The notes under the pieces: generated by a model | The model's input: only the letters and a program-made list of their open reading frames with translations | Told to the model about the DNA's origin: nothing | Database searches by the model: none | Assembly: GCA_025336685.1 (NCBI GenBank) | Contig: GCA_025336685.1_4717.1 | DNA from: Escherichia coli | Lineage (GTDB): Bacteria > Pseudomonadota > Gammaproteobacteria > Enterobacterales > Enterobacteriaceae | Length of the DNA: 64,000 nt | Direction: 5' to 3' (one strand) | Shown here: piece by piece, positions 1 to 64,000 of the stretch | Position numbering within the stretch: position 1 is the stretch's first letter | How the letters are laid out: the number at the start of each line of letters is the position of its first letter | Made by a program: the position numbers and the translations under genes

Positions 1-3000
1 GTTGATGCACAAGGTAACGTCGTACTTACGCTTGCCGACATGCAGAAAGGACTCGTCGATAAATACGGTAAAGCGATTCGTCGTTTAAAAGAAAAGCTCA
101 TCAACTTCGGTGTAAAAGCTTTTACGTTACCGTTAACCTTACTACGCAAGACAAAGGACATCCTTAAAACCCTTCCAGGTAAAACCGTTAACGGCCTACG
201 ACGGATGGGATTAAATTTCCAATCACCTGACGCATTATTGGTGGGAACAACGTCGAGCATGGTAGATCGTCTCGATGCTATTTACCAGCTCCTTGACCAA
301 CGTATGCCTGGTGGTGATAGGGATTATCGCGATTGGAATGGAGATGGCGTTCGAGAAGGATCGTTGGAAGACCTGAAACGTAAGCGTGCAGCCAAGGAAA
401 ACGGTAAGGATGACACTGGCAAAGATTCTAATAAAGGAGAAGAAAAGGAGAAGAAACGAGGATTACTCGGAAGCCTTTTCGATATGCTTGGCGACACCGC
501 ATTAGGTAAACGCCTCATGGCGAGTCCGCTTGGAAAAATTCTAGGTGGTCTTGGAGCGGTGTTAAGCGGCGGTGCATCGTTAACCGGGTTGTTAGGCAAA
601 GGCCTCATTAGTGGAACCGGCGCGCTGGTCAAGGGGGGACTAAGTGCGGCAGGATGGTTAGGACGTGGTGCGTTAATGGCGGGCGGGGCTGCATTGAACG
701 CTGTTGGTGGGTTATCGGGATTAGGTGCATTCCTCATCTCACCTGTTGGGCTTGCTATTGCTGGCGGTGCATTGGCTGCTTATGCAGGATGGAAGATCTA
801 TCAGCATTTCGCTGAGAAGCCTGACCCGATGCAGAAGCTCCGTCTTATTGCATACGGTGCAAAAGGGGACGATAAAGACTTCAATAAGAAGCTGCTTGCG
901 ACAGAAACATACCTCACCGACCATGTGGTTATGACTGGGGATACCATCGGATTCGATCCGAAAGCGGATTCTGAAAAGATTCTCGAAATCTGGGAATTGT
1001 CCCTGGAAGATTCCGACCGAATGAACGAATGGAAACGCTGGTATCTGCATCGTTTTATTCCTGTTTTCGCTCGTGCGTACAAACTCTGGAAAGAGCATAT
1101 GCCGGACGAGAAGAAATACATGGAAATGGATAAATATCCGAACGGTGAGAACAAGGTGAAATGGTCGGAAGCGTTTATCTGGCCTTCCGATAGTCCTGAC
1201 GGTCCGTATTACGTCGAAGCTAACCCGTTGGGTTCTTCTGGTGCGACGCGTTATATTGCTGGTCAAGACGTCAAAACCTTGATGCTGAAACAACTCGAAG
1301 CCATCAAGAAAGAGTACCAGAATCAGATCAAACAATACTCTCATGATGAGGCTATTGCTGATTGGTCACGGATGTCTGACACACAACGTAAATCCGTTGC
1401 GCCTAACGCATTACGTGGTCAGAAAGCGTCGTTACGTTTTAACGATAAGCGTTACAACAGTGCTGGCGCTAAAGGACGACAGAAGCTTGACGCAACCGCT
1501 GTTATTGAAAGCGTAGACCGTCGTGGTAGGAAATGGGTTGCTGGCGGATACATCGACGAACTCACCAGTCTCCGTGTTCGCGCGTACGGTATTAAGGTTC
1601 CGTTGTTAAGTCAGATAAAAGTGCTGATGGAACTCGAAGACGCTGTAGAACCTGGCGTAGTCGCTGAAGGTAAAGGGGTTAAATACGGTGGCGATCTTGT
1701 CGCGCTCTACAAGAAATTCGCGACGAAGTTCGGAAGAGACGTTAACAGCAAGCAGGATCAGGATATCTGGTTTGCTTGGATGAACAACCGTTTCCTACCC
1801 GTCTTTTTAACCTATTACCAACACGTTAGCGACATGGGTGGTCAAGGACTTCTGTCCGACATGGTACAGAACCTGAAAGACAGCCAACGTTGGGAAATCG
1901 GTGAAGCACTTGTCGCAACGCAATACCGTGATGAGAAAGGTGCACTCCAGCCTGTATGGTCCTGGAATAGTTGTGGTTTCTCCGGTACTGAAGCTAACAC
2001 CACCAGCAGTTCAACAAAGAGCCAACTCGATCTGTTAAAAGAATATGCGGATAAAGAGAAGGTTCGTGAGAAGAACGCGGAAGCATCGCAAGAGGACACC
2101 GATAAATTATCGAAGATCCAAGAGCTGATGATGAAGCAGGCTGGGTACGAGAAGAAAGACGGTGTCTGGCAGAAGAAATCACGCATTACCGGTGGGATGA
2201 GTAACGCCGAAGCGAATTACAACCCCAATGGGAATAGGGTAGGTGCAAGCAGCTTTACTGCTTCGGCTACTTCCAGTGCTGGGTTGGGGTCAACCGGCGA
2301 TCTTACCGGATTGCCTAACATGGGCTTACAGAAACCTGCAACGGGACCAGGTCCTGAAGCTGGACGTCGTGCGCTTGTTAAATCCGCTGTGAAACGCGGT
2401 ATTACCGATCCAATGGAAATGGCGATGTTCCTTGCAAACATCGAACATGAATCGGGGAACTACAGTCACGTACGTGAGGGGAACTATAAGACACCAGAGC
2501 GTCTTAAACAGGTCTTCCCTTACAAATTCCGTGATGTGCAGGATGCCGCACAGACGATCAGCATGGGACCAGAAGCGGTATTCGAACGCGTGTATGGTAA
2601 TCGTAAAGACTTAGGGAACACGCAGAAAGGAGACGGGGCGAAGTATTTAGGACGCGGCTTCATTCAGGTTACCGGTAAAGCTAACTACGCTCGTCTGTCC
2701 AAGACCTTGAATAAGGATCTTGTCAGCGATCCGACATACCTGGAAACGCCGGAAGGTGCGGCGGAAGGTAGTGTCGCGTGGTGGCTCAACCGAGGTAACG
2801 TATTACGCGATCCCGCAAAACGGGGTGACGTACGCCAAGTTCGTTATCTGGTTAACGGTGGTTATAACGGATTACGTGACGTTGAACAGCGCTCTGCTTA
2901 TTGGATTCAGGCGGCTAAGAACGGCACCCTGAAGAAAATGATGGACGAGTTATCGGGGTCAACATCAGACGATCAAGCTGAAGGACCGACCACCGCCGAA

Positions 3001-3534
3001 CAGGTGAAGAATGAAGCGGCCCAAGAGGCGAACGGAACACCGACGGTAAGCAACGATCCGCAAGCCCCGGCATCTTCTACCACCCCTGAAGCTAAACCGT
3101 CTGCGGCTGCCGGTACGGCTCCAGCACCCGGAGAAGCATCACCAACGCCTGTAAGTTTCGAGACAGCAAAAGCTACGGCAGGACAACCGACATCAACTCC
3201 GGCACTTAGCGATTTGCCGTCAAACCCTGGTGCAAATCGAGGGATATCGGTTCCGAATACGCCTGCACAGGTCGCGCAGTCTGCGACACAAACATCGGCT
3301 GCGAGTGAGAACTTCTACGGTAGCGCAGGTGAAATTCTCCGACAGCAGCTGACCACGCAGCAGAACATCGAGAAGAACACCGGTAGAACGAATGAACTTA
3401 TTTCGGAATTAATCCAAGCCGTTAAGGGTTCTTCTATCGGTAAGGGTTCTGCAAGTCCTTCTCAACAACAGGCGATGTCGCTACCTAATCGTCCGCAAGG
3501 AATCTCTCCAACACGGACAAGGTACGCGCAGTAG
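1..3534 (+). CDS. Giant virion-associated protein with internal GH19 lysozyme/chitinase-like domain (5'-partial; frame is open to the window edge)
   Basis: ORF open from nt 1 in the same frame as the track ORF 40..3534. FLAN-x2-HESG and YLGRGFIQVTG motifs at about nt 2380-2930 match glycoside hydrolase family 19. Gly/Ala-rich hydrophobic segment at about 480-800; Pro/Thr/Ala-rich linker at about 2960-3300. Confidence 0.7.
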   Translation, partial: VDAQGNVVLTLADMQKGLVDKYGKAIRRLKEKLINFGVKAFTLPLTLLRKTKDILKTLPGKTVNGLRRMGLNFQSPDALLVGTTSSMVDRLDAIYQLLDQRMPGGDRDYRDWNGDGVREGSLEDLKRKRAAKENGKDDTGKDSNKGEEKEKKRGLLGSLFDMLGDTALGKRLMASPLGKILGGLGAVLSGGASLTGLLGKGLISGTGALVKGGLSAAGWLGRGALMAGGAALNAVGGLSGLGAFLISPVGLAIAGGALAAYAGWKIYQHFAEKPDPMQKLRLIAYGAKGDDKDFNKKLLATETYLTDHVVMTGDTIGFDPKADSEKILEIWELSLEDSDRMNEWKRWYLHRFIPVFARAYKLWKEHMPDEKKYMEMDKYPNGENKVKWSEAFIWPSDSPDGPYYVEANPLGSSGATRYIAGQDVKTLMLKQLEAIKKEYQNQIKQYSHDEAIADWSRMSDTQRKSVAPNALRGQKASLRFNDKRYNSAGAKGRQKLDATAVIESVDRRGRKWVAGGYIDELTSLRVRAYGIKVPLLSQIKVLMELEDAVEPGVVAEGKGVKYGGDLVALYKKFATKFGRDVNSKQDQDIWFAWMNNRFLPVFLTYYQHVSDMGGQGLLSDMVQNLKDSQRWEIGEALVATQYRDEKGALQPVWSWNSCGFSGTEANTTSSSTKSQLDLLKEYADKEKVREKNAEASQEDTDKLSKIQELMMKQAGYEKKDGVWQKKSRITGGMSNAEANYNPNGNRVGASSFTASATSSAGLGSTGDLTGLPNMGLQKPATGPGPEAGRRALVKSAVKRGITDPMEMAMFLANIEHESGNYSHVREGNYKTPERLKQVFPYKFRDVQDAAQTISMGPEAVFERVYGNRKDLGNTQKGDGAKYLGRGFIQVTGKANYARLSKTLNKDLVSDPTYLETPEGAAEGSVAWWLNRGNVLRDPAKRGDVRQVRYLVNGGYNGLRDVEQRSAYWIQAAKNGTLKKMMDELSGSTSDDQAEGPTTAEQVKNEAAQEANGTPTVSNDPQAPASSTTPEAKPSAAAGTAPAPGEASPTPVSFETAKATAGQPTSTPALSDLPSNPGANRGISVPNTPAQVAQSATQTSAASENFYGSAGEILRQQLTTQQNIEKNTGRTNELISELIQAVKGSSIGKGSASPSQQQAMSLPNRPQGISPTRTRYAQ

Positions 3535-3544
3535 TCATTAGTTA

Positions 3545-3572
3545 AGGGCGGGAGATTCCCGCCCTCTTCTTG
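3545..3572 (+). terminator. Terminator-like hairpin AGGGCGGGA-GAT-TCCCGCCCT followed by CTTCTTG
   Basis: 9-bp GC-rich stem directly after the stop of the giant gene; the T-tract is weak. Confidence 0.45.
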
Positions 3573-3583
3573 AGGAATGTTAC

Positions 3584-4141
3584 ATGGGTATTCTTGTTCA
3601 AAACGCCCTAATCACCAAACAGGCGTTTTTATTACCTGGCGATAGCAGCACGCTGAGTGCCGACATGATTAAAGCGAGACATACACCGTATTCCTACGAT
3701 AACGTCGATGATACCACCTTAGGCGGGAACTGGGTGCTTAACCCACCACCGCAATATACGAAATTTGCCGACATCAAAGAACGGCGACGTGCGGTTATGC
3801 CGGGATCAACGGGCATGGGCCGAGGCTATAGTGAAAGCATTAACAGCTTTAAAGAAGTCGTTACGTTACGATTCGGTAAACCTCGCTTTACAGGCGCAAG
3901 TATCTTCTTTACCGATTTCTACGATGCGGATGTTGCCGTAACGGTTAAAACCGGTCGCGATCCCGGTATTCTTTATTACGCAGCCAAAGCGTATACCACC
4001 GTTCTTTCTTACCTCACGCCTCTACCTTACCTGTATATGGTTGACGTATCGGTCGATATTTCCCGGGTAAGCCTACCAGTCAATATTACTATCAAGTACC
4101 AACCATGCACGTGTATTGGGCGTCTTTCCAGACGCTGGTAA
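3584..4141 (+). CDS. Hypothetical protein (185 aa)
   Basis: ATG preceded by GAGGA 7 nt upstream; follows the terminator-like hairpin after the giant gene. Confidence 0.5.
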   Translation: MGILVQNALITKQAFLLPGDSSTLSADMIKARHTPYSYDNVDDTTLGGNWVLNPPPQYTKFADIKERRRAVMPGSTGMGRGYSESINSFKEVVTLRFGKPRFTGASIFFTDFYDADVAVTVKTGRDPGILYYAAKAYTTVLSYLTPLPYLYMVDVSVDISRVSLPVNITIKYQPCTCIGRLSRRW

Positions 4142-5724
4142 ACCAAACAGCGATAAACATGGGTCTTATCGCCGGTGCTGGTAAAGATAAAGGCTATGTG
4201 GAAGAAGGGGGTACCGTACTCCACCAATATTCAATCGGTGGCCAGAACGTTGAAGAATTCATCAACTACGCCTCTAAGACGCTACCGGGGATTTATAAGA
4301 AAGGTGGTGGGATCGATATCTACCAGATTGCAACACGTCGTCAGCGTATACAAAACGCATGGGTACGTCGTATTCAATCCATGATGGAAAACGATTACTC
4401 GTCTTACGAGGAGTTCTGGAACGATCTTGATAAACGACTTGATAGCGGAGCATTTCCATCGGATGTAACCGGTCGTACGTTAACGCAGTATCTCGCCGAC
4501 ACACAGAAGTCTGCTGTTTACAGTGCGACAGCTGGTGATAATAAACAAACGATGGACGACCTTTTATTCGGAAGGGCCTCATACACCAACAAGGATGCTG
4601 ATGCCAACTTCAAAGTCTCGGCGGCTACCTCCGACGGTGGTACGTCAACACAGAGTCAGGGTACAACAGCCAATGTCGGTAATTCGACATCAGGGACAAC
4701 GCAGGCTGCAACAGCAGCATCGACGGCTGGAGGTGCGAACGTACAGAGCAAAGGGATCGGTCAAACAAATGCGGCCGAGGAAGCTACGTTTCTTGATCTG
4801 ATGGATGCTGAACTGGCTGACGGTGCTCAGTTTATCAGTTTTCGAGTCGATTCTGTCACCAGCGTAACCGAAACGTTTTCAAACAGCGCTTCAGAAAGTT
4901 CAATCGCACAGACGATGAATAGCCGCGCGCAAGCGAACATCGAACGTCGTTTCACCCTCTCCGGTGGTAATACAGGTTGGGCTGTACTAGACGAAGCCAT
5001 CAAAGCCGGTTCCGATCTCGTCAATGGTGCTATTTCCGGGATGGGTCTGGATGGTATTTTTGGTGCCTTCATGGGTTCCGGATTCGCTGACATTCCGAAA
5101 TTCTATTCTGGGTCGTCAGTAAGTCTACCGCGTGCCGATCTGATGATGGAATTGCGTTCCTGGAGTGGGGACCGCTGGTCGATCTTTACGAACCTCATGG
5201 TACCTCTTTTAGCTATCCTCGCAGGTGGCTTACCTCAGGCTACCGGTAAATCGTCCTACGGGATGCCGTTCATGTGTGAGTGTTATATTCCAGGTAAAGT
5301 CCAGATTAAAATGGGTCTTATCGATAACATCACTGTGACGCGTCATGTTGGAAACGTACCATCGACACGCGAACGATTACCGTTGGGCATCGATGTCAGC
5401 TTCAGCGTTTATGACCTATCGTCCATCGTCGCAATGCCGATCACAACGACAGCTGCATCGATCGCAAAATTAGATCCTCGCGGCTTCTTAAGTGATCTTC
5501 TTGCTGATGATACTCCGCTCAACAACTATCTTGCTGTATTATCGGCATTGACACTTACGGAACAAGTTTACATGATTCCTGATTTAAGTCGTCGCATGCA
5601 TAAAACCATGGCCGATATCGATAGTTTCTGGAGCAAAGGTAATTTTGCTAGCTGGTTGTCTGACACCATGCCAGGCAGGATAGCATCAGGGCTGTTATGG
5701 AAACGTACAGAACGACCGTTCTGA
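4105..5724 (+). CDS. Hypothetical protein, possibly structural (start uncertain; alternative ATG at 4159)
   Basis: Long ORF with Ser/Thr/Gly-rich low-complexity stretch; no motif recognised. Confidence 0.5.
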   Translation: MHVYWASFQTLVNQTAINMGLIAGAGKDKGYVEEGGTVLHQYSIGGQNVEEFINYASKTLPGIYKKGGGIDIYQIATRRQRIQNAWVRRIQSMMENDYSSYEEFWNDLDKRLDSGAFPSDVTGRTLTQYLADTQKSAVYSATAGDNKQTMDDLLFGRASYTNKDADANFKVSAATSDGGTSTQSQGTTANVGNSTSGTTQAATAASTAGGANVQSKGIGQTNAAEEATFLDLMDAELADGAQFISFRVDSVTSVTETFSNSASESSIAQTMNSRAQANIERRFTLSGGNTGWAVLDEAIKAGSDLVNGAISGMGLDGIFGAFMGSGFADIPKFYSGSSVSLPRADLMMELRSWSGDRWSIFTNLMVPLLAILAGGLPQATGKSSYGMPFMCECYIPGKVQIKMGLIDNITVTRHVGNVPSTRERLPLGIDVSFSVYDLSSIVAMPITTTAASIAKLDPRGFLSDLLADDTPLNNYLAVLSALTLTEQVYMIPDLSRRMHKTMADIDSFWSKGNFASWLSDTMPGRIASGLLWKRTERPF

Positions 5725-5740
5725 TATTCACTGCATAAAC

Positions 5741-5772
5741 CCCTCTCCCTTCCCTGATGGGTTGGGAGAGGG
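5741..5772. terminator. Family hairpin CCCTCTCCCTTCCC-TGAT-GGGTTGGGAGAGGG at a convergent junction
   Basis: 14-nt arms with a TT/TT mismatch; between 4105..5724 (+) and 5779..6846 (-). Confidence 0.55.
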
Positions 5773-5778
5773 AATATG

Positions 5779-6846
5779 TTAACCTAATGTCACCGTAGGT
5801 AAATCAGGATAAAGTTTCTTCAAGCCTGCCATCGTGGTGGTAGTTGTATAATTCTTACCCATCACAGCAAGAGATGCATATTTCTTACTGCGGGAGAAAA
5901 GGGAATAAAACCCACTGGATGTTTCCATCCACATCGTGAGGAGTTCTGCGTCGTTACCGTGATAGTTCGTTTTACCCCATCCAGGTTTAAACGCATCGGC
6001 AAAATCAATTAAACGCGATGCTTCGGCGTCGTATTCTTTAAGGGTAATGTACGATGGGATACGGTAGTTACGAAACAACAACGTAATGAGTTCAGGGACA
6101 ACGCTACGAGCGCGTTCAGCCGTAATGAGTTCGGTGATAACGGCAGCCGTACGGAAATCGCCGTTGAGGCCAACGCTGCTTAACGATTCCGCTAAAGTGG
6201 TTGCCATCGCCACTTTATCCTCCGCTGACCCAGAGTCATACAGACTACGTACATCGATATAGTTGCCTGCTAATGCGGCTTGACGAATCAACGACGTGAC
6301 AACCGTCCGGTTCGTCTTATAGTCGTTGTAGCTGAATTCGGTTCGCGTTTTCCCTTGATCGTCGAGATACCGATCGACAATCGTTGATAGTTTATAATAC
6401 TCATCGCCCGACATCAGACTATCGAGGAGCTTAACGTTTCCATCTTTATCGATAAGCTTCCCTAACGCACCATTGGATTGTTGGTTAATGGTGCTGTAAA
6501 TCTGATCTTTTACTTGCGATAGGATGTTATCAGTCGACGATATATTCAGACCAGTAACATCTTTGATCTTATTCATCAACGCGTTTTCATTCAGGGAGAT
6601 TTTGCCTCCGCTGATATCGATGAAAGAATTAAGATCGCTTATGGAAATCAGGTTTCCTGTTAACGCCGATAATGTACTATTGATACTGTTCGTAATACTG
6701 CTACGAAAACTGGTTAACGCATCCGCGGCCGAAACAGCGGTACCGCTAACCGCTTTAAGGAGCGTGTCGCGCCCTGTCGAAAAATCGCTGGTGATGGTTT
6801 TGATCTTGGACGTATCTATACTCGGCAGTTTGTCGTAAAGACTCAT
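5779..6846 (-). CDS. Hypothetical protein (start moved to ATG at 6846)
   Basis: AGGAGG 5 nt upstream of ATG (MSLYDKL) on the minus strand; the track start at 6897 gives an unlikely hydrophobic leader. Confidence 0.55.
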   Translation of the reverse strand: MSLYDKLPSIDTSKIKTITSDFSTGRDTLLKAVSGTAVSAADALTSFRSSITNSINSTLSALTGNLISISDLNSFIDISGGKISLNENALMNKIKDVTGLNISSTDNILSQVKDQIYSTINQQSNGALGKLIDKDGNVKLLDSLMSGDEYYKLSTIVDRYLDDQGKTRTEFSYNDYKTNRTVVTSLIRQAALAGNYIDVRSLYDSGSAEDKVAMATTLAESLSSVGLNGDFRTAAVITELITAERARSVVPELITLLFRNYRIPSYITLKEYDAEASRLIDFADAFKPGWGKTNYHGNDAELLTMWMETSSGFYSLFSRSKKYASLAVMGKNYTTTTTMAGLKKLYPDLPTVTLG

Positions 6847-6928
6847 CACGTCCTCCTGAAAAAGAAAAAAGAAATACGGCATAAAGCCTACCCACACAAT
6901 GGTGGGTAGGCTAAGATCAACATCGATG

Positions 6929-7441
6929 TTAAACTTCTTCGTTTTCTGAACCTAATGATTCAGCATCTGGATCGTCAACAGGAATTGTTGCGTCAAAATA
7001 CCGTTTCGTATGCGTGGTCGTATATCCTACACTATCTGTGATGGAAATCGTAAACGTGACTTCTCTCGCACGGATTAAGCGTAGTTTATTCATGAAGTTA
7101 CGGAACGGCATCGATCCCCGATTCAACTCCTTAATGACGTTTCCTCGAATACTGGAAATGTCTTTATTCGTTTTATCAGGATGTCGTTTCTTCACATCAC
7201 GCATATGTCGGGTAATATACGAATTGAGCTGATTTGCGCCGATCCCTCTCTCCGTATAAATCTGCAACAGGAACTCCGTAAGGAAATCCTGTCTACCCGT
7301 AGGCGTCCAGAAATTGTTACCGTGATTGTAGTTAGTCGCTCGTCCTCGATTACTTTGAGGATTTTCATCATCGTTTTCGTCACAACGCTTAAGCGGATTA
7401 ATGCGTGCTCGGAAAGAGACTTCATTATATTTATTTGTCAT
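6929..7441 (-). CDS. Hypothetical protein (start moved to ATG at 7441)
   Basis: ATGA stop/start overlap with the upstream gene 7438..7953 suggests translational coupling. Confidence 0.5.
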   Translation of the reverse strand: MTNKYNEVSFRARINPLKRCDENDDENPQSNRGRATNYNHGNNFWTPTGRQDFLTEFLLQIYTERGIGANQLNSYITRHMRDVKKRHPDKTNKDISSIRGNVIKELNRGSMPFRNFMNKLRLIRAREVTFTISITDSVGYTTTHTKRYFDATIPVDDPDAESLGSENEEV

Positions 7442-7953
7442 AATACACCAGTGTACTGACTGAGTGCGAAGGTTAGGAGTTCGCAACAGTCTCTCGCTAG
7501 TTTCCTTGTTTTGCGTAATCCATAAGCCGCATCCAAATCGTCACGTTCTGCCAGCGCGTCTAACCACGTCGCAAGTATGCGTCCATACTCGATAACGTCA
7601 CGCATGAGAACGTCGAACTGGATAACACGACCATCGGCATCAGCAAGCCAACGATTGAATGTGATTTGTGGTGCTAGTATTGCATATGTTCTCTCCTCTA
7701 ATGCTATTATGTTTATGTTGCCTTCGTTATCGAACGCTTGATGCCAACGGCGAAGGTCAAGCATCAACGACTCAGCGTCCATATACCACAACGGTAAATA
7801 CGTTTTACGTGCAACGCGTATATCGTAGATGTTGTGAACCCAGGACGTTGTTTTATAAAGCAACAAGAGTTCGTTTAACCGTTGCCTATCATCTTGAAAC
7901 GTCTTCCTTTTATAACGTTGGAATGCACGCCTCAAGAAAAAGCGATGTAACAT
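7438..7953 (-). CDS. Hypothetical protein (171 aa)
   Basis: ORF in a co-directional minus-strand block; divergent from 8087..8716. Confidence 0.5.
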   Translation of the reverse strand: MLHRFFLRRAFQRYKRKTFQDDRQRLNELLLLYKTTSWVHNIYDIRVARKTYLPLWYMDAESLMLDLRRWHQAFDNEGNINIIALEERTYAILAPQITFNRWLADADGRVIQFDVLMRDVIEYGRILATWLDALAERDDLDAAYGLRKTRKLARDCCELLTFALSQYTGVL

Positions 7954-8033
7954 GGCATCACCTATGTATCATTCTTGCAGGCATCAATGAAACCATCACA
8001 AGAAGGTAACGTTATACGTCGCCTCCATGACAG

Positions 8034-8054
8034 TCATCATGAAGGTAATATAGT
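8034..8054 (+). promoter_or_regulatory. Conserved 21-mer CATCATGAAGGTAATATAGTC (candidate promoter), about 32 nt upstream of the 8087 start
   Basis: Identical 21-mer recurs at 35790..35810; contains a TATAGT (-10-like) hexamer with ATGACA 16 nt upstream at this site. Confidence 0.45.
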
Positions 8055-8086
8055 CCTGTTATTTTTTTCAATACGGAGAATGTAAA

Positions 8087-8716
8087 ATGAGCGAATACGG
8101 TGTTGTCCCCGTAGATGATGAACCGCAAGAGGCACCCGATAAATTCGAGGTCCGTCTTGACGAAACCCGTAATATCCGTCAACGATTTATTCAACGTCTT
8201 GAAATGCTGTTAGATAGCGAATTCAAAGATTTTGAGCGTAACCCCGGTGTAGATAATAAAGCCATTGTTGACGTCGAAAACGTCGACCGAATAGGTAAGC
8301 TGTTGTTGAAATCGTTGGGTGATAACGATAAAGTCGACTTAACGTTGAAACGTATCAGCGCCGACCAGGCTATGAACGACAGCGCATTGAAAACAGCACA
8401 GGCCCTAACCGAAACCATGCTGCGCCGCTTAGGTCAGATAGATGAACATCCTCTCGCAGCAGGGGCTGTTTACGATGGCGAAGTCGTGAAGTCAGTTACG
8501 CCTGAAGAACGCGATCGTCGACTTGGTTTTGCATCGTTGGAAGAGTTTAATAGCAAGGAGTTTTCACCAGGCGTTCTCATCCAGGGACGTGTCGAAGAAA
8601 CCAGTGATGCTTTCTACGCTAGAATGGCTCAACTGACGGAGTCGGTTCGTGAGGAGGTGTCTCAGAAGATGGCTGCAGATCATCAGTCTTCGGAGGCGTC
8701 ACACGAGGAGGAATAA
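8087..8716 (+). CDS. Acidic hypothetical protein (209 aa)
   Basis: ORF downstream of the conserved motif; Glu/Asp-rich, acidic C-terminus. 3' end overlaps the convergent ORF 8619..9407 by about 98 nt. Confidence 0.5.
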   Translation: MSEYGVVPVDDEPQEAPDKFEVRLDETRNIRQRFIQRLEMLLDSEFKDFERNPGVDNKAIVDVENVDRIGKLLLKSLGDNDKVDLTLKRISADQAMNDSALKTAQALTETMLRRLGQIDEHPLAAGAVYDGEVVKSVTPEERDRRLGFASLEEFNSKEFSPGVLIQGRVEETSDAFYARMAQLTESVREEVSQKMAADHQSSEASHEEE

Positions 8717-9407
8717 AATAACTGAACCATTTTATCCCAAAGAACCGCATGAACATCACGGGTGCGTTAGAAAGTTCGATTGCTTCGTAAAGTTTGTCAT
8801 AAGCCAGATCGGAATCAGGGATGGTTTCGCTGATTCGTCTGGCGACAACCAACACGTTACAAATCGGATTATCTTCTAACAACATCTGATTGGGGAGGTG
8901 CCAGCGTTTGAAATCGTAAAAGAACATCGCGTTATACGTCTTACGGATTTCTGATGGATGCAGTGTGGCCGGATGACGGTAAATAATCTCGACGCTATCT
9001 TGCGCACCGAGGTATTGCTGAATACCTTCTTTTAACGCGGTCGCTGCATCTCCCACAAATTCAAACGGGTACGTATTCACGTGAACCGAAAAATCCGGCG
9101 TAGCAATCCCCGTTAAGCGGTCTTTCATGTAATCCGCGACCACATAACACAGCCGCCACATCAACTCCGTCGGGATGCATTTATCGAGAATGGTTTCGTC
9201 GATATTTGCCATCGCGTCCTTAAACTCTTCGTAAGTATAAGTAACGCCCGCCTGCTTCTCCGGCTCCAGGTTATAGGGTCGGTAATGCCATTTCTTCCCC
9301 CACTTTCTGATAGCCTCCGGATCCAACGTTGTTGCTACCGCCATTTCGATATCAAGCAGTGCTTCGAGTTCTACGTACACCGTCACCAATGCTACACTTC
9401 CAGTCAT
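8619..9407 (-). CDS. Hypothetical protein (262 aa)
   Basis: Long ORF abutting 9410..10111; Pro/Thr-rich C-terminus; overlaps the 3' end of 8087..8716. Confidence 0.5.
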   Translation of the reverse strand: MTGSVALVTVYVELEALLDIEMAVATTLDPEAIRKWGKKWHYRPYNLEPEKQAGVTYTYEEFKDAMANIDETILDKCIPTELMWRLCYVVADYMKDRLTGIATPDFSVHVNTYPFEFVGDAATALKEGIQQYLGAQDSVEIIYRHPATLHPSEIRKTYNAMFFYDFKRWHLPNQMLLEDNPICNVLVVARRISETIPDSDLAYDKLYEAIELSNAPVMFMRFFGIKWFSYFIPPRVTPPKTDDLQPSSETPPHEPTPSVEPF

Positions 9408-9409
9408 TG

Positions 9410-10111
9410 TTACTCTCCAGCTTCACCGGTTAACATCTGCATATCGGGAGACGTTTTAATTTTCTTCTCGTACTCTTTTGTTTGTTTGAATACCAATTCA
9501 CCGATTTCTTCCAATTCTTCAACGGTGACGGTATGCAAATAAAGCAGCGGAATAATCCAGGTATTCGCACGAAGCATGTCCTGAATATCGTCAACGGTGG
9601 GTAACTCCGTAAAGAACTGTTCGTCTACCGCAAATAAATCCCGTGCGATACCATCCACCAGTTTATGATCGCTTTCATGGATCCATGCAAAACTTTCAGC
9701 AAGATGGTCAACAAGCATACTGATGTCATCGTCCGTTGAGAACACCGTACGACGAACGTGTGTTGTGAGGTCCATCGTAAAACCCATTAACGAAGGGGTT
9801 TCTTCAGAACGGAGTTCACGCCAAAGACGAAGCATGTTTTCGGGGATAAACAAATCATGGATGAACGTTACGCTGAATTTCGTAATCCAATCACGAATTG
9901 TCGCACCTCTGGAATACTGTTGCGGTGGAGAATACAAATACACCCAACGTTTCGTAAACGCGATAACTTCCTTTCGCATCGCCGCATCTAAAACAAGCAC
10001 GTAACGATCGGAAGCAAGCTCTTCTAACAAAAGCTCGAACGATGTATCGCTCTCTGGGGAGAACGATCGTTTTATTTCTGCGATACGTCGTGATAGCCGA
10101 CTACGTAACAT
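9410..10111 (-). CDS. Hypothetical protein (233 aa)
   Basis: Tightly packed minus-strand ORF. Confidence 0.5.
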   Translation of the reverse strand: MLRSRLSRRIAEIKRSFSPESDTSFELLLEELASDRYVLVLDAAMRKEVIAFTKRWVYLYSPPQQYSRGATIRDWITKFSVTFIHDLFIPENMLRLWRELRSEETPSLMGFTMDLTTHVRRTVFSTDDDISMLVDHLAESFAWIHESDHKLVDGIARDLFAVDEQFFTELPTVDDIQDMLRANTWIIPLLYLHTVTVEELEEIGELVFKQTKEYEKKIKTSPDMQMLTGEAGE

Positions 10112-10113
10112 AA

Positions 10114-10788
10114 TTAGCCCTCATCAAGGTTATTCTGGAGATGCATTGCGGTGAGAATAACACCAACTGCCGAAACCGATTTTGCCTTGCTGTCTTCGGG
10201 TAGCTGTTCCAAGCTTACGGTACCTGTTTCTAACAGCATGCGGTTCATCGCGTTGAACTTCTTATCGTCGCCACCACGAGCCTGCATTAACTCTCGGTTC
10301 ACGTTCGGCATCGATCGTCCTAACGTCGCTTGCATTTCCGGCTGACTCCAAGTGGAACCTTTACTATCACCCGTCGGCTGATTGGTGAGCTGGTCCTTGG
10401 TGTTGTTGTTTTTCGGAATCGATATTTTAGCACTCAACGTTTCGGCTTGTCGGCGGTTTGGAATCAGGTACAATCTGGTTGGACGATCACGAAGCACCAA
10501 TTGTCCTGTTTTCTGATCGGTGAGATAAACGCGTTGGAAGAAAGGGAAACCGTATTTCTTGCCGACTTCCAGTGCGCGTTTTATCGTCACCTCGTTTTTG
10601 TTCATATTGGGTACCCAGATGGGTAGAATCTCTTTCTTATCCCGACATAAACGCATATACGCATCAAACGTCTCATCATCGATTTCAGCAAAACGTTTTT
10701 TGTAAATAGCGTAGGTCGGACTCGATCCCCCCACCAGGTCTTTGATATACCCAAGAATGAATTTTTCTGCTGCAGCGCGGTTGGACAT
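10114..10788 (-). CDS. Hypothetical protein (224 aa)
   Basis: Tightly packed minus-strand ORF; no motif recognised. Confidence 0.5.
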   Translation of the reverse strand: MSNRAAAEKFILGYIKDLVGGSSPTYAIYKKRFAEIDDETFDAYMRLCRDKKEILPIWVPNMNKNEVTIKRALEVGKKYGFPFFQRVYLTDQKTGQLVLRDRPTRLYLIPNRRQAETLSAKISIPKNNNTKDQLTNQPTGDSKGSTWSQPEMQATLGRSMPNVNRELMQARGGDDKKFNAMNRMLLETGTVSLEQLPEDSKAKSVSAVGVILTAMHLQNNLDEG

Positions 10789-10797
10789 AAACGTCTC

Positions 10798-11139
10798 CTA
10801 TTGTCGTGTCTGTTGCGGAAATACCCGAAACACCTGGACGATGATGTTCTTGTCCTCGCGATTGGCGATGTCGATCATGTGTTTTGTTCCAGGACTTTTG
10901 AAATCCCAGAACGCAACTAGATGCGTAATGACATCGCCCATCCACTCGTTGCGTCTGAATCCAGCACCTTTACGATAAGGGCCATCCCAATCGGCAGGAA
11001 ACGTAGTGTATTTAAACCCGTAATCCTTCGCATAGCGGCGCACATGCAAATCAGCACCTGAACGCGCACCGCCAGCAATGAGATGAACTTTGTCGTGAGG
11101 GAGGTTATGTAACATCTGGTTCATACGCTTTTCGAACAA
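10798..11139 (-). CDS. Small Rossmann-like protein, possibly SLOG/DUF2493-like
   Basis: HLIAGGARSGAD ... AFWD-x4-GT pattern resembles small SLOG-family (LOG/DprA-like) proteins; weak, motif-level only. Confidence 0.4.
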   Translation of the reverse strand: MFEKRMNQMLHNLPHDKVHLIAGGARSGADLHVRRYAKDYGFKYTTFPADWDGPYRKGAGFRRNEWMGDVITHLVAFWDFKSPGTKHMIDIANREDKNIIVQVFRVFPQQTRQ

Positions 11140-11192
11140 GGGATAATCATCCCAGTAGCGTGATCCTGATACCCCTACACGATAGGGTTCGC

Positions 11193-11513
11193 TTATCTTC
11201 CACCGCGCAATGACTTTACGTTGCGTGCAATAAAGGGTGCAACGTAATCACGGAAATTATGGATCCATCCTTTAATGGGTTGATTGTCTAGTAAGCACTC
11301 TCGCACCGAGAACGTACTTACTTCTAGTACACCGAACTGCAATCGCCAATAACGATTGATTTCGGCTTGGGCGTGTTCTAAAGTCATGTACTCAGGAACA
11401 CGAGCCAGCAGATCGTGTTTAAATTGCTCGGCAATCGCTGGCTGATGCGATGCAATTGTCTGTGCGATAACATCAACCAGTTCGTGCGCGTGCTTGATAG
11501 CAGGTGCGGTCAT
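11193..11513 (-). CDS. Hypothetical protein (106 aa)
   Basis: ORF between the SLOG-like gene and the RecA-fold ATPase gene. Confidence 0.45.
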   Translation of the reverse strand: MTAPAIKHAHELVDVIAQTIASHQPAIAEQFKHDLLARVPEYMTLEHAQAEINRYWRLQFGVLEVSTFSVRECLLDNQPIKGWIHNFRDYVAPFIARNVKSLRGGR

Positions 11514-11525
11514 TTATTCAGCCTT

Positions 11526-13016
11526 TTATTTTTTGCTTGGACGATTTAATGCAGGTACCGGGTTCTTTGGTTGCTTTGTCTTTTCATCCATCCAGTACGG
11601 GAAGTACTCACCGGTACGCATACGCAATAAGTCCATTGTGGACAAGAACGGTAGCGGGTTAGGATCATCCAGATATGTCCAGTAACCGCGTGTGTTTAAC
11701 AACACATCCCAATCGAATCCTTTTGCTTTAAGATCGTCGTACAGTTCCTGCGGGGTGCAATACAATTGCGGATTTTCGTAAACCTCTTGACGCCAGAGAT
11801 TATGCATCTGACATAGCTCCGACGTAATTTCCAGAGCACGCTGTAAATACTCATCTTCTTCGCAGAGGGAACGAATGGTTGTGCGCTGTAACGCAACATC
11901 CGGATAAATATCCAAATACACCGTTGAAGCACCATCAGCTGACTTACCACCTGATGCATGCATACCCCAACCACGCATCCAATCTTTATCACGTAGGTAG
12001 TGGTATTCTGTTAATGATGGTTTAACCCCCTCGCTCTGACTAACCACAATCGGGAACGGTAAGCCGGTGGGTCCGTTTTTAGCACGCATGTTGAAGACTT
12101 GGATCATCTGTAGATCGGTATCACCGATAAGGTTATCACCAGGTCCACGCGGATAAAGAACGCGTTTATCGGTGTTCTGAAGAATCGTCAGTTTATCGAT
12201 TTTCCAGAGGTTATTCGTATAAAACGTGAAGCGTTCCGGGACGTTCTTAAACTTCTCATCGCCCTTAAACCCTTTCAGTTTTCGTACCGGCTGCTGTCCT
12301 GGCATACCACCAACGTTTACACCGTCACCGAGGTGGGCGGTCATGGTAATGTAGATACCAGCTGACGCTGTGAGTACCGGCATCTGTGATAGAATCTGGC
12401 TTTTCGCTGCTGCCGAACGCATCGCTTCAGCATTCAGTTTTGCACCACCTGCGGTTTCTTTATCAAACAGTGCGTCAACGGCATCGATTGGTAATCCAGA
12501 GAAACTGTCGATGAGTACGACGGTCGGTAACCACCAGGTATAGTTCTCACCATGTTTATTAATGAACGGAACAGCTTTGCGTTGGGATTTATCTTTGACC
12601 TTGTCGTCACGGAATTTCTTAATCGCATCAAACCAAATGTTACCACTCATCTGAACAGCATCGGTGATAAACACACGTTCTTCTTCGAAAAGATCGACAC
12701 CCGCGATATTAGACATGTTCATCGCAAGCGTTAAGATACGTGTTGTCGTTAACGACATTTCTGTATCGTAAACGCTACTATTGCTGTTCGCGTAACGATC
12801 AATAACACGTAACAAGCGAAACATTATGAACGTGGTTTTGTTCATGTTGCCGCGAGCGCCTGCGCCCTCAACAAGCATCATACCGCCGTTACAAATGCTT
12901 TCACCGTGTTTACCGACATAGTACCGACCACCAGATGTGGGAATATCCATTAAGCAACCAATGTTGAGATTAAAACGCATCTCTTCACCGGGAGAAAGGT
13001 ACTTATTAAGATTCAT
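11526..13016 (-). CDS. RecA-fold ATPase (UvsX/RecA-like recombinase or DnaB-like helicase core) with about 200 aa C-terminal extension
   Basis: Walker-A-like GARGNMNKTT near the N-terminus; VVLIDSFSGL Walker-B-like strand followed by KLNAEAMRSAAAKSQ, resembling the RecA/UvsX VVFIDSLGNL...TRAKTMKSL region. Confidence 0.5.
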   Translation of the reverse strand: MNLNKYLSPGEEMRFNLNIGCLMDIPTSGGRYYVGKHGESICNGGMMLVEGAGARGNMNKTTFIMFRLLRVIDRYANSNSSVYDTEMSLTTTRILTLAMNMSNIAGVDLFEEERVFITDAVQMSGNIWFDAIKKFRDDKVKDKSQRKAVPFINKHGENYTWWLPTVVLIDSFSGLPIDAVDALFDKETAGGAKLNAEAMRSAAAKSQILSQMPVLTASAGIYITMTAHLGDGVNVGGMPGQQPVRKLKGFKGDEKFKNVPERFTFYTNNLWKIDKLTILQNTDKRVLYPRGPGDNLIGDTDLQMIQVFNMRAKNGPTGLPFPIVVSQSEGVKPSLTEYHYLRDKDWMRGWGMHASGGKSADGASTVYLDIYPDVALQRTTIRSLCEEDEYLQRALEITSELCQMHNLWRQEVYENPQLYCTPQELYDDLKAKGFDWDVLLNTRGYWTYLDDPNPLPFLSTMDLLRMRTGEYFPYWMDEKTKQPKNPVPALNRPSKK

Positions 13017-13114
13017 TGGGTAAAAACTCCTTCGATTCTTCGACTAATTCTTAGTGTTCAGAGAATAACTATTTTTAGTTAAGACTGACAACCACTATTT
13101 CCACGAGGACCATC

Positions 13115-13957
13115 ATGCATAAATTTACCATTCCTGAAGACCCGATTACACTGCAGACCCTTTGGGATTCTCATCGTGCTCTATCAATGGAAGGCTTTGC
13201 GCAAGACTTCGCTTCACTTACCGCAGTAACGAATCTTCGTAGTATGTTTACTAACGGTAAGAAGTTCGTTACCGATTGGCTTAAAAAACGTGATGTGACG
13301 GTTTATCCTAAAGTCTTCGATGACCTCGATACCATCTTTAGCAACAACGCATACAGCGATCTCATTGGGTATCGTGCTTTTATTCCGAATGGTTTAAATG
13401 CACCGATGTCAGATTATGTTGTTGCTCTAACCCAGAGCCTGGATAGCGTAATTGGCACCATCCTACCCGATTTAGATAAATTGACCGTAACGTGCGCTAA
13501 AGCCGTCAATGACGTCAACTTCCGTCGTAGTAGTGGTATGGCTCAAACGCTACCTAAAAACGACCCAGAGAACGTTTTAGAGACGTTACGTGCGATGTTC
13601 AAACGTGGGACGGTAACACAGACCACTGTAGGTCGTGCATATAAGAACGAAGACGATATCCGTCAGATCGGAAAAGATCTGGATGCTTCCCGCATCCGTG
13701 CGCTCGACGTTAATCCTAAAGACGTGAAGAAAGCAATCGAACGTTTCATGGAAGTGGCTGACCGCTTAACCGAAATCCTGGTTCAAGACTACAATGAGGG
13801 TGCGGTGAGCAACGCGATGATTCGCGATATTAGTGACGCTATCTACCAAACAGCCAAGCAGGCTGAACTGTATGCGTTTCTCGTGAACGCTTTGGCTGAG
13901 GCGATCATTGCATATAACGACACTTGGGACGCTGTTAAAAAGAACGCGAAAAAATAA
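13115..13957 (+). CDS. Hypothetical protein (280 aa)
   Basis: ORF with GAGGA upstream of ATG; followed by a bulged hairpin. Confidence 0.5.
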   Translation: MHKFTIPEDPITLQTLWDSHRALSMEGFAQDFASLTAVTNLRSMFTNGKKFVTDWLKKRDVTVYPKVFDDLDTIFSNNAYSDLIGYRAFIPNGLNAPMSDYVVALTQSLDSVIGTILPDLDKLTVTCAKAVNDVNFRRSSGMAQTLPKNDPENVLETLRAMFKRGTVTQTTVGRAYKNEDDIRQIGKDLDASRIRALDVNPKDVKKAIERFMEVADRLTEILVQDYNEGAVSNAMIRDISDAIYQTAKQAELYAFLVNALAEAIIAYNDTWDAVKKNAKK

Positions 13958-13965
13958 CATAATAA

Positions 13966-14001
13966 CCCACCCTACTACCCCGTTAAGGGCGGTAGGGTGG
14001 G
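13966..14001. terminator. Hairpin at convergent junction (CCCACCCTAC...GTAGGGTGGG), likely bidirectional terminator
   Basis: About 10-bp GC-rich outer stem plus inner CCC/GGG stem; sits between convergent genes 13115..13957 (+) and 14009..14440 (-). Confidence 0.5.
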
Positions 14002-14008
14002 ATAAGGT

Positions 14009-14440
14009 TTATTTGCCGTATAGTTGTACCACTCGTTGTGTCGTAGGAACGCAGACTCTTACCAGAAGCTTTTTAATCTCCTGACGAATCGTTGTTTTAT
14101 CATCATAATAAAGCCATGGTGGAACGCGCTGCATTATGCACTGCACCGCTTCATCGTAGTTTGTCGTCCCATTAAGTAACGTCTCACTATCCAGATCTTT
14201 CCATGCAGTAATACCAAGCCGCGCAGCAAACATCAACGCCGAAACCGACTCAGCTATCTCCAATCGCTCATTCATATCCGCAAGACCTTTTAGCATGACG
14301 TAATTATCGTCATGTTGGTGCAAGGTACCAAACAAACTTCCGAAGAGAAGTATACGTTTAGCTTTTGCGGTTAAGAAGAACGATAGGAGAGCGTGTTTCA
14401 ACGGTTGTTTCTCACGTTCTACCTGTTCGACCATCACCAT
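14009..14440 (-). CDS. Hypothetical protein (143 aa); weak nucleotidyltransferase-like GS-x2-G-x5-DD motif
   Basis: FGSLFGTLHQHDD loosely resembles the Pol-beta-type NTase GS...D.D motif, but the second acidic residue is misplaced. Confidence 0.4.
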   Translation of the reverse strand: MVMVEQVEREKQPLKHALLSFFLTAKAKRILLFGSLFGTLHQHDDNYVMLKGLADMNERLEIAESVSALMFAARLGITAWKDLDSETLLNGTTNYDEAVQCIMQRVPPWLYYDDKTTIRQEIKKLLVRVCVPTTQRVVQLYGK

Positions 14441-14537
14441 TGATTACTCCAACACATAACGTGGGTTACTGTATATGTTAGCCCATATACCAACGTCGTC
14501 TCCCGACTCAATAATCACAGCGAAACGAAACGCAACA

Positions 14538-15980
14538 TCAGACTCGCGATATGTTACCGCGTACGCTTTCGTTTCCGGCGATGCTAAATAGCTCAAGTTC
14601 AGACGTTGAGGCAGGTCTAACCCTACGACATGGTACAAGACGTAACACCCTGCTTATCGGGGTCAGTCTGTAATTCACGTCCACCTTCAAGCTTTTCGTA
14701 ACCTGCGTAATCGCACTATGCACTTTGGTAACCGTTTTACCTTTCTTATCCTTTTCTGTTTCGAAAAGAACGTCGGTAATTTCGGTTACGACCAGACGCG
14801 GTGTGGATTCGCGGTTAGCGTCAAGCCATTCATCCAGTAACGTCTTTAAGAAGTTCAAGGAATCAATCGCACGCCAAGCAAGGTTAGGCGGATTGCATGC
14901 TTCCATTAAAATGGCTGTGTTCGATCCACCTAGCGGAAGATGCACGCTCTTACCGAGGCCTGTCGGACGCATCGTAAGATCGCACTCACCCTCAAGAATA
15001 TCGCGATGATGTTGACGATGATGAAGGTTATCCGTGTATGCGATATACACTGACTCCGTTGTCCCATGCTCTAATACCCGAGATGCATGCGTACGCATAA
15101 TCTCAATAGCATCATCCGGCTTGCTTAAATAGATAACACTGTACGCGCTATCGCTAATCCTTTTCCCTAACTCAAGACGTCCCTTGTTGTCTTTATCGGT
15201 GTTACCACCGAAATAGATGTAGCGACCATCTTTCGCACGCTCTTGCTGCTGATTGGTGGTAAAGTAGCAGCGCGAGAACGTAAAGAACGGACTTATTTCC
15301 GGTTCGGGACTCCAATACCCCTTAGCCGGAAGTTCGCGACGTATTTGGGTTCTTACAGCCCAGTCCTGGTTTTGTGATAGATATGTTCCACGCGTTGCCA
15401 ACATATCCGCACGTTCGTTACCAACATTGCCCTCATGTCCAGGAACGTAACGCAGCGAAATATCGATAGCGTCGCGCTTCGCATCCCTTATCGCACTATC
15501 GAGTTTCCGCCACCGTTCCGCATTCATTAACGGTTTATTGTCGGATTTAACCCAGTTGTTCTCTCGCCAGTTAGCAAGATGGTTGGTGGCACCTACAACA
15601 ACATATTGGCTGTCCGACAACAGCTGGATCCGTTTTGCCCCCTTTGCTTTTCCAAGTTCAATCGCACGTATTGCAGCATCCAACTCAGCCTGATTGTTCG
15701 TTACGTTGAAACCCAAAGCCTCTAACTCATCCACGTATTCCTTGGGTTCGACCAGCACAGCGTCTTTAGGAAAGTTGAGTTTAGGGTCAACATAACCGTA
15801 TTGTGTTGGTTTGGGCTTTCCACTTTTTGAAGGTTCCAAGGTGCCTTTTATTTCTTTCACCATATCGTAGGTGTAGCCATGCACGCCATAGCCACCATAC
15901 CCACTCGATGTTGGACGGGATCCTCCATCACAGTAGAAAACGGCACCAAGCTCAGTATTTCCTGCCATTGTAAACCTCAT
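14538..15980 (-). CDS. RNase H (RNase HI-like) domain protein with about 250 aa C-terminal domain of unknown function
   Basis: Catalytic-site pattern: FYCDGGS (Asp), NNQAELDA (Glu), LLSDSQYVV (Asp), VPGHEGNVGNERADMLA (His/Asp). Confidence 0.65.
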   Translation of the reverse strand: MRFTMAGNTELGAVFYCDGGSRPTSSGYGGYGVHGYTYDMVKEIKGTLEPSKSGKPKPTQYGYVDPKLNFPKDAVLVEPKEYVDELEALGFNVTNNQAELDAAIRAIELGKAKGAKRIQLLSDSQYVVVGATNHLANWRENNWVKSDNKPLMNAERWRKLDSAIRDAKRDAIDISLRYVPGHEGNVGNERADMLATRGTYLSQNQDWAVRTQIRRELPAKGYWSPEPEISPFFTFSRCYFTTNQQQERAKDGRYIYFGGNTDKDNKGRLELGKRISDSAYSVIYLSKPDDAIEIMRTHASRVLEHGTTESVYIAYTDNLHHRQHHRDILEGECDLTMRPTGLGKSVHLPLGGSNTAILMEACNPPNLAWRAIDSLNFLKTLLDEWLDANRESTPRLVVTEITDVLFETEKDKKGKTVTKVHSAITQVTKSLKVDVNYRLTPISRVLRLVPCRRVRPASTSELELFSIAGNESVRGNISRV

Positions 15981-16018
15981 TAATCATTGTCCGTATGATA
16001 GCCCAAAGTTGTACGGTA

Positions 16019-16570
16019 TTACCGATTACCGTCAGTTGACGTTGGTTGATTGCGATCGATTTTCATTGACCGTAATTTTCCACCATTAGTTACACACTGA
16101 TTGCGCTGTTCGACGGAGGCCAGACTGTTACAGACATAATAAGTATCGATAAAACGCTCAACGCGTTCTTGAAACTTCCTCCTGGCAACTTGCTCTTTTT
16201 CAAAAGTTTGTAACGCGCGATCGACCTCACCTTGGAGAATCCGGTTCTGTTCAACCATACTGTCGATTAAACGGCCTCGCACTTCGTTCGATGTGTAGAG
16301 TTGATGAATCAGTTCTCGGTTGGTGTCTCGCGCATAGCGCAATGTTGTATTTTCCTGACGTAAACTATTCGCCTCAGCCATCAAGGTAAAGATTTTTTCG
16401 CCAGCAAATAACGTCACGATACCCAGCACGATGAAAAAACCCGTAATCAAGAATATCGAGGACTGTCGAGCTCCATCTCGACGATAGCGTGTGGGTGGTC
16501 GCTTACTTCGCCGAAACAACTCGCGAAGAAAAGGGAAAAGCCAGGGCAACGCCTTGAGTGTAGTAAACAT
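16019..16570 (-). CDS. Predicted membrane protein with coiled-coil (start moved to ATG at 16570)
   Basis: Hydrophobic segment IFLITGFFIVLGIVTLFAG; the track start at 16861 would overlap the divergent gene 16589..17965 by about 270 nt. Confidence 0.45.
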   Translation of the reverse strand: MFTTLKALPWLFPFLRELFRRSKRPPTRYRRDGARQSSIFLITGFFIVLGIVTLFAGEKIFTLMAEANSLRQENTTLRYARDTNRELIHQLYTSNEVRGRLIDSMVEQNRILQGEVDRALQTFEKEQVARRKFQERVERFIDTYYVCNSLASVEQRNQCVTNGGKLRSMKIDRNQPTSTDGNR

Positions 16571-16588
16571 GCGTGTGTCCTTGATAGT

Positions 16589-17965
16589 ATGAAATTTCCA
16601 ATACAACTTAACCGAGGACGTCGAATGATTAGTATTTTTGGTTTTTATACGTACAAAGGGTACGCTAATAACCACCCAAAAACCACGGCGAAATTCGGTG
16701 AGTTCAGCCAGCATAGTGCTACGTTCAGTCGCGAGATCGGCATCTATACCAACACGGCGTACGCACGTACGACCCTGCTGGTATTGAATGCAGAAAACGA
16801 AGCTGGTGAAGCACAAACGCTGGATGACAACACCGCAAATCAGATTCTTCAGGTTGGTCAATGGTTGCTGGAAAAAGCCTCATCGGGCGAAATCCAGGAT
16901 GACAGAGACCAGGTTATCAGCTACCTAAAAGACGACTTCACAACGTATTTGGATTCTATCGACATCCCGACACCCACCACCGATGGGAAAGTCTATCTAC
17001 CGGCGTGGATCAGTTTCAAGATAACCGCCACGGGTGATGTTGTCAAGATATGGCTGTCTGATAGCGTATTCCAAAGTCAATATCCAAAATACGAATATGA
17101 AGTCGTTCCTCCTGTTCCTAAGGATCAGTTAGACACCTTCTTCGAAGATCTGGCAACGTTGAAGAAACTGGTTGACAGTCGAAGCAGCGAGAAACTGACC
17201 GAAGAAATCAACGAGGTGCGCGACCAATTCCCAGACACACAATTGTGGACGAAAACCTATAAAGCGTACGATTACACCGACGATTCGAAGTACATTGATA
17301 CCGATTGGACGGTGATTATCTACGGTGCAGCAGGTAACAATATTGATAATATCAAGGAGTTCCTGCAAAACTGGATTCTTAGCAATAGTACGCATGGACG
17401 CCCAGACTGGGAAATCGTTCTGCCTGATCTTTTTATTCCGACAGAACACATCTTCATCCCAATCTGGAACCGCCACAGCGCTCCGGAGATGACCAATCAG
17501 GCACGTATTTATAGCCCCATCTTCGATGATTCGTTGATGGATACCTACCTGAAAAACTTTGCTGATGGTTACGGTGAAACCGCCGAAGTCCGTAAATCGC
17601 TTCAAGCGGTGCCGACGCTGTGGCGTTCGATCGGTTTCTTAAGTGTTGGTAACTCACGTAACCGTGATGGTAAACTTAAGTTCTACGATCGTTGGCCGCA
17701 ATACGCACTCATCAGCACAACCAGCATCGATATTAACCGTATCGACGACGCGACACGTGAATTCATCACGTTCACTTACGAGATGCTGAAACTGGCGGAA
17801 TCGCTCACTGAAGACGACCCGGTACCGTTGGGTTATAGTCGTGTTACGCGTGGTAGCAATAACTTCTTAGCGAAAAGCCACAACGATGTTCAGTATCTCT
17901 TCTTAACAAAAGAAGCGTTCCTGAAGAAAATGCCGGATGAAGCCGACACACCTGTTGGAGGTTGA
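16589..17965 (+). CDS. Hypothetical protein (458 aa), possibly structural
   Basis: Long ORF; stop is followed 2 nt later by the next ATG (coupled). Confidence 0.55.
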   Translation: MKFPIQLNRGRRMISIFGFYTYKGYANNHPKTTAKFGEFSQHSATFSREIGIYTNTAYARTTLLVLNAENEAGEAQTLDDNTANQILQVGQWLLEKASSGEIQDDRDQVISYLKDDFTTYLDSIDIPTPTTDGKVYLPAWISFKITATGDVVKIWLSDSVFQSQYPKYEYEVVPPVPKDQLDTFFEDLATLKKLVDSRSSEKLTEEINEVRDQFPDTQLWTKTYKAYDYTDDSKYIDTDWTVIIYGAAGNNIDNIKEFLQNWILSNSTHGRPDWEIVLPDLFIPTEHIFIPIWNRHSAPEMTNQARIYSPIFDDSLMDTYLKNFADGYGETAEVRKSLQAVPTLWRSIGFLSVGNSRNRDGKLKFYDRWPQYALISTTSIDINRIDDATREFITFTYEMLKLAESLTEDDPVPLGYSRVTRGSNNFLAKSHNDVQYLFLTKEAFLKKMPDEADTPVGG

Positions 17966-17967
17966 TT

Positions 17968-18594
17968 ATGGCTGTAACACGCATGACGCCAAGTCCCGGT
18001 GCGGTCGGGGTATTCACAGTATCCGCGCCGTTCACCGTTGGTGCGTCAACGCTTTATACCGTCACAGCGTTGCGTAGATTCAGTGAAGTTATTGGTAGCG
18101 GAATCGATCTATTTAAGGAACTGTACGAACCGTTATCGATAGACAAATCCACATTCGATGCGCATCTCGAAGCGAATGCTTATCTCGTTACGCTGCAACC
18201 GGATTACGGTGCGCCCGTACTGGTACCTGATACGTATATCACGTCGTACCCAAAGAACGATTCGTTGCGGTATCGTCGCATTATTCTGGGTATCGATTTC
18301 GGGCCTCTTCCTCCAGGTCTTGACCTTTCGTATTTAACAACGATATTGAAAGGTAAGGCCAGTGATATTCTTGGTGTCGAACCTGAAGTTAAAATAATGG
18401 AAATCACTCTCGATGATACCGTTACTCAGGAACAACATCAGATAAACGAAGCCCGTCGTCAGGCTGCGATAAAAGAGCGAGATACCATTTACGCGCGCTG
18501 TGAAACGCAAGAGAAGCAGATAACAGCTTTACTTGCAACCCAAAAGCAACTTATCAAATTGCTTCAGGACGCCGGAATCAATCCAACACCTTAA
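17968..18594 (+). CDS. Hypothetical protein (start at ATG 17968; the track start at 17962 is a TTG)
   Basis: Coupled to the upstream gene; followed by a strong hairpin at 18601..18633. Confidence 0.5.
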   Translation: MAVTRMTPSPGAVGVFTVSAPFTVGASTLYTVTALRRFSEVIGSGIDLFKELYEPLSIDKSTFDAHLEANAYLVTLQPDYGAPVLVPDTYITSYPKNDSLRYRRIILGIDFGPLPPGLDLSYLTTILKGKASDILGVEPEVKIMEITLDDTVTQEQHQINEARRQAAIKERDTIYARCETQEKQITALLATQKQLIKLLQDAGINPTP

Positions 18595-18600
18595 CATATT

Positions 18601-18633
18601 CCCTCCTCCTTCCCATGTTGGGTTGGAGGAGGG
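18601..18633 (+). terminator. Hairpin CCCTCCTCCTTCCC-loop-GGGTTGGAGGAGGG, member of a recurring hairpin family
   Basis: 14-nt arms with a central TT/TT mismatch, immediately after the stop of 17968..18594. Confidence 0.55.
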
Positions 18634-18647
18634 TTATGCCGTCAAGC

Positions 18648-18694
18648 AAAAAAAAAAAAAATGATAGCCACGGACCCTCCAATGAAGGAGGGTC
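18648..18694 (-). terminator. Minus-strand terminator candidate: hairpin GACCCTCC/GGAGGGTC followed on the minus strand by a U14 tract
   Basis: 8-bp stem at 18673..18694; A14 homopolymer at 18648..18661 on the plus strand; located just after the stop of 18707..19411. Confidence 0.45.
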
Positions 18695-18706
18695 GTGACC
18701 GTCAGT

Positions 18707-19411
18707 TTAGGATGTAGATAATCTCGCGTACTTCTGGCGAACATGGTTCTTACGGCGAACTTCGTCATCCTCGTCACGCCATTCGAGGTAAGCAACGAAT
18801 CGACGTAACTGTGCTGCTGTCATCGTTGACGATCGGTCTTCTACATCTAGAACGACGTAACGAACGCCACCAACATCATCGCAATCAACGTAATTGAATA
18901 CCATAAGGCCATCACCGTATTCAACGACGGTAACTTCGAACCGTTTCTCGAACAAATAAAACAGTTCCGATTCGATGATCATCGGAATGACGCATATTTC
19001 AGCACGATCGAGGATTTCCATCATCACCCGTAACGCGCGAGGAGTATGGCGAGCGAACTGGCCGTTAAAACGTTGTCTCATTGCTTGTTCCACGCCATCT
19101 GTTTTTGTTCCAAACCAAGGACGTATTACAGATTTCGGTGGTGTAAGACGAAAGCGATATGCTTGTATAAACAACAGAATATCAGCGACGTTAGGAAATT
19201 CTTCCTGGTCTTCGTATATCTTGCGGATAATATCCGGAATCGTAACCATCAAGTATTTCTTATCGCCTCCCACTTTCTCGAGATTAGCAATATGTCCTTC
19301 TACTACCGGCTGGTAAACGAAATTATACCAATGACGGTATCTTGCAGCACGCTGGTAATTCGGGATAAAATTAAGAACAACATTCACTGCACGTTTTAAC
19401 GGGTTCATCAA
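18707..19411 (-). CDS. Hypothetical protein (234 aa)
   Basis: Long minus-strand ORF. Confidence 0.5.
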   Translation of the reverse strand: MMNPLKRAVNVVLNFIPNYQRAARYRHWYNFVYQPVVEGHIANLEKVGGDKKYLMVTIPDIIRKIYEDQEEFPNVADILLFIQAYRFRLTPPKSVIRPWFGTKTDGVEQAMRQRFNGQFARHTPRALRVMMEILDRAEICVIPMIIESELFYLFEKRFEVTVVEYGDGLMVFNYVDCDDVGGVRYVVLDVEDRSSTMTAAQLRRFVAYLEWRDEDDEVRRKNHVRQKYARLSTS

Positions 19412-19422
19412 AAGGTTCCTTC

Positions 19423-19857
19423 TTATGTTCTAATATGCACATCGTCAATCCCCTCGGTAATCCAGCCGATGGGAAGGACAATCGTTGTTATCGTGTTATG
19501 GGTGTAGGGATTAAGAAAATGGAAATAGTAATTTTTGTTAGACTGTTCAATGCGTAGCTCGAGCTGCGCATCTTCAGGTAACCGTAACCAAGCACCGTAC
19601 AGCTCATTAAACTTACGCTGAATTTTACCCGGGTTCATTGGAACCCTACGACCACGGTGGCGTAGCTGACGTAATGATTCAATCAAACACTCAGAGATAC
19701 CCATTACCGTTCCGTTATCGCTTGCATCAATAACGATGAACTCATGTGACCCGCGACCATGATAGAATCCAGCAACAAGCGCAACGGCGACAACGACAAC
19801 CGTACCGATACCTACGTACCAATAGTAAACGTCCATAACAGCCTCACTTATGCCCAA
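19423..19857 (-). CDS. Predicted membrane protein (N-terminal transmembrane segment)
   Basis: Hydrophobic stretch YYWYVGIGTVVVVAVALVAGFY. Confidence 0.45.
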   Translation of the reverse strand: MGISEAVMDVYYWYVGIGTVVVVAVALVAGFYHGRGSHEFIVIDASDNGTVMGISECLIESLRQLRHRGRRVPMNPGKIQRKFNELYGAWLRLPEDAQLELRIEQSNKNYYFHFLNPYTHNTITTIVLPIGWITEGIDDVHIRT

Positions 19858-20423
19858 TAGTCGGCGAGCGGTTTCACCTTATTAATGGGTAACTGTACTT
19901 TACCGATGTTCTCTACATCCGCATCAGCGTAGAGAACGATTTTATCGTCGTCTCTTTCCCAACGTATAATAAATCGACCAGGAAGAAGATTACCCTGTTC
20001 AAGAGATGCTGTAACCTGTTGTGTTAAAACAGACAACCAAGCAGGCATCAGTGTTGCAATATCTAAGTCATTTGACCACTCAGCACGTTGCTCCACTGGA
20101 CGCAACATACGTTGGACGGTGCGTTGAACTGTTGCGGTGATATAGCCTTTATCTTCGTCACTGATTGGATCCGGACGAGACACGAAACGTTCAGCAGGCT
20201 TACGGGAAATATGTTCATGTAGTTTGATGAGTGGTGTTGTCATAGTACTCGCTCCATCAGAATGTAATTGGGTAACCCGCAGGGTTGTCTGCATGTTATT
20301 CAGAAGCGCAAAAGCGCCATAAACAACAACGATACCAAGTACAGCCAAAACAGAAATCATTAACGTGTATTGCATTGTCATCTTCCCCTCATACGCATCT
20401 TGAAGATTAGTTAAAAACAACAA
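19848..20423 (-). CDS. Predicted membrane protein (N-terminal transmembrane segment)
   Basis: Hydrophobic stretch LMISVLAVLGIVVVYGAFALL; short overlap with the downstream gene. Confidence 0.45.
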   Translation of the reverse strand: MLFLTNLQDAYEGKMTMQYTLMISVLAVLGIVVVYGAFALLNNMQTTLRVTQLHSDGASTMTTPLIKLHEHISRKPAERFVSRPDPISDEDKGYITATVQRTVQRMLRPVEQRAEWSNDLDIATLMPAWLSVLTQQVTASLEQGNLLPGRFIIRWERDDDKIVLYADADVENIGKVQLPINKVKPLADYWA

Positions 20424-20470
20424 AAGAAAAAACGATATAAAGCAAGGTCCTCTGATATCAGAGGACCTTG
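20411..20470 (-). terminator. Rho-independent terminator (minus strand): perfect 28-nt palindrome followed by a T-rich tract
   Basis: CAAGGTCCTCTGATATCAGAGGACCTTG at 20443..20470; minus-strand T-rich run corresponds to plus-strand 20411..20440. Confidence 0.6.
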
Positions 20471-20476
20471 GATCAA

Positions 20477-21160
20477 TTAGCTTGCAGCATCTTCATTTGT
20501 ATCAGGTTTGCTTCCCCCTAACAAACCGTCAAACAGACCTGTATGTTTCAGGTAGAAGATAGCGATAGCGCCCATCGCTGCTGCGCTCGTCGCCGTTAAC
20601 GCAACCCCAGCACGATACTGCCATTTACGGTCAGGCTTTTGATCAAGCGCCATACGACGCATGTATTCAGCCTCTGCTTCATTCCGATGAATTTCGGATT
20701 CGGCCAGACGGGCTAAGGTATCGCGGTCAAGGTTATCATAACGTACGTTCATGGAAGTTTCCTCTTGTTTGGAAGTTGATTGCTTAGTGGATTCTTGGTC
20801 AACAGTCGTTTCAGTTGGTTCAAACGGCTGGTTGTTCATTTTCTGATCTTTATTGGTCATGATAGACTCCTTCGATTTTTGAGACGAAATTGATTTAAAC
20901 CATCGTGGATGGCGGTATTCGGTTTTACATGTACAGTTAAGTTTCTCGTGCATGAAAGCGTAAAAACGTTTTGCACCTACACGTAAGGCTTTCAGCATTA
21001 TCCATCCACGAGCACTCAAACGGTGTAGCTGTTGCGGTATGTCGAGTTTCCTAGCCAAGCGAAAGTATCTCTCAATCACTTCGATAGGAAACCATTGTTG
21101 TTCCGCATCGGTGAGACTGAAAGTCTTATCCATGATTGAAATCTCGCTGGCTTGCTTCAC
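20477..21160 (-). CDS. Hypothetical protein with C-terminal transmembrane segment
   Basis: C-terminal hydrophobic stretch VALTATSAAAMGAIAIFYL; acidic/Ser-Thr-rich middle. Confidence 0.5.
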   Translation of the reverse strand: MKQASEISIMDKTFSLTDAEQQWFPIEVIERYFRLARKLDIPQQLHRLSARGWIMLKALRVGAKRFYAFMHEKLNCTCKTEYRHPRWFKSISSQKSKESIMTNKDQKMNNQPFEPTETTVDQESTKQSTSKQEETSMNVRYDNLDRDTLARLAESEIHRNEAEAEYMRRMALDQKPDRKWQYRAGVALTATSAAAMGAIAIFYLKHTGLFDGLLGGSKPDTNEDAAS

Positions 21161-21178
21161 CTAGGTAATATAGCCGTG
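21161..21178 (+). promoter_or_regulatory. Promoter-like motif CTAGGTAATATAGCCGTG in a divergent intergenic region
   Basis: Shares the AGGTAATATAG core with the 21-mers at 8034 and 35790; lies upstream of the plus-strand gene 21283..22104. Confidence 0.35.
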
Positions 21179-21282
21179 AAAAAAGTTGGATTAAGTTAAA
21201 TACCGCAACCTAACTAATTTTATAGGCCTACAGCCTAAACCAATCATCTTCGAAATCATCATCTACGAAACAGGAACCTATC

Positions 21283-22104
21283 ATGGAAAAAGTATTTGTT
21301 TGTAAGCTGTTTACTAACGGCAATAGCCAACCAATGTATCTGACCGATCCGGTTCTGGGTAATCGGAACAGTACTGTATTCAAAGAAGCTATCGAATACG
21401 CTAAAAATAAAGCCGTGAGAACACTGACGTCCGATGACTGTATCAATGGTATCACGTGGGCAGAGTTATTAGGTGATGCTGTTAGACACTTCGTTCGGGA
21501 TGCAAGAAAACAGGAAATCAGCCTCACGACCATTGTCGTGCGCGAAAACGCAGAAATTTTATCAAACGTTTTAGTTGATTTTAATGACGTTTACGTGTTT
21601 AATCCAGAGAACACTTTTGAACAATACCTTGCCGCCCTGAACAAACAGCTCGGTAAAGATGTTCATCCCGAATTCGCCAAGTTAACGTATCAAGTACTTT
21701 TTGACGACGTCGATCCGAATACGAAGATCAGCACCCGCTTAAACTGCCAGATAAAGAAATACGGATCGGTTCTTGCTACAGCGACACCTACCATCGATGG
21801 CGGTTATGATATCGAATTGGATTCTCCATTAAAAGAACAAGAACCTACTGGGGTTCGGGCAATACATCATACCCTCGTCGTTAAATCCGATGGTTGTGAT
21901 GAACATTACGCTATGACAAACGATGAAAATAATCACCGTTTAAGTCAAGCGATCGGTGTTCTACGTTATACCGAACCAACCACTGTAGACGATTATACTT
22001 CGACAACAACGCACACCACGTGTTTCATTTTCATTTATCCAAATGAAAGTGTGTACATTACTGACTGCTACGGCAACACGGTAGATAGCTTACGTCGTTA
22101 TTAA
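21283..22104 (+). CDS. Hypothetical protein (273 aa)
   Basis: ORF followed by a canonical terminator. Confidence 0.5.
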   Translation: MEKVFVCKLFTNGNSQPMYLTDPVLGNRNSTVFKEAIEYAKNKAVRTLTSDDCINGITWAELLGDAVRHFVRDARKQEISLTTIVVRENAEILSNVLVDFNDVYVFNPENTFEQYLAALNKQLGKDVHPEFAKLTYQVLFDDVDPNTKISTRLNCQIKKYGSVLATATPTIDGGYDIELDSPLKEQEPTGVRAIHHTLVVKSDGCDEHYAMTNDENNHRLSQAIGVLRYTEPTTVDDYTSTTTHTTCFIFIYPNESVYITDCYGNTVDSLRRY

Positions 22105-22110
22105 TCATGG

Positions 22111-22138
22111 AGCCTGTCCTTCGGGGCAGGCTTTTATG
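22111..22138 (+). terminator. Rho-independent terminator (GCCTGTCC-TTCG-GGGCAGGC + TTTTAT)
   Basis: 8-bp GC-rich stem, TTCG tetraloop, T-tract; immediately after the stop of 21283..22104. Confidence 0.65.
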
Positions 22139-22205
22139 CTGTTAAATATCAGGAATAAGAATTAACAAAATAGGAAAATGGTGTGAATATAACACAAAGG
22201 AGGGA

Positions 22206-22328
22206 GATGATTATGTTACTCATTCTAATGGAGAGAGCATTGCTGGCGGGTATATGCGCATTCTCTGTTAAACACGCTGTTGCTATCATGACTGAAGAAA
22301 GGCGTAATACGCATAATGTATTACGCTG
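22206..22328 (+). CDS. Small hydrophobic protein (40 aa), below the ORF-track size cut-off
   Basis: ATG with strong Shine-Dalgarno AAGGAGGGAG upstream; fills the gap before 22335; encodes MIMLLILMERALLAGICAFSV... Confidence 0.35.
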
Positions 22329-22334
22329 AAAACA

Positions 22335-22748
22335 ATGTCTGCATTAGTGTATGACGAGAAATCGTCGAGGCCCCCGTCTTCACGAGGGCCAACACCTATG
22401 CGCGACTATTTACCATCTACGAAACAAAGGGTTATAAACATGAGCAATTTGAATGTTGAATTTACTTCAACAACGCCCGTCATGAATGGCGTTGGTACTG
22501 AAACTAAGATCGTATTAGAACCCATCCCGGGGTTACGTGATCTCGGTGATTTTTACCAACTGATGCCACGTATACGTAACGCCTTAAACAGTATCGATCT
22601 TGATTCTGATAAAGATTTCCAACACGATACAGAAAATACCGATCATGTGTTGCTACCATCAGGGATCGGAAAATTCACCTACACGCAAACATTGAAAGCC
22701 TCCGATGGTGAAATCCGTCGTTTTATTGTTGAAGTAGAAAGCGCATAA
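22335..22748 (+). CDS. Hypothetical protein (137 aa)
   Basis: ORF followed by a family hairpin at 22753..22784. Confidence 0.5.
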   Translation: MSALVYDEKSSRPPSSRGPTPMRDYLPSTKQRVINMSNLNVEFTSTTPVMNGVGTETKIVLEPIPGLRDLGDFYQLMPRIRNALNSIDLDSDKDFQHDTENTDHVLLPSGIGKFTYTQTLKASDGEIRRFIVEVESA

Positions 22749-22752
22749 AAAC

Positions 22753-22784
22753 CATCCTCCCAACCCGTAAGGGAAGGGAGGATG
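22753..22784. terminator. Family hairpin CATCCTCCCAACCC-GTAA-GGGAAGGGAGGATG at a convergent junction
   Basis: 14-nt arms with a single AA/AA mismatch; between convergent genes 22335..22748 (+) and 22802..23443 (-). Confidence 0.55.
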
Positions 22785-22801
22785 AAATATGCCGTTATAT
22801 G

Positions 22802-23443
22802 TTATTCAACAAATCCCGCGTTCAACAAATTGTCGTAAACACGATTAGCGACATCAACAGGAGAATGTGTGTTACTGGTGTCTATACACAACGTTTTCGC
22901 GTCGCCGAGATAGTCCATAAAATCCATGTAACGATAACGTCGTTTATTGAATGTCGCTTCATCGATGTTATCAAACATCTGATGTTTAGCGTGTCGAACA
23001 CGGAATCGCCTTAAATACGTAGGATAGTCAATATCCAGATAAACGTAGTAAGACGGCATGATAATCGACGGTAGGTTCGGCAACAACGCATCAAACAGCT
23101 TAACGTTGGCATCATTAACCTGATAAACGTACGTCGAAGCAATCGAACGATCGCTAAGCACAGTCTTCCCTTCGTTAAGGGCTGGATGAATCACCTTATT
23201 GAAGAGATGATTACGTTGCGACATCATCGCCAACAGTTCAGTTTCTGGATCGAATCTGTTCGTTGGCGTCTGATCTTCCAGGATAAGTTTACGAATCGCT
23301 TCTCCGTAGAGTGTACCACCGGGTTCACGTACGACGCAGACGTTGTTTAAACGACTGTGTAAAGACGAGATAACCGAACTCTTTCCTGAATAATCCAGAC
23401 CTTCAATAACGATATATTTATTACGAGACATTCCCCGCTCCAA
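22802..23443 (-). CDS. tmk: Thymidylate (dTMP) kinase
   Basis: N-terminal KYIVIEGLDYSGKSS P-loop, REPGGT and DRSI(A)S motifs match the bacterial Tmk pattern (KYIVIEGLEGAGKTT ... REPGGT ... DR). Confidence 0.75.
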   Translation of the reverse strand: MERGMSRNKYIVIEGLDYSGKSSVISSLHSRLNNVCVVREPGGTLYGEAIRKLILEDQTPTNRFDPETELLAMMSQRNHLFNKVIHPALNEGKTVLSDRSIASTYVYQVNDANVKLFDALLPNLPSIIMPSYYVYLDIDYPTYLRRFRVRHAKHQMFDNIDEATFNKRRYRYMDFMDYLGDAKTLCIDTSNTHSPVDVANRVYDNLLNAGFVE

Positions 23444-23447
23444 TTAA

Positions 23448-24629
23448 CTATTTCGTTTTCGCCGTCAACGGTTGCGATACCGTAATCTCGACACGATTCT
23501 CATCGGTACGTTTAACGATGATAAGGCTGCGTTCATCACCGAATGGTGCTGCTACCTCGGAAGCCTCTTTAAGATTTTCAAGAATCTCACCGAAAGCTTC
23601 AAATACCGCAAAACCAGAGCTAACATCAATTCTTACTAAATGTACACACACATCGTTTACGGTAACGGTGTCATCCGTCTTGAACCCGCAACAGGAGGGT
23701 AGACAGAACTGACCGTCAGCGCAATTAGCTAGGCATGCCTCGCCACCGAACATTTCTATTAACGTCACCGGTTTAAATGTTTTCTCTGGGAAAGCGCTAT
23801 TAAGGGTATCGTTTCCATTCACGAACCAGATCGTTACTTTATCTTCAGAATACACCAGCCGGTACGGTTGGGTTGCGGACGCTTGCGCTTTATGCTGGTT
23901 AAATAACTTTGATTTTGTCGCAATCACAGCACGACCTTCGGCGTCGAAGTACAGAACTTCATACCCAACACATCCGATAAACACACGACGGTTATTAAGT
24001 TCCGGAATTCTGACTAATAATGCTTCACCGTTGTATCCGGTAGGAACAATACCACGTAGGATGATAGATTCATTGTTCAATACCGAGTTGTCTGCAGTGA
24101 TACTTCGCATTACCGCTGGCGTCACTATTTTATCTGCGGTAGGTTCAGGTTGCTCAGCAATGCGGTCAAAAGGTTCGATGGATACCATGGGAACGAAGTA
24201 TTCAACTATATACTTGTTTTCAGCACCAACGTCCATGACGGTGATCTGCAAACGCGTAGCATCCGAATTCAATGCTTGTCTCACACGTTCCGCATTAGGA
24301 GTATCGCGGTCAATATGAATCAAGGCTTTTACCACACCGTCGTCTTCCAACCATCCTGTTAAAACGCGACCGACGATATCATTCACGTCACGAATCGGGA
24401 AGCACACTTCAGCGCCATCGAGCACCGCTACGATTTTACTGCTAATGACGGGCACCTTACCGTCGTTAAGATGTGCCAACAGACCGGTTAATGCATCTTC
24501 ACTAACCGGATATTTTGTCGTCGTACTGACCACCGGTATGATAAAACGATCTTCGCCGTATTTCTCTGCACCACAGATAACCGGGACTTGAGGACATTGA
24601 TCAACTAGGCCCCATTCAACAGTAATCAT
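23448..24629 (-). CDS. Hypothetical protein (393 aa) with C-terminal Cys-rich cluster
   Basis: Six cysteines within about 25 residues (CLANCADGQFCLPSCCGF...C) suggest a metal-binding site. Confidence 0.5.
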   Translation of the reverse strand: MITVEWGLVDQCPQVPVICGAEKYGEDRFIIPVVSTTTKYPVSEDALTGLLAHLNDGKVPVISSKIVAVLDGAEVCFPIRDVNDIVGRVLTGWLEDDGVVKALIHIDRDTPNAERVRQALNSDATRLQITVMDVGAENKYIVEYFVPMVSIEPFDRIAEQPEPTADKIVTPAVMRSITADNSVLNNESIILRGIVPTGYNGEALLVRIPELNNRRVFIGCVGYEVLYFDAEGRAVIATKSKLFNQHKAQASATQPYRLVYSEDKVTIWFVNGNDTLNSAFPEKTFKPVTLIEMFGGEACLANCADGQFCLPSCCGFKTDDTVTVNDVCVHLVRIDVSSGFAVFEAFGEILENLKEASEVAAPFGDERSLIIVKRTDENRVEITVSQPLTAKTK

Positions 24630-24661
24630 AACGTTTTCCTTCTTGGGTTTTGTACATGTTG

Positions 24662-25276
24662 CTAACGGCGTTTTGTACCGACCTTCCCATTTCGATGGTC
24701 ATCAAGAATACGCCATTCTTCGAACAGGAGTTCAGCTGCGAAATAACCTACGGCGATGCTGTCTATCGCATGCTCATCAAGATTCGCTAACACAACACCG
24801 TTTCTGGGTGTGATGTTCATGAGGTTCAACACTTTCTGGCGAACATCGTCCTTACCGACACGTGACGTCATGATCCCAACGGCGCGTTTTGCGCTTCGGT
24901 TATCAACCCCTAAGAAAGACACCGTAGGGTCAAAATCGATAACCGTTGTCTGAATCGCTGAAAACAGCTCGCTGAGCGCCATACCGCTTTGCTTGAAACG
25001 ACCGATAAACGGTGTTTCACAAGCGACCGCCTGCGGTTGGTACTCTTGCAATAACGACGTCAGCGAACGACGGTGTTCTTGGATACGTGCGGCACGGTTA
25101 CCGTATCCAAGAGCAATATCACCATCAGGATCATATCGGCGTGAGGCGTGCCATGTCCCCGCATAAAGCAGTTCAATATCTTCGACACGCACGTCCAAAC
25201 GCAGTAACGACGCACCGAGTGTATCGGTGCCGGGGTCGATTGCCAGAATATCGTAAGCGTATTCTGGTGGGATCAT
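24662..25276 (-). CDS. RuvC-like Holliday junction resolvase (start moved to ATG 25276, ATGA-coupled to the upstream gene)
   Basis: ILAIDPGTDTLG (first catalytic Asp), ACETPF (Glu), DEHAIDSIAVGYF (His/Asp) follow the RuvC-family arrangement. Confidence 0.6.
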   Translation of the reverse strand: MIPPEYAYDILAIDPGTDTLGASLLRLDVRVEDIELLYAGTWHASRRYDPDGDIALGYGNRAARIQEHRRSLTSLLQEYQPQAVACETPFIGRFKQSGMALSELFSAIQTTVIDFDPTVSFLGVDNRSAKRAVGIMTSRVGKDDVRQKVLNLMNITPRNGVVLANLDEHAIDSIAVGYFAAELLFEEWRILDDHRNGKVGTKRR

Positions 25277-26088
25277 GGTGTTACAACAGCCTCTACCGAC
25301 CACGGGAAGGTTTTCGCAATAACGCCTTCCAGGAAGCGTTCAACTTCGGCTTGCTCATACACCGAAAGCTTTTCAAACGGCGTTTGGTCCTCGGTTAAAC
25401 CCACCGCATGAATGGGACCCAGATCTTTAACCAGGGTAACTTCACCTTTAACGCCTTCACGTTTAACGATAACCGCGTGGTCATTAACCTTAGGATCATA
25501 CAACACACGCATCATGGTTACCGCGTCATCCGGCTCATAACCGAAATCGATCGCAACGCGAGCACTCGTCCCTTCTTCATCCAAGAGCTTGCTCAACGCT
25601 TTACAGCGGTCTTCAATCCAATCCAACGCAACCACGGTTTCTTGGCGTAGCTGAACCTCAACCTCTTTTCCTTGTTCATCGATACGTTTCACGGTAACAA
25701 AATCACGCAATAAGCGGTCAGGAAGAAGGGAAGCGATAAGTTCAACGTTGGGTTCGGGTTTATCGTTTTCCAGGATGATGGTCGCTTGTGCGTCCAGATG
25801 TTCTTTAAAACGGATGTAACGTGTTAATCGCAGAACTTCATCCTGGGATTTTGCGTCTTCGGGAATAATCTCCGTCATGACGTTATAAATCTTTTCAGCG
25901 AACGTTGGAATTACGGTGATTGTAATTCGTGCTGGTGTACCACGCTCCTGGTACTCATCGGCTAACTTCTTTGCCATCCCGTTAAAGTAGGTCTGGAGAA
26001 ACGGTTGTTGGGTTAAAAACATTTTTTCCAGATCGGAATAGCGATGCTTGCGCGCGTGGCCTAGCTTCTTCATGGGCTTTTTCATCAA
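25273..26088 (-). CDS. Hypothetical protein (271 aa) co-transcribed between the Rad50-like ATPase and the RuvC-like resolvase
   Basis: No Mre11/SbcD phosphoesterase motifs (DxH, GDxxD, GNHE) detectable. Confidence 0.5.
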   Translation of the reverse strand: MMKKPMKKLGHARKHRYSDLEKMFLTQQPFLQTYFNGMAKKLADEYQERGTPARITITVIPTFAEKIYNVMTEIIPEDAKSQDEVLRLTRYIRFKEHLDAQATIILENDKPEPNVELIASLLPDRLLRDFVTVKRIDEQGKEVEVQLRQETVVALDWIEDRCKALSKLLDEEGTSARVAIDFGYEPDDAVTMMRVLYDPKVNDHAVIVKREGVKGEVTLVKDLGPIHAVGLTEDQTPFEKLSVYEQAEVERFLEGVIAKTFPWSVEAVVTP

Positions 26089-26106
26089 CAGAAATCCTTA
26101 TTTATC

Positions 26107-28626
26107 TTAAATAATCGTGACATGTTCGTTATACGTTTCAGGGAGAATGATGTTCGTTTTGTCGAGAACCATACACTCGGCTTTACGGAATGATGCGTGA
26201 TTGATAACATAGTGGCTGATGAACCACACTTGGCTTACACGGTGACCATCGACCAAACGACGAACAAAATCCATGGCATTAGATTGGTGCTGCGGATCAA
26301 ATGTTGATGCGAATTCATCCAGCATCAAGGGATAATCCGTAAACCCTTTGTAATGCATCATCGCGATGATAAACGCGATATTGATAATTTCCTTTTGCCC
26401 CTTACTCCCATAAACAATATCTTTTCGCGGTGTCGGATACTTCTCGGTTAGCAGCGGGAAACGATAATTCAATCCTTGCGCATCGATAGCACAAGGGAGT
26501 ATCTGAAGTTGGTATTCCCAAATACTCGCAATGATACCGTTCATGTATTCGACGAACGCGTTGATTGGACCAGCAATTGTTTCAGCAATCAGGCCGTTAG
26601 ATGGACTTAACTCATCCAGAACAAGTTGTGTGTAACTGAGTTGTTCTTCCACCTCTTTTTGCGTTGTTTCCAGCTGAGCCAAAAGCTGTTGGTCGGTTTT
26701 AGCTTCCTGTAACTGCTGTTCGACATGACTTATTCGTCGAACCGTATCAGACATCGCAGCGCGTAATGATTTCGTGTAGAGGTGTTGCAGATACTCCAAC
26801 CACAGTTGTGTTAACGCTTTATCGCTACTATCAGAACGCACCTGGTCTTCCATAATCGCCGTAATGGTTTCCAATCTACCTTCCGTTGCTGTGATGGCTT
26901 GGGTCAATCGTTCAACGGTCGTTAGCAACTCCGTCCTGTTCTTATAAAGCAGTTCTCGGCGTTGCTGTAATGGTTCAACATCAACAGCTTGTACACGTTC
27001 GAGCATGCCTTGAAGATGCTTCCGTTCTTGTTCGGCTTGGGTGTAACGCGCAAGCTTCTCAAATGCGAGCAGCCAATCATTAATGATTCCAATACTGCGA
27101 AACCCTAATCCGTTTTTACGTCCTTCTTCCAGCAGATTGTCCCACATGGGTTTAATGGCGTAATAATCTTTCGTCCAACGTGTTAACTGACGATGCTGCT
27201 CCATCCAAAGCGTATAACGCTGAACCTTCTCACTCAGCTCAGCTAACGATTTCTCTTGTTCTTCAACCCAAGCACGGCCCTTCTGAATACGTTGTTCGAT
27301 GCTTGCTTTGCTGGTCTTTTCTGTCTCACCAACATGAAAGCGATAATTGCATTTTGGGCAGCTGGTCTGGGGTTGATGGTTAAGGTGGTCAAGATGCGCT
27401 TCCAAGTCAGCTAACGCATGTTTCGCGTTACGCAAACGCATTCGTGCCGCCTCTTCCTCCTTGATGTAAGCTTCAGCATCGTAAACATGATAGGTGTTGT
27501 CGGTATCAATCCATTCTTGCAATAGTTCCGTTAACGGAGCCTGAACTTGCGTGAGCTGTTGTAAACAAACCGCGGCGTCCAGATTCATCGTTAAAAGCTC
27601 ACCTGGATGATCATGCTGGAGTTGTTCGTCCAAACGGGCAAGGCGGGCTTTAATCTGATCGATATCGCCTTCTCCAGACTGTTTCAACTGGTCAAGGATA
27701 TTATCGATACCCAACAGCTCGTCAACCTGACTTTCGAGTTTCGCATTCGCATTCGCGAGTTGCTCTCTTAGTTCAGCCAGATTCCGCTGTTCTTGTTGCG
27801 ATGTTCCTCCTTGGTAACGAACAACTGCACGAAGAAGCTCGCGATTAAAATGATGGGCACGTTGTGTGGATTCCAGAAGCTGTCGTTGATCGACATCGCT
27901 ATCGAATAACGGCAATCCCATCATCGCTTCGAGCGCTGAGCGTTGCTGCTTTAACTCTGCTTCCAATCCCTGGTGGTCGGTTCCAGTGTATTTCGCTTCA
28001 ATTCGCTGTGACGTTTCAACCAACTTATTCAATGTATGCTCATTCACCGCTTTCAGTGAACGTACTTGTTGCTTAACCACCTGAAACAACTCAAGCGCAT
28101 AATCGACGTTAACCGGACATATCTGTGTTAATCGTTCGCGTCGTTTCATCGGTCCCATTTCGGTGAACTGGTAAGCTGTTTCGTAACCTAACAACAAACG
28201 AATGGTGTCGTCATTAAGTTCGAAATGTTCTTCGATCAGTTTCCACTGGGCTGGTTGTGTACCACCACCGTTCAGGTTCTCGCTGTCGTTAACGTAGAAC
28301 TCGTGCTTAAACCCTTTTTCTAAACGACTGATAAGACGGTATTGCTTATTACGGTGTTCGCAGCGGTACTCGTAATACCCATCTTTATCAAAATCGGCGC
28401 GCTCGGGAACGGTTGGATACAGCAAAGGCAGTAGACTACTCTTACCCGAACCGTTACTACCTAAAATGAGTTGTACGGGATTATCTGGCCGGATGACCAG
28501 CTCCCGAATCATCCCGGTATCAAAACGATTGAATCCACGTAAGTGGAGATAGGTGCATCGCATGCTATGATAATCCTTCTTCGATACCTTCTGAACCCGT
28601 GGTTCAGAATGCGAAGCTGAAGCCAT
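26107..28626 (-). CDS. Rad50/SbcC-like SMC-type ATPase with coiled-coil and CxxC zinc hook
   Basis: Walker A GSNGSGKSS; long heptad-rich middle; CPKC hook-like motif; C-terminal signature-like SKGQKE, Walker B YPLMLDEFAS, H-loop ISHY. Confidence 0.7.
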   Translation of the reverse strand: MASASHSEPRVQKVSKKDYHSMRCTYLHLRGFNRFDTGMIRELVIRPDNPVQLILGSNGSGKSSLLPLLYPTVPERADFDKDGYYEYRCEHRNKQYRLISRLEKGFKHEFYVNDSENLNGGGTQPAQWKLIEEHFELNDDTIRLLLGYETAYQFTEMGPMKRRERLTQICPVNVDYALELFQVVKQQVRSLKAVNEHTLNKLVETSQRIEAKYTGTDHQGLEAELKQQRSALEAMMGLPLFDSDVDQRQLLESTQRAHHFNRELLRAVVRYQGGTSQQEQRNLAELREQLANANAKLESQVDELLGIDNILDQLKQSGEGDIDQIKARLARLDEQLQHDHPGELLTMNLDAAVCLQQLTQVQAPLTELLQEWIDTDNTYHVYDAEAYIKEEEAARMRLRNAKHALADLEAHLDHLNHQPQTSCPKCNYRFHVGETEKTSKASIEQRIQKGRAWVEEQEKSLAELSEKVQRYTLWMEQHRQLTRWTKDYYAIKPMWDNLLEEGRKNGLGFRSIGIINDWLLAFEKLARYTQAEQERKHLQGMLERVQAVDVEPLQQRRELLYKNRTELLTTVERLTQAITATEGRLETITAIMEDQVRSDSSDKALTQLWLEYLQHLYTKSLRAAMSDTVRRISHVEQQLQEAKTDQQLLAQLETTQKEVEEQLSYTQLVLDELSPSNGLIAETIAGPINAFVEYMNGIIASIWEYQLQILPCAIDAQGLNYRFPLLTEKYPTPRKDIVYGSKGQKEIINIAFIIAMMHYKGFTDYPLMLDEFASTFDPQHQSNAMDFVRRLVDGHRVSQVWFISHYVINHASFRKAECMVLDKTNIILPETYNEHVTII

Positions 28627-28677
28627 ACTTCAGCGTTATTTTCTATATCGTTATTTAAATCAGTAGGAGATTACAGC

Positions 28678-29766
28678 ATGAGCGATCTGGCAACAGACAA
28701 TCGCACAAAAGGGAGTCAGTTAGCTCCAGACAGCAACGTAAGCGTTTTCCGTATCTTTGCCTTGGGTACCGTTGCTGCCGACTTTTCCAATAAAAGTCTG
28801 GAGGAAGATCCTAACCAGGCGCTGGAGGTCTTTCTTGACGAGATGATGTCAGGTGCTGACGGGAAAGTTGAAGCGGCGGGAAGCGTGAAAGAAGTTAGTG
28901 CAACAGACGCTCAAGGGAACAGCTATACGGCAAAAGCGGCAACAACAACCAGCGTGCAGTGTTACTGGTTACCCTTTGGTAGTAATCGGATGACAGCGCC
29001 TAACTTGAGGAAAGGTCAGCGTGTGGTGGTCTGGCGTACTGCCGATGAAGAACAACTCTATTGGCAGCCCAAAGGAGGGGATAGTGAGCTGATGACCATG
29101 GAATCGGTTATCCTCACCGTCAGTGCACGTCCTAGCGCTAAGAAGGACCGTAAATCGATTTCAACGGAAGACTGCTATTACCTAATGGTTGATACCTTTC
29201 TTAAGAAAGCGGTTATCGGTACAAGCGCACAGCTTGGTGAAGTTACCCAAGTCTACATGGAACTTAATCTGGACGAGGGTTACTTACAGGTTGCGGACAG
29301 CGTCCATCAAAACCTACTATTGCTCCATTTTGTCGAGCATATGCTGCGATACCAAAACCAGGACGACAGCATTATCGACGTAACAAAAAAGAACATCACA
29401 TTCCAATGCGAGGATACGCTCAAAGCAATCGCTAAGAACGATATCCGAATGAAAGCAAAAAATATTTATACGGAATGTGAGAACTTTGAACGTACCAGCA
29501 AAACAGAAAGCGTTACGAGTCAGAATGTTTCTTTGAAATGCGATCGCTACACCGCGCAAGTATCAGGACAAACCATATTCAAATGTCCGAATACGGTATT
29601 CACCGGAGCCGTGAGTTTCACTGGTGAAGACGGAAACACGATGACATTGAACGGTAACTTCATACACGTCGCGGGATCTTGGCGTTCACCAAGCGGAACA
29701 AACGTATACACTCACGACCACGGTGGCGTTAAATCCGGTAGTAGTAGAACCGACCCGTTTCAATAA
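28678..29766 (+). CDS. Hypothetical virion protein, possibly baseplate central spike-like
   Basis: C-terminal THDHGG (HxH) resembles the iron-binding apex of gpV/gp5-type spikes; weak. Confidence 0.45.
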   Translation: MSDLATDNRTKGSQLAPDSNVSVFRIFALGTVAADFSNKSLEEDPNQALEVFLDEMMSGADGKVEAAGSVKEVSATDAQGNSYTAKAATTTSVQCYWLPFGSNRMTAPNLRKGQRVVVWRTADEEQLYWQPKGGDSELMTMESVILTVSARPSAKKDRKSISTEDCYYLMVDTFLKKAVIGTSAQLGEVTQVYMELNLDEGYLQVADSVHQNLLLLHFVEHMLRYQNQDDSIIDVTKKNITFQCEDTLKAIAKNDIRMKAKNIYTECENFERTSKTESVTSQNVSLKCDRYTAQVSGQTIFKCPNTVFTGAVSFTGEDGNTMTLNGNFIHVAGSWRSPSGTNVYTHDHGGVKSGSSRTDPFQ

Positions 29767-29789
29767 AACAAAAAAGAAATACAACATAG

Positions 29790-29824
29790 CCTCCTTCCCC
29801 GGCCTTGGTGGCTAGGGAAGGAGG
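29790..29824. terminator. Family hairpin CCTCCTTCCC-loop-GGGAAGGAGG at a convergent junction
   Basis: 10-bp perfect stem with a 15-nt loop, between 28678..29766 (+) and 29840..30277 (-). Confidence 0.5.
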
Positions 29825-29839
29825 ATTATAGTTTATTTA

Positions 29840-30277
29840 TTAACGCACTGCGTTCTGGATGATTTCTTTTCCGATCTTAACCAAAGCAGGTATCTGCACA
29901 GCGGTTGCGCCTCGATGACGAAACGCGGTCGTTAACGCGGTATCGATACTCACAGCACGTCCGTGGAGACGATCGAAGTAGACTTGCGTGATTGCAGCGG
30001 CGTAATCCTTTCGCTGTTTCTTGGTTTGGTTTAACAGCGCCGCACTATGACTAACGATGAAGTAAGCGATTAAGAAGAACGCCGCCGACCGCGAACCGGG
30101 TAGAAAACCTTGTCGCTTAGGAAGCATCTCACAATCGCGAACAGTATTATCATTCGCGAGCTCATCCATGTCAACACAGCATAATTTTGCATAGGTGTGG
30201 AGATAGTGGGTAAAAGCTGAATTTAACATGTTTCTTTCCTCGATTACAATGAGTTCAATGTATAGCTTAAACGTCAC
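29840..30277 (-). CDS. Small hypothetical protein with one hydrophobic segment (start uncertain; internal ATG at about 30229)
   Basis: ORF with hydrophobic stretch AAFFLIAYFIVSHSAALL. Confidence 0.4.
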   Translation of the reverse strand: MTFKLYIELIVIEERNMLNSAFTHYLHTYAKLCCVDMDELANDNTVRDCEMLPKRQGFLPGSRSAAFFLIAYFIVSHSAALLNQTKKQRKDYAAAITQVYFDRLHGRAVSIDTALTTAFRHRGATAVQIPALVKIGKEIIQNAVR

Positions 30278-30335
30278 AGAACGACGTGTAGCGGTTTGTT
30301 TTAATTTCTAAGGGGTTTCCTTATCTAAGATTGAA

Positions 30336-30698
30336 TTAAAGCGTTCTGAAGAGTTCTGTAGCGTTCTCGTCACGTAGACAGGCTTCGTTCAACAATTCAG
30401 CTAACAGCTTCGACCGAACTTCAACAAATGTCCTGAGGCGATGCTCCCATTCTAAACGGATGGTGTAAGTATTATCCAGGTTTTTGTAATCAACGACAGA
30501 TACCGAGCAGCGGGGTTCACGTTTGTTCACAGCACCCCAAACATCTTGAATGATCGCCTTACCTTTCTCAGTACATGTAAACGTTATAACGTAATGATTG
30601 TTCGATGCTTCAACACGAACATCAATAAATTCGTTTTGTAATGTCGAGACCTTGGTTAGACGCTCAATCGCGAGCGATAACCCAACACGTTGTTGCAT
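30336..30698 (-). CDS. Small protein, paralogue family A (1 of 3)
   Basis: Shares the hxFxC(T/S)xxGKxhh(E/Q)xx(W/Y/F) ... WE motif with 30700..31125 and 31127..31543. Confidence 0.5.
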   Translation of the reverse strand: MQQRVGLSLAIERLTKVSTLQNEFIDVRVEASNNHYVITFTCTEKGKAIIQDVWGAVNKREPRCSVSVVDYKNLDNTYTIRLEWEHRLRTFVEVRSKLLAELLNEACLRDENATELFRTL

Positions 30699-30699
30699 A

Positions 30700-31125
30700 T
30701 CAAATCCCCTCTTTCAGAATCTCATTAAGGCTGTCAGTAATCCAGTCGAACTTCGTCTTAATCATGGCTGGGTTCAATCCGTATACTTCCCACACAAGCT
30801 GCGGTTTATGTGTTCCATCGTCCAAACAAAGCACATCGATTGAGAGCATCATACCGCCCGTCAATTTCATGTTCTCACAACTACGAAGATATGCGGATTC
30901 TAGCATTACTTTCCCTAACGCGGTGCAAGCAAACGTTAACCGGGAAGAATACAGGTACGATGAAGTTTTACAGTAGGTTGCTGATATCGGTTGAATATGT
31001 TTGCGGAGTTTGGCGTCTTCACGTAAGAGCAGTAACGTGCGATGTAAACGCGTATGCTCGGTAACCGATGGGCTATATTCACCGATACGCTCTTCGGCGA
31101 CTGATTCAGGCCATTTAATTTCCAT
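30700..31125 (-). CDS. Small protein, paralogue family A (2 of 3)
   Basis: LTFACTALGKVMLESAYL ... VWEVY; abuts its neighbours with 1-2 nt gaps. Confidence 0.5.
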   Translation of the reverse strand: MEIKWPESVAEERIGEYSPSVTEHTRLHRTLLLLREDAKLRKHIQPISATYCKTSSYLYSSRLTFACTALGKVMLESAYLRSCENMKLTGGMMLSIDVLCLDDGTHKPQLVWEVYGLNPAMIKTKFDWITDSLNEILKEGI

Positions 31126-31126
31126 G

Positions 31127-31543
31127 TTATCTTCCTCGATTTTCTAGTTGAGACACAATACCATCAGCAACGTAATGCAACTGGACATTAAAATCCAACG
31201 ACGATACTGCGGAAATTGACCAGCAGGCATTTGAAGCCCAATACAACCCACCTACACCCAAAGAGACTTCCCACGTTAACTTCGTTATGACGTCTCTAGC
31301 TCGCTGTTCACTATATCGAAACGCGTTTTCCAACAATGTTTTTCCCGTTTGTGAACATAAAAAGCAAAGTTTCACATCTGTGCCGGTCTTTTCAAAATCA
31401 AACAATCGAAAATGGTCAACCAAAGAGGGGGTGGAGGCTAGGCATTGCAATGCGTCTTCCAATGCAAGATGGTCTAGCGTTTCTAAGTTTTTGCATGGCT
31501 GCTTTGGTGCGAGTGCGATTGATTTGTGGAATACAACATTCAT
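31127..31543 (-). CDS. Small protein, paralogue family A (3 of 3)
   Basis: LCFLCSQTGKTLLENAFRY ... TWEVS. Confidence 0.5.
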   Translation of the reverse strand: MNVVFHKSIALAPKQPCKNLETLDHLALEDALQCLASTPSLVDHFRLFDFEKTGTDVKLCFLCSQTGKTLLENAFRYSEQRARDVITKLTWEVSLGVGGLYWASNACWSISAVSSLDFNVQLHYVADGIVSQLENRGR

Positions 31544-31591
31544 GATTAGTTCCTCGTAGTGTTAAGTGGGGACAGATGTGTCCCCGGATAG

Positions 31592-32062
31592 TTAGATTAC
31601 ATCCCAAGCCGTGTTAGGTATGGGTTGATTACGATCGATGTAATACATCACGCTTTCTTTAAGCTTGGTTAACGCGTCAGCAACGATGTTCTCCACGGTT
31701 ATCACCTTTTCCATGTTGCCCATTGTATCCTGCCATGTAAACCAATCATTGATGTTATCGATGTATAGGGACTCATCGTCATCCGTCATGACCTGTATAT
31801 TTTCACGGCGATCGCGGGTTGTATACAACGGTGTTTGTACATTCGTTCTAACACGCGTCCAAAGCTTCTCTAGAAAGTTCGACGGTTGATTATTCGTAGC
31901 GATAATAAGCTCACTACGTACTGAATGTTCTCCTCGCTTTTCAATAGCAAATAAACCATCGTAAGTGATGTTCATCAATTTACGGAGGTCATCGTTGCTG
32001 TTCCAGTCTTTTACAACAGCAGGAAGTCGGCTATTGTAACCTTCAGGCAATCTCTCAATCAT
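31592..32062 (-). CDS. Hypothetical protein (156 aa)
   Basis: ORF in the same co-directional block. Confidence 0.45.
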   Translation of the reverse strand: MIERLPEGYNSRLPAVVKDWNSNDDLRKLMNITYDGLFAIEKRGEHSVRSELIIATNNQPSNFLEKLWTRVRTNVQTPLYTTRDRRENIQVMTDDDESLYIDNINDWFTWQDTMGNMEKVITVENIVADALTKLKESVMYYIDRNQPIPNTAWDVI

Positions 32063-32492
32063 CGGTTTCTGCTCCTATATCACGTTTGAGGTCGGCCATC
32101 AGTTTTTCATAATGGTCTTTTATCACGTTCGCAATAACGAATTGCACTTTTCTCACTAGCTGCTCATCGGCATCACTGAATGTAAAAAGCTCACACACAT
32201 CAATCGGTTGTGATGCACCACCAATACGGTAGGTTTTAGTCGATGCGCGCTCAGCAATGACGGGGAGCGGTTCCACAGCGTTCAGTGCGGTACAGATTTC
32301 CGTAACGAGTTCTTGAATGCTGCTTCTGCCTTCGATAATAACAGAACAGCGATAGACATCCACCTCGTTAAGCCGTTCAACGACATCCGCCCTGATTTTG
32401 AAATTTCCAATAAGCGAGCTCACCAAAGTGCTATGCCAGTTGTTCACCACCCCGACCAACAGCGGATGATTCTCAAGATCTCTTCTATTCAT
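32055..32492 (-). CDS. Hypothetical protein (145 aa)
   Basis: ORF overlapping the downstream start by 8 nt (coupled). Confidence 0.45.
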   Translation of the reverse strand: MNRRDLENHPLLVGVVNNWHSTLVSSLIGNFKIRADVVERLNEVDVYRCSVIIEGRSSIQELVTEICTALNAVEPLPVIAERASTKTYRIGGASQPIDVCELFTFSDADEQLVRKVQFVIANVIKDHYEKLMADLKRDIGAETDD

Positions 32493-32571
32493 CAGTTAGC
32501 TCCTAAATAGCGCTACAACTAATTTTTAATGGAAGGGAATATGTTTCCCTTCCTTGGGTTAGTTTAATGCG

Positions 32572-32847
32572 TCATGCAGCTTTACAGCTCGCGTAACATA
32601 CCAGTGTTCCGTTGTTGATTGCCTCAACAACATCCTGGGTCAGTTTGGTCGCAAGTTTATTATCCGCACTCGGTACGTAATAACCTTCTCCTGTTTCAGT
32701 GACTAGGCGATAACGTACTAATCCTACCGCACGCTCGACGCGTAGCACCTTTTCAAGTTTGTGTTTGATGATCTTCGTCAGGCTGACGGCGTCTGATGCG
32801 TAGATTGCTTTATAAACCTTGTTCTTTGCTGTCGGTTTCATCAACAT
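32572..32847 (-). CDS. Small hypothetical protein (start moved to the internal ATG to avoid overlap with 32870..33703)
   Basis: The track ORF 32572..32910 would overlap the upstream gene by 40 nt; the internal start gives MLMKPTAKNK... Confidence 0.4.
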   Translation of the reverse strand: MLMKPTAKNKVYKAIYASDAVSLTKIIKHKLEKVLRVERAVGLVRYRLVTETGEGYYVPSADNKLATKLTQDVVEAINNGTLVCYASCKAA

Positions 32848-32869
32848 GGTTTCTGTTTTCCTTGGTTTA

Positions 32870-33703
32870 TCACGATGCCAGGTCAGCGATATCCCAATGG
32901 GTATAACCAACCTCGCGGATGAGCTCTGCTGTCTCTTCGAACAGTGGGGTAGGGCTAATAACCGGTAACCATTTCCCCTCTCGGGTTATCTTGACTTCGA
33001 CGGTCTGTAAGTTCGTGTTCCAACGAACATCATAAACCAGCGCATAGCCAAGAGGATGAACAAGTCCATCTTGGTTATATGTCTCCAAAAGACCTCGTAC
33101 GTCTTCTTCGTAGGATGTTTTCGACAAGACAGCACGTACTCGTCGCAGCCTCTTCGTGATAACCTTTCCCAGCTCGATGCTCTCCCAGCCTGTCATGACG
33201 CAAGGATTACCATCGCGACGAAGAGACCGAGAAATATAAATAGAATCGTTCGTGGTAAGGTGTACCCACCCAAGATCGCAGTATGCGACAGGTCGTGGTG
33301 ATTCTCCTTCGATAACCGTCGTTTCATCCAACATCGCCACAACACCGCAGTCTGCGAACTCCGGCGATACTTCATCCAGCATCTTAATACGGCTTTCTTG
33401 GCCGGTATGGTCAGGATCGACATGCGCGTAGTAGTAATTAGGCTCTATCGCACGGTATTGCGCAATGCTTCTACGGAAGTCGGTATCCTGCATTCCCAGC
33501 GGGTGGTGATACGCAAGCTGTTGCTTTATACCATCCTTGATTACCAACAGAAGATCTTCGCGATCTGATGCGGGATCCTCCACCACGATGTATTTAACAA
33601 TCGCTTTCAGGTTCTTAACGATGCTATCTGGAAGTTTCTCAATATCCCGCGCATCATAGACACGGTTAACTACAGTGTTTACAAGGTGTTTTGATAAGCT
33701 CAT
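32870..33703 (-). CDS. Paralogue family B protein (1 of 3), function unknown
   Basis: Shares an HPLG(F/Y)-containing C-terminal domain and a (Y/W)(H/Y)PLGMQD N-terminal motif with 33781..34638. Confidence 0.55.
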   Translation of the reverse strand: MSLSKHLVNTVVNRVYDARDIEKLPDSIVKNLKAIVKYIVVEDPASDREDLLLVIKDGIKQQLAYHHPLGMQDTDFRRSIAQYRAIEPNYYYAHVDPDHTGQESRIKMLDEVSPEFADCGVVAMLDETTVIEGESPRPVAYCDLGWVHLTTNDSIYISRSLRRDGNPCVMTGWESIELGKVITKRLRRVRAVLSKTSYEEDVRGLLETYNQDGLVHPLGYALVYDVRWNTNLQTVEVKITREGKWLPVISPTPLFEETAELIREVGYTHWDIADLAS

Positions 33704-33780
33704 CGATGATCTCTCTTTGTTATTTCTACCGATAACGCGGCATAAGGGGACAATGATGTCCCCGTGTTAGAATCAACTAC

Positions 33781-34638
33781 TTACGGCTTCAAATCCGAAA
33801 TATCCCATCGTACGTAACCTGTACGCTCAATTTCATGAACCAGTTCCTCGGTTTGTTTCTCAACACCGACAACGGGAACCCAATTCAACTGTTGGGTGCG
33901 TTTACCGATGTTAACCTCGACACGCTGCAGATCATCATTCCAACAAACCCCAGCCGGTTTCACAAAACCCAGCGGGTGGATAAAACTAAGATCGTCGCTG
34001 AAATCACGAAGAACGCGCAACGTATCGATGGTTGAAGGGTTATCACAGCGAACAAGGCGTACGCTTTGCAATTTATCGTATACCGCTCGAGCTACACGTT
34101 CATCGCGCCAGTTCGTCATGAATACCGGTTTTATACCACGTTTTAGAAGATGATCGATCTGGATTGCGATGTTATCGTGAACATACATGCAACCCTGTTC
34201 GGTTTCGGTGTTGCAGCCACCGTCCTCTAACCGGTTCGGATACGTCTGATGGTCTACCGTCACAGCAACTCCTTCAGCGAGCGTGGTCAACGGAAGAAGA
34301 CGTTGTAGACTCGTTATTGGATAATCAGGCGACATCCCAGGACGGATATGCGCCATCGTACCCCAACTGTCAGGGAATCCGTGTCGGTATGTGTATTGCC
34401 TGAATACCTCATCCTGCATCCCTAACGGATACCATCGTGCAAGCCGCTGTTGCTCGCCATCCTGAATAACAAAAAGCATTTCTTTGCGATTCGGCCATCG
34501 ATGATGTTCCACGGTCAAGCCATCAACAACCGGTCTTAAGTTGACTTTGATATGCTCGGGAAGTTTATCCACCTCTTCGCGACGGTAAAATCGATCGACG
34601 ACGATGATATCAACCTTCCCGTGATTGAACCAATTCAT
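33781..34638 (-). CDS. Paralogue family B protein (2 of 3), function unknown (start moved to ATG 34638, MNWFNHG)
   Basis: WYPLGMQDEVF and IHPLGFVKPAGVCWNDDLQRVEVNI align with the other two family members. Confidence 0.55.
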   Translation of the reverse strand: MNWFNHGKVDIIVVDRFYRREEVDKLPEHIKVNLRPVVDGLTVEHHRWPNRKEMLFVIQDGEQQRLARWYPLGMQDEVFRQYTYRHGFPDSWGTMAHIRPGMSPDYPITSLQRLLPLTTLAEGVAVTVDHQTYPNRLEDGGCNTETEQGCMYVHDNIAIQIDHLLKRGIKPVFMTNWRDERVARAVYDKLQSVRLVRCDNPSTIDTLRVLRDFSDDLSFIHPLGFVKPAGVCWNDDLQRVEVNIGKRTQQLNWVPVVGVEKQTEELVHEIERTGYVRWDISDLKP

Positions 34639-34926
34639 GTTAACTCCCTCTGTGGTGCGAAAACAAAACATCTAATTGCTCCCGTTGTTCTTTTAAGTAT
34701 GCGGGAAGCTGGTCTTCCCGTACCGTTCCGATTTCCAACGTGATATACCAGCGTTGTTCGGAAGCCTGCCATTGAAAACTGCTCTGTAACCGCAGGATGC
34801 TAGGATCGTGTACCTTGCTTGCACTGTAACGGTTGAACCAATTCAGGTATCCTGCTTTCCCTTCCTCATCAGCAACGTAACGCTGCACGCTGTTCTTCCC
34901 TTTGTTTTCGTATCCTGTTGCGTGTA

Positions 34927-35709
34927 TCATGCGAACGTTTCTCCTGTAACGTGTTGTGGGCGTTGTAGCATGGTAGCATCCCATTGTACGATCCGGCTCC
35001 GGCTTACCCGCATCATGACGGATTCATCGTCAAGCCCCGGTTGCGCAACCGGCAACCAACGTTCGTTAAGCACCTTCGCTTCAACCCGTTTCTTGCGTGG
35101 GTTGTAACGCACCTCGCTAACCCAAGCGAATCCAAGCGGATGCACAACCCGTGGATAATACGTGCGAAGCAATTGATGCATCCGATCCAGTACCTCCAAG
35201 CTCGCATCGGCCATGTATGGTTTCACCATGGTAAGCTTTTTGGTGTAATACGTCCCAACGGTATGGTTCGCCCACCCGGGAAGCACGTGATGGAATCCTA
35301 CCTGTAATTGTGTATTGCCGTTCACCTTCAGCCAACCGTATTGTCCAGCCGCACGTCCCTCGTCAGTATCGATCCATGTAAGTATATCGATGAACGCACG
35401 ATCGGTGATCTCGATGCGTTCCACCCGTTCATCCAACGCACCACGTACCACGAATCCGCTCGCGCTCACCCGCGCAGGATGCTGGCTGCGATGCGCGTAC
35501 CAATTCTTGTTGCCGGTAAGCAGGTAAGGGTACGTGTGAGCACCCCGCCAAACAACCGTTCCGTTCGTCCCATCAACACAGTGTACATACATCCCATCTT
35601 GACCGTTGTTGTAGCATGCTACCTTCACGCATTCGTTTTGAACATCGCTCGGTAACGCCAGGTATTCACCTTCGGTAAACATGGTATCAAAAATGATTTC
35701 TTCGTTCAT
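34927..35709 (-). CDS. Paralogue family B protein (3 of 3), divergent N-terminus
   Basis: C-terminal VHPLGFAWVSEVRYNPRKKRVEAKV aligns with VHPLGYALVYDVRWNTNLQTVEVKI of 32870..33703. Confidence 0.55.
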   Translation of the reverse strand: MNEEIIFDTMFTEGEYLALPSDVQNECVKVACYNNGQDGMYVHCVDGTNGTVVWRGAHTYPYLLTGNKNWYAHRSQHPARVSASGFVVRGALDERVERIEITDRAFIDILTWIDTDEGRAAGQYGWLKVNGNTQLQVGFHHVLPGWANHTVGTYYTKKLTMVKPYMADASLEVLDRMHQLLRTYYPRVVHPLGFAWVSEVRYNPRKKRVEAKVLNERWLPVAQPGLDDESVMMRVSRSRIVQWDATMLQRPQHVTGETFA

Positions 35710-35789
35710 CTAAAAAGATCCTCTGTTTTTCACGTTAATTAAACAACGTATTGATTTCTATTTAACGCAATACGAACATCGTACGTATG

Positions 35790-35810
35790 CATCATGAAGG
35801 TAATATAGTC
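35790..35810 (+). promoter_or_regulatory. Conserved 21-mer CATCATGAAGGTAATATAGTC (second copy)
   Basis: Exact 21/21 identity with 8034..8054; sits at the left edge of the AT-rich region, pointing into it. Confidence 0.4.
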
Positions 35811-36415
35811 GTGAAAGGATTTGCATTAAAGCAAGGGTAATTGTTTTGTTTTAAGAAGGGATGGATGATAGCGGTATCTGAAAGGAGAAGGATTTTAAGG
35901 AAGGTCTTGATTGAAGTAAGTGAAGAGGATGATTATTTCGGTTTAAGTAAGTAGGTAAGTTATCGTGTTATTGTTTTTTGTCTTAATGGTTTTATCGTTT
36001 TATCTGTTGTTTATATAAATCAAATTAAATTATAAAGTCAGTTAAGATGTTGGTTAACAACGTTCAACTCAAAAAACCATTTGTGATACTCTTCTTCACG
36101 TTGTTCATCAGAGTATCTCGTCTATACTCATTGCATTCGTATACGACATAACCGTTATACGCTAACGCTACGCTTATAGCTTGATAACTCTAAGGATAAA
36201 AACATAAACTCGCTTCGCTCGTTTAGTTTTTCTTTTTCTTAGAGTTATCCTGTTGCTCGTCTCTAAAGGACTTCGCTCCTCCCCCGTCCCCCGAAGGGGC
36301 CGAGGTCGTGGAAATTTTACTTTCCAAATACATTTACAACATCTGTAAACTTTTACTCCAGGTACTTAATCTTATCATTAGAAATTATAAAGAGAAGAAT
36401 AAACACAAACATAAA

Positions 36416-36447
36416 CCTTCCTCCAACCCAACAGGGAAGGAGGAAGG
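36416..36447 (-). terminator. Family hairpin CCTTCCTCCAACCC-AACA-GGGAAGGAGGAAGG after the stop of 36461..37354
   Basis: 14-nt arms with one mismatch; on the minus strand it is followed by a T-rich run. Confidence 0.55.
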
Positions 36448-36460
36448 GATACAATGGTTA

Positions 36461-37354
36461 TTATTCGGAAACGTTGTAACCGAACACCGCTTTACCGTAG
36501 GTGTGAGTACCGTCAGCTAATGACAGCACCAGCACGTGGTTGTACGTAGCGTTAACACCCTTGTCGGTAGACTCGGTGGTAGCACCGTTGTAGACGAAAG
36601 TAGCCGTTTGCAGATTGGCTTTCAGCTCGGTGATGATCTCATCACCCACACCCGTCTGCTCTTTGATCAGCGTGGTCAGGTTACCCGCCAGGCTTTCATC
36701 GATCTTGGTTTCATCACTGGTAATAGCTTGTAAACCTGCGGTGTAGGTGCTGAAGTCTAACGGATAGGTTAACAGACGCGCTGAGGTCTTGGTACCATCG
36801 CCTTCATCAACGTAGGTTAACTTACCCAGGTTGGTAACCTTGATGATGTTAGCCAGATCCAGCGTGGTGTTATAAACTTTAACTTCAACGGAACCGTACC
36901 AAGCCAGCGAATCTTCTTTGGCCTGCAGGGTGATCGTCTGGATACCATGATCGTCGAAGGTAACCGGCGTAGCTAACGTATCGGCTTTGATGTCTTTCGT
37001 TTTATCTAAGAACTTCTCACCGGAAGGCGTGATCATACCGTAGCGTTGAGCTACAAGGTCAACCACGTCACCAATAGTGGTGTTAGCATTAACGTTAACG
37101 CGTACGGCGATCTTCTGGAACCACTTAGCCAGATCCAGACGATGATAGGTAACATCGCGGTCATTGAAGTAAGGTGTACCTTCACCAGGGCTAAGCGTTA
37201 AAGTTGCATCTGGAGCAGAATCGCTTTTGGATTTAAGAACGTATTTAAGGTCGGTGGGTTTGAAGTTGGCACCAGTGTCGGCGTTGAGTGTGTTAATCTC
37301 ATCAACGATAAGTTGCCAAGGTGTTTTTAAAGTAAGTGATACTTGAGCTGTCAT
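36461..37354 (-). CDS. Putative virion structural protein, paralogue family C (YxDR ... AW(T/Y)GSV motifs)
   Basis: Shares motifs with 37498..38040, 48415..49320, 50237..51088 and 51099..52046; codon usage biased towards preferred codons. Confidence 0.55.
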   Translation of the reverse strand: MTAQVSLTLKTPWQLIVDEINTLNADTGANFKPTDLKYVLKSKSDSAPDATLTLSPGEGTPYFNDRDVTYHRLDLAKWFQKIAVRVNVNANTTIGDVVDLVAQRYGMITPSGEKFLDKTKDIKADTLATPVTFDDHGIQTITLQAKEDSLAWYGSVEVKVYNTTLDLANIIKVTNLGKLTYVDEGDGTKTSARLLTYPLDFSTYTAGLQAITSDETKIDESLAGNLTTLIKEQTGVGDEIITELKANLQTATFVYNGATTESTDKGVNATYNHVLVLSLADGTHTYGKAVFGYNVSE

Positions 37355-37497
37355 TTTCTACCTCTATGGTTGTTACATCACTCTCAAAAGATGTAAGTGT
37401 TTACAGAAATCAATATATTTTATATTAAATGTGAATATTATGGAGAACGACTCCGACTCTCCTTTTCGACCATCAAAAAATCAGAGGATACATAATC

Positions 37498-38040
37498 ATG
37501 GCCTTAGACTTTAACAAAGCAGCGAAATCCCTTCTGCTTGATCTGATCAACACCAAAGCAACCCGCGCACTGTCCGAAGAAGAACTGCAGTTCGGTACTC
37601 CGGCGGCATCTTCCGAAAATGCTAAGAACACCGTTATCCAGCTGAATGCTGCGGCTGAAGCAGAAAACCTGCAGGGTACTCAGCAGTTCTACTACGATCG
37701 TCTGGCTCTGTCTGACGTTTTCGCTGATGTAACCAGCGATGTTACTTTCGAACTGCCGCACGGTACTGACAGCATTAAGGCTTCTGAGCTGGTAAGCAAG
37801 CTGGTCACCAAGTTCGGTCTGGCTTCCCTGACCGGTGAAATCAATGAAGAAACCTTCCAGCTGTCCGCAGGTACTGTTGGTCAGGTAACCCTGACTGCGA
37901 TCGAGGGTGGTATGGTATATACCGGTACTCTGCAGGTTGCCCTGACCTACGCAGCAGCACCGAAAGACAATCTGGCAACCGTTCTGGCGGATAACGTAGC
38001 TGATGGCTTCGTGAAACCTGAAGTTGCTGTCGTTGGCTAA
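37498..38040 (+). CDS. Small putative major virion/decoration protein, paralogue family C, with strongly biased codon usage
   Basis: FYYDRLALSDVF and GMVYTGTLQVAL motifs; heavy use of CTG, GGT, ACC, GCT, GAA codons; SD AGAGGA upstream; apparently monocistronic. Confidence 0.6.
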   Translation: MALDFNKAAKSLLLDLINTKATRALSEEELQFGTPAASSENAKNTVIQLNAAAEAENLQGTQQFYYDRLALSDVFADVTSDVTFELPHGTDSIKASELVSKLVTKFGLASLTGEINEETFQLSAGTVGQVTLTAIEGGMVYTGTLQVALTYAAAPKDNLATVLADNVADGFVKPEVAVVG

Positions 38041-38239
38041 TAAACACATAGAGCAATAGTATGGGTTTTGTACAGCTCGGCTATTGCTCTTCTACAATTT
38101 GGTTGTAACAATCTGCGTGGTTGCACGCTTATCTTTCTCATTGAACGCTTCGTATGAAGCGTGGTGTTGAAAGGGTTGTGGATCTCCTCAAGCGGCCAGG
38201 GACCCAGACCAACCTGAATAAACACAAACACATGTTAAG

Positions 38240-38272
38240 CCCCTCCTCAGCCCTTATCGGGTTGGGGAGGGG
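38240..38272. terminator. Family hairpin CCCCTCCTCAGCCC-loop-GGGTTGGGGAGGGG (imperfect) at a convergent junction
   Basis: Between 37498..38040 (+) and 38336..38971 (-); two mismatches in the 14-nt arms. Confidence 0.45.
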
Positions 38273-38335
38273 TCTTATACGTCTTTATACGTTTCGTTCG
38301 TTCTGGTGTGTTTTAGAACGGTTTACAGCAGGGTT

Positions 38336-38971
38336 TTATTCAACACTGAAACCGTTCAAACAGATGGCTTCGTAACGTTTACGTTCACGGCGTTTGCGTG
38401 CCTGCCAACCGTAAATGAACTTCTCGTCTTTCTCACGACGTTCCGCTAATTCGATGTAATAGGTGCTCTGCATGTCCAGCATTGCATCGATGAGATAATC
38501 CTTACCGGTTGCGCCACGCTTAGCGATGTAGGCATCAAGAGCCGCCAGTGTTTTGGGACCCATTGCGCCATCAGCGTCGATATTTTTCCAGTAAGTTTGG
38601 CGGTTGTTCATGACGTTCAGATAACGCTGAAGGTTCTTAACCGGTACGGTTTTGCCTGCGTTGATACCCAGGTCAAAGAGACGATCAGCCAAGAACACGG
38701 AACGTTTCATGACCTCATCAAGCTTCATCTTATCCCAGAAGTGGGTCTTGTAGATGAAGAACGCCATTTCCGTGGTAAGGTTACGCATATTACCGTCCCA
38801 CCCGAATTTCGTTTTCAGCGTGGTTTTGTACTGATCCGCAAGCGCTTTCGTAATGCCGTGGTTCGTGATCCCACCAGAGTCATCGGGATCGTCGACGTAA
38901 CCTGCTTCGATGCTAGTTTTATCACGAATGATAAATTCGCAAGTAAAATCTTTTTCAGTAATCTTGGCCAT
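38336..38971 (-). CDS. Endolysin: GH108-family lysozyme with C-terminal peptidoglycan-binding (PG_binding_3-like) domain
   Basis: N-terminal IEAGYVDDPDDSGGITNHGIT matches the GH108 E...GGY.DDP.D.GG.T..GIT signature; C-terminal half resembles PG_binding_3. Confidence 0.7.
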   Translation of the reverse strand: MAKITEKDFTCEFIIRDKTSIEAGYVDDPDDSGGITNHGITKALADQYKTTLKTKFGWDGNMRNLTTEMAFFIYKTHFWDKMKLDEVMKRSVFLADRLFDLGINAGKTVPVKNLQRYLNVMNNRQTYWKNIDADGAMGPKTLAALDAYIAKRGATGKDYLIDAMLDMQSTYYIELAERREKDEKFIYGWQARKRRERKRYEAICLNGFSVE

Positions 38972-39097
38972 TAGAACTCCTCGTTGGAATAACGTTTTAG
39001 AGGAATAGGGAAGCCCTAGAACGCGATAAACGATTTAATCCAGGCAAACACCAGACTAAACTTTTCTAAGCGTTAGAACGCGTTCTAGAGCGCAATA

Positions 39098-41146
39098 TCA
39101 AATACCTTTGGTTCCCTTCACGTGATGTGCAATTTCTTCAACCATTGCACGCAACGCACGAAGCTGCTGGTCGTGTTCGTACCAACCGCCCAACAGAACC
39201 CCGCTATACACCATGGTGTCAAGACTTAACAGTCCTTTATCTGATACGTTGATCATTTCCGGGAACTGTTCTTGAACACGCTGTGCGATGACACCGATCT
39301 TCTCTACATCAGGATCGTAGTTGTGACGGAAACGGGCAAGCCCGCTGCGCGCCATTTCACGTAAACGTTCGCTAAGAGATTCTGGATGGTCTTTCAGGTA
39401 ACGGATGTCATGTTTACTACGCTCATCTGAACGGATGTAAGCGTTAGGAACATCGATGTTACTGTTGAAGTACAGTGCGCTACCACCACCTGCAGAGTTA
39501 CCCCAATAGAAGCGTGTGATCTCCCCACCGCCATTTTCCGTGATGATAACATGTTTACCTAAACGCGTGCCACCATTGCCGTCAACGAAGACCAGTTTGT
39601 TTCCGCTGTAAGAACCCCAGAACAAACGTGTGTCGATGATGTGCGTTGCAGCGAGACGAGCGTTACGCGGTGTAGAATACACGGTGTTAACATCTTGCTG
39701 CGCTTGCGCATCGGAAGCGATACCGTAGTTCTGTACGTTCCCTAAACCTACCTGCGCTTTCGTAACAGCATGTGGGTTATCTCGACGGTTAGCGTGAGCG
39801 TTAACCAGATCGCCCGCCAGTTTTTGAATAGCCCAGTTGGTAGACTGTGGTGTCATGTAACGGTTCGTTGCAGAACCACCTTGCGCCTCAGCTTGGTTAG
39901 CGGTTGGGTAGTTCTCAACGCTTCCTAACCCCACTTGTGCTTTAGACACTTGGTGTGGGTTGTTCTTGTCAGCGATGTGTGCATTAAGCGGAACTAACGC
40001 AAAGGTCTCAATGGACGCTTTGGTTGTGTTCGGTGCCATTAATCGGTTAGCTGCAACACCGGCACGCGCTTCATCCTCAGACGCCATTGGGTAGTCTTGT
40101 ACATTCCCTAACCCAACCTGCGCTTTGGTTACCCTGTGTGGGTTGTTGTAATCGGCTTTATGTGCGTTAAGCGGAATCAATGCGAACTGTTCAATCGCTG
40201 CAACGGTACGCAACGGCGTCATGAAACGGTTGTTCGCGGTTCCGCCCTTCGCCTCGCTATCCGAAGCGGTAGGGAAGTTATCAACGTTCCCAAGGTTAAC
40301 CTGCGCTTTGGTGACGCTATGCGGGTTATCTTTACGGTTAGCGTGAGCATCGACTAGGTCACCAGCCAGTTTAGCGATTGCCCATCCAACCGTTTGTGCG
40401 GTCATGTACCGATCAGGTGCGGTACCGGCTTCTGACTCCGCCTTGTTTGCGGTAGGGTAGTTCTGTACGTTACCTAGTCCAACTTGGGCTTTGGTGGTTT
40501 CGTGTGGGTTATCGGTACGGTTAGCATGCGCGTAATGCAGATCGGTAAGATTTTTATCCGCTGCTTGCATGTCTTTGCGTAACTGATCGATTGCTGCCCA
40601 GAGACGGTTATCGGACGCAGCGTCGCCGATAAGTATCGCGGCTTTCAGTGAATAGATCGCTAAGCAAAGATGTTCGGTACCGTAGATAGCACTAACGTGG
40701 TGGATGTGTGGTTCAGGCGGATAAAGTTCCGGTTTGTTCTTGATGTCGTCCCAGTTGATCGGACGATCGTCAAGTTTGAGTTCTTCGATAGCCTGATATA
40801 ACGCGTCAATAAGACTTACGTAAACACCACCGATGATACGATAGTCGTTAACTAACGTACCCTCGATGTCATCGTTGATGATGGCGATAGCCGCACAGAT
40901 TTCTTTACCGGCGTAAAGCGTAGCGTCCTGATACAAGAAGATGGGTTTGTAGTCCACGCCTCGCACCAGTGTCTTACCGGTAAGCTTTTCAGTGATGACC
41001 AGACTTTCGGTGAAGAACGGTCCGCCGTCGAGGGCGTAACATTTATTCTCGGTTCGTGGAACGGTGTGCTCTTCACCAACGATGTGGTTGCTATCGAGCG
41101 TGCCGGTCCAGTCCTCGGGGTACTTCAGGGTAATTGGTGTTGACAT
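39098..41146 (-). CDS. Tail fibre protein with 5 NPHxVTKAQVGLGNVxN repeats and a C-terminal S74-type intramolecular chaperone domain
   Basis: Five roughly 57-aa repeats (H-A-N-R-x-D-N-P-H-x-V-T-K-A-Q-V-G-L-G-N-V); C-terminal SDERSK at about nt 39411-39428 matches the SDxRxK autoproteolysis motif. Confidence 0.8.
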   Translation of the reverse strand: MSTPITLKYPEDWTGTLDSNHIVGEEHTVPRTENKCYALDGGPFFTESLVITEKLTGKTLVRGVDYKPIFLYQDATLYAGKEICAAIAIINDDIEGTLVNDYRIIGGVYVSLIDALYQAIEELKLDDRPINWDDIKNKPELYPPEPHIHHVSAIYGTEHLCLAIYSLKAAILIGDAASDNRLWAAIDQLRKDMQAADKNLTDLHYAHANRTDNPHETTKAQVGLGNVQNYPTANKAESEAGTAPDRYMTAQTVGWAIAKLAGDLVDAHANRKDNPHSVTKAQVNLGNVDNFPTASDSEAKGGTANNRFMTPLRTVAAIEQFALIPLNAHKADYNNPHRVTKAQVGLGNVQDYPMASEDEARAGVAANRLMAPNTTKASIETFALVPLNAHIADKNNPHQVSKAQVGLGSVENYPTANQAEAQGGSATNRYMTPQSTNWAIQKLAGDLVNAHANRRDNPHAVTKAQVGLGNVQNYGIASDAQAQQDVNTVYSTPRNARLAATHIIDTRLFWGSYSGNKLVFVDGNGGTRLGKHVIITENGGGEITRFYWGNSAGGGSALYFNSNIDVPNAYIRSDERSKHDIRYLKDHPESLSERLREMARSGLARFRHNYDPDVEKIGVIAQRVQEQFPEMINVSDKGLLSLDTMVYSGVLLGGWYEHDQQLRALRAMVEEIAHHVKGTKGI
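39646..40534 (-). repeat. Tandem in-frame coding repeats (5 units of about 170 bp) within the tail fibre gene
   Basis: Repeated protein motif NPHxVTKAQVGLGNVQNY(P/G)xA and recurring DNA words such as CAGGTTGGGTTAGGGAACGT variants. Confidence 0.6.
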
Positions 41147-41159
41147 AACCTGGAGGTCC

Positions 41160-43754
41160 TTATAACGTGACTGTACCTAATTTGGTTGTCTTATTGAGAT
41201 TGATGACAGAGATCTGGGTATCGCTGGTCGTAATCGTTCCGATGTTAACGCGCTGCCCTTTATCATCTTCTTGCTTGTGGATGGTTAACTCCAATTCTAA
41301 CTGGTTACCGTTAGGAACAACGGAAACGTACCACGTTTTATTACCTGGCGAACTATTATAGTCTTTTAGGTTATAATGGCCTTTAGGTAAAGTCATGGCC
41401 TTACCAGCAAACAAGCAAGCGATGTCTTCGTTGATGTAGATATCGTAACCGGAAGCAGCAACGACCGTAGAAACCATGTAGACATGTTTGACGGTACCTG
41501 CGAGGTATTCGGCTACGCTTGGCCCATATGCTCTGAATACCTGTCCGCCATTGGATAAACGGTACGCTTCCCCAAGGTCGACGTACCCCAGACCCCATAC
41601 CGGATGGACGTTGTAACGACGTCCGCTGCTGGCCAAATACTCATAAAGGTCATCTACCGATAACCCAACCCACGCACCACTGGCGTTCTTAGCACCACGG
41701 AATTGAAAATCGTTTGCGTTTCCTGGAGTAGCAACGCGCACGGACATCGCCCCGGCGATTAACCAACCATCAGCGCATTTACGATACCCTAATGGTCCCC
41801 ACGCCCCCAGAGTGTTGTCAATGTTATTGATTTGGTCCCGAAGCGTGTAAGTTACCGTTGTGATGACCCCCGTTACGGTAATGTTCCCTTCCCGAGCGCT
41901 GGTCGTCACTTCAGACGTCATGATAGCCGCCTTCCTGGAGACAGGATCGTACACCGATATGAACATCAAGCAGGGGGCCCCTGTGGACGCTGGAGGAACC
42001 ACGATAGAGCCGCGTATAACGGAGTATCTCTCAAGCTTCGGCGACGTGTAGGTATCCCAACAAAGTTTGGCCGCTCTGTCGAGTTCTGCCTGCGTGATGC
42101 TTATCGATGCCCCCTTTAAGGCTAACGTATCAGGGTCGACCTCAACCCTGCTGCTTAATCTCCCTTCCTGTAGCCAGCTGCCAGTCACTATCGTCTGGTC
42201 GTCGCTCATGTGAATTGTCGCGAAACGTTCGCTCACTGAACCGCCTACGTGGACGCGACTGGTTGGCGGGAATCCCATCACATCGACCACGCTGTTCTTA
42301 TAGCGATAACTCAAATCCCAATCAGCGGTTATTAACCGCTTTTCGAAATTGCTCTGACCCCCTGGGATGCGGGATAAGACATAGACCTTGTTCTTCGCCG
42401 TGAAGCCAACGAAGCCGTGTGGACCACAGGACCCAACAACGCGGTCCTTGATGTTAATCCAGTTCCCCGCCTCGTACGCGGATATTGGGGTGAGTTTTGC
42501 AAGTTCGTCGAAGACATTACCAGCGTAGTCACCAATGCGATACGATCGAACCATCGGCGAGGCCAGGTTATCATTCACACAGCTGGTAACCAGACCGTCC
42601 TCGCGAATGACCATGTTCCCGGTAAGGTTGGCCCCACCCCATACCCAGAATCCGTCTTTATAATCACGGTCACGAGTTGACATCGTACAAGGGCCACGAA
42701 AGGACACCGAACCATCGGAGTTCACTTGTAATGACGGTGTTCCAGCATTGGGACTTAATGTCCATTGCTTCGTATCCAGGTTCAAATCGACGTACCAGAT
42801 CGTTGTCCCCTGATCGGCGATATTCACGGTACTGTTAGTGTACCATGCCGTCGTGCAGTAGATTCGCGCAATGTTACCTTTTACAACAGCGTAATTTCTA
42901 ACACCCGCACGAATAGGGACAAGCGTCGTTAATTGACTAGGGTACGCTGTATGGTTTAACACTTCCCAGAAAAGAATATGGTCGAGGTTGGTTTTCGTCG
43001 TTCCCTCAAAAATCTTTCCACTAAACCCGGTTTCTTTGGTGAACTGTACGGCCGCACCATTTTTAATGTCCGATAACATACAGGTATGTACATCGAGCCC
43101 GTTTTTCCCTTCATACGCCCACCAGACTAACAGGTACACTTTGTTTTTGTAGACGAACGTACTACAGCGCGCCATGCTGTCGGTAATACCCTCTACCGAC
43201 CCGGTACACATGGCGGCGACATGCTTCTCTACGTTGAATGTGCCGTTAGTCAGAACGATGTAGGGCTGTGTGTTCTCGTCGTTTGCGTCCATCGCGACAC
43301 CCATCATCACGCCGTGGTTATGACACCAGACTGATTGTGGGATTTTAGGTAGTGCTGTAGGGTTGTACTGGCGACTGGTACCTATGGCGGTATCGAGCAG
43401 CCCTTCACCATTGTTTTTACAGATAGCGTAATACACCCCGTTTTTCATGCTGTTGGATGCAGAGCGAAGGATGGAAACACTCCCGTCTGCTTCCTGACAG
43501 ATTCCGTAGGTACGACGTTCGGTCATGGCTATCGCGCCATCAGCTGACCCTTCGATGGCGAGAGGGAAGTAACTTTGATCGCCAATTTGTTCGATATCGG
43601 TTACGTCAATATCAATGTACTTTTCCATCTCGGTGTTGAACTCTGCGGTGCTGTACGCGCCGAGATCGCCAGCCTTTAACCCTGTTGGATTGCTTCGACT
43701 AGCGATACGTTCGGTAACGCTGGTCACCAGTTCGCTAAATTTTTTCATTGCCAT
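41160..43754 (-). CDS. Large tail-associated protein (864 aa), possible tail spike or baseplate component
   Basis: Location between the tail fibre genes; no catalytic motif recognised. Confidence 0.5.
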   Translation of the reverse strand: MAMKKFSELVTSVTERIASRSNPTGLKAGDLGAYSTAEFNTEMEKYIDIDVTDIEQIGDQSYFPLAIEGSADGAIAMTERRTYGICQEADGSVSILRSASNSMKNGVYYAICKNNGEGLLDTAIGTSRQYNPTALPKIPQSVWCHNHGVMMGVAMDANDENTQPYIVLTNGTFNVEKHVAAMCTGSVEGITDSMARCSTFVYKNKVYLLVWWAYEGKNGLDVHTCMLSDIKNGAAVQFTKETGFSGKIFEGTTKTNLDHILFWEVLNHTAYPSQLTTLVPIRAGVRNYAVVKGNIARIYCTTAWYTNSTVNIADQGTTIWYVDLNLDTKQWTLSPNAGTPSLQVNSDGSVSFRGPCTMSTRDRDYKDGFWVWGGANLTGNMVIREDGLVTSCVNDNLASPMVRSYRIGDYAGNVFDELAKLTPISAYEAGNWINIKDRVVGSCGPHGFVGFTAKNKVYVLSRIPGGQSNFEKRLITADWDLSYRYKNSVVDVMGFPPTSRVHVGGSVSERFATIHMSDDQTIVTGSWLQEGRLSSRVEVDPDTLALKGASISITQAELDRAAKLCWDTYTSPKLERYSVIRGSIVVPPASTGAPCLMFISVYDPVSRKAAIMTSEVTTSAREGNITVTGVITTVTYTLRDQINNIDNTLGAWGPLGYRKCADGWLIAGAMSVRVATPGNANDFQFRGAKNASGAWVGLSVDDLYEYLASSGRRYNVHPVWGLGYVDLGEAYRLSNGGQVFRAYGPSVAEYLAGTVKHVYMVSTVVAASGYDIYINEDIACLFAGKAMTLPKGHYNLKDYNSSPGNKTWYVSVVPNGNQLELELTIHKQEDDKGQRVNIGTITTSDTQISVINLNKTTKLGTVTL

Positions 43755-43766
43755 TATTCACCTCAG

Positions 43767-44252
43767 TTAAATCGGCGAATCAGGTAATTGGCCATCGACA
43801 ATCTCGATAGTGGCCACTTTACATGTCGCAGCGAGATGTGCTGTGCCCTGAACTTTGTTCCAGGTACCGATACGCATCACGTTTTTATAGCTGCTGTTAC
43901 TGTCGCTCAATGTGTAAACAAAACCGTTATCCGTGACAGCAAGATAGATCCAACCGGTTGATGCGCTAACACCAGAAACATCCAACGTGGTCGCGGGAAC
44001 CGTTCCTGTTATCGTGTTGTATTCCGCTTCACCTTGGCCGATGCTGATCCTCCCGTTGTTGTAGCTGGCTGCTGGAATTATTTTATTTCGGCTGAAGAAA
44101 AGGAACGGAAGATAACGTTGTGTAACAAGAGGCGTAAGTTTAGGAGCCACTTCTGTCTTAGCGTACACGTTTGTCTGCGTCGTTGTTACTGAATGAGGAT
44201 TCTTCTTGGCCAGGTAGGCTCCCCATTCAGAAAGCAATGTCGATAACTTCAT
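43767..44252 (-). CDS. Short fibre-like protein with one degenerate fibre repeat (KKNPHSVTTTQ)
   Basis: N-terminal degenerate copy of the NPHxVT repeat; lies within the tail fibre cluster. Confidence 0.5.
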   Translation of the reverse strand: MKLSTLLSEWGAYLAKKNPHSVTTTQTNVYAKTEVAPKLTPLVTQRYLPFLFFSRNKIIPAASYNNGRISIGQGEAEYNTITGTVPATTLDVSGVSASTGWIYLAVTDNGFVYTLSDSNSSYKNVMRIGTWNKVQGTAHLAATCKVATIEIVDGQLPDSPI

Positions 44253-44256
44253 ACGG

Positions 44257-44772
44257 CTACCCCATGTAACGTTTTTGGCCGAGGATAAAGACCTTGTTAA
44301 GGACCACCGAGGTAATGCCTGACGCGTCGCAACTCACCTGCCCAACACGAATCGCTGTTGATGAATCAGCCCCAGCACTACTGTTCCAACTCCACCCGAC
44401 CGACCCACCTTTCTGATGAATAAACAGATAGCCGGTTTTGTTCGCCCAGTCGGAAGTAAGACTTTTGATGTCTAACGTTCCTTTCGCCAGAATATAGTCG
44501 GTACCGGCGATCATGACGGGTATTTCAGGATACGAGATTACCGTACCGCTAGCGGTAACGTTGCTGATGCGATCATTACGGATATCAGTGCAATCACCGA
44601 AATACGCTACGGGGAGTATCCCCTTAGGTAGCTTTTTGTCGATTTTCGTATCGACCGTGCTTTTATCGGGCGCGTCGATTTGCGCTGCAGTGACTTGGTT
44701 AGGGTTATCCTTCCTTGCGTACCATGTCGTCATGCGAGCACCCAATTCACTCATTTTTGTGCCCATTTTCAC
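44257..44772 (-). CDS. Short fibre-like protein with one degenerate fibre repeat (RKDNPNQVTAAQ)
   Basis: N-terminal degenerate repeat; lies immediately downstream of the long fibre gene. Confidence 0.5.
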   Translation of the reverse strand: MKMGTKMSELGARMTTWYARKDNPNQVTAAQIDAPDKSTVDTKIDKKLPKGILPVAYFGDCTDIRNDRISNVTASGTVISYPEIPVMIAGTDYILAKGTLDIKSLTSDWANKTGYLFIHQKGGSVGWSWNSSAGADSSTAIRVGQVSCDASGITSVVLNKVFILGQKRYMG

Positions 44773-44779
44773 GTCCTAT

Positions 44780-44819
44780 CGAAAAAATAAAAAGATGGAA
44801 AGGTGGGCAGAACCCACCC
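44780..44819 (-). terminator. Rho-independent terminator candidate (minus strand) after the tail fibre gene
   Basis: GGTGGG-CAGAA-CCCACC stem-loop followed on the minus strand by TTTTTATTTTTT. Confidence 0.5.
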
Positions 44820-44824
44820 ATCCG

Positions 44825-46978
44825 TTATAACGTTTCGAAGTCTTTTGCCTTGATGACTGCGTTGAAGTTGGCAAGGAATTCCTTAAGTAATGCTTGGAAA
44901 ACATCGCGGAACGCCGCGTTCGTCTTCAAGCTGGTTAAATAATCGTTCTTAAGGTAATCGCTAAGCTTACCGATCTTCTGCATCGTCACGCCTTCATCGT
45001 TCTCTCCGGGTTCTTGGCTATTGATATTAGCCCACTTGATCCCTTCGAGATCACCATCAGCAAGGAAGTTAGCTGGCGTCTCATCATCGTTCAGGATTTT
45101 GATCGTATCGCTGGATTCAATACCGCCGTAAGCTTCCAGAAGCTGGTTGACGGTCAACTTATTGACGTTGATTGAACCATTAGCACCATCGATACCGAGT
45201 CCGGTACCCGTGATAGACGTTACTGAAAGATCGATTGGTCCGGTTAACTTACCCCCATTGATAGGGAGCGCGCCAACCTGTTCGGCTGTGTGTGTATGAT
45301 CGGCTAACGCGGCGAACGCTGCAATCGACTTGTAAGTCGAGTACGGTGTCATGTACGCTGTCTGGTTAGTCCTGTCGGCAGCTTGCACGTCGGTGGCGAC
45401 AGCAAAGTCCTGTACGTTCCCTAACCCCACTTGTACCTTGGTTACTTCATGCGGGTTACTCTTATCGACAACGTGTGCCGCAAAACCATCACCTGCTAAA
45501 GCGATGATCGCTGCTTTTGTCGCAGCCGGTGTCATATAGCGGTTGGTCGCTACACCGGTTTGTGCTTCCACATCAGAAGCAACAGGGTAGTTCTCAACAC
45601 TCCCCAACCCAACCTGGGTTTTCGTTACCCTGTGTGGGTTCTCGGTATTTGCGATGTGACTACTGAACCCTTGACCAGCCATTTGCTCGATCGCGTAACG
45701 AACAAGTATTGGTGTCATGTACTTGTTGTTAACCTGACCATCGATCGCTTCTTGGGTAGTAGCAACCCCGAAGTTCTGCACGCTTCCCAGCCCAACCTGG
45801 GCTTTGGTAACACCATGTGGGTTATTGGTGTTACCGATATGTTCGGTTACGGTTGGGGTGATTAGCGCTGCGATAGCGGCGGCTGTGGTCGCAGGCGTCA
45901 TGTATTTGTTGTTAGCAACACCCGCACCAGCTTCCCCATTAGACGCTACACCGTAGTTCTGTACGTCCCCCAGCCCTACCTGGGCTTTCGTAACAGCGTG
46001 AGGGTTGTTATTATCCTCGGTATGGGTTGTTAACGTAGCGTTGACATGATCGATGCGTGTACTTAAGCCGTCCGTGATTGCCTTGATTGCTGCTCGTACA
46101 CCCGCTGGAGTCGTGTACAGATTAGTGGCTGTACCGGTAACGGTTGTATTATCATCGGCTACACCATAGTTCTCAACGTCCCCGAGTCCCACCTGGGCTT
46201 TGGTCACCTTGTGTGGGTTGTTGCGGTTACTGATGTGTGCGGCAGCACTATCACCACTAAGGTTAGCGATCATCTTACGTGTCATCGCCAACGTCATGTA
46301 CAGATTTTCACCGACAGTTTCCAGATCGCTCTCGGTCGCTGTTGTGAAGTTCTGTACATTCCCCAACCCAACTTGGGCTTTCGTGACGCCATGGGGATTA
46401 TCACGTCGATTCTCGTGCTGCACTAACGCAGTCATTGCTTTATTGAACCCTTCTTCAAGCGGTCCTTTCAATGACTCGATTGCAGCCACCACATCGTCCC
46501 ACGTCATCGTGTCGGTTTCGACATTATGTTGGTGGTTGATTGGTGGGAATACGGAAGGAACGTCAGCAACCTTTTCCCAGAACGTAACGCGAGGGTCATA
46601 AAGGTTGTTGGCTAAAACGTTAAGAATTTGTTGTTGATCAAGTGTAAACTCACCCCCCAGTGAATAGTAGTTCAGTTGCAACTGTCCACTGAATGCGGTG
46701 TCCAACAGCATGATGGAACCGTATAATTCCAGGCCGGTCAGCGCAGCCATGGCACGGAAGGGGTGAGTGCATAAAAAGTCAACGCCTTCTTCCAGATACG
46801 CGTTTGTTTCAGGGTTGTAGATCTTTAACCCATTACGAAAATAGGGTGCGTATTTAGGAACGAGAAAGTTAAATCCGGTCCCCGTGGAAGGACGGACAGT
46901 GACGAGTTCTTCTGGAACCCATGCGCCATCCAAATTCCCCTGCGGGTTATACGGAAGGCGTTTAATTTCATCTGTCAT
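44825..46978 (-). CDS. Tail fibre protein with 6 NPHxVTKAQVGLG(N/D/S)V repeats (no S74 domain)
   Basis: Six roughly 55-aa repeats; architecture parallels 39098..41146 but the C-terminus differs. Confidence 0.75.
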   Translation of the reverse strand: MTDEIKRLPYNPQGNLDGAWVPEELVTVRPSTGTGFNFLVPKYAPYFRNGLKIYNPETNAYLEEGVDFLCTHPFRAMAALTGLELYGSIMLLDTAFSGQLQLNYYSLGGEFTLDQQQILNVLANNLYDPRVTFWEKVADVPSVFPPINHQHNVETDTMTWDDVVAAIESLKGPLEEGFNKAMTALVQHENRRDNPHGVTKAQVGLGNVQNFTTATESDLETVGENLYMTLAMTRKMIANLSGDSAAAHISNRNNPHKVTKAQVGLGDVENYGVADDNTTVTGTATNLYTTPAGVRAAIKAITDGLSTRIDHVNATLTTHTEDNNNPHAVTKAQVGLGDVQNYGVASNGEAGAGVANNKYMTPATTAAAIAALITPTVTEHIGNTNNPHGVTKAQVGLGSVQNFGVATTQEAIDGQVNNKYMTPILVRYAIEQMAGQGFSSHIANTENPHRVTKTQVGLGSVENYPVASDVEAQTGVATNRYMTPAATKAAIIALAGDGFAAHVVDKSNPHEVTKVQVGLGNVQDFAVATDVQAADRTNQTAYMTPYSTYKSIAAFAALADHTHTAEQVGALPINGGKLTGPIDLSVTSITGTGLGIDGANGSINVNKLTVNQLLEAYGGIESSDTIKILNDDETPANFLADGDLEGIKWANINSQEPGENDEGVTMQKIGKLSDYLKNDYLTSLKTNAAFRDVFQALLKEFLANFNAVIKAKDFETL
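45390..46426 (-). repeat. Tandem in-frame coding repeats (6 units) within the second tail fibre gene
   Basis: Recurring DNA words (CCCAACCTGGGCTTTGGT / CCCACCTGGGCTTTCGT variants) encoding KAQVGLG. Confidence 0.6.
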
Positions 46979-47082
46979 GATGCGCCCTTTACAAGTTGTT
47001 AGTAAGTGTGGGATACCCTGGGGTATCCTGTGTTAACAGCGGTAAAATATTACTGTAACTATAAAATAAGGGGGCCTCTCCC

Positions 47083-48363
47083 ATGTATACATTGGTAAAA
47101 ACTTACGGATTACCCGTAGGTTCTGGCACGGCCTGGACAGCACTTGAGGCGGGTGAAAGTGTCCTGAGTACGTTGTTCTCAGCGTATCAAAAACTCAAGA
47201 TCCAGGTTCATGAAAGCTATGCTGACCAGCAACAAGTTATTGATCTGTACACATTTCAATCCGAGCTTCAAAACAGCAATGACACGCTCAATGCGTGGTT
47301 GAAAGCGAAATCGGATGCACATACCAACCTTCGAGGACAGCCTGGTGAGCTGTCGATTAAAACCCACAAGCTTTATTGCCATGACGTTATTACCGTAGGC
47401 TTTCTCCCTAAAGTCGGTAATAGTGGTTATCATCCGAGCAATGCGATCCCTGAGTCGGAACGTACCGATATCCTGTTGACGAAAGCGAATACGAATTACG
47501 AAAATATCGGCAAACATTGCTTGTTCACCGTAGGCGGTTATATTCATCCTCATGTTTACGGTAAAGACGTTGGCGTCTATATCCAGGGTGGGTTCGAGAC
47601 AGCACAGCGTAGCCAAGAAAACGATATCGGCATGATTGATTTTAGCCGTATCGGGAGTTTGGAAATCCACGCCATCACAGAAGAGATGATTGCTGATTCC
47701 ACGAAGCTCTTGCCGTATAAGGACGAGATGTACTTACGGCTACCACGTAAGGTCGCCGAAGATGAAACCGTTGCGCTGGTGTTCGGGGGATATCTACACC
47801 TTCTTGACGATTGTTACACGATCGTTAGTGACACGACGGCAAAAATAAACTGCAGAAACATGTTTCTGTATGAAAGATACTTCCGCTCCCGCAAATACCT
47901 TGATTTAACGTCTCTTGGTATTCTGTTGAACGAAGAAGACCCGCAGTCCGATATTGTTGCCAATCGTTTACTGTCTGATAAGACTTTAAAAGCATGGGTG
48001 ACGCATCCCTGCAGTTTCTGGGTGTATATCAAAGCAACATCGATTCAGGTTACACAAGAACCTTTACCACGAAGTGGCGTACCAGGACAATATTTCTTAG
48101 GTAAGAAACCGGAAGGACTGATTCGAGCCGATCTCGGTGAGTTACCGGCCTACGTGCAGACCTATGAAAAACCGTTATGGGTACTTCACTCACGCTGGGG
48201 GCTTCGTAAGAACATGTTGTTTGAAAACACATTGTACAAACATACACGCGTTAAGCGGCTTAACGATACGCCTTATCTTCACCAGGTCTGGTTGAAAACG
48301 CATGCGACGTTGCAGACAGTACATAAGCTCGAATTGATCGATTCCAGTCAGAAAAACAAATAA
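47083..48363 (+). CDS. Hypothetical protein (426 aa), likely tail-associated
   Basis: Divergent from the fibre gene; followed by a family hairpin. Confidence 0.5.
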   Translation: MYTLVKTYGLPVGSGTAWTALEAGESVLSTLFSAYQKLKIQVHESYADQQQVIDLYTFQSELQNSNDTLNAWLKAKSDAHTNLRGQPGELSIKTHKLYCHDVITVGFLPKVGNSGYHPSNAIPESERTDILLTKANTNYENIGKHCLFTVGGYIHPHVYGKDVGVYIQGGFETAQRSQENDIGMIDFSRIGSLEIHAITEEMIADSTKLLPYKDEMYLRLPRKVAEDETVALVFGGYLHLLDDCYTIVSDTTAKINCRNMFLYERYFRSRKYLDLTSLGILLNEEDPQSDIVANRLLSDKTLKAWVTHPCSFWVYIKATSIQVTQEPLPRSGVPGQYFLGKKPEGLIRADLGELPAYVQTYEKPLWVLHSRWGLRKNMLFENTLYKHTRVKRLNDTPYLHQVWLKTHATLQTVHKLELIDSSQKNK

Positions 48364-48373
48364 ACAAACATAA

Positions 48374-48405
48374 CCCTCCTCCTTCCCTTACGGGTTGGAG
48401 GAGGG
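48374..48405. terminator. Family hairpin CCCTCCTCCTTCCC-TTAC-GGGTTGGAGGAGGG at a convergent junction
   Basis: Arms identical to the 18601 copy; between 47083..48363 (+) and 48415..49320 (-). Confidence 0.55.
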
Positions 48406-48414
48406 AATATGCTG

Positions 48415-49320
48415 TTATGCCACGTATAACGTTAGATAACCGTCGATGAGCGTATTCATAACACTGAGTTGAAGTACAACAGCTTTACGAGCGTCTGTAC
48501 GTACACCAAATGGTAGTGTTTTGAAATGCTCTGGATCGGCTATTACTCTCGCATTCTGCAAGTTGAGCGGTCCAGGCGTTGCCGACAATACCCAGCGATC
48601 GTTGGCCGTAAGACCATCGATCTCTTCAGAGAGACCCAATTGCAGCATGTTCATTTCTGCAATTAGCGCCTCTGATTGCATATCACCTGAGGTTAACGTA
48701 TACCCATCAGTAAGTGACGCTAGAACATCATCAGACATGAACCAGTTGTACGAAACAATAGCGCCCGGGAGTTTATCACTATCTCGATCGATGAGATAAT
48801 TCAACCCAGCCAACATATTGTTGCGAATGAGGTTGTTGAGGTCGTTATGTCCTGAAGTTAACTCAACAAGTAATTGACCAACCCATACTTGGTTACCAGG
48901 TTTAGGTGTTATCGCAACATGTATCGGTGATTTGGATTTATCCAGATCCGCGTCGACAATCTCGGTTTTATTGAGAAGGATACCGTACGTTGATGCTAAG
49001 ACAGGTAATATCTCAGAGACCTTGGTTAGTGTATCTAAGGTTTCGATCTCGATGGGCCAGCGGTGCTGTCCGCCAGGCCAAATACCCAGTTTACCAAGAT
49101 CGACGCGGTTATAATAGATGTCGACAGAGTTCACCAGCCCTGAACCCGGTTGGGGATGCACGGTTAACTTGCTGTTACGCTTGTACCCTGTGCTTTCAGA
49201 AGCCTCACCGATAACCAGTTTATCCAGCGTTACGCCTCGAGCGTCGAAATCGCTATGCTTTCGAATCAGCCGAAAGAGGATTTCTTTCGATTCTAACCCT
49301 AGGATTTCACTGTACTCCAT
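48415..49320 (-). CDS. Putative structural protein, paralogue family C
   Basis: IYYNRVDLGKLGIW and QVWVGQLLVEL motifs align with the other family members. Confidence 0.5.
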   Translation of the reverse strand: MEYSEILGLESKEILFRLIRKHSDFDARGVTLDKLVIGEASESTGYKRNSKLTVHPQPGSGLVNSVDIYYNRVDLGKLGIWPGGQHRWPIEIETLDTLTKVSEILPVLASTYGILLNKTEIVDADLDKSKSPIHVAITPKPGNQVWVGQLLVELTSGHNDLNNLIRNNMLAGLNYLIDRDSDKLPGAIVSYNWFMSDDVLASLTDGYTLTSGDMQSEALIAEMNMLQLGLSEEIDGLTANDRWVLSATPGPLNLQNARVIADPEHFKTLPFGVRTDARKAVVLQLSVMNTLIDGYLTLYVA

Positions 49321-49335
49321 TTAACACCCCTTAGG

Positions 49336-49545
49336 TTACGGTAGGATTTCTGCGCCCGTCGGGCCTGCCTTACGAGCTTCCAACGCACCAAGGTCGTATT
49401 TCAACGTCAGCGTATCGTTGGTGGTAAATAGGTTGTGGTAAGTCGAAATCAGATCGGTAACCTGTGCGCCTACGATCTCGTTCATGTCGAAGGCAGAACC
49501 TTGACCATCATCAGCACGAACGATTTTGTCGCCAGCAGAGACCAT
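49336..49545 (-). CDS. Small hypothetical protein (69 aa)
   Basis: Fills an otherwise empty gap between two minus-strand genes. Confidence 0.35.
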   Translation of the reverse strand: MVSAGDKIVRADDGQGSAFDMNEIVGAQVTDLISTYHNLFTTNDTLTLKYDLGALEARKAGPTGAEILP

Positions 49546-49614
49546 CCCAATTTCAGAAATAACCGCGCAGTACTCTTCAATTACCCGGAGAGTTTAGCCA
49601 CATTGAGATATTCG

Positions 49615-50220
49615 TTAATATCCTGATGGTGTCCAGACCAAAGAGACTCCAGCTATAATCGTAGTACTTCCGGTCGCTACCAGAATTCCTGTTGTTGGAA
49701 TATCCGGTCGGGGCGGGTTGAGGTTCTTGTCGGTCGGATGCCATTCGATAGTCTGAGCAACACCATCGATGTACTTGGTATATCGCATGGAGCGGACAAC
49801 GTTATCGAAATCGATGCGACGACCGTAATAACAGATGTACTTTTTACCGTTTTCCAGCGTCTCAATACGACGTAACCCAAATCTAGCACGTTCGTCCGTG
49901 GTCAAATCGTTACCAACTTCACGCATCACGAAAGGTTTGATTTTCCATGGTGAAAGATCGCTTGCTTCGTGAGCGATCGGCATCGAGGAAGGGATGCCGT
50001 TAGCGTTGCGGATGAATTCGTGACCTTGGTTGCCGATACAGAAGTAACGTACAGCAGGATTACCCTCGGGGTAAATCTTTGATTGAATCTGAAGCTTTTC
50101 GTTCAAGGTGCTGTGTTCTTCCCACGCATGAGGAAGACCGAGCGTAAGGTTCGTTTGTACTTGACCGCCGATAATCGTACGGACGATACGATCGGTAGCA
50201 CGGATTTGTGTAGAAGCCAT
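49615..50220 (-). CDS. Hypothetical protein (201 aa)
   Basis: ORF in the co-directional structural block. Confidence 0.5.
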   Translation of the reverse strand: MASTQIRATDRIVRTIIGGQVQTNLTLGLPHAWEEHSTLNEKLQIQSKIYPEGNPAVRYFCIGNQGHEFIRNANGIPSSMPIAHEASDLSPWKIKPFVMREVGNDLTTDERARFGLRRIETLENGKKYICYYGRRIDFDNVVRSMRYTKYIDGVAQTIEWHPTDKNLNPPRPDIPTTGILVATGSTTIIAGVSLVWTPSGY

Positions 50221-50236
50221 GTCTTTTCCTATTTAA

Positions 50237-51088
50237 TCAGTTATATTGCATCAACAGGATACCGCCGTAGTTCGTGCAGTAATCTTGGCTAAGCGTAACG
50301 ATAACAGCGTTAGCGAACGCAGGGTTAACAGGATAACCCTGTGCGATAAGTTCTGTTGTTTTACCGGTTGCGAGTACGGTAGCCCCGTAAAGGTTGTTTT
50401 CGTCTTCACGACCGTTATAAACCCATGGGGTTGGCGCAACGTTGTTGAATAAGCTAACCATTGCGCTTAGGTTACCACCAACCTTTAACCCGGCAAGATC
50501 GGAACGGATTGCTGTGCAGTCTATAGCGTAACTGTAGACCAACGCTTGGATACGATTTGCGGTGTAGTACGGGAAATTGAGACCGGCCATCACCGTGGTC
50601 TTCATCATCCCCGCAATATCGCGCGCGCTATCGAGGAGGTAGAATGTAACACTTCCCGTCCAAGCCAATCCGGTTGTTTTCAATTCTACGACATGAGGGA
50701 ATGGGTATTCATTCCCTCGAACAATCGGAGAATCGACGCAGCTATCCCGATCGATAACGATTCCGTACGTCGATTGGATCAGAGGGATAAGATCGTGCGT
50801 TGTTTTAACCCCGGCGTCGATAGCAAGCTTCGGTTCCATTCCCAAGAAGAAGTCTTGGATAGGGATACGATCGTACCACACGTAGCTGCTTTCACGGTAT
50901 TGTGCTGGCGTTACTGTTGCCGAAGGCGATACCTTAGCGCGGGTGTTCCGTTTATACGCATGGTTTCCGTTTTCAGCAGCATCCGTGATCTCAAGCGCAT
51001 CGAAGTTAAAGTCGAAGTCAGGATTGGCAGCCTGAATAAGTTCGGCGACCAGTACTTTAGGACTTTTGTTTAACAATTTCTGACTCAT
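50237..51088 (-). CDS. Putative structural protein, paralogue family C
   Basis: VWYDRIPIQDFF, LAWTGSV and DYCTNYGG motifs; closest to 51099..52046. Confidence 0.55.
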   Translation of the reverse strand: MSQKLLNKSPKVLVAELIQAANPDFDFNFDALEITDAAENGNHAYKRNTRAKVSPSATVTPAQYRESSYVWYDRIPIQDFFLGMEPKLAIDAGVKTTHDLIPLIQSTYGIVIDRDSCVDSPIVRGNEYPFPHVVELKTTGLAWTGSVTFYLLDSARDIAGMMKTTVMAGLNFPYYTANRIQALVYSYAIDCTAIRSDLAGLKVGGNLSAMVSLFNNVAPTPWVYNGREDENNLYGATVLATGKTTELIAQGYPVNPAFANAVIVTLSQDYCTNYGGILLMQYN

Positions 51089-51098
51089 TGTTTATTCC

Positions 51099-52046
51099 TT
51101 AGCCTTGTTCTTCTGGAGAACGACCCTGGAGGCTTGCGGTATGTCCGTCGACGTTGTAATAGAAAATCAATGGACCGCCGACAGCAGTACAGTAGTTTTC
51201 ATCCAGACTGATCTCGATACCGTATTGGTAACCTGCTCGTGCTGGAATACGTCCGCCTAACTCGCCGTTGAAAGCCACTTTAGCGTTATACAGGTTATAC
51301 GGTGCGATGTTGTCGTCTAATACCCAACGATCGGCGGTCATTTCAGCCAGAAGATCGGCGACCACCACATCGCTAATGACCGTACCTGTTACCAGCGAAG
51401 CCAGCAACTCACCGTAATCGGAAGTATCACGACTGTAGCTGTAGATTTCACCGCTAGCGCGTACGCCTTGTCCGAAGAACTTAAGACCATCAAGCTCTTT
51501 GATTGCGATAATATCATCAAGATTCGGTACACGCGATTTCATCAAGATACGAACACTTCCCGTCCAAGCCAGGCAATCAGATACGACACGGAGCAATTGT
51601 CCGTTAACGGTATCCCAGTTAAGTTCGTCGTTGACAATTTCTTCTGCGGTAAGGCCGAGACCGAAACGTTCTTTGATGATAGGCCAGATATCACGCATCT
51701 TGGTGGCATCTGGTGCATCGATAAGAATAGGTGCTACGTTACGTAGATACGCACCGATGTTAATACGATCGTAATACAGCGTCGTCGAACCTTCGTAATC
51801 GTCTAACTCGGTAAGCTTAGCGGTTGCCGTTGCCGTAATCTGGGTATCGCGCTCGTAGGCGCTTTGGTTGGTGGTTGGTGTCCCTAAAACCAATAATTCA
51901 GGGGTTAGAACATGTTCTCCGTTCTGAGGTGGGTTATCGTGGTTGATAAGACCATACACGAGATCGGATGAGGGTAAAGAGACGTCGACCGGGTAAAGTT
52001 CGGTGTCGTCAATAGTTGTTACCGTATCACTCACGGTGACCTCCAC
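51099..52046 (-). CDS. Putative structural protein, paralogue family C
   Basis: LYYDRINIGAY, LAWTGSV and NYCTAVGG motifs. Confidence 0.55.
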   Translation of the reverse strand: MEVTVSDTVTTIDDTELYPVDVSLPSSDLVYGLINHDNPPQNGEHVLTPELLVLGTPTTNQSAYERDTQITATATAKLTELDDYEGSTTLYYDRINIGAYLRNVAPILIDAPDATKMRDIWPIIKERFGLGLTAEEIVNDELNWDTVNGQLLRVVSDCLAWTGSVRILMKSRVPNLDDIIAIKELDGLKFFGQGVRASGEIYSYSRDTSDYGELLASLVTGTVISDVVVADLLAEMTADRWVLDDNIAPYNLYNAKVAFNGELGGRIPARAGYQYGIEISLDENYCTAVGGPLIFYYNVDGHTASLQGRSPEEQG

Positions 52047-52093
52047 GCCAGGAATTAATTAAAAAAGACTTTACGATTTGCTGCGCTATCACG

Positions 52094-54574
52094 TTAAGCG
52101 TCCTCGATAGGCAAAGGTTTAACAATCAAACGATTGAGCGGATTCGATAGACGCATACTGACAGGCTTATACGCAACATGATTCGTCTCACTTAGAACCG
52201 CTGACCTGAAACGACCATTCACCTGTTTGTAGATTGGATCTATCCAAAGACCTTGAAGGTCGCGCTTACGGAAACGTTGTTCGAACGGTTTGATCGGGTT
52301 TATGGTCAGCCCATGCAGCGACTCCGACAGTAAACGCTCACGAAGGTCGCGTGGTGCCCGACCCGGGAACGGTGCAAGCCACAAACCATCGAGTGGGTTT
52401 TTACGGAAACGTAACGAGATGGGATCACTGATGACTTGTGCCCAATATTGCGTACTGAATCGAACCGTTTGGGTATTCTCGTAACCGCTACAGTCACACC
52501 AGGTTGGTTTCGGAGGTGCTTCCAAACTTTCAACCACCGATTCGCGCCAGTTCGTCATCGGGTTGTTATCATGTACGAATTTGATAACTTCCGTAGCCTG
52601 GTTATCCGTATCATGAACGTTTGCCTGTGCCCAGTCTTCCCACAGTTCTTCACTACCACTTACTAAACTCGAACCAAGACGAACGGCGATTTTGTTTAGT
52701 GGTTTGATTGGATCACTGTTGATTGTCTGGATAAAATGGATGGTGTAACTACTCAATGTCTTAAGCAGCTGCAGCATTCCGTATTGAATATCCTTAAGAC
52801 TGGTGACATCTTCCAAATCTTGACCGGTGGCCTTTGTGAAGATATCGAGAGCCAGAATTCCCGCCTCTTCTTGACTGATTGCGTCAAGCTCCCAATCCAT
52901 CGCTAAGAACCATTCCTTGTAAAGCTGCCCAATACCGAAGTCGACACCAACATCCATGTAAAAGTTTTCAACGATGGCTTCAGCCATACCTCGAGCTTGA
53001 TAATGCTCTTGGAGCTGGTACATGAACTGATGACGACGCCAGCCCTGGTAGATCTCGGTAACGACGTTGAGAAACTCTTCAGTACTGACGACCGGACGCA
53101 ATGTTACTTGCTTATCCAAACACCACCAGATCAGTTTATCGGGAATGATAGCGGGATCGGTAATGCTACGGAGATGGTCGAATGTCGGTAGCGTTAACAC
53201 CCTGACATGGTTAGCATGGATCTTAGGTACTTCAATCAGCGTCATGCCCATCGAATAGTTCAGCAAATACAAGAACAGCTTGTATGCATCTTTCATCGAC
53301 ATCGTCATGGTATCACCCGTCACCGGGTTGGTTGTCGTTAACCGTGACTGGTACATGCCTATAGCGCTAAGATGAATCCATTCGTTCAGTAGGAAATCAT
53401 ACTTAGGATACAATTCACTGTCTGTAAGGTCTTCCGCTTCACTTTCCAACACCTTGGTCGTTAAGGTGTTGTTGTCATGCATCGACATTTTCTCTATCGT
53501 GCGGTTAAGCTCGGTATAATACTCCGCTTCGTTATCCCGCGCTAAAGGGAACTGTTGCTGCATCACGGTGGTGACCTTACGCCTTACCGTGCCGTTGCCG
53601 ACGATCTCTTGAAGGTTAAGTGGTTTACGCTCCATGTAAACGGTAGGTTTTAACGTCTGAGGTATCTCGGAAGCGTCTTGTTTGATCGAGAACGCACCGA
53701 TTGGAATTCCACGTTCGGTTAATACCTTTTGAATGAGCTTATCGTAGTTTTCCGTTCTGCCCATGTTTCTTTCAACGTAAGCAATGTTACGATAAAACCA
53801 GAGCATTTGAGATTCGGTCATGTATCGCTCGAATCGATCAAGACCTTGATGGCTTGCCAGATAACTCCAGATATGGAAGCTATGGGCATAATGGGTATGA
53901 CAGTTTTCCCAACGAATACCTTTTATCATCTCAGGTATTTGTGTGAATAGAATGGCGTATAACGCAGGCCAATGAAGCATATCGACGCTTTCATACGCCG
54001 GGTGTTCCCAACGTCTAAAGTAATCATCGATTTCTTGCTGTAAGCGTGGAATAAGATTGGCCTCGCGCGATTCAACCTCTCGTGTATCGTACCAGAGAAT
54101 CTCATGATTGCGTGCCGCAATTGCTTTCTCGATATCGATGGGGTTAAGGATACCCAAGATCAACATACGTTGTTCTGGATACCGCGCAATTAAACGATTG
54201 AAATAATCTCCGCCGTACGCGTATTCCCTTGCTGTCATGCGATGTCGTAACATGTTTTCCTTGGTGAACTCGATCTCTTCGAGCGTATCCAGGGAATTTA
54301 CGGTCATCATTGTCTGACAAGGATGATACTCGCCAGCGAGATTCATGTAGTATAACCACGTGCGTGGGTCGTCCCCGACGGCCATCTGGTAGACTTCGGA
54401 AACCTTGAGGTTTAACCGTTCTGCCGTGATGTCGCTTTTAATAATCAGGGTGTCCGTTAGACGCTGCACGCTTTCCGAATAAAGCTGATAGTCAGTGTTG
54501 GACACGATCGGTCCTCCAAGGAGCCAGTGTAAATGAACGATATAAATAAAGGGCGCGTCGCCCTCGAACGTCAA
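52094..54574 (-). CDS. Large hypothetical protein (up to 826 aa) with C-terminal tandem peptide repeats; 5' end uncertain
   Basis: The track start at 54574 is a TTG overlapping the divergent gene; first in-frame ATG is near 54385. C-terminus has 2-3 repeats of (D/N)PI...RFRK..L.GLW. Confidence 0.5.
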   Translation of the reverse strand: MTFEGDAPFIYIVHLHWLLGGPIVSNTDYQLYSESVQRLTDTLIIKSDITAERLNLKVSEVYQMAVGDDPRTWLYYMNLAGEYHPCQTMMTVNSLDTLEEIEFTKENMLRHRMTAREYAYGGDYFNRLIARYPEQRMLILGILNPIDIEKAIAARNHEILWYDTREVESREANLIPRLQQEIDDYFRRWEHPAYESVDMLHWPALYAILFTQIPEMIKGIRWENCHTHYAHSFHIWSYLASHQGLDRFERYMTESQMLWFYRNIAYVERNMGRTENYDKLIQKVLTERGIPIGAFSIKQDASEIPQTLKPTVYMERKPLNLQEIVGNGTVRRKVTTVMQQQFPLARDNEAEYYTELNRTIEKMSMHDNNTLTTKVLESEAEDLTDSELYPKYDFLLNEWIHLSAIGMYQSRLTTTNPVTGDTMTMSMKDAYKLFLYLLNYSMGMTLIEVPKIHANHVRVLTLPTFDHLRSITDPAIIPDKLIWWCLDKQVTLRPVVSTEEFLNVVTEIYQGWRRHQFMYQLQEHYQARGMAEAIVENFYMDVGVDFGIGQLYKEWFLAMDWELDAISQEEAGILALDIFTKATGQDLEDVTSLKDIQYGMLQLLKTLSSYTIHFIQTINSDPIKPLNKIAVRLGSSLVSGSEELWEDWAQANVHDTDNQATEVIKFVHDNNPMTNWRESVVESLEAPPKPTWCDCSGYENTQTVRFSTQYWAQVISDPISLRFRKNPLDGLWLAPFPGRAPRDLRERLLSESLHGLTINPIKPFEQRFRKRDLQGLWIDPIYKQVNGRFRSAVLSETNHVAYKPVSMRLSNPLNRLIVKPLPIEDA

Positions 54575-57439
54575 ATGAGCAATAATGACGTTGCGAAGGC
54601 ACTCATGAACAAATTTGTCGCTCCTGCTCCGCAGTCACGTCTTTATAATACACGTGATGCGGAAGGAGCGAGCGGTCGTTTCGGGTTAGTTGTTCCCGAC
54701 CAAATGACGATGAACACGGTTACGCGTGCGACCGCGACAAACATCGAGGATAATAAAAACATCCTCGAGTTGTTCCCTGAACTTAAACGCGTGATGCAGA
54801 TCTACGTTGCCGCGTTGACGAACCCTAACGATCTTAAGACGGTCGAGATGTTTATCGATAGCGAAGATTTCCCGGGTAGGGTCGCAGAAATCGTTCAGCC
54901 GATGATCGATACCATCGACACGCATTTTAAGAATATCTATAAAATAAAGACGCTTATCCCTCGTATCATCGAAGACGTCTTCTTTATCAAGGGCAGTTAT
55001 AACTTCGTTGTTCTGCCAGAAAGCACGCTCGACCGCGCTATTAATGGTAACGGTCAACTGAAACTTGAAGAATACGGGTTTAGAGACAACCATTTCGCAA
55101 GTTGGGGGCTTTTAGGTAACGACAGTCGCAAACGTCACGAAAATCAATTACCTTCGACGGTCTCGATGGAAGATTATTTCTCGGGCGTTAATGAAACCAT
55201 ACCGTACGATCCCGTTGTCCGTATAGACAGCATTAAGTTTACCAATACCCTGCTTCGTGATAAGGACGGTAAATTCATTGAAGCGAAGATCGATATTCCG
55301 GATATGGTTACGGTTGTCGATAACCCAGATATTCTCCGCATGCCTATTTTGCATCAACGTCGAGCAGCGACAGCGGTGCAACGCGCGTTACGCACGAACA
55401 CGTTAGGAGGTAGTGGTTTGGTAACACTGTCAGGTGATCCAACCCTAACCGCTAACCGACGTGAGCTGTCGCAAGAACAGGTTAACGAGATTTGGAATAA
55501 ACTCAACATCCAACGTCACACCAAGGTATCTCCCGTTTACGCGCTGGCAACCCCAGATACGCTTGATCGTCAAAGCGTTGGCCATCCTGGTGTGATGCAC
55601 GTACCACCTGAGGCATTAGAACCCGTACATGCACCAGGTGATCCGGAGAACCATATCGGGTATTTAGTTCAGTTGGATGAGTTTGGTTATCCGGTGCGTT
55701 TGGTTGAGGATGCTGCGTATTACAAGCAGTTGGAAGGTCGGTTGTCGAAGATCACCGCGGATATCGCGGGTACGTCAAGCAACGGCATGGCGAGCGAGAT
55801 GATCGGTGCGGCCAAGAACATGATCCAAGGTACGTCGTGTAATCAAGTAGACATGTCGGCCTTCGTGTCATCGTACGAATCATTGATGCAACGCTACATC
55901 GTTGAACGAATCGTCAACGGTTATCTTGGTAGTGCGGTGGAGATCGGTGCGACATCATCGTTTTACCTATCGATGCTTGCTCGCAGTCTCGCCCACAAGC
56001 AGACCCGTGTTTTGTTTATTCCTCGAGAGATGGTGACATACATCGCTTATGAATACAACAAATACGGTATTGGTCGTTCACTGCTTGAAAGTACGAAGAT
56101 GATCTCGTCGCAACGAGCCATGCTCATGGTTCAAGAACTGATGGCGAAAATCAAAAGTTCGTTGAACTATACGACGCTAAGTGTAATGCTTGAAGATACC
56201 GACAGAAACCCGGTCGATACCGTCGAACAGGCACTACATAGTTTCGCTCGCGTCTACCAGTCTGGTTTCCCGTTGGGTGAAACTAACCCAATGGACATCA
56301 TCAACGCATACGAACGAAGCTCGATTCGATTGAAGGTTGAGGGGAATAACCCACGCTTCCCGAAATTGAATACGGACGTCAGCGTTGAGCAGCGTAACTA
56401 TCAGTCTCCTGATAATGAATTGATGGATCGTTACCGTCGTGACCACTTCATGGGTTTGGGAGTTTCTCCAGAGATTATCGATACTTCCTACCAATCTGAA
56501 TTCGCGGCTTCTGTGATTACCGCTAACGCGATGCAAGAGAAGCAGTTCACGGTTTGTCGTGAGGTTATCACGAACGGATTAACTGATCACATCAAGAAGT
56601 ACACGGCTTACAGTCCTGTATTGTTGACGTCGCTACGAAACACGGTTCGTGCGAACATGTCTAAGCTCTCCCAAGCACAATTGAAACAGCTTTTTGGTAG
56701 CGATTTCGAAAACGGCGTTATTCGTAACGTTAATGCTTATCAGGAGATCGACGACCAGTCAGCAACAATGGACCTGGATTATTCTAAACCGGAAGTTCAG
56801 GAAGTTATTGCCGATGCTTATGTATCCATGTTCTTAAACAGTCTGCAGGTGCGTTTACCGAACAGCAATGCTCGCCGCCTTGAAGATCAGGTACGTGAAT
56901 ATAATCAGTACAAGGAAGCGATTACAGCGCAACTTGATGATTATTTAACGCCTGATTACGTCATGGGTCTGGGTGGGGTTGATGAAACAACACTGCAGAT
57001 GATCCGTGCATGCATTATTGGTACCGCGATGCGTACATGGGCAAAAGAGAACAACTTCAATCAGGAGCTGGCTGATCTCTTCAGTCTCGACGATAAGAAG
57101 AATGCCGTGCAAGATTGGAAACGTGCATCCATGGAACATATTGAAATCATGGGTAAATGCATGGGTGATTTTGCATTGTATATTCAGAATCTGACGAAGA
57201 AGATTGAAGAGAAGATGGGAGATCAAGCACAGGACGGCAGCGTTTCATCTGATGGTTCTTGGTCGTCTGATTCAAGTAGTGATACCGGTTCTTCTGATGA
57301 CTTTGGCGGTGATGATTTCGGGGATACCGATTTCGATACCGAAACGATGGAGGAAACCTCAACAGAGGAGACAACCACGTCTGAGGATACGACTACCGAT
57401 ACAACGTCAGAAGACGAGACTTCAGGTGATATTGTCTAA
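54533..57439 (+). CDS. Large hypothetical protein (968 aa) with highly acidic Asp/Glu/Thr/Ser-rich C-terminal tail
   Basis: Strong SD AAGGAG 9 nt upstream of ATG 54533; C-terminal about 70 aa is acidic low-complexity. Confidence 0.55.
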   Translation: MNDINKGRVALERQMSNNDVAKALMNKFVAPAPQSRLYNTRDAEGASGRFGLVVPDQMTMNTVTRATATNIEDNKNILELFPELKRVMQIYVAALTNPNDLKTVEMFIDSEDFPGRVAEIVQPMIDTIDTHFKNIYKIKTLIPRIIEDVFFIKGSYNFVVLPESTLDRAINGNGQLKLEEYGFRDNHFASWGLLGNDSRKRHENQLPSTVSMEDYFSGVNETIPYDPVVRIDSIKFTNTLLRDKDGKFIEAKIDIPDMVTVVDNPDILRMPILHQRRAATAVQRALRTNTLGGSGLVTLSGDPTLTANRRELSQEQVNEIWNKLNIQRHTKVSPVYALATPDTLDRQSVGHPGVMHVPPEALEPVHAPGDPENHIGYLVQLDEFGYPVRLVEDAAYYKQLEGRLSKITADIAGTSSNGMASEMIGAAKNMIQGTSCNQVDMSAFVSSYESLMQRYIVERIVNGYLGSAVEIGATSSFYLSMLARSLAHKQTRVLFIPREMVTYIAYEYNKYGIGRSLLESTKMISSQRAMLMVQELMAKIKSSLNYTTLSVMLEDTDRNPVDTVEQALHSFARVYQSGFPLGETNPMDIINAYERSSIRLKVEGNNPRFPKLNTDVSVEQRNYQSPDNELMDRYRRDHFMGLGVSPEIIDTSYQSEFAASVITANAMQEKQFTVCREVITNGLTDHIKKYTAYSPVLLTSLRNTVRANMSKLSQAQLKQLFGSDFENGVIRNVNAYQEIDDQSATMDLDYSKPEVQEVIADAYVSMFLNSLQVRLPNSNARRLEDQVREYNQYKEAITAQLDDYLTPDYVMGLGGVDETTLQMIRACIIGTAMRTWAKENNFNQELADLFSLDDKKNAVQDWKRASMEHIEIMGKCMGDFALYIQNLTKKIEEKMGDQAQDGSVSSDGSWSSDSSSDTGSSDDFGGDDFGDTDFDTETMEETSTEETTTSEDTTTDTTSEDETSGDIV

Positions 57440-57468
57440 ACGGACGTAAAAAAATAACACATAGTTAA

Positions 57469-57503
57469 CCTTCTCCCCAACCCGATGAGGGAAGGGGAGA
57501 AGG
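57469..57503. terminator. Family hairpin CCTTCTCCCCAACCC-GATGA-GGGAAGGGGAGAAGG at a convergent junction
   Basis: 15-nt arms with an AA/AA mismatch; between 54533..57439 (+) and 57516..57797 (-). Confidence 0.55.
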
Positions 57504-57515
57504 GCTATGCGCTAT

Positions 57516-57797
57516 TTAATTATTTCGAGAGGTTAACCACGATTCAATTGCGGTGAGGTTGCATTTCAGTTCACGCCAACTAGGGTGTGGTGGGATCACA
57601 GCACCTTTGTCAATTACGGTTAGCTGAACCTGGTATTTCTGTTGCATACGTGCTACCGTATCGCTTACCGAGAGGAAAAGCTGGTAACGTTCGTACGCTG
57701 TCAGTTCGCGGTCCTGATAAACCGCGTAGGTGGCTAACGTAACTTCGCGTAAGTCCTTTGCGTCCACAGAGACGGTGATGAGTTTATATTGACTCAT
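57516..57797 (-). CDS. Small hypothetical protein (93 aa)
   Basis: ORF bounded by the hairpin and the upstream gene. Confidence 0.45.
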   Translation of the reverse strand: MSQYKLITVSVDAKDLREVTLATYAVYQDRELTAYERYQLFLSVSDTVARMQQKYQVQLTVIDKGAVIPPHPSWRELKCNLTAIESWLTSRNN

Positions 57798-57859
57798 ACG
57801 GTTTCCTTATCGACTAGGGTATTGCAAACTACAATACCCGTCATCGGATGATAACTTAA

Positions 57860-60418
57860 TTACTGCTCTTCACGTTCCAACAGATACTCGGAAGCGGTAA
57901 TACCGTTTACCGTACGTACCGCTTTCAGACGAGTATCGTCACTCAGAATCACGGTAACAGACTGCAGACCTTTTACTTTGGTCTCGAAGGTCTTGAATAC
58001 CTGATCCAGCATACGAGCAATGCTTGGGTTGGTTGCAGCCGATGCGTGAGTGTAACCGTTCTGGTTCAGCTTCAGAATCTTGGCGTTGGTTGGTACACGA
58101 AGAACAACATGCGGACGCATTGCGAACACACTGTGGTTAAACCAGTAAGCATCGTTACTATCTTCGTCAGTGACGATGTCTGGATTAACACGCATGTCTT
58201 CGGTAGCCGCACCCGCCAAACGACGTTCGATTTCGTCAGCATCCAGAGAGCCGTCCTTCTCCAGTTCTGCACGATACTCACTCATGGCAACCAGATGACG
58301 TTCACGATTCGCTGCAGATTTTTCGTGAGCGGCTTTCAGGTAGTCATGCATGTTGTACAGTTCTGCCATGGAAAGACGAATGTTCCACTGACCTTCGCCG
58401 TCACGATTGCAGTAGAGACACTTCAGCATGTTGACCCAGGTGTAGTAGCAATTGGAGAACTCATCTTCAATGAACTTCTGATCCATTTTAAGATCGTGAA
58501 TCAGCCAACCGGACAGTTCTCCGATATCATCAACGAAGCTAGAAATGGTGGTTTCAGAGAAGTTCTTCGGTACGATACGTTTGATCAGCTTGTTAACGTC
58601 TTTGGTCATGCTATCATTCAGGAAATGCCAGATACGCAGAGGAATGACATCACGATACTGTTGCATGATCTGACGATAAGCTTTGATATCGTCGCTACGA
58701 CCTTTATCAATAGACAACGCGTCCAGGAATTCATGGATAGCATCCAGCTCTTTGTCGGTATAGGTTCCCAGATAGGAATTGACCGTGGCAAGGAATGCTA
58801 ATGCGTCGTTTTGGTTGACGTCGGTGTTGGTCTGCTGAATGATCGCTACTGCAGCTTTGGTTTCAGCATCCTCAACGCTTGACGCTGCGATTGCGTCGGT
58901 AACAGTAAACAGTTTCATTTCGCGCTGTTCGCCGACAACGATCGGTTCGCGTTGAACCGGTTTGTTAAGACTAACGCGAACAACTTCTGCTTGCGCGATA
59001 CGATCCAGTTTTACCATTTCCTGCTCCGCCATACGACGAGCGGTCGGATCTGATTCAAGTTCGATGTATTCCACTTCTTCCTCCGTGAGGGATGTAATGT
59101 CAACAATGGTTTCATGAAGAATTCCGTTTTCGTCGATACGTGCTCGACGAGCGAAGTGTCTGAAGTCATACAACGTTGGCCAGCGACAATTAGGCGCATA
59201 GTCTTTGGCCTTCAGACGCATCTGCATAAATTCTTCATGTTGAACAACACGACCGTAACGCTTAGCATCTTCGGTCGCATCAATTGGATTAACGGTCTTT
59301 GTTACCGTAGCAGAACGAGCCGTACGAATGGGTTCCGGTTTAGTCTGCACTGGTTCAGGTTGAACGGATTTCTGTTGTCCAGCCTTAACATGCCATTCGG
59401 GTTCTTCGTACCGTTCAGCAAATTGCTCGGCTGCTGCAAAGATATCATTGATACCACCAATATCTCCTTCTGGATTCGTCGAATATATCCGTGGTTGCGG
59501 TGCCTCGTAACGCGGCGCTGAGGTAGCAGATGCGTCGTTAACGACAGGATCGTCATCGCCAACATCATACAAACGGTTGAACGCACAATCCTTCGAATCG
59601 ATGTACGATGGAGTTTGTGGTTGGATAACCGTCGGTCGAGGCTGTGCGCCGTATCCCGGCATTGTTGGAGCCATACCACGCATAACTGCTGGGTTAGGTT
59701 GGTATTGTGGTTGTGGGTAGGTTCCGCCATACGTGGGATATGCAGGCTGTTGCGGTTGACCGTACCCACCACCAACCATCGCATTTGCTTGCGGTCCACG
59801 GTAAGTCATCCCCAGTTGCATCACCTGTTGCTTCAGACCGCGGGACTTCTGCGCTATTTGTGCTAGACTCCCACTTTTATTTAGCTGCGTGTACTTATTC
59901 GCGGCTTCCGGGTTAATGCGCGATAATTCAATCGCACGATAATACTCCGGGTATTGATTGGCTTCAAAGAGCCACGTTACAAGGTGATACAGCGCAACTG
60001 TGCTCACAGCAGCAGAGACGATCTGGTCGTTGGACGCATTCTGCGGCATCGGGTTGATGTAAGAGAATACGTTCCAGCAACAGTCTTCAACAAGCGATTC
60101 CATCATCATGTCGTTATTGGTGTAACGTGAGACGAACTCGGTTTGTATTTTATCCTGTTGGGCGAAGTCTTTCAGGACATTGAAGACAGCTTGACGGATT
60201 TTGACGATCGTCGCTTCTTGGGTGATGAAGTTATAGTTCTGCTGATATGATGGTTGCTGGTACTGTGGTGGTTGATAGGTGTTATTCGGGTATGCGCTGT
60301 ACTGCGGTTGCTGGTACTGTTGTTGGCGAACCTGTTCAGCCGCATAATTAATCGTACTCGCATAAGGGTTTTCGTTGTAGCCCATTTGCTGATACATGTT
60401 GTTACTGCCATTATACAT
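57860..60418 (-). CDS. Large hypothetical protein (852 aa) with Gln/Tyr/Pro-rich low-complexity N-terminal regions
   Basis: N-terminal 65 aa (YQQPQYSAYPNNTYQPPQYQQPSYQQNY) and a second QPxY-rich segment around aa 215-270. Confidence 0.55.
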   Translation of the reverse strand: MYNGSNNMYQQMGYNENPYASTINYAAEQVRQQQYQQPQYSAYPNNTYQPPQYQQPSYQQNYNFITQEATIVKIRQAVFNVLKDFAQQDKIQTEFVSRYTNNDMMMESLVEDCCWNVFSYINPMPQNASNDQIVSAAVSTVALYHLVTWLFEANQYPEYYRAIELSRINPEAANKYTQLNKSGSLAQIAQKSRGLKQQVMQLGMTYRGPQANAMVGGGYGQPQQPAYPTYGGTYPQPQYQPNPAVMRGMAPTMPGYGAQPRPTVIQPQTPSYIDSKDCAFNRLYDVGDDDPVVNDASATSAPRYEAPQPRIYSTNPEGDIGGINDIFAAAEQFAERYEEPEWHVKAGQQKSVQPEPVQTKPEPIRTARSATVTKTVNPIDATEDAKRYGRVVQHEEFMQMRLKAKDYAPNCRWPTLYDFRHFARRARIDENGILHETIVDITSLTEEEVEYIELESDPTARRMAEQEMVKLDRIAQAEVVRVSLNKPVQREPIVVGEQREMKLFTVTDAIAASSVEDAETKAAVAIIQQTNTDVNQNDALAFLATVNSYLGTYTDKELDAIHEFLDALSIDKGRSDDIKAYRQIMQQYRDVIPLRIWHFLNDSMTKDVNKLIKRIVPKNFSETTISSFVDDIGELSGWLIHDLKMDQKFIEDEFSNCYYTWVNMLKCLYCNRDGEGQWNIRLSMAELYNMHDYLKAAHEKSAANRERHLVAMSEYRAELEKDGSLDADEIERRLAGAATEDMRVNPDIVTDEDSNDAYWFNHSVFAMRPHVVLRVPTNAKILKLNQNGYTHASAATNPSIARMLDQVFKTFETKVKGLQSVTVILSDDTRLKAVRTVNGITASEYLLEREEQ

Positions 60419-60453
60419 TTCTTACGATCCTTTTTATTTTATTCGGTTATGTG

Positions 60454-62250
60454 TCAATCGATTATGTCACGATCGTTAATTTCTACAATTTCTTCATCGA
60501 ATCGACCGACGTCTTTCTTCAAGCCTGCATTTGTTGCTGCAACGTCATTTGCGATTTGTGGGGTAACGATTAACCGACCACGCTCATCGATAGGTGCGTA
60601 CATACTGAACTTCTGACGTCCGGTTGGTTCGGAGTGTGGAAGATTCAGATAGCTTGCACAGAACGGGATGGAACCACTAACCAAACGACTCTCGTCAGCC
60701 AATGCAGCACCGCCTGCGTTTTGGCTCTGGAGAACAACATGCGTGCTCACTTTGAACAGCATGCAATCACCAGGTGACTGAATCGATGTTGCCACTTTCT
60801 CACGTTTATCACGATTGCTCTGGATATTGAGAATCGCTTCCGTTGCAACTTGATTTCGCAACGCCTTCTGTACATCGCGATTGGTCATCTCTTTACGGTT
60901 GTTCTGTCGTTTACCACGTTCCGTGGTTTTAAGATGGAACCCCAGTTTAAAGATGCTTTTACGCACATCCTCCATGACATATTCCAACACCATCAATTCC
61001 TTACCGAACATCGTCGTGGTATCAACACGACTCATTTCGATAGTAACATTGTCAATCAGATACGCCATAAATTCGTAGAAGTCGTCGCAAGGAATATTTT
61101 CCTGTTTGAACTTCTTCTGTTGAATTTCGTCAACGTAAAGATCGAGACTGTCGATGTGGTGGTTTACATCACGCAACAAACGCGCATCCGCATTGTTGTT
61201 ATTAAAGATAATCAAACCGAGTAATGTACGCCAATGGTCTGGCGCATTCGCGAACTCTTCAACCGGATAGTCTTCCGGGAAACGATCGTAATAACGGTCG
61301 ATGAGATATAAGAACGCACCGACAAGGCCAAGAACAATACGTTCCGTACCTCCACGTCTTACAGCGATTTGAATATCAGGATGTTTATAACGTACAGCGT
61401 TAGCGCTACGGCTTTTACCGCTTTTGCTGATACTAAAGCCTTTAGGAATAACCCCCATGGTGCGATAGATTACCCATTGGTCGCGCGGAAAATCACGTTC
61501 AGCAAGGTTCCGTCCGGTTACGGCTTCGACACCTGCAAAACGTCGGAAACATTCACCCACCCCATACTTCGCAAAGAGATAATGACCCAGTGTGGTTACG
61601 CTGGTGTGGTTGATGTTGTCACCGTTCACTTTACTTTGTTTGGTAAGATGATAGATTTGCGACCAGGGTAACGACAGATAATGACGATAATCGATACCCG
61701 TTGGTGTATCATTGCTCAGGAACTGATACGGTGTACGTTTAACCGTGATTTTGTCACGCGGAAGCATGATGAACGCCATGTCTTTCGTGTAACTGATTAC
61801 AGGGTCAGCGAGCACCGCACTGAGAATGAAGTTCGCACCACGTAGACGCATTTTACCACCCTGACCTACTGCGGGCAATAGGAGAGGATGTCGGATAATG
61901 CAGTAGTCCTTTCCCGGCTCACGGCGGTCACCTGATTCCATCGCACCGTACCAGCGGAATTCTAGCATCACCATAAACACGTCGGAAGGTGCAAGGTCGA
62001 AGGTCAGCTTACCGCTATCCTTCCCTTTGGTTTTCTTTCCTCCGCTTAAGTAGTGGAACTGTTCGCGGGCCATACAACGACGTAGGCCATGATACACCAG
62101 ATCCTTAGGTAAACTATCTTTGCTGTTCCGCCAAAGACGATCAACATAGGACTCAACATCTTGCATCTTATCGACGACGATGTTGCGTGCTATCTTCTCG
62201 TTCATCTTCGGTGCAAGCTCAGCGACAGCTTTGCAGAATCTAGGATCCAT
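60454..62250 (-). CDS. Hypothetical protein (598 aa)
   Basis: Long ORF; no motif confidently recognised. Confidence 0.5.
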   Translation of the reverse strand: MDPRFCKAVAELAPKMNEKIARNIVVDKMQDVESYVDRLWRNSKDSLPKDLVYHGLRRCMAREQFHYLSGGKKTKGKDSGKLTFDLAPSDVFMVMLEFRWYGAMESGDRREPGKDYCIIRHPLLLPAVGQGGKMRLRGANFILSAVLADPVISYTKDMAFIMLPRDKITVKRTPYQFLSNDTPTGIDYRHYLSLPWSQIYHLTKQSKVNGDNINHTSVTTLGHYLFAKYGVGECFRRFAGVEAVTGRNLAERDFPRDQWVIYRTMGVIPKGFSISKSGKSRSANAVRYKHPDIQIAVRRGGTERIVLGLVGAFLYLIDRYYDRFPEDYPVEEFANAPDHWRTLLGLIIFNNNNADARLLRDVNHHIDSLDLYVDEIQQKKFKQENIPCDDFYEFMAYLIDNVTIEMSRVDTTTMFGKELMVLEYVMEDVRKSIFKLGFHLKTTERGKRQNNRKEMTNRDVQKALRNQVATEAILNIQSNRDKREKVATSIQSPGDCMLFKVSTHVVLQSQNAGGAALADESRLVSGSIPFCASYLNLPHSEPTGRQKFSMYAPIDERGRLIVTPQIANDVAATNAGLKKDVGRFDEEIVEINDRDIID

Positions 62251-62289
62251 TACTCACTCCTTTCAGAAAGTTGCTTAAGCAGATTAAAG

Positions 62290-63723
62290 TTACTTTTTCG
62301 ATGACGCCTTCTCAAGAATCTTGAAAAAGGTCATACCTATACCGACAACAGCCGCGGTTATACTCGCAGCGGCTTTCCAAACATCGACGTTACGTTGACG
62401 TCGTGCTTCTTCCGCTTCACGTTGTCTTTTTGCCTCTTCATCACGTCGACGTATCTCAGCAGCAAACTCGTCATGCTTACGTTTGGCTTCTTCGTCTCGA
62501 CGACGAAGTTCAGCGACGAATTCTTCATGTTTGCGTTTAGCCTCATCATCACGACGTTTTAAATCAGCTTGATAATCTTCGTGTATTTGTCTACGTAGAT
62601 CATCTTGACGTTTCATTTCGGCTTGGTGTTGTTCCATCCTACGTTTTTGTTCGTCTTTAAGCTGATCGAGTTCGGCTTTATGTTGTTCGTCGCGCAGCTT
62701 TGCGTCGGCGCGATGCGCTTCATGCATCTGTGCGATAACTGCCTTGTGTTCATCCGCCATACGTCGCATTTCAGCCATCACCCCTTTAAGGGTTTCTTCT
62801 GACGACTTACGTTCGTAGCTGCGTTGGTCGAAATCATTTTTGTAGGCTTCTTTTTGGATGGGATCGCGCCAATGCAATGCCGATTCACGCGTCGGAAAAA
62901 CATTGTACTTCCACATCTCTTTTTCCAAATCTTCGACCGGTACGAAGATGGAGTCATTATTCCCGAAGGTAACCAACATACCTGGCGCGCCTGCTCCATT
63001 CGTTGGTTTTATTTCGAACGCTTTCCCCAGCACGTTAACCCATAGGCTATACGGATTATGAAAGTCGGGTGGCGTCCAGTGGATAGTGAGTTGCGTTCCG
63101 AGAATCCGGAAACCCTCTGTCTTTCCTGTTAAACTACGCGCACATGTTGCGATGTAGGGGTGATCAATCCCTTTCGTAACATGGTCTGCGCTTTTGTATT
63201 CTCCTTTAACTTTTACGATTGCCACGTTGATTTGCGCGACATAAATAGGTTGATTAAAGTTCAACGTGTTGAGGTCAATTTGACATATCTCGTCCAGCGT
63301 ATCGTACCAGTCTTGCTGGTCTAATAGACGCGGTATTTTCTCTGTGTTAACGATGCGACGGATATGCGGTTTCCTTATCGCGTAACCTGTACCATTTTTA
63401 ACACGGAGTATATCCCGACGTCTACCCGCGTAGACGAAGTTTCTGAATGCACCATTCGCATTAGATACGTCATGGCTGTCAACTATTACAGGACTACGAA
63501 ATTTTGAACGTCGTACGATCCTGAATGTATTACTGTCCTCAACTCTACCAGGAATGTACTGGAACATATTGTCGGAGGTGATAACCAACACGGTATGGCC
63601 GGATTCATTAATACATGCCCACCCTAATTCCAGGTCATACAACGGTTCAGCATAACCGTCAATGCGATATGCGTACCATCCCCACGGTTCGAACGCGGTA
63701 TCACATATTGGCATGGAGGGCAT
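62290..63723 (-). CDS. Hypothetical protein with charged tandem repeats and C-terminal transmembrane anchor
   Basis: Three 19-aa RRRDEEAKRKH(D/E)EF(A/V)AE(I/L) repeats, then hydrophobic AAASITAAVVGIGMTFFKIL at the C-terminus. Confidence 0.5.
   Translation of the reverse strand: MPSMPICDTAFEPWGWYAYRIDGYAEPLYDLELGWACINESGHTVLVITSDNMFQYIPGRVEDSNTFRIVRRSKFRSPVIVDSHDVSNANGAFRNFVYAGRRRDILRVKNGTGYAIRKPHIRRIVNTEKIPRLLDQQDWYDTLDEICQIDLNTLNFNQPIYVAQINVAIVKVKGEYKSADHVTKGIDHPYIATCARSLTGKTEGFRILGTQLTIHWTPPDFHNPYSLWVNVLGKAFEIKPTNGAGAPGMLVTFGNNDSIFVPVEDLEKEMWKYNVFPTRESALHWRDPIQKEAYKNDFDQRSYERKSSEETLKGVMAEMRRMADEHKAVIAQMHEAHRADAKLRDEQHKAELDQLKDEQKRRMEQHQAEMKRQDDLRRQIHEDYQADLKRRDDEAKRKHEEFVAELRRRDEEAKRKHDEFAAEIRRRDEEAKRQREAEEARRQRNVDVWKAAASITAAVVGIGMTFFKILEKASSKK
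62385..62555 (-). repeat. Three imperfect 57-bp tandem repeats encoding the charged 19-aa repeat
   Basis: Units around 62387-62439, 62440-62495 and 62496-62549 share TCATCACGTCGACG...TTCTTCATG...GCGTTT words. Confidence 0.5.
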
Positions 63724-63876
63724 CGCTCACCTCCATCAGATTGAAAATTATCATGCATAACGCATTTCCCTTTTCTTGTTCTTATCAAACTGACAGCCGA
63801 CGGTTTCCAGTATCGCCCCCAGCGCGAGAACGACCTTACGTGTTGTCTATGCCTTATTAATCGCAGGCTTCTGTCA

Positions 63877-63895
63877 CCTAGGTAATGTAAGCGTC
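63877..63895 (+). promoter_or_regulatory. Promoter-like motif CCTAGGTAATGTAAGCGTC, related to the 21161 site
   Basis: Shares TCACCTAGGTAAT with 21156..21170; lies in the region upstream of the 62290..63723 start. Confidence 0.3.
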
Positions 63896-64000
63896 AAATT
63901 TTTTCTATTCGCAACGATAAACGGCATAAATCTCCCCCAACCCTTACGGGCTGAGGGAGGCTGACTTATGTATCACGGTGCCGGATGAATGTCCGCAATG

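Follow-up and report, generated by a model that had tools for sequence, protein, structure and literature searches.

The closest described counterpart of the protein analysed here is JADA (phiKZ gp124 and Pa36 gp316; PDB ID: 9RP3), which was published in 2026 (PMC12931631). Work on Pa36 and phiKZ has shown that JADA is essential and, at 10 min, one of the most abundant proteins (PMC12931631, PMC12571901), that it forms foci at the EPI (early-infection) vesicles, and that the plasmid-expressed protein is recruited to vesicles upon infection (PMC12931631). When PHIKZ124 is knocked down, moreover, phage transcription is strongly disturbed (PMC12571901), and the Pa36 and phiKZ proteins trigger Avs5 immunity through the CTD (PMC12931631). 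JADA thus matters both as a protein essential to nucleus-forming jumbo phages and as a trigger sensed by Avs5, and its own function is listed as unknown (PMC12931631; review PMC13282480). Architecturally, it is made up of an NTD, a "long disordered" linker that is invisible in the cryo-EM map, and a dimeric CTD; when purified, the full-length protein is a soluble dimer by SEC, mass photometry, and cryo-EM, with no droplets or aggregates reported (PMC12931631). The linker itself is described in that Mol Cell paper as merely 'disordered or flexible' (PMC12931631). Beyond this, a pull-down screen is cited, at second hand, for binding of phiKZ gp124 to host DnaX/FtsZ (PMC11849849).

Identification of a JADA ortholog in a Goslar-like phage

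The window, by which we mean the whole 64-kb stretch of DNA that was analysed, is assigned by its sequence to a Goslar-like nucleus-forming jumbo phage. Its 852-codon reading frame corresponds to Goslar_00038 (gp38), with 93% nucleotide and 95% amino-acid identity, and as the gene region is this close to Goslar, an established chimallivirus in the literature, the encoding phage is of the chimallin-encoding type. That this frame is a real gene follows from its 95% identity to a protein that has been seen by peptides: 26 of those from Goslar gp38 were found in CsCl-purified virions, at about 25 copies per virion (range 17-39; Table S4, bioRxiv 10.64898/2026.04.21.720040). The gene lies co-oriented and directly behind that of nvRNAP beta subunit 1 (gp39), which is the order of the JADA locus. 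Homologs of gp39 were found in 274 phage records by tblastn, the one in RAY being annotated as 'nvRNAP beta subunit 1', and the same nvRNAP-then-JADA arrangement also occurs in RAY, Eowyn, phiKZ, and contig L005. In fact, an ORF of 600-940 residues stands immediately behind the nvRNAP beta-subunit gene in 77 of 80 chimallivirus loci from IMG/VR. No terminator-like site was detected on the minus strand of the spacer between gp39 and gp38, and a scan for sigma-70 promoters and terminators gave no signal above chance. Gp40 has no pairwise similarity to phiKZ gp122.

A tblastn search of gp38 against phage records matched Goslar alone, and homology was therefore reached through synteny and profiles. 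An hhalign comparison with 70 positional orthologs gave a probability of 99.8% (E 6e-29, 669 columns), with residues 24-851 of the query placed on residues 9-721 of phiKZ gp124. Likewise, an HMM built from 70 non-Goslar C-termini matched gp38 collinearly with 77 bits (E 1e-22), while no shuffle exceeded 9 bits. The link to the solved structure runs through phiKZ gp124, which matches 9rp3_A ('Gp316/JADA') with 1666 bits, and through profile A5 of the family CTD (phiKZ gp124 row included), which matches 9rp3_A with E 4.5e-76; for the Goslar-only profile, 9rp3_A is also the top PDB match, alone not significant (E 1.2). Furthermore, phmmer comparison of the C-termini joins all 74 unique positional orthologs into one component. 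Taken at the level of sequence and locus, the protein is almost certainly a JADA ortholog, and Goslar gp38 would accordingly join a family already described.

Searches of Pfam and PHROGs found no family for gp38; a sub-threshold match to Cas9_C_2 was dismissed. Word-indexed protein searches returned almost only Goslar-like proteins, probably because words from the low-complexity segments crowd the list of candidates, although a CTD-only query free of low complexity also gave just two proteins. An exhaustive HMMER scan added one further relative (P0005), which is 34% identical.

Domain architecture

Gp38 has the order NTD, long linker, and large CTD, with each part aligning to its phiKZ counterpart in hhalign (Table 1). 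The inter-domain linker of about 180 residues comprises a low-complexity segment, here LC2, and an acidic stretch; a second low-complexity segment, LC1, forms the N-terminal tail. LC2 aligns with the phiKZ gp124 linker, and by these alignments LC2 is assigned as the start of the JADA inter-domain linker and LC1 as a lineage-specific tail. Within the acidic stretch, a short helix (residues 324-334; 59417-59449) is predicted in both AF2 runs and is followed by EEPEW.

Table 1. Coordinates of the gp38 gene, the segments of its product, and the upstream neighbour in the window.
Feature	Position	Strand	Basis or remark
JADA-family gene (Goslar gp38 ortholog; phiKZ gp124 / Pa36 gp316)	57860..60418	-	852-aa ORF
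CTD, residues 385-852, homologous to dimeric JADA core	57863..59266	-	HMM, profile, Foldseek
Acidic second linker half, residues 273-384	59267..59602	-	Composition; net charge -10
LC2, low-complexity linker start, residues 206-272	59603..59803	-	P 21%, G 15%, Q 15%, Y 12%
NTD, helical, residues 64-205	59804..60229	-	Helices in both AF2 runs; aligns to phiKZ gp124 NTD (hhalign)
LC1, N-terminal low-complexity tail, residues 1-63	60230..60418	-	Q 24%, Y 19%, N 16%, P 10%
Spacer between nvRNAP subunit gene and gp38 gene	60419..60453	-	Sequence; 35 nt, AGGA ribosome-binding site
nvRNAP beta subunit 1 gene (Goslar gp39 / phiKZ gp123), conserved neighbour defining the JADA locus	60454..62250	-	phrog_2943 'polymerase', E 5.5e-120

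The two AF2 runs, on 5 and on 10 sequences, were of low confidence throughout, with mean pLDDT of 38.7 and 45.4. At this low confidence, AF2 places helices at residues 64-203, leaves 204-380 as coil apart from the short helix, and gives the CTD a mixed alpha/beta content. A Foldseek search with the gp38 model nonetheless had 9rp3_A/B as its only significant matches (E 3.6e-8, probability 1.00), at a TM-score of only 0.34 because of the poor model (mean pLDDT 45). No secondary structure is predicted for LC2, where the pLDDT of 23-32 is the lowest of the protein in a model that is weak as a whole. Since both models are of low confidence throughout, the pLDDT values of LC1 and LC2, low as they are, count as weak evidence of disorder; we consider it very likely, all the same, that these segments are disordered in the Goslar-lineage ortholog.

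Composition of the low-complexity segments

The preliminary description had pointed to Gln/Tyr/Pro-rich segments in a large phage protein, over a span (59600-60418) that amounts to residues 1-273, and had quoted the strings YQQPQYSAYPNNTYQPPQYQQPSYQQNY (residues 35-62, in LC1) and GGGYGQPQQPAYPTYGGTYPQPQYQPNPA (residues 216-244, in LC2). These segments are real. In the densest 30-residue window, 26 of the 30 residues are Q/Y/P/N/G, while 5000 shuffles of the protein gave a mean of 15.4 and a maximum of 21, none reaching 26. The corresponding fraction of 0.87 compares with at most 0.50 in the other plausible genes of the 64-kb window (ORFs of at least 100 aa). An ORF at 59302..59784 (-) with a fraction of 0.53 was discounted, as it lies out of frame inside the gp38 gene. 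No DNA tandem repeat was detected by TRF under LC1 or LC2, the sole TRF row (59807-59835) being within the NTD-coding part.

Both segments have a prion-like composition, in that charged and aliphatic residues are few, and polar, Gly/Pro, and aromatic residues are enriched. Of the 63 residues in LC1, 3 are charged, 2 are aliphatic, and 12 are tyrosine, or one Tyr about every five residues; of the 67 in LC2, 3 are charged, 4 are aliphatic, and 8 are tyrosine. The aromatic residues of LC1 are spaced with a regularity beyond that of shuffles (z -2.45, p 0.0004), with gaps of 5, 3, 5, 5, 5, and 4 in its core; for LC2, there is no significant regularity against shuffles (z -0.88, p 0.19). By the Michelitsch-Weissman criterion, Q/N-rich domains carry at least 30 Q+N per 80-residue window. 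The maximum for the window protein is 28, with 30 reached by the sister variants P0003 and P0004 and the criterion attained by 23 of 77 family members. Hence the resemblance to prion-like domains noted earlier holds for the uncharged, Q/N/P/G-rich, FUS-like composition and for the tyrosines of LC1, and falls short on Q/N content.

Conservation of the segments in the Goslar lineage

Both LC1 and LC2 are under purifying selection, which is a new observation here, with dN/dS values of 0.05-0.13 for LC1 and 0.07-0.17 for LC2 that compare with 0.03-0.15 for the NTD. Moreover, LC2 is 87% identical between the window and L002, as against 77% for the folded NTD. A linker conserved only in length, which had been named as an outcome that would count against a function, is not what these values describe, and the composition of the LC segments is likely itself under selection. 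At greater distance, QPQQP in LC2 is invariant down to the 34% identity of P0005, where the helix at 324-334 and an E-E-P-x-W motif are likewise kept while their surroundings diverge. LC1 behaves differently, in that its length varies within the clade, some relatives having insertions of 10 and 3 residues, and that it is lacking in P0005, for which reason LC1 is not essential to the core function.

Low-complexity linkers across the JADA family

Among 77 members, a low-complexity linker is the rule and nearly always present, which is likewise new here. A stretch with at least 60% Q/P/Y/G/M/N occurs in 55 of 74 members (after the NTD, at about residues 100-300, in 54, and in the N-tail only in one), and roughly 27 additionally have a low-complexity N-tail; these family statistics are drawn from related, non-independent sequences with thresholds of our own choosing. 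Rather than being unusual in phage proteins, as had been proposed, such segments are thus a regular part of a known essential early protein of chimalliviruses (PMC12931631).

The family NTD is 110-142 aa long, and the linker ranges from 89 to 432 residues and cannot be aligned between lineages. Its composition is nevertheless distinct, with medians over the 80 residues after the NTD of 0.23 for Q+N, 0.12 for G, 0.09 for charged, 0.06 for aliphatic, and 0.09 for aromatic residues, against 0.08, 0.05, 0.27, 0.24, and 0.08, respectively, in the CTD. As to flavour, 39 of the 77 linkers are uncharged and PLD-like, 14 are Arg-rich (RGG or R-D/E), and 24 are intermediate, with at least six switches implied by a rough tree. 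In 85% of 62 linkers, the aromatic residues lie at more even intervals than shuffling would give (median z -1.0), as compared with z +0.13 for a control CTD segment. In the N-tail, the motifs LP[VF]..D and PPFVP are conserved in many lineages.

Possible roles of the low-complexity arms

In the explanation that we tentatively prefer overall, LC1 and LC2 would be intrinsically disordered arms of the phage's JADA that act as multivalent modules. Uncharged segments with evenly spaced tyrosines could serve as 'sticker-spacer' modules and, when mounted as arms on a dimeric core, would allow weak, many-point association with themselves, with RNA, or with partners. Such association might then concentrate JADA, and perhaps RNA too, into a focus at the vesicle. 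A condensate-like mechanism of this kind is possible, though we hold it with some doubt. The more far-reaching version, which we regard as unlikely in its entirety, would have JADA as a FUS-like phage scaffold, whose dimeric core and prion-like or RGG arms nucleate an RNA-protein condensate on the vesicle and so organise the hand-over from the injected polymerase to nvRNAP as well as nucleus biogenesis; switches between Tyr/Gln-rich and Arg-rich linkers would then be interchangeable chemistries for one condensate.

The published foci of JADA at the early-infection vesicle are compatible with a condensate. These foci could also come from the NTD or CTD binding a vesicle component, and the solubility of the purified dimer, the Q/N count below 30, the LC2 spacing, and the lack of LC1 in P0005 likewise speak against multivalent arms.

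Alternatively, the segments might be a passive tether, flexible spacers that allow independent movement of the NTD and the CTD dimer or extend their reach at the vesicle, and whose composition need only stay unfolded, soluble, and protease-tolerant, the exact residues being irrelevant. The wide range of linker lengths and the failure to align them between lineages would suit such a tether, as would the Q/P/Y, G/W/Q, and R/D/E flavours that occur at one position and the loss of LC1 from P0005 and many lineages. Generic linkers, however, usually tend towards charged residues and Ser, and not towards Tyr, Trp, or Met, and the JADA linkers retain aromatic residues at a CTD-like frequency with aliphatic and charged ones depleted, the aromatics being spaced more evenly than chance. 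Together with an LC2 that is more conserved in the Goslar clade than the folded NTD, at the low dN/dS given above, and with the invariance of QPQQP, this makes a mere spacer somewhat improbable, even if the authors of the JADA study describe a disordered linker and their recombinant protein is a well-behaved dimer (PMC12931631). A second alternative, which we consider unlikely, is that short linear motifs (G-Y-G-QPQQP and the helix with EEPEW) dock onto a defined partner, the remainder being spacer, with a host factor, nvRNAP, the import machinery, or a vesicle protein as candidates. QPQQP, the helix, and E-E-P-x-W are indeed common to the Goslar-like proteins and P0005 with divergent flanks, and the conserved N-tail motifs of many lineages are of a similar nature; yet the LC motifs are not kept across the JADA family, and the Arg-rich linkers are without them. 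Outside JADA, the Goslar profile is matched best in the PDB by the E. coli SSB disordered linker, 'GGWGQPQQPQGG', though not significantly so (E about 7), and a shared 6-mer is unsurprising between Q/P/G-rich stretches. The binding of host DnaX/FtsZ attributed to phiKZ gp124 would also favour docking, but is a second-hand report (PMC11849849).

Two further readings carry far less weight. That gp38 is packaged and ejected, its LC arms helping tail passage or acting inside the capsid, would fit its detection in purified virions. However, chimallin and PhuZ, which are not virion proteins, appear in the same Table S4 with median estimates of about 126 and 171 copies, so that carry-over of abundant infected-cell proteins is evident and the virion detection of gp38 is ambiguous. 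Gp38 is also neither one of the 28 modelled Goslar proteins nor one of the packaged proteins that were highlighted, the phiKZ gp124 record has no 'structural' note, unlike its neighbours, and plasmid-made JADA is recruited to vesicles after infection (PMC12931631), all of which makes packaging very unlikely. A true self-propagating amyloid prion domain is scarcely credible. The composition does recall the oligopeptide repeats of Sup35 (PQGGYQQYN), and the sister variants have their 30 Q/N per 80 residues. Proline, which disfavours amyloid, nevertheless makes up 10-21% of the segments, the window protein itself misses the Q/N criterion, and heritable conformers would be of no obvious use in a lytic cycle of about one to two hours (imaging at 60-90 min post infection); recombinant JADA, moreover, is soluble (PMC12931631).

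Recasting the "disordered linker" as a selected, family-wide low-complexity module, prion-like or Arg-rich and with a second arm in the E. coli phage lineage, would offer a testable handle on how JADA is concentrated at the early-infection vesicle, for which the genetically tractable Goslar host, E. coli, is convenient for linker swaps. If the multivalent arms hold true, they would show clearly that a bacterial virus uses the sticker-spacer logic of eukaryotic RNP granules; should multivalency fail, the segments would be a mere tether, and the result would be the annotation of Goslar gp38 as JADA.

Comparison with related and analogous proteins

Gp38 shares with phiKZ gp124 and Pa36 gp316 full-length homology, the locus, the NTD-linker-CTD order, and a chimallivirus-specific occurrence. 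Still, it is only about 14-17% identical to these Pseudomonas phage proteins and longer (852 aa versus 721 aa), it has a 63-residue Q/Y/N/P tail in place of the motif-bearing N-tail of phiKZ, and its linker is Tyr/Pro-rich, whereas theirs is Gly/Met/Pro-rich. Essentiality, timing, foci, dimer, and Avs5 triggering are data from Pa36 and phiKZ.

The eukaryotic PLDs of FUS and hnRNPA1, RGG boxes, and Sup35 N combine uncharged Q/N/G/P/S-type spacers and regularly spaced aromatic residues with an attached oligomerising folded domain, and in FUS-family proteins PLD-like and RGG or mixed-charge Arg-rich segments co-occur. JADA likewise has uncharged spacers of this type attached to an oligomerising core, and it is similar to the FUS family in that, across members, a single linker position holds either a PLD-like or an RGG/mixed-charge Arg-rich segment. 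In contrast, the resemblance of gp38 to eukaryotic PLDs and Sup35 N is compositional, without homology, and its segments (63 and 67 residues) are much shorter and far Pro-richer, with 28 and not at least 30 Q/N per 80 residues. Closer to the phage, a 2024 paper in NAR by Enustun et al. on ChmC, a phage-nucleus-associated RNA-binding protein of chimalliviruses, reportedly deals with phase separation and intrinsic disorder. If so, it would be a precedent for condensate-type behaviour in these phages, though ChmC is unrelated to gp38, encoded at another locus, and found at the phage nucleus rather than at the EPI vesicle.

Lastly, the non-significant match to E. coli SSB (1EQQ/4MZ9; E about 7) sets GGGYGQPQQP in gp38 against GGWGQPQQP in SSB. 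Gp38 lacks the acidic C-terminal tip motif of SSB, and nothing else is alike, but in both proteins an uncharged G/Q/P linker joins a folded oligomeric core to a functional end.

Identification of gp38 as a JADA ortholog

Sequence searches were nearly blind to the relatives of gp38, the 852-aa window protein, and synteny was the way into its family. Pfam and PHROGs gave no family match, tblastn with gp38 matched Goslar alone, word-indexed protein searches did not retrieve the JADA family (phiKZ gp124/Pa36 gp316), and HMMER, run exhaustively against 1.84 billion proteins, returned only Goslar-like proteins and P0005, a single relative at 34% identity on a syntenic contig. The gene for a non-virion RNA polymerase (nvRNAP) subunit is followed by one encoding a protein of comparable size in RAY (gp4, 827 aa), Eowyn (gp146, 790 aa), and phiKZ (gp124, 721 aa), and in IMG/VR chimallivirus loci fetched via this subunit, a 600-940-aa ORF was found there in 77 of the best-scoring 80 of 149. 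The 74 unique positional orthologs from these best 80 of 149 loci form one phmmer component over their last 440 residues. Moreover, an HMM from 70 non-Goslar C-termini matched gp38 collinearly with 77 bits (E 1e-22; best of 2000 shuffles, 9 bits), and when the Goslar group was aligned to the remaining orthologs with hhalign, the probability was 99.8% (E 6e-29), with residues 24-851 corresponding to 9-721 of phiKZ gp124 and the N-terminal domain (NTD), linker, and C-terminal domain (CTD) each paired with their counterparts.

Here, phiKZ gp124 matched PDB 9RP3 ('Gp316/JADA') with 1666 bits, and A5, a JADA-family CTD profile with phiKZ gp124 among its rows, matched 9rp3_A (E 4.5e-76). The top PDB match of the Goslar-only profile was also 9rp3_A, which at E 1.2 is not significant alone. 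A Foldseek search with a low-confidence AF2 model of gp38 gave 9rp3_A/B as the sole significant matches (E 3.6e-8; next best, E 0.38), a faint hint that gp38 may have a 9RP3-like CTD fold and dimer. Because of the homology, synteny, and 9RP3 links, gp38 is assigned as the Goslar-lineage JADA ortholog, agreeing with this already named family in homology, locus, architecture, and host family.

JADA, short for Jumbo phage Avs5 Defense Activator, is restricted to chimalliviruses and is a very abundant early protein that accumulates as foci at early-infection (EPI) vesicles; its CTD, the Avs5 trigger, was resolved as a dimer at 2.1 Å, with no density for the NTD and linker (Muralidharan et al., Mol Cell 2026, PMC12931631). 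With PHIKZ124 knocked down by antisense, phage transcription at 30 min is strongly disturbed (PMC12571901). In phiKZ TnSeq, 16/16 genes longer than 2,154 bp were without disruptive insertions (PMC12676376), and orf124, at 2,166 bp, would by its length be among them.

Layout and composition of gp38

The layout of gp38 includes two low-complexity segments, of which LC2 is the start of the JADA disordered linker and LC1 is an additional N-terminal tail. The preliminary description had reported Gln/Tyr/Pro-rich low-complexity stretches in a large phage protein, over a span (59600-60418) equivalent to gp38 residues 1-273 and with two quoted strings at residues 35-62 and 216-244, and this is borne out by composition, shuffles, and a window-wide ORF comparison. 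In fact, the densest 30-residue window holds 26 Q/Y/P/N/G residues, a count found in none of 5000 protein shuffles (mean 15.4, maximum 21), and the corresponding fraction of 0.87 compares with ≤0.50 in every other plausible gene (ORFs ≥100 aa) of the 64-kb window. A second ORF at 0.53 was rejected as a gene, being out-of-frame and nested within the gp38 gene. No DNA tandem repeat was found beneath LC1 or LC2, and hence these segments are not a recent slippage product. The resemblance to prion-like domains claimed at the outset holds for composition and, in LC1, for aromatic patterning, where gaps of 5, 3, 5, 5, 5, and 4 are strikingly regular (p 0.0004); LC2 spacing is not regular relative to shuffles (p 0.19). 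It does not extend to formal Q/N-rich domains, as gp38, with at most 28 Q/N per 80 residues, falls short of the density criterion.

Coordinates of gp38 segments, neighbouring genes, and JADA-ortholog loci (labelled by linker flavour)
Feature	Position	Strand	Residues	Character
gp38	57860..60418	-		852 aa
LC1	60230-60418	-	1-63	Q 24%, Y 19%, N 16%, P 10%; 3 charged, 2 aliphatic
NTD	59804-60229	-	64-205	helical
LC2	59603-59803	-	206-272	P 21%, G 15%, Q 15%, Y 12%; 3 charged
SSB-like string	59756-59770		217-221	in LC2
Acidic stretch	59267-59602	-	273-384	net charge -10
Short helix	59417-59449		324-334	predicted
CTD	57863-59266	-	385-852	ordinary globular composition
gp38 gene in relative L002	L002:10001-12589
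gp36, portal	54533..57439	+		phrog_3004
gp36 acidic tail	57245-57439	+		~65 residues
93-aa ORF				neighbour of gp38 gene
gp39, nvRNAP beta-subunit homolog	60454..62250	-		phrog_2943, E 5.5e-120
gp40	62290-63723	-		477 aa
GW/Q repeats	L040:7745-10045
GW/Q repeats	L047:8015-10084
GGF/GGY-NQ repeats	L013:7626-9704
Arg-rich linker	L085:7633-9852
Arg-rich linker	L069:5275-7479
Arg-rich linker	L070:7688-9778
Arg-rich linker	L053:7688-9769
Arg-rich linker	L045:7687-10515
Arg-rich linker	L049:7696-9843
Arg-rich linker	L089:7681-9792

A low-complexity linker across the JADA family

What is new here is a family-wide low-complexity linker pattern. A stretch of ≥60% Q/P/Y/G/M/N occurs in 55 of the 74 positional orthologs (best 80 of 149 loci), after the NTD at roughly residues 100-300 in 54 and in the N-tail alone in one, and about 27 also have a low-complexity N-tail; judged by sequence, a low-complexity inter-domain segment appears nearly always present. 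With domain limits taken from alignments, the 80-residue stretch following the NTD and, for comparison, the CTD gave medians of 0.23 and 0.08 for Q+N, 0.12 and 0.05 for G, 0.09 and 0.27 for charged, and 0.06 and 0.24 for aliphatic residues, with aromatics retained (0.09 and 0.08); these family statistics come from related sequences in the best 80 of 149 loci, with windows and thresholds of our choosing. Over the 100 residues after the NTD, 85% of 62 linkers place their aromatics at more even intervals than shuffles do (median z -1.0; p ≤0.05 in 16), a bias not seen in a control CTD segment (median z +0.13).

Simple thresholds placed 39 linkers as uncharged and prion-like, 14 as Arg-rich, and 24 as intermediate (best 80 of 149 loci), the Goslar group being intermediate only because its 67-residue LC2 precedes the acidic stretch. 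By inspection of the sequences, Goslar and Eowyn have a Q/P/Y flavour, RAY Q/P/M, and L073 P/A/Q; Klebsiella phages like FBKp24 and KpYy, the Ralstonia phages RSL2 and RSF1, and others have Arg-rich linkers. Arg-rich linkers replacing Q/P/Y come in two forms, one RGG-like (GGFGRSSGGFGRGREEERRGRYEGRGRDERRGRY), the other of R-D/E mixed charge and containing Tyr (RYDRDDRYSDRHEENRR). Linker repeats of Gly/Trp/Gln in two loci (NGWGNQQQNGWNNQSSGWGQQ; GGQGGWQQPQPQQQNMGGQGGWNQQ) and of GGF/GGY-NQ in a third (GGGFNQGGFNQGGGYNQGGG) recall GW- and FG-type repeats. On a rough NJ tree built from the CTD, to be taken only qualitatively at roughly 15% identity, linkers would have changed between Arg-rich and uncharged at least six times, and a pure low-complexity N-tail would have been gained or lost at least seven times. 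Many JADA lineages (e.g., L013, L040, L046, L026, L079, and phiKZ gp124 residues 1-49) share LP[VF]..D and PPFVP N-tail motifs, in place of which Goslar-, RAY-, L029-, and L052/L062-like lineages carry a pure Q/P/M/Y tail.

Conservation of the low-complexity segments

The low-complexity segment of the linker is under purifying selection in the Goslar lineage. Comparing the window gene with Goslar and the more distant IMG/VR relative L002, dN/dS was 0.05-0.13 for LC1, 0.07-0.17 for LC2, 0.03-0.15 for the NTD, and 0.03-0.04 for the CTD, and identity to L002 was 87% in LC2 and 77% in the NTD. The QPQQP at residues 221-225, the predicted helix at 324-334, and its trailing E-E-P-x-W persist down to P0005, where the remaining linker is rewritten yet still Q/P/G-rich. 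Conservation in length only, proposed earlier as grounds for dismissing the region, therefore does not describe LC2. LC1 is more plastic, with 10- and 3-residue insertions in relatives and no counterpart in P0005, and is dispensable over the longer time-scale.

The helix (INDIFAAAEQFAE) and E-E-P-x-W lie in the acidic half of the linker; P0005 has MQDLYNLAERFAVEEEDPMW here, and RAY gp4 a similar EEPMF. Separately, GGGYGQPQQP in LC2 resembles GGWGQPQQP of the E. coli SSB disordered linker (PDB 1eqq/7f2n). Among PDB entries other than JADA, SSB chains match the Goslar-clade profile best, though not significantly (E about 7). At synonymous sites, the 5' third of the gene (LC1, NTD, LC2) diverges from L002 by 1.1-3.4 and the CTD by only ~0.2, which suggests a mosaic or recombinant history within the gene.

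Possible roles of the low-complexity segments

In eukaryotic RNP-granule proteins, multivalent assembly, often with the help of RNA, is driven by two chemistries: uncharged segments with aromatics, and Arg-rich ones with Gly or acidic residues. As the two linker flavours match these and the core is dimeric, we tentatively favour, short of an even chance, LC1 and LC2 as sticker-spacer arms that would help gather JADA, possibly together with RNA or nvRNAP, at the EPI vesicle, with the dimeric core doubling arm valence. Against such arms, recombinant JADA is a soluble dimer, vesicle targeting could come from the NTD or CTD, P0005 lacks LC1, and Q/N density is modest; a passive tether is a somewhat unlikely alternative. 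Rather improbable are specific docking motifs in the low-complexity segments, the helix and E-E-P-x-W at residues 324-334 being a possible one on sequence grounds.

A packaged protein is very improbable. Goslar gp038 was found in CsCl-purified virions (26 peptides, 28% coverage, an estimated 17-39 copies/virion; Table S4, bioRxiv 10.64898/2026.04.21.720040), but chimallin and PhuZ are in the same table (median estimates ~126 and ~171 copies), and so its presence may reflect carry-over. A true prion is hardly credible, the high proline content speaking against amyloid. Our literature search found no mention of JADA-linker composition, prion-like regions in jumbo-phage proteins, or JADA condensates. 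ChmC is the one chimallivirus protein that this search linked to phase separation. The sticker-spacer reading adds a hypothesis for JADA function to the family-level linker regularity.

Locus and neighbouring genes

The region shares 93% DNA and 95% protein identity with Escherichia phage vB_EcoM_Goslar, whose counterpart, Goslar_00038, is annotated 'hypothetical protein'. Directly upstream of gp38 is gp39, the homolog of which in RAY carries the annotation 'nvRNAP beta subunit 1'; the 35 nt between the two genes include an AGGA ribosome-binding site and lack a terminator. Portal gp36, so named in the Goslar cryo-EM preprint, ends in an acidic Ser/Asp/Thr/Glu low-complexity tail (…SSDGSWSSDSSSDTGSSDDFGGDDFGDTDFDTETMEETSTEETTTSEDTTTDTTSEDETSGDIV) beyond the crown domain, modelled as far as residue 923 in the Goslar structure. 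Upstream of the nvRNAP subunit gene, gp40 has three tandem ~19-aa units (RRRDEEAKRKH[DE]EF.AE) within a charged coiled-coil region, and a C-terminal hydrophobic helix (VWKAAASITAAVVGIGMTFFKIL). Pairwise similarity to its positional counterparts, phiKZ gp122 and RAY gp1, is nil, and both likewise end in a hydrophobic helix; PHIKZ122 knock-down perturbs phage transcription, as does that of PHIKZ124 (PMC12571901).

Follow-up and report, generated by a model that had tools for sequence, protein, structure and literature searches.

The minus strand of the window (the whole stretch of DNA analyzed here, 64,000 nucleotides) encodes a 477-aa protein, designated gp40, in which a charged protein repeat lies just upstream of a C-terminal hydrophobic segment (Table 1). 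The repeat unit is 18 aa (54 nt). The repeats probably constitute the membrane-proximal third of a rod-like helical spacer, which would link the N-terminal domain of a conserved phage protein family, cg35, to a C-terminal tail anchor. gp40 is 98.3% identical (tblastn) to Goslar_00040 from Goslar, a nucleus-forming Escherichia coli jumbo phage.

Table 1. Coordinates of gp40, its parts and its neighbors in the window.
Feature	Position	Strand	Basis and remarks
gp39, non-virion RNA polymerase beta subunit (N-terminal part)	60454..62250	-	PHROG 2943 "polymerase", E 5.5e-120
Whole gene gp40, 477 aa	62290..63723	-	ORF list; stop codon 62290-62292
Short basic C-terminal tail KILEKASSKK, aa 468-477	62293..62322	-	Translation
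Predicted tail anchor AAASITAAVVGIGMTFF, aa 451-467	62323..62373	-	Hydropathy scales; small-xxx-small motifs
Juxtamembrane stretch RQRNVDVWK, aa 442-450	62374..62400	-	Alignment; hardly varies even among distant homologues
Three clear 18-aa (54-nt) units, aa 388-441	62401..62562	-	Lag analysis, register table; boundaries 62509, 62455
Clear copy IRRRDEEAKRQREAEEAR	62401-62454	-	In-register 18-aa unit
Clear copy LRRRDEEAKRKHDEFAAE	62455-62508	-	In-register 18-aa unit
Clear copy LKRRDDEAKRKHEEFVAE	62509-62562	-	In-register 18-aa unit
Three degenerate 18-aa units, aa 334-387	62563..62724	-	Register table; upstream of clear copies
18-nt direct-repeat pair, 16/18 identical, 54 nt apart	62617-62634 + 62671-62688	+	Repeat finder
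Proximal part of long helix, aa 309-333	62725..62799	-	AlphaFold2 helix; composition
N-terminal globular domain, ~aa 1-308	62800..63723	-	Conserved motifs in alignments; conserved part of cg35 family
Strong hairpin upstream of gp40	63925..63970	-	RNA fold -27.9 kcal/mol, z -5.1, 0/200 shuffles as stable

The Repeat Unit and the Array

The period was established by lag analysis at both the protein and the DNA levels. Within aa 321-445 of gp40, 44 identities (41%) were found at lag 18, and the best rival among the lags 3-39, which is lag 36 and thus the double period, gave at most 24 identities. In the DNA self-comparison of the repeat region, the identity is 51% at lag 54 versus 32% at lag 57. 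The initial annotation had described three imperfect repeats of 57 bp at 62385-62555, a period that derives from dividing 171 by 3. Even inside that interval, 70 of 117 positions match at lag 54 versus 40 of 114 at lag 57, and the period is corrected to 54 nt. Three clear copies do exist as it described, but the array also spans three degenerate copies and extends to 62724. In a slightly longer segment, aa 316-445, 45 identities were counted at lag 18, a number reached by none of 20,000 composition-preserving shuffles; the shuffle maximum over all lags was 19.7 ± 1.9 on average, with a top value of 32. The 18-aa periodicity is not due to chance.

The repeat copies are identical at 31-36 of 54 nucleotides (57-67%), and they are old duplications. 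Because the DNA copies are too diverged, Tandem Repeats Finder (score 30) run on the window did not report the gp40 array, and a seed-based repeat finder missed it as an array. At the DNA level, the array would not ordinarily be called a tandem repeat. It is visible at the protein level or by lag analysis alone. The seed-based search did recover a pair of 18-nt direct repeats, and they encode EQHQAE and EQHKAE.

The last repeat unit is retained even in homologues with 27% overall identity to gp40. At identical residues in the last unit and the juxtamembrane stretch, the third-codon-position identity is only 0.50, and the conservation is thus at the protein level. For the same reason, a recent DNA transfer as the source of this segment was rejected.

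Orthology with cg35 and the Gene Neighborhood

Similarity searches with gp40 revealed few relatives and no annotated domain. A Pfam search gave nothing above the threshold, and the sole match in PHROGs was phrog_7727, to which no function is attached. PDB sequence searches with gp40, the family profile, and the PhiKZ and PhiPA3 orthologues gave no match. In a tblastn search against 50,697 phage records, Goslar was the only match, even with distant homologues as queries, and megablast against complete E. coli genomes gave no match. Two proteins matched in an exhaustive search, P0018 and P0020, were rejected as relatives, as they are unrelated low-complexity proteins. The AlphaFold2 model of the N-terminal domain was poor (pLDDT 54) both from the single sequence and from a 19-sequence alignment. 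No match below E 0.6 was found with this model by Foldseek against the PDB, and 28 matches at E<=1e-3 were found against BFVD. The named ones among them were all uncharacterized proteins of jumbo phages or uncultured Myoviridae, and they included proteins from 201phi2-1, RisingSun, Psa21, and others with E-values around 1e-10.

In the published core-genome table of nucleus-forming jumbo phages (PMC10299810), Goslar gp040 stands in the row of cg35 together with gp122 and gp001*, with the description "hypothetical". gp40 is the orthologue of this chimallivirus core gene, whose other members are PhiKZ gp122, RAY gp1, PhiPA3 gp138, and 201phi2-1 gp202. The profile comparison with hhalign agrees; the N-terminal domain alone matched the PhiKZ gp122 group with a probability of 92.6% (E 4.4e-7, 225 columns) and the RSF1 family with the same probability (E 4.7e-7), while the comparison with the SPN3US/Derbicus pair alone was below significance.

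The gene order is conserved as well. The major capsid protein gene, cg35, and the gene for the beta subunit of the non-virion RNA polymerase (nvRNAP; gp123-like) follow one another on the same strand in Goslar and its metagenomic relatives, and the same order is seen in PhiPA3, SL2, RSF1, SPN3US, RAY, Moabite, a Vibrio phage, Derbicus, and Centimanus. The gene downstream of gp40, gp39, is the orthologue of PhiKZ gp123. It has matches in 274 phage records, and its orthologue is labeled nvRNAP beta subunit 1 in the RAY annotation. The hairpin between the capsid gene and gp40 is probably the terminator of the late transcript of the major capsid protein, separating the early block that contains gp40; the annotation of phage Moabite has a terminator at the corresponding position.

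The Predicted Charged Helix and the C-Terminal Hydrophobic Segment

AlphaFold2 predicted a single continuous helix at aa 309-474 of gp40, and its block-mean pLDDT exceeds 90 between about aa 340 and 430. The three clear units have an ER/K-like composition, with 69% charged and 11% hydrophobic residues. Thus, the description of the repeat as probably alpha-helical and highly charged in the initial annotation is supported. The score for opposite-charge pairing at i/i+3 and i/i+4 is 0.57 in the clear units, compared with 1.08 for the control E4K4 and 0.05 for the control GCN4, and the charge pairing of the whole gp40 linker has a z of 7.3 against shuffles. As in ER/K single alpha-helix (SAH) domains, gp40 has a high content of E, K, and R and an excess of opposite-charge i/i+4 and i/i+3 pairs. 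Such domains are further characterized by the absence of a hydrophobic seam and by stability as monomers. Binding of nucleic acids by the R/K-rich repeat was considered and rejected, as the net charge of the helix is 0 with alternating signs.

The hydrophobic residues of each unit form a thin stripe in the register table, with L, M, or I at position 1, A at position 8, H at position 12, and F or Y at position 15. Because 18 residues correspond to exactly five helical turns, every copy shows the same face. The proximal part of the helix is more hydrophobic than the remainder, with 32% hydrophobic and 36% charged residues.

The sole hydrophobic segment of gp40 is aa 451-467, 10 residues from the C-terminus. 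Its Kyte-Doolittle window scores highest in gp40 (1.76), its summed free energy on the Hessa scale is the lowest (1.35 kcal/mol for 17 residues), and its Eisenberg mean hydrophobicity is 0.63; the five most hydrophobic 19-residue windows all fall within aa 446-471. On these hydropathy scales, gp40 has the features of a tail-anchored protein, with one hydrophobic helix near the C-terminus and no other such segment or signal peptide. The transmembrane segment that the initial annotation placed directly after the repeat is therefore supported as a prediction. The hydrophobic core is short (17 residues) and rich in Ala and Gly, and basic residues are present on both flanks; for this reason, the membrane insertion and the topology of gp40 are given here as predictions.

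Equivalent hydrophobic segments are present in P0016, P0017, RSF1, SPN3US, and Derbicus, and a C-terminal helix, either hydrophobic or amphipathic, was observed in all 12 orthologues examined. In PhiKZ, PhiPA3, RAY, and others, the C-terminus is amphipathic and not clearly membrane-spanning. From these sequence features, gp40 is likely to be a tail-anchored membrane protein with putative membrane insertion. Its N-terminus would be cytoplasmic, a putative orientation for which the cytoplasmic ChmA and ChmB partners of the PhiPA3 orthologue give indirect support.

The spanins and holins of phages are also membrane proteins. An i-spanin consists of an N-terminal membrane helix and a periplasmic coiled coil, a holin is a small multi-pass protein, and both are expressed late. 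Neither role fits gp40, in which the hydrophobic helix is C-terminal after 450 aa without a signal peptide and expression is early.

Length Variation among Relatives

The initial annotation had also proposed that variation in repeat number could alter the length of a stalk or spacer, and regarded an invariant repeat number together with an absence of predicted helical structure as refuting; neither was found. Goslar-like relatives fall into four length classes of 460, 477/478, 489, and 507 aa, set apart by 18-aa indels that keep the register and by an 11-aa insert, all of them inside the helix. The alleles carry five, six, or seven units. The proposal stands with respect to length, but not with respect to the three copies originally noted, whose number is constant in every Goslar-like variant examined; all length changes occur upstream of them, and it is the degenerate copies that vary. 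The 18-aa deletion of the 460-aa clade and the 18-aa insertion of the 507-aa form map to the degenerate units or their 3' border. The 460-aa allele joins ...RDEQH to ...AEMKRQ exactly at the motif of the 16/18-nt direct repeat. The 11-aa insert of the 489- and 507-aa relatives falls in the proximal helix.

On the scale of the whole family, the linker lengths range from 45 to 200 aa, a spread of about four-fold. Measured from a conserved F-x-T-x-x-E-A-type motif to the anchor, the linker has 45-105 residues in other chimalliviruses versus ~150-200 in Goslar-like phages. A precise "ruler" function is doubtful given this four-fold spread.

A Probable Rod-Like Spacer with a Predicted Tail Anchor

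The features described above are best explained if a single continuous alpha-helix of ~140 residues with extreme charge acts as a rod-like spacer. The rod would have been built by old duplications of the 18-residue unit, each of which would present a dense network of i/i+3 and i/i+4 opposite charges of the ER/K type together with the L/A/H/F stripe. Unequal recombination between equivalent positions in adjacent units would alter its length in steps of whole units, giving rods of ~124, 142, 153, or 171 residues in Goslar-like phages. At 0.15 nm per residue, these rods would be roughly 19-26 nm long, with 2.7 nm per 18-aa unit.

gp40 would keep a domain associated with the shell at a defined distance from a lipid membrane, which could be that of the early-infection (EPI) vesicle or the inner membrane. 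This membrane-spacing role appears the most likely because gp40 is expressed early together with the nvRNAP beta subunit and the PhiPA3 orthologue is found beside the chimallin shell. In published RNA-seq data of Goslar, gp037-gp040 form an early expression block in which gp40 is co-expressed with gp39. With the nucleus blocked, gp040 reads stayed level or rose slightly (log2FC +0.85 to +1.09), and the capsid gene gp041 showed log2FC of about -4. PhiPA3 gp138 was recovered by pulldown with ChmA and with ChmB and by proximity labeling with ChmA. This proximity to the shell was seen for PhiPA3, a distant orthologue without a clear membrane-spanning segment, and not for Goslar. Knock-down of PhiKZ122 weakly lowered plaques and the ChmA level and perturbed phage transcription at 30 min. 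This phenotype is weak, and it may stem from polarity on the neighboring polymerase gene.

gp40 may tether the shell to a membrane. The rigidity and monomeric state of the helix, its insertion into a membrane, and the tethering role are proposals drawn from the architecture and the published data, and the rotation of the Goslar nucleus late in infection does not sit easily with a membrane tether. No published function was found for any cg35 member, and literature searches on Goslar gp40 and on chimallin combined with membrane-anchor terms returned nothing relevant.

The state of the helix can be read in another way. It is possible, though rather unlikely, that the helix forms a coiled-coil stalk, parallel and unsupercoiled, with 18/5 and 11/3 periodicities, by which gp40 would dimerize or trimerize, with the small-xxx-small motifs packing in the membrane and the register having to hold. 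The continuous narrow stripe, the hydrophobic moment, which peaks at 100 degrees per residue (3.6 residues per turn), and the relatively hydrophobic proximal segment are in line with such a stalk, and so are the AxxxG or GxxxG motifs in the anchors. In the 489- and 507-aa relatives, the proximal helix shows an 11/22-residue periodicity with I and L at a/d-like spacing, and every natural indel is 18 or 11 residues long, lengths that almost retain the helical phase. The repeat unit alone, however, predicts 18-aa indels, whatever the function. The clear units, which are so highly charged, have only about 2 large hydrophobic residues in 18, well under a normal coiled-coil core, and only 2-3 of the 5 expected core positions per unit are hydrophobic. 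The stripe and the periodicity of the 489- and 507-aa variants are equally compatible with a single helix and with an unsupercoiled coiled coil in an oligomer.

It is improbable that gp40 is a membrane-bound procapsid assembly factor whose stalk keeps capsid or portal proteins off the inner membrane. In every chimallivirus examined, the gene directly follows the major capsid protein gene, and according to reviews, capsids are assembled at the inner membrane, with no anchoring factor named. This idea was demoted because the Goslar RNA-seq puts gp40 in the early, nucleus-independent block, whereas the capsid gene is late, and the strong hairpin stands between the two genes. In addition, gp40 is not named among the Goslar virion proteins in the publication text and supplements searched, the PhiKZ122 knock-down alters the ChmA level and transcription and not progeny alone, and PhiPA3 gp138 is found near the shell.

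A slippage-prone contingency locus with copy number shifting rapidly within phage populations is hardly credible; the 489- and 507-aa forms do fall together in one 90%-identity cluster, but the DNA units are not near-identical and are too diverged (57-67%) for rapid slippage, no array is reported by Tandem Repeats Finder, the additional unit in the 507-aa form has likewise diverged from its neighbor (36 of 54 nt identical), all 14 complete members of the 208-member Goslar cluster among the matches listed (15 listed of 40 read) are 478 aa, and orthologous unit copies are more alike than paralogous ones. Sequence comparison points instead to slow unit-wise evolution of the array.

Comparison with Known Systems and Significance

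Within the cg35 family, the proteins share the genome position, the homologous N-terminal domain, and a helical linker that leads into a hydrophobic or amphipathic helix at the C-terminus. The Goslar-like members differ from the others in a linker 2-4 times longer, in the 18-aa charged units, and in a clearly hydrophobic tail anchor; the PhiKZ and PhiPA3 proteins have short linkers and amphipathic ends.

SAH domains are found, for example, in the lever-arm extensions of myosin VI and X. Like them, gp40 has more than half E, R, K, and D in its helix, opposite charges at i/i+3 and i/i+4, and a predicted isolated long helix that is a plausible rigid spacer. Unlike them, it has a thin hydrophobic stripe with a conserved His, a strict 18-residue unit, and a direct junction to a predicted membrane anchor.

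Tail-anchored proteins and other membrane tethers include the coiled-coil golgins giantin and golgin-84, the bacterial ZipA, and E. coli ElaB and YqjD. gp40 resembles the tail-anchored ones among them in its predicted architecture of a globular or binding head, a long helical rod, and one membrane helix at the extreme C-terminus, in which the rod length sets the reach from the membrane. It has no sequence relationship to any of these proteins, and ZipA is anchored at its N-terminus and has a linker that is flexible and not helical.

Helical length rulers are known from Braun's lipoprotein Lpp, whose length sets the width of the periplasm, and from phage tape-measure proteins. As in these rulers, the helical units of gp40 would change a distance stepwise, by 2.7 nm for each 18-aa unit, but the wide range of cg35 linker lengths argues against a tight ruler.

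The same unit length of 18 aa (54 nt) was found in the metagenomic protein P0019 (locus L019), whose unit IRKRDEEYQKKEEERAAE is identical to the Goslar unit at ~12 of 18 residues. In contrast to gp40, P0019 is encoded by 6.6 near-perfect tandem DNA copies (94% match), which represent a recent expansion, and it has neither a C-terminal hydrophobic segment nor a cg35 domain. The likeness of the units is possibly convergent.

As a charged helical spacer of five-turn units, the gp40 repeat is not unusual in kind, and its interest comes from the context. cg35 is one of roughly 70 core genes common to all nucleus-forming jumbo phages, and no remark on a membrane anchor or a long rod in cg35 was found in the literature searched. 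The early expression in Goslar, the proximity to ChmA and ChmB in PhiPA3, and the knock-down phenotype in PhiKZ can be read jointly. Together with the predicted architecture of a stalk and a tail anchor, they make cg35 a concrete candidate for a connector between membrane and shell.

In an extended and speculative form, which is considered unlikely as a whole, cg35 would be an early, tail-anchored protein and the missing physical link between the two compartments of nucleus-forming phages. Its C-terminus would be embedded in the lipid of either the EPI vesicle or the inner membrane, and its N-terminal domain would bind the nascent chimallin/ChmB lattice. In Goslar-like phages, the ER/K rod would set a gap of ~19-26 nm for shell nucleation and genome handover, and unit-wise changes would tune this gap.

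Such a candidate connector bears on how the genome and the shell relate to the lipid EPI vesicle, and the natural alleles with five, six, and seven units would be ready-made reagents for the question of whether the length of the stalk is important.

Period and register of the repeat array

A charged repeat adjoining a C-terminal hydrophobic stretch, as described in the initial annotation, is present on the minus strand in a 477-aa ORF (62290..63723; C-terminal sequence ...DLKRRDDEAKRKHEEFVAELRRRDEEAKRKHDEFAAEIRRRDEEAKRQREAEEARRQRNVDVWKAAASITAAVVGIGMTFFKILEKASSKK), designated gp40. Although the repeat itself is genuine, with high statistical significance, both the 57-bp period and the boundaries (62385-62555) assigned to it were wrong. 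Protein and DNA lag analyses both indicated a unit of 18 residues (54 nt). At protein lag 18, 44 identities (41%) were observed in aa 321-445; the next best among lags 3-39 was lag 36, with 24. DNA identity was 51% at lag 54 vs 32% at lag 57, and inside 62385-62555 the matches were 70/117 and 40/114, respectively. Over aa 316-445, the 45 identities at lag 18 were reached in 0 of 20,000 composition-preserving shuffles, whose maximum over all lags averaged 19.7 +/- 1.9.

The DNA identity between units is only 31-36/54, and therefore the array in the window DNA was reported neither by Tandem Repeats Finder nor by a seed-based repeat finder. The units are old duplications kept up at the protein level. 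A terminator scan also picked up a terminator-like palindrome, CGACGTTACGTTGACGTCG (62385-62403, plus strand), on the non-coding strand within the gp40 coding region. It arises from the CGT/CGA codons that specify arginine in the repeat, and was rejected as a signal.

Repeat units of gp40 and neighboring features (window coordinates)
Feature	Residues	Position	Strand	Remarks
Three degenerate units, upstream of the clear ones	aa 334-387	62563-62724	-	register table
Clear unit	aa 388-405	62509-62562	-	register table
Clear unit	aa 406-423	62455-62508	-	register table
Clear unit	aa 424-441	62401-62454	-	register table
Hairpin between gp41 (capsid) and gp40		63925-63970	-	-27.9 kcal/mol, z -5.1
gp38, 852-aa protein		57860-60418	-	member of early block

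Predicted architecture of gp40

AlphaFold2 with a single sequence predicted one unbroken helix at aa 309-474, with block-mean pLDDT >90 across approximately aa 340-430. D, E, K and R account for 55% of aa 316-445, where the net charge is 0; in the three clear units, 69% of the residues are charged and 11% are hydrophobic. The opposite-charge i/i+3 and i/i+4 pairing score is 0.57 for the clear units, 1.08 for the E4K4 control and 0.05 for the GCN4 control; the charge pairing of the whole linker has z = 7.3 against shuffles. Since 18 residues make exactly five helical turns, the same side of the helix is exposed by every unit. The hydrophobic moment is maximal at 100 degrees per residue.

The sole hydrophobic segment is AAASITAAVVGIGMTFF (aa 451-467), which lies between the stretch RQRNVDVWK and a basic tail of 10 residues. 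The predicted helix and this anchor, predicted from hydropathy, support the proposal of a charged alpha-helical repeat ahead of a C-terminal membrane segment. Because of the predicted helix and the single C-terminal hydrophobic segment, gp40 is composed of a globular head (~308 aa), a rod (~140 aa) and a predicted tail anchor. Membrane insertion of the C-terminus, the rigidity and oligomeric state of the helix, and the binding partner of the head are inferences.

The chief alternative to a single helix is a coiled coil that is oligomeric but not supercoiled, which we consider the less likely of the two, although the analyses used here are compatible with both. The coiled coil is favored by the thin hydrophobic stripe in the register table (L/M/I at position 1, A at 8, H at 12 and F/Y at 15), the 11/22-residue periodicity of the proximal helix in the 489- and 507-aa forms of gp40, indels that preserve the helical phase, and small-xxx-small motifs in the anchor.

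Relatives and length variation

The gp40 in the window is 98.3% identical to gp40 (Goslar_00040) of Goslar, a nucleus-forming E. coli jumbo phage. Near the N-terminus (63660-63680, minus strand, aa 15-20), a one-residue indel and nearby substitutions are seen relative to GenBank Goslar (PW-GWYAY vs PWDGTHAY), and thus the window represents a close Goslar relative, not the deposited genome. Sixteen relatives were found in a search of 5.8 billion proteins, and one more distant relative in an exhaustive search of 1.8 billion representatives, which makes this a rare family at the sequence level. Complete RefSeq E. coli genomes yielded no match. Goslar-like gp40 proteins (P0033-P0061, from the clusters of P0001, P0003 and P0010) occur in deposited assemblies of Salmonella, E. 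coli and Shigella isolates. Their contigs of 235-248 kb resemble complete genomes of Goslar-like phages that were sequenced along with a clinical or food isolate.

Goslar-like proteins fall into four length classes, 460, 477/478, 489 and 507 aa. With a rise of 0.15 nm per residue, the corresponding rods measure ~18.6, 21.3, 22.9 and 25.6 nm. Exactly one 18-aa unit is missing from the 460-aa form. Close to the helix start, the 489-aa form carries an insert of 11 aa; the 507-aa form shares this insert and gains one further 18-aa unit, which is diverged (36/54 nt identical to the neighboring unit). These two forms were found together in one 90%-identity cluster. In the Goslar cluster (208 members), all 14 complete members among the matches listed (15 of 40) are 478 aa.

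The reading of a charged helical stalk before a C-terminal anchor, with unit number varying among relatives, is thus supported. The variation does alter stalk length, but it is slow and located upstream of the three copies originally flagged, whose number is constant across Goslar-like variants. The variable zone comprises the degenerate units and the proximal helix, and also shows the fastest sequence divergence. The deletion junction of the 460-aa allele is an in-register fusion at the EQH(K/Q)AE motif, the best DNA direct repeat of the region (62617-62634 / 62671-62688, spaced by 54 nt and matching at 16/18 nt). This is a signature of unequal recombination or slippage between adjacent units. 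The divergence of the units in DNA excludes a contingency locus.

The P0003 gene (L010 3001-4524), encoding one relative, is mosaic: its DNA identity to 62290-63723 is 95% in the head domain and 77% in the helix, which resembles the 489-aa lineage. This suggests intragenic recombination, or else that the proximal helix has evolved much faster.

Two distant homologs, P0016 and P0017 (~27-32% identical), share this architecture, with linkers that are shorter; one of these terminates in Goslar-related units, and the other is a plain ER/K stretch. The last unit and the juxtamembrane stretch, RDEEAKRQRE.E.A.RQR.VD.WKA, are almost invariant, even in P0016. Identity at third codon positions of the conserved residues is only 0.50; this rules out recent transfer and indicates protein-level constraint.

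Membership of the chimallivirus core family cg35

The downstream gene (60454-62250) encodes the N-terminal part of the non-virion RNA polymerase (nvRNAP) beta subunit (PHROG 2943, E 5.5e-120). Such a gene was found in 274 phage records, and is so annotated in RAY. The order of major capsid protein, 330-380-aa hypothetical protein and nvRNAP beta subunit is the same in every chimallivirus examined, and the positional counterparts of gp40 are its homologs. Profile comparison gave a probability of 92.6% (E 4.7e-7) for gp40 against the RSF1 family, and 92.6% (E 4.4e-7, 225 columns) for the head domain alone against the PhiKZ gp122 group. Foldseek against predicted viral structures returned 28 hits (E<=1e-3), and those with names are all uncharacterized jumbo-phage or uncultured Myoviridae proteins. 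An independent source, the published core-genome table of chimalliviruses, lists cg35 as Goslar gp040, PhiKZ gp122 and RAY gp001, hypothetical (PMC10299810 supplement).

All 12 cg35 orthologs examined have a hydrophobic or amphipathic C-terminal helix. It is membrane-spanning-like in Goslar, P0016, P0017, RSF1, SPN3US and Derbicus (Eisenberg mean hydrophobicity 0.60-0.70), and amphipathic in PhiKZ, PhiPA3, RAY, Moabite, a Vibrio phage and Centimanus (0.44-0.53). The linker from the conserved F-x-T-x-x-E-A-type motif to the anchor is 150-200 aa in Goslar-like proteins and ~45 to 105 aa in other chimalliviruses. Thus, the 18-aa array is a lineage-specific expansion of a linker common to every member.

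Expression and published data on orthologs

A published RNA-seq experiment sampled Goslar at 30 min, either with chimallin knocked down or without (10.1101/2023.09.20.558163, Sup. Table 2). When the nucleus is blocked, gp037-gp040 are unchanged or slightly up (gp040 log2FC +0.85 to +1.09), while the adjacent capsid gene gp041 and structural genes fall 4-6 log2 units. Therefore, gp40 is an early gene, expressed from the stage of the lipid early-infection (EPI) vesicle together with the polymerase subunit. This timing disfavors a capsid-assembly anchor, and topology and timing exclude the lysis proteins.

According to PMC10643120, PhiPA3 gp138 came down with GFP-ChmA and with GFP-ChmB in pulldowns, and was also captured by proximity labelling of ChmA, the chimallin shell protein. 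We infer its identity from the match of numbering with NC_028999, where the annotation of gene 138 notes similarity to PhiKZ gp122. In an antisense screen of PhiKZ, PhiKZ122 was described as core and uncharacterized, with weak effects on plaques and ChmA level, and was named among the knock-downs strongly affecting phage transcription at 30 min (PMC12571901). These effects may be polar, acting through gp123. The papers searched contained no mention of Goslar gp40 by name and no link of chimallin with a membrane anchor, and gp40 is not mentioned in the text of the Goslar virion structure/proteomics preprint or in the supplements examined.

Neighboring loci and a similar unit

The strong GC-rich hairpin upstream of gp40 (CCUCCCUCAGCCC-GUAA-GGGUUGGGGGAG, then AUUUAU) is probably a terminator between the capsid transcript, which is late, and the early block gp40-gp37. 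It was missed by a simple terminator scan because its T-run is weak. The capsid gene upstream of it runs off the window end. gp38 contains Q/Y/P/N-rich low-complexity stretches (aa 1-65 and about 205-270), and shows weak similarity (E 4e-4) to a PhiKZ gp124-like protein, matching in relative position. Knock-down of PhiKZ124 also strongly perturbed phage transcription.

The metagenomic protein P0019 (gene 1459-2349 on L019) contains 6.6 near-perfect 54-nt tandem copies (1660-2017, 94% match). Its unit, IRKRDEEYQKKEEERAAE, has the length of the Goslar unit and is ~12/18 identical to it, but the protein is unrelated to gp40, with no membrane segment and no Pfam family. The likeness may be convergent.

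Proposed mechanism and significance

The analysis establishes the period, helix prediction, anchor placement, natural alleles and junctions, and orthology, and published data establish the early expression. The array most likely forms the membrane-proximal portion of a helical spacer of ER/K type, rod-like in shape, within an early protein that is predicted to be tail-anchored. Rod length probably evolves by 18-residue (2.7 nm) steps via unequal recombination between units. Early timing, the shell proximity of the ortholog and the lipid-seeking C-terminus are most economically explained if gp40 connects a membrane, either the EPI vesicle or the inner membrane, with the chimallin shell as it assembles. 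This specific role is a guess, and more likely wrong than right by a wide measure. A charged helical spacer in a tail-anchored protein is a known kind of feature. The interest of this repeat is its place, in a core gene of nucleus-forming phages without assigned function.
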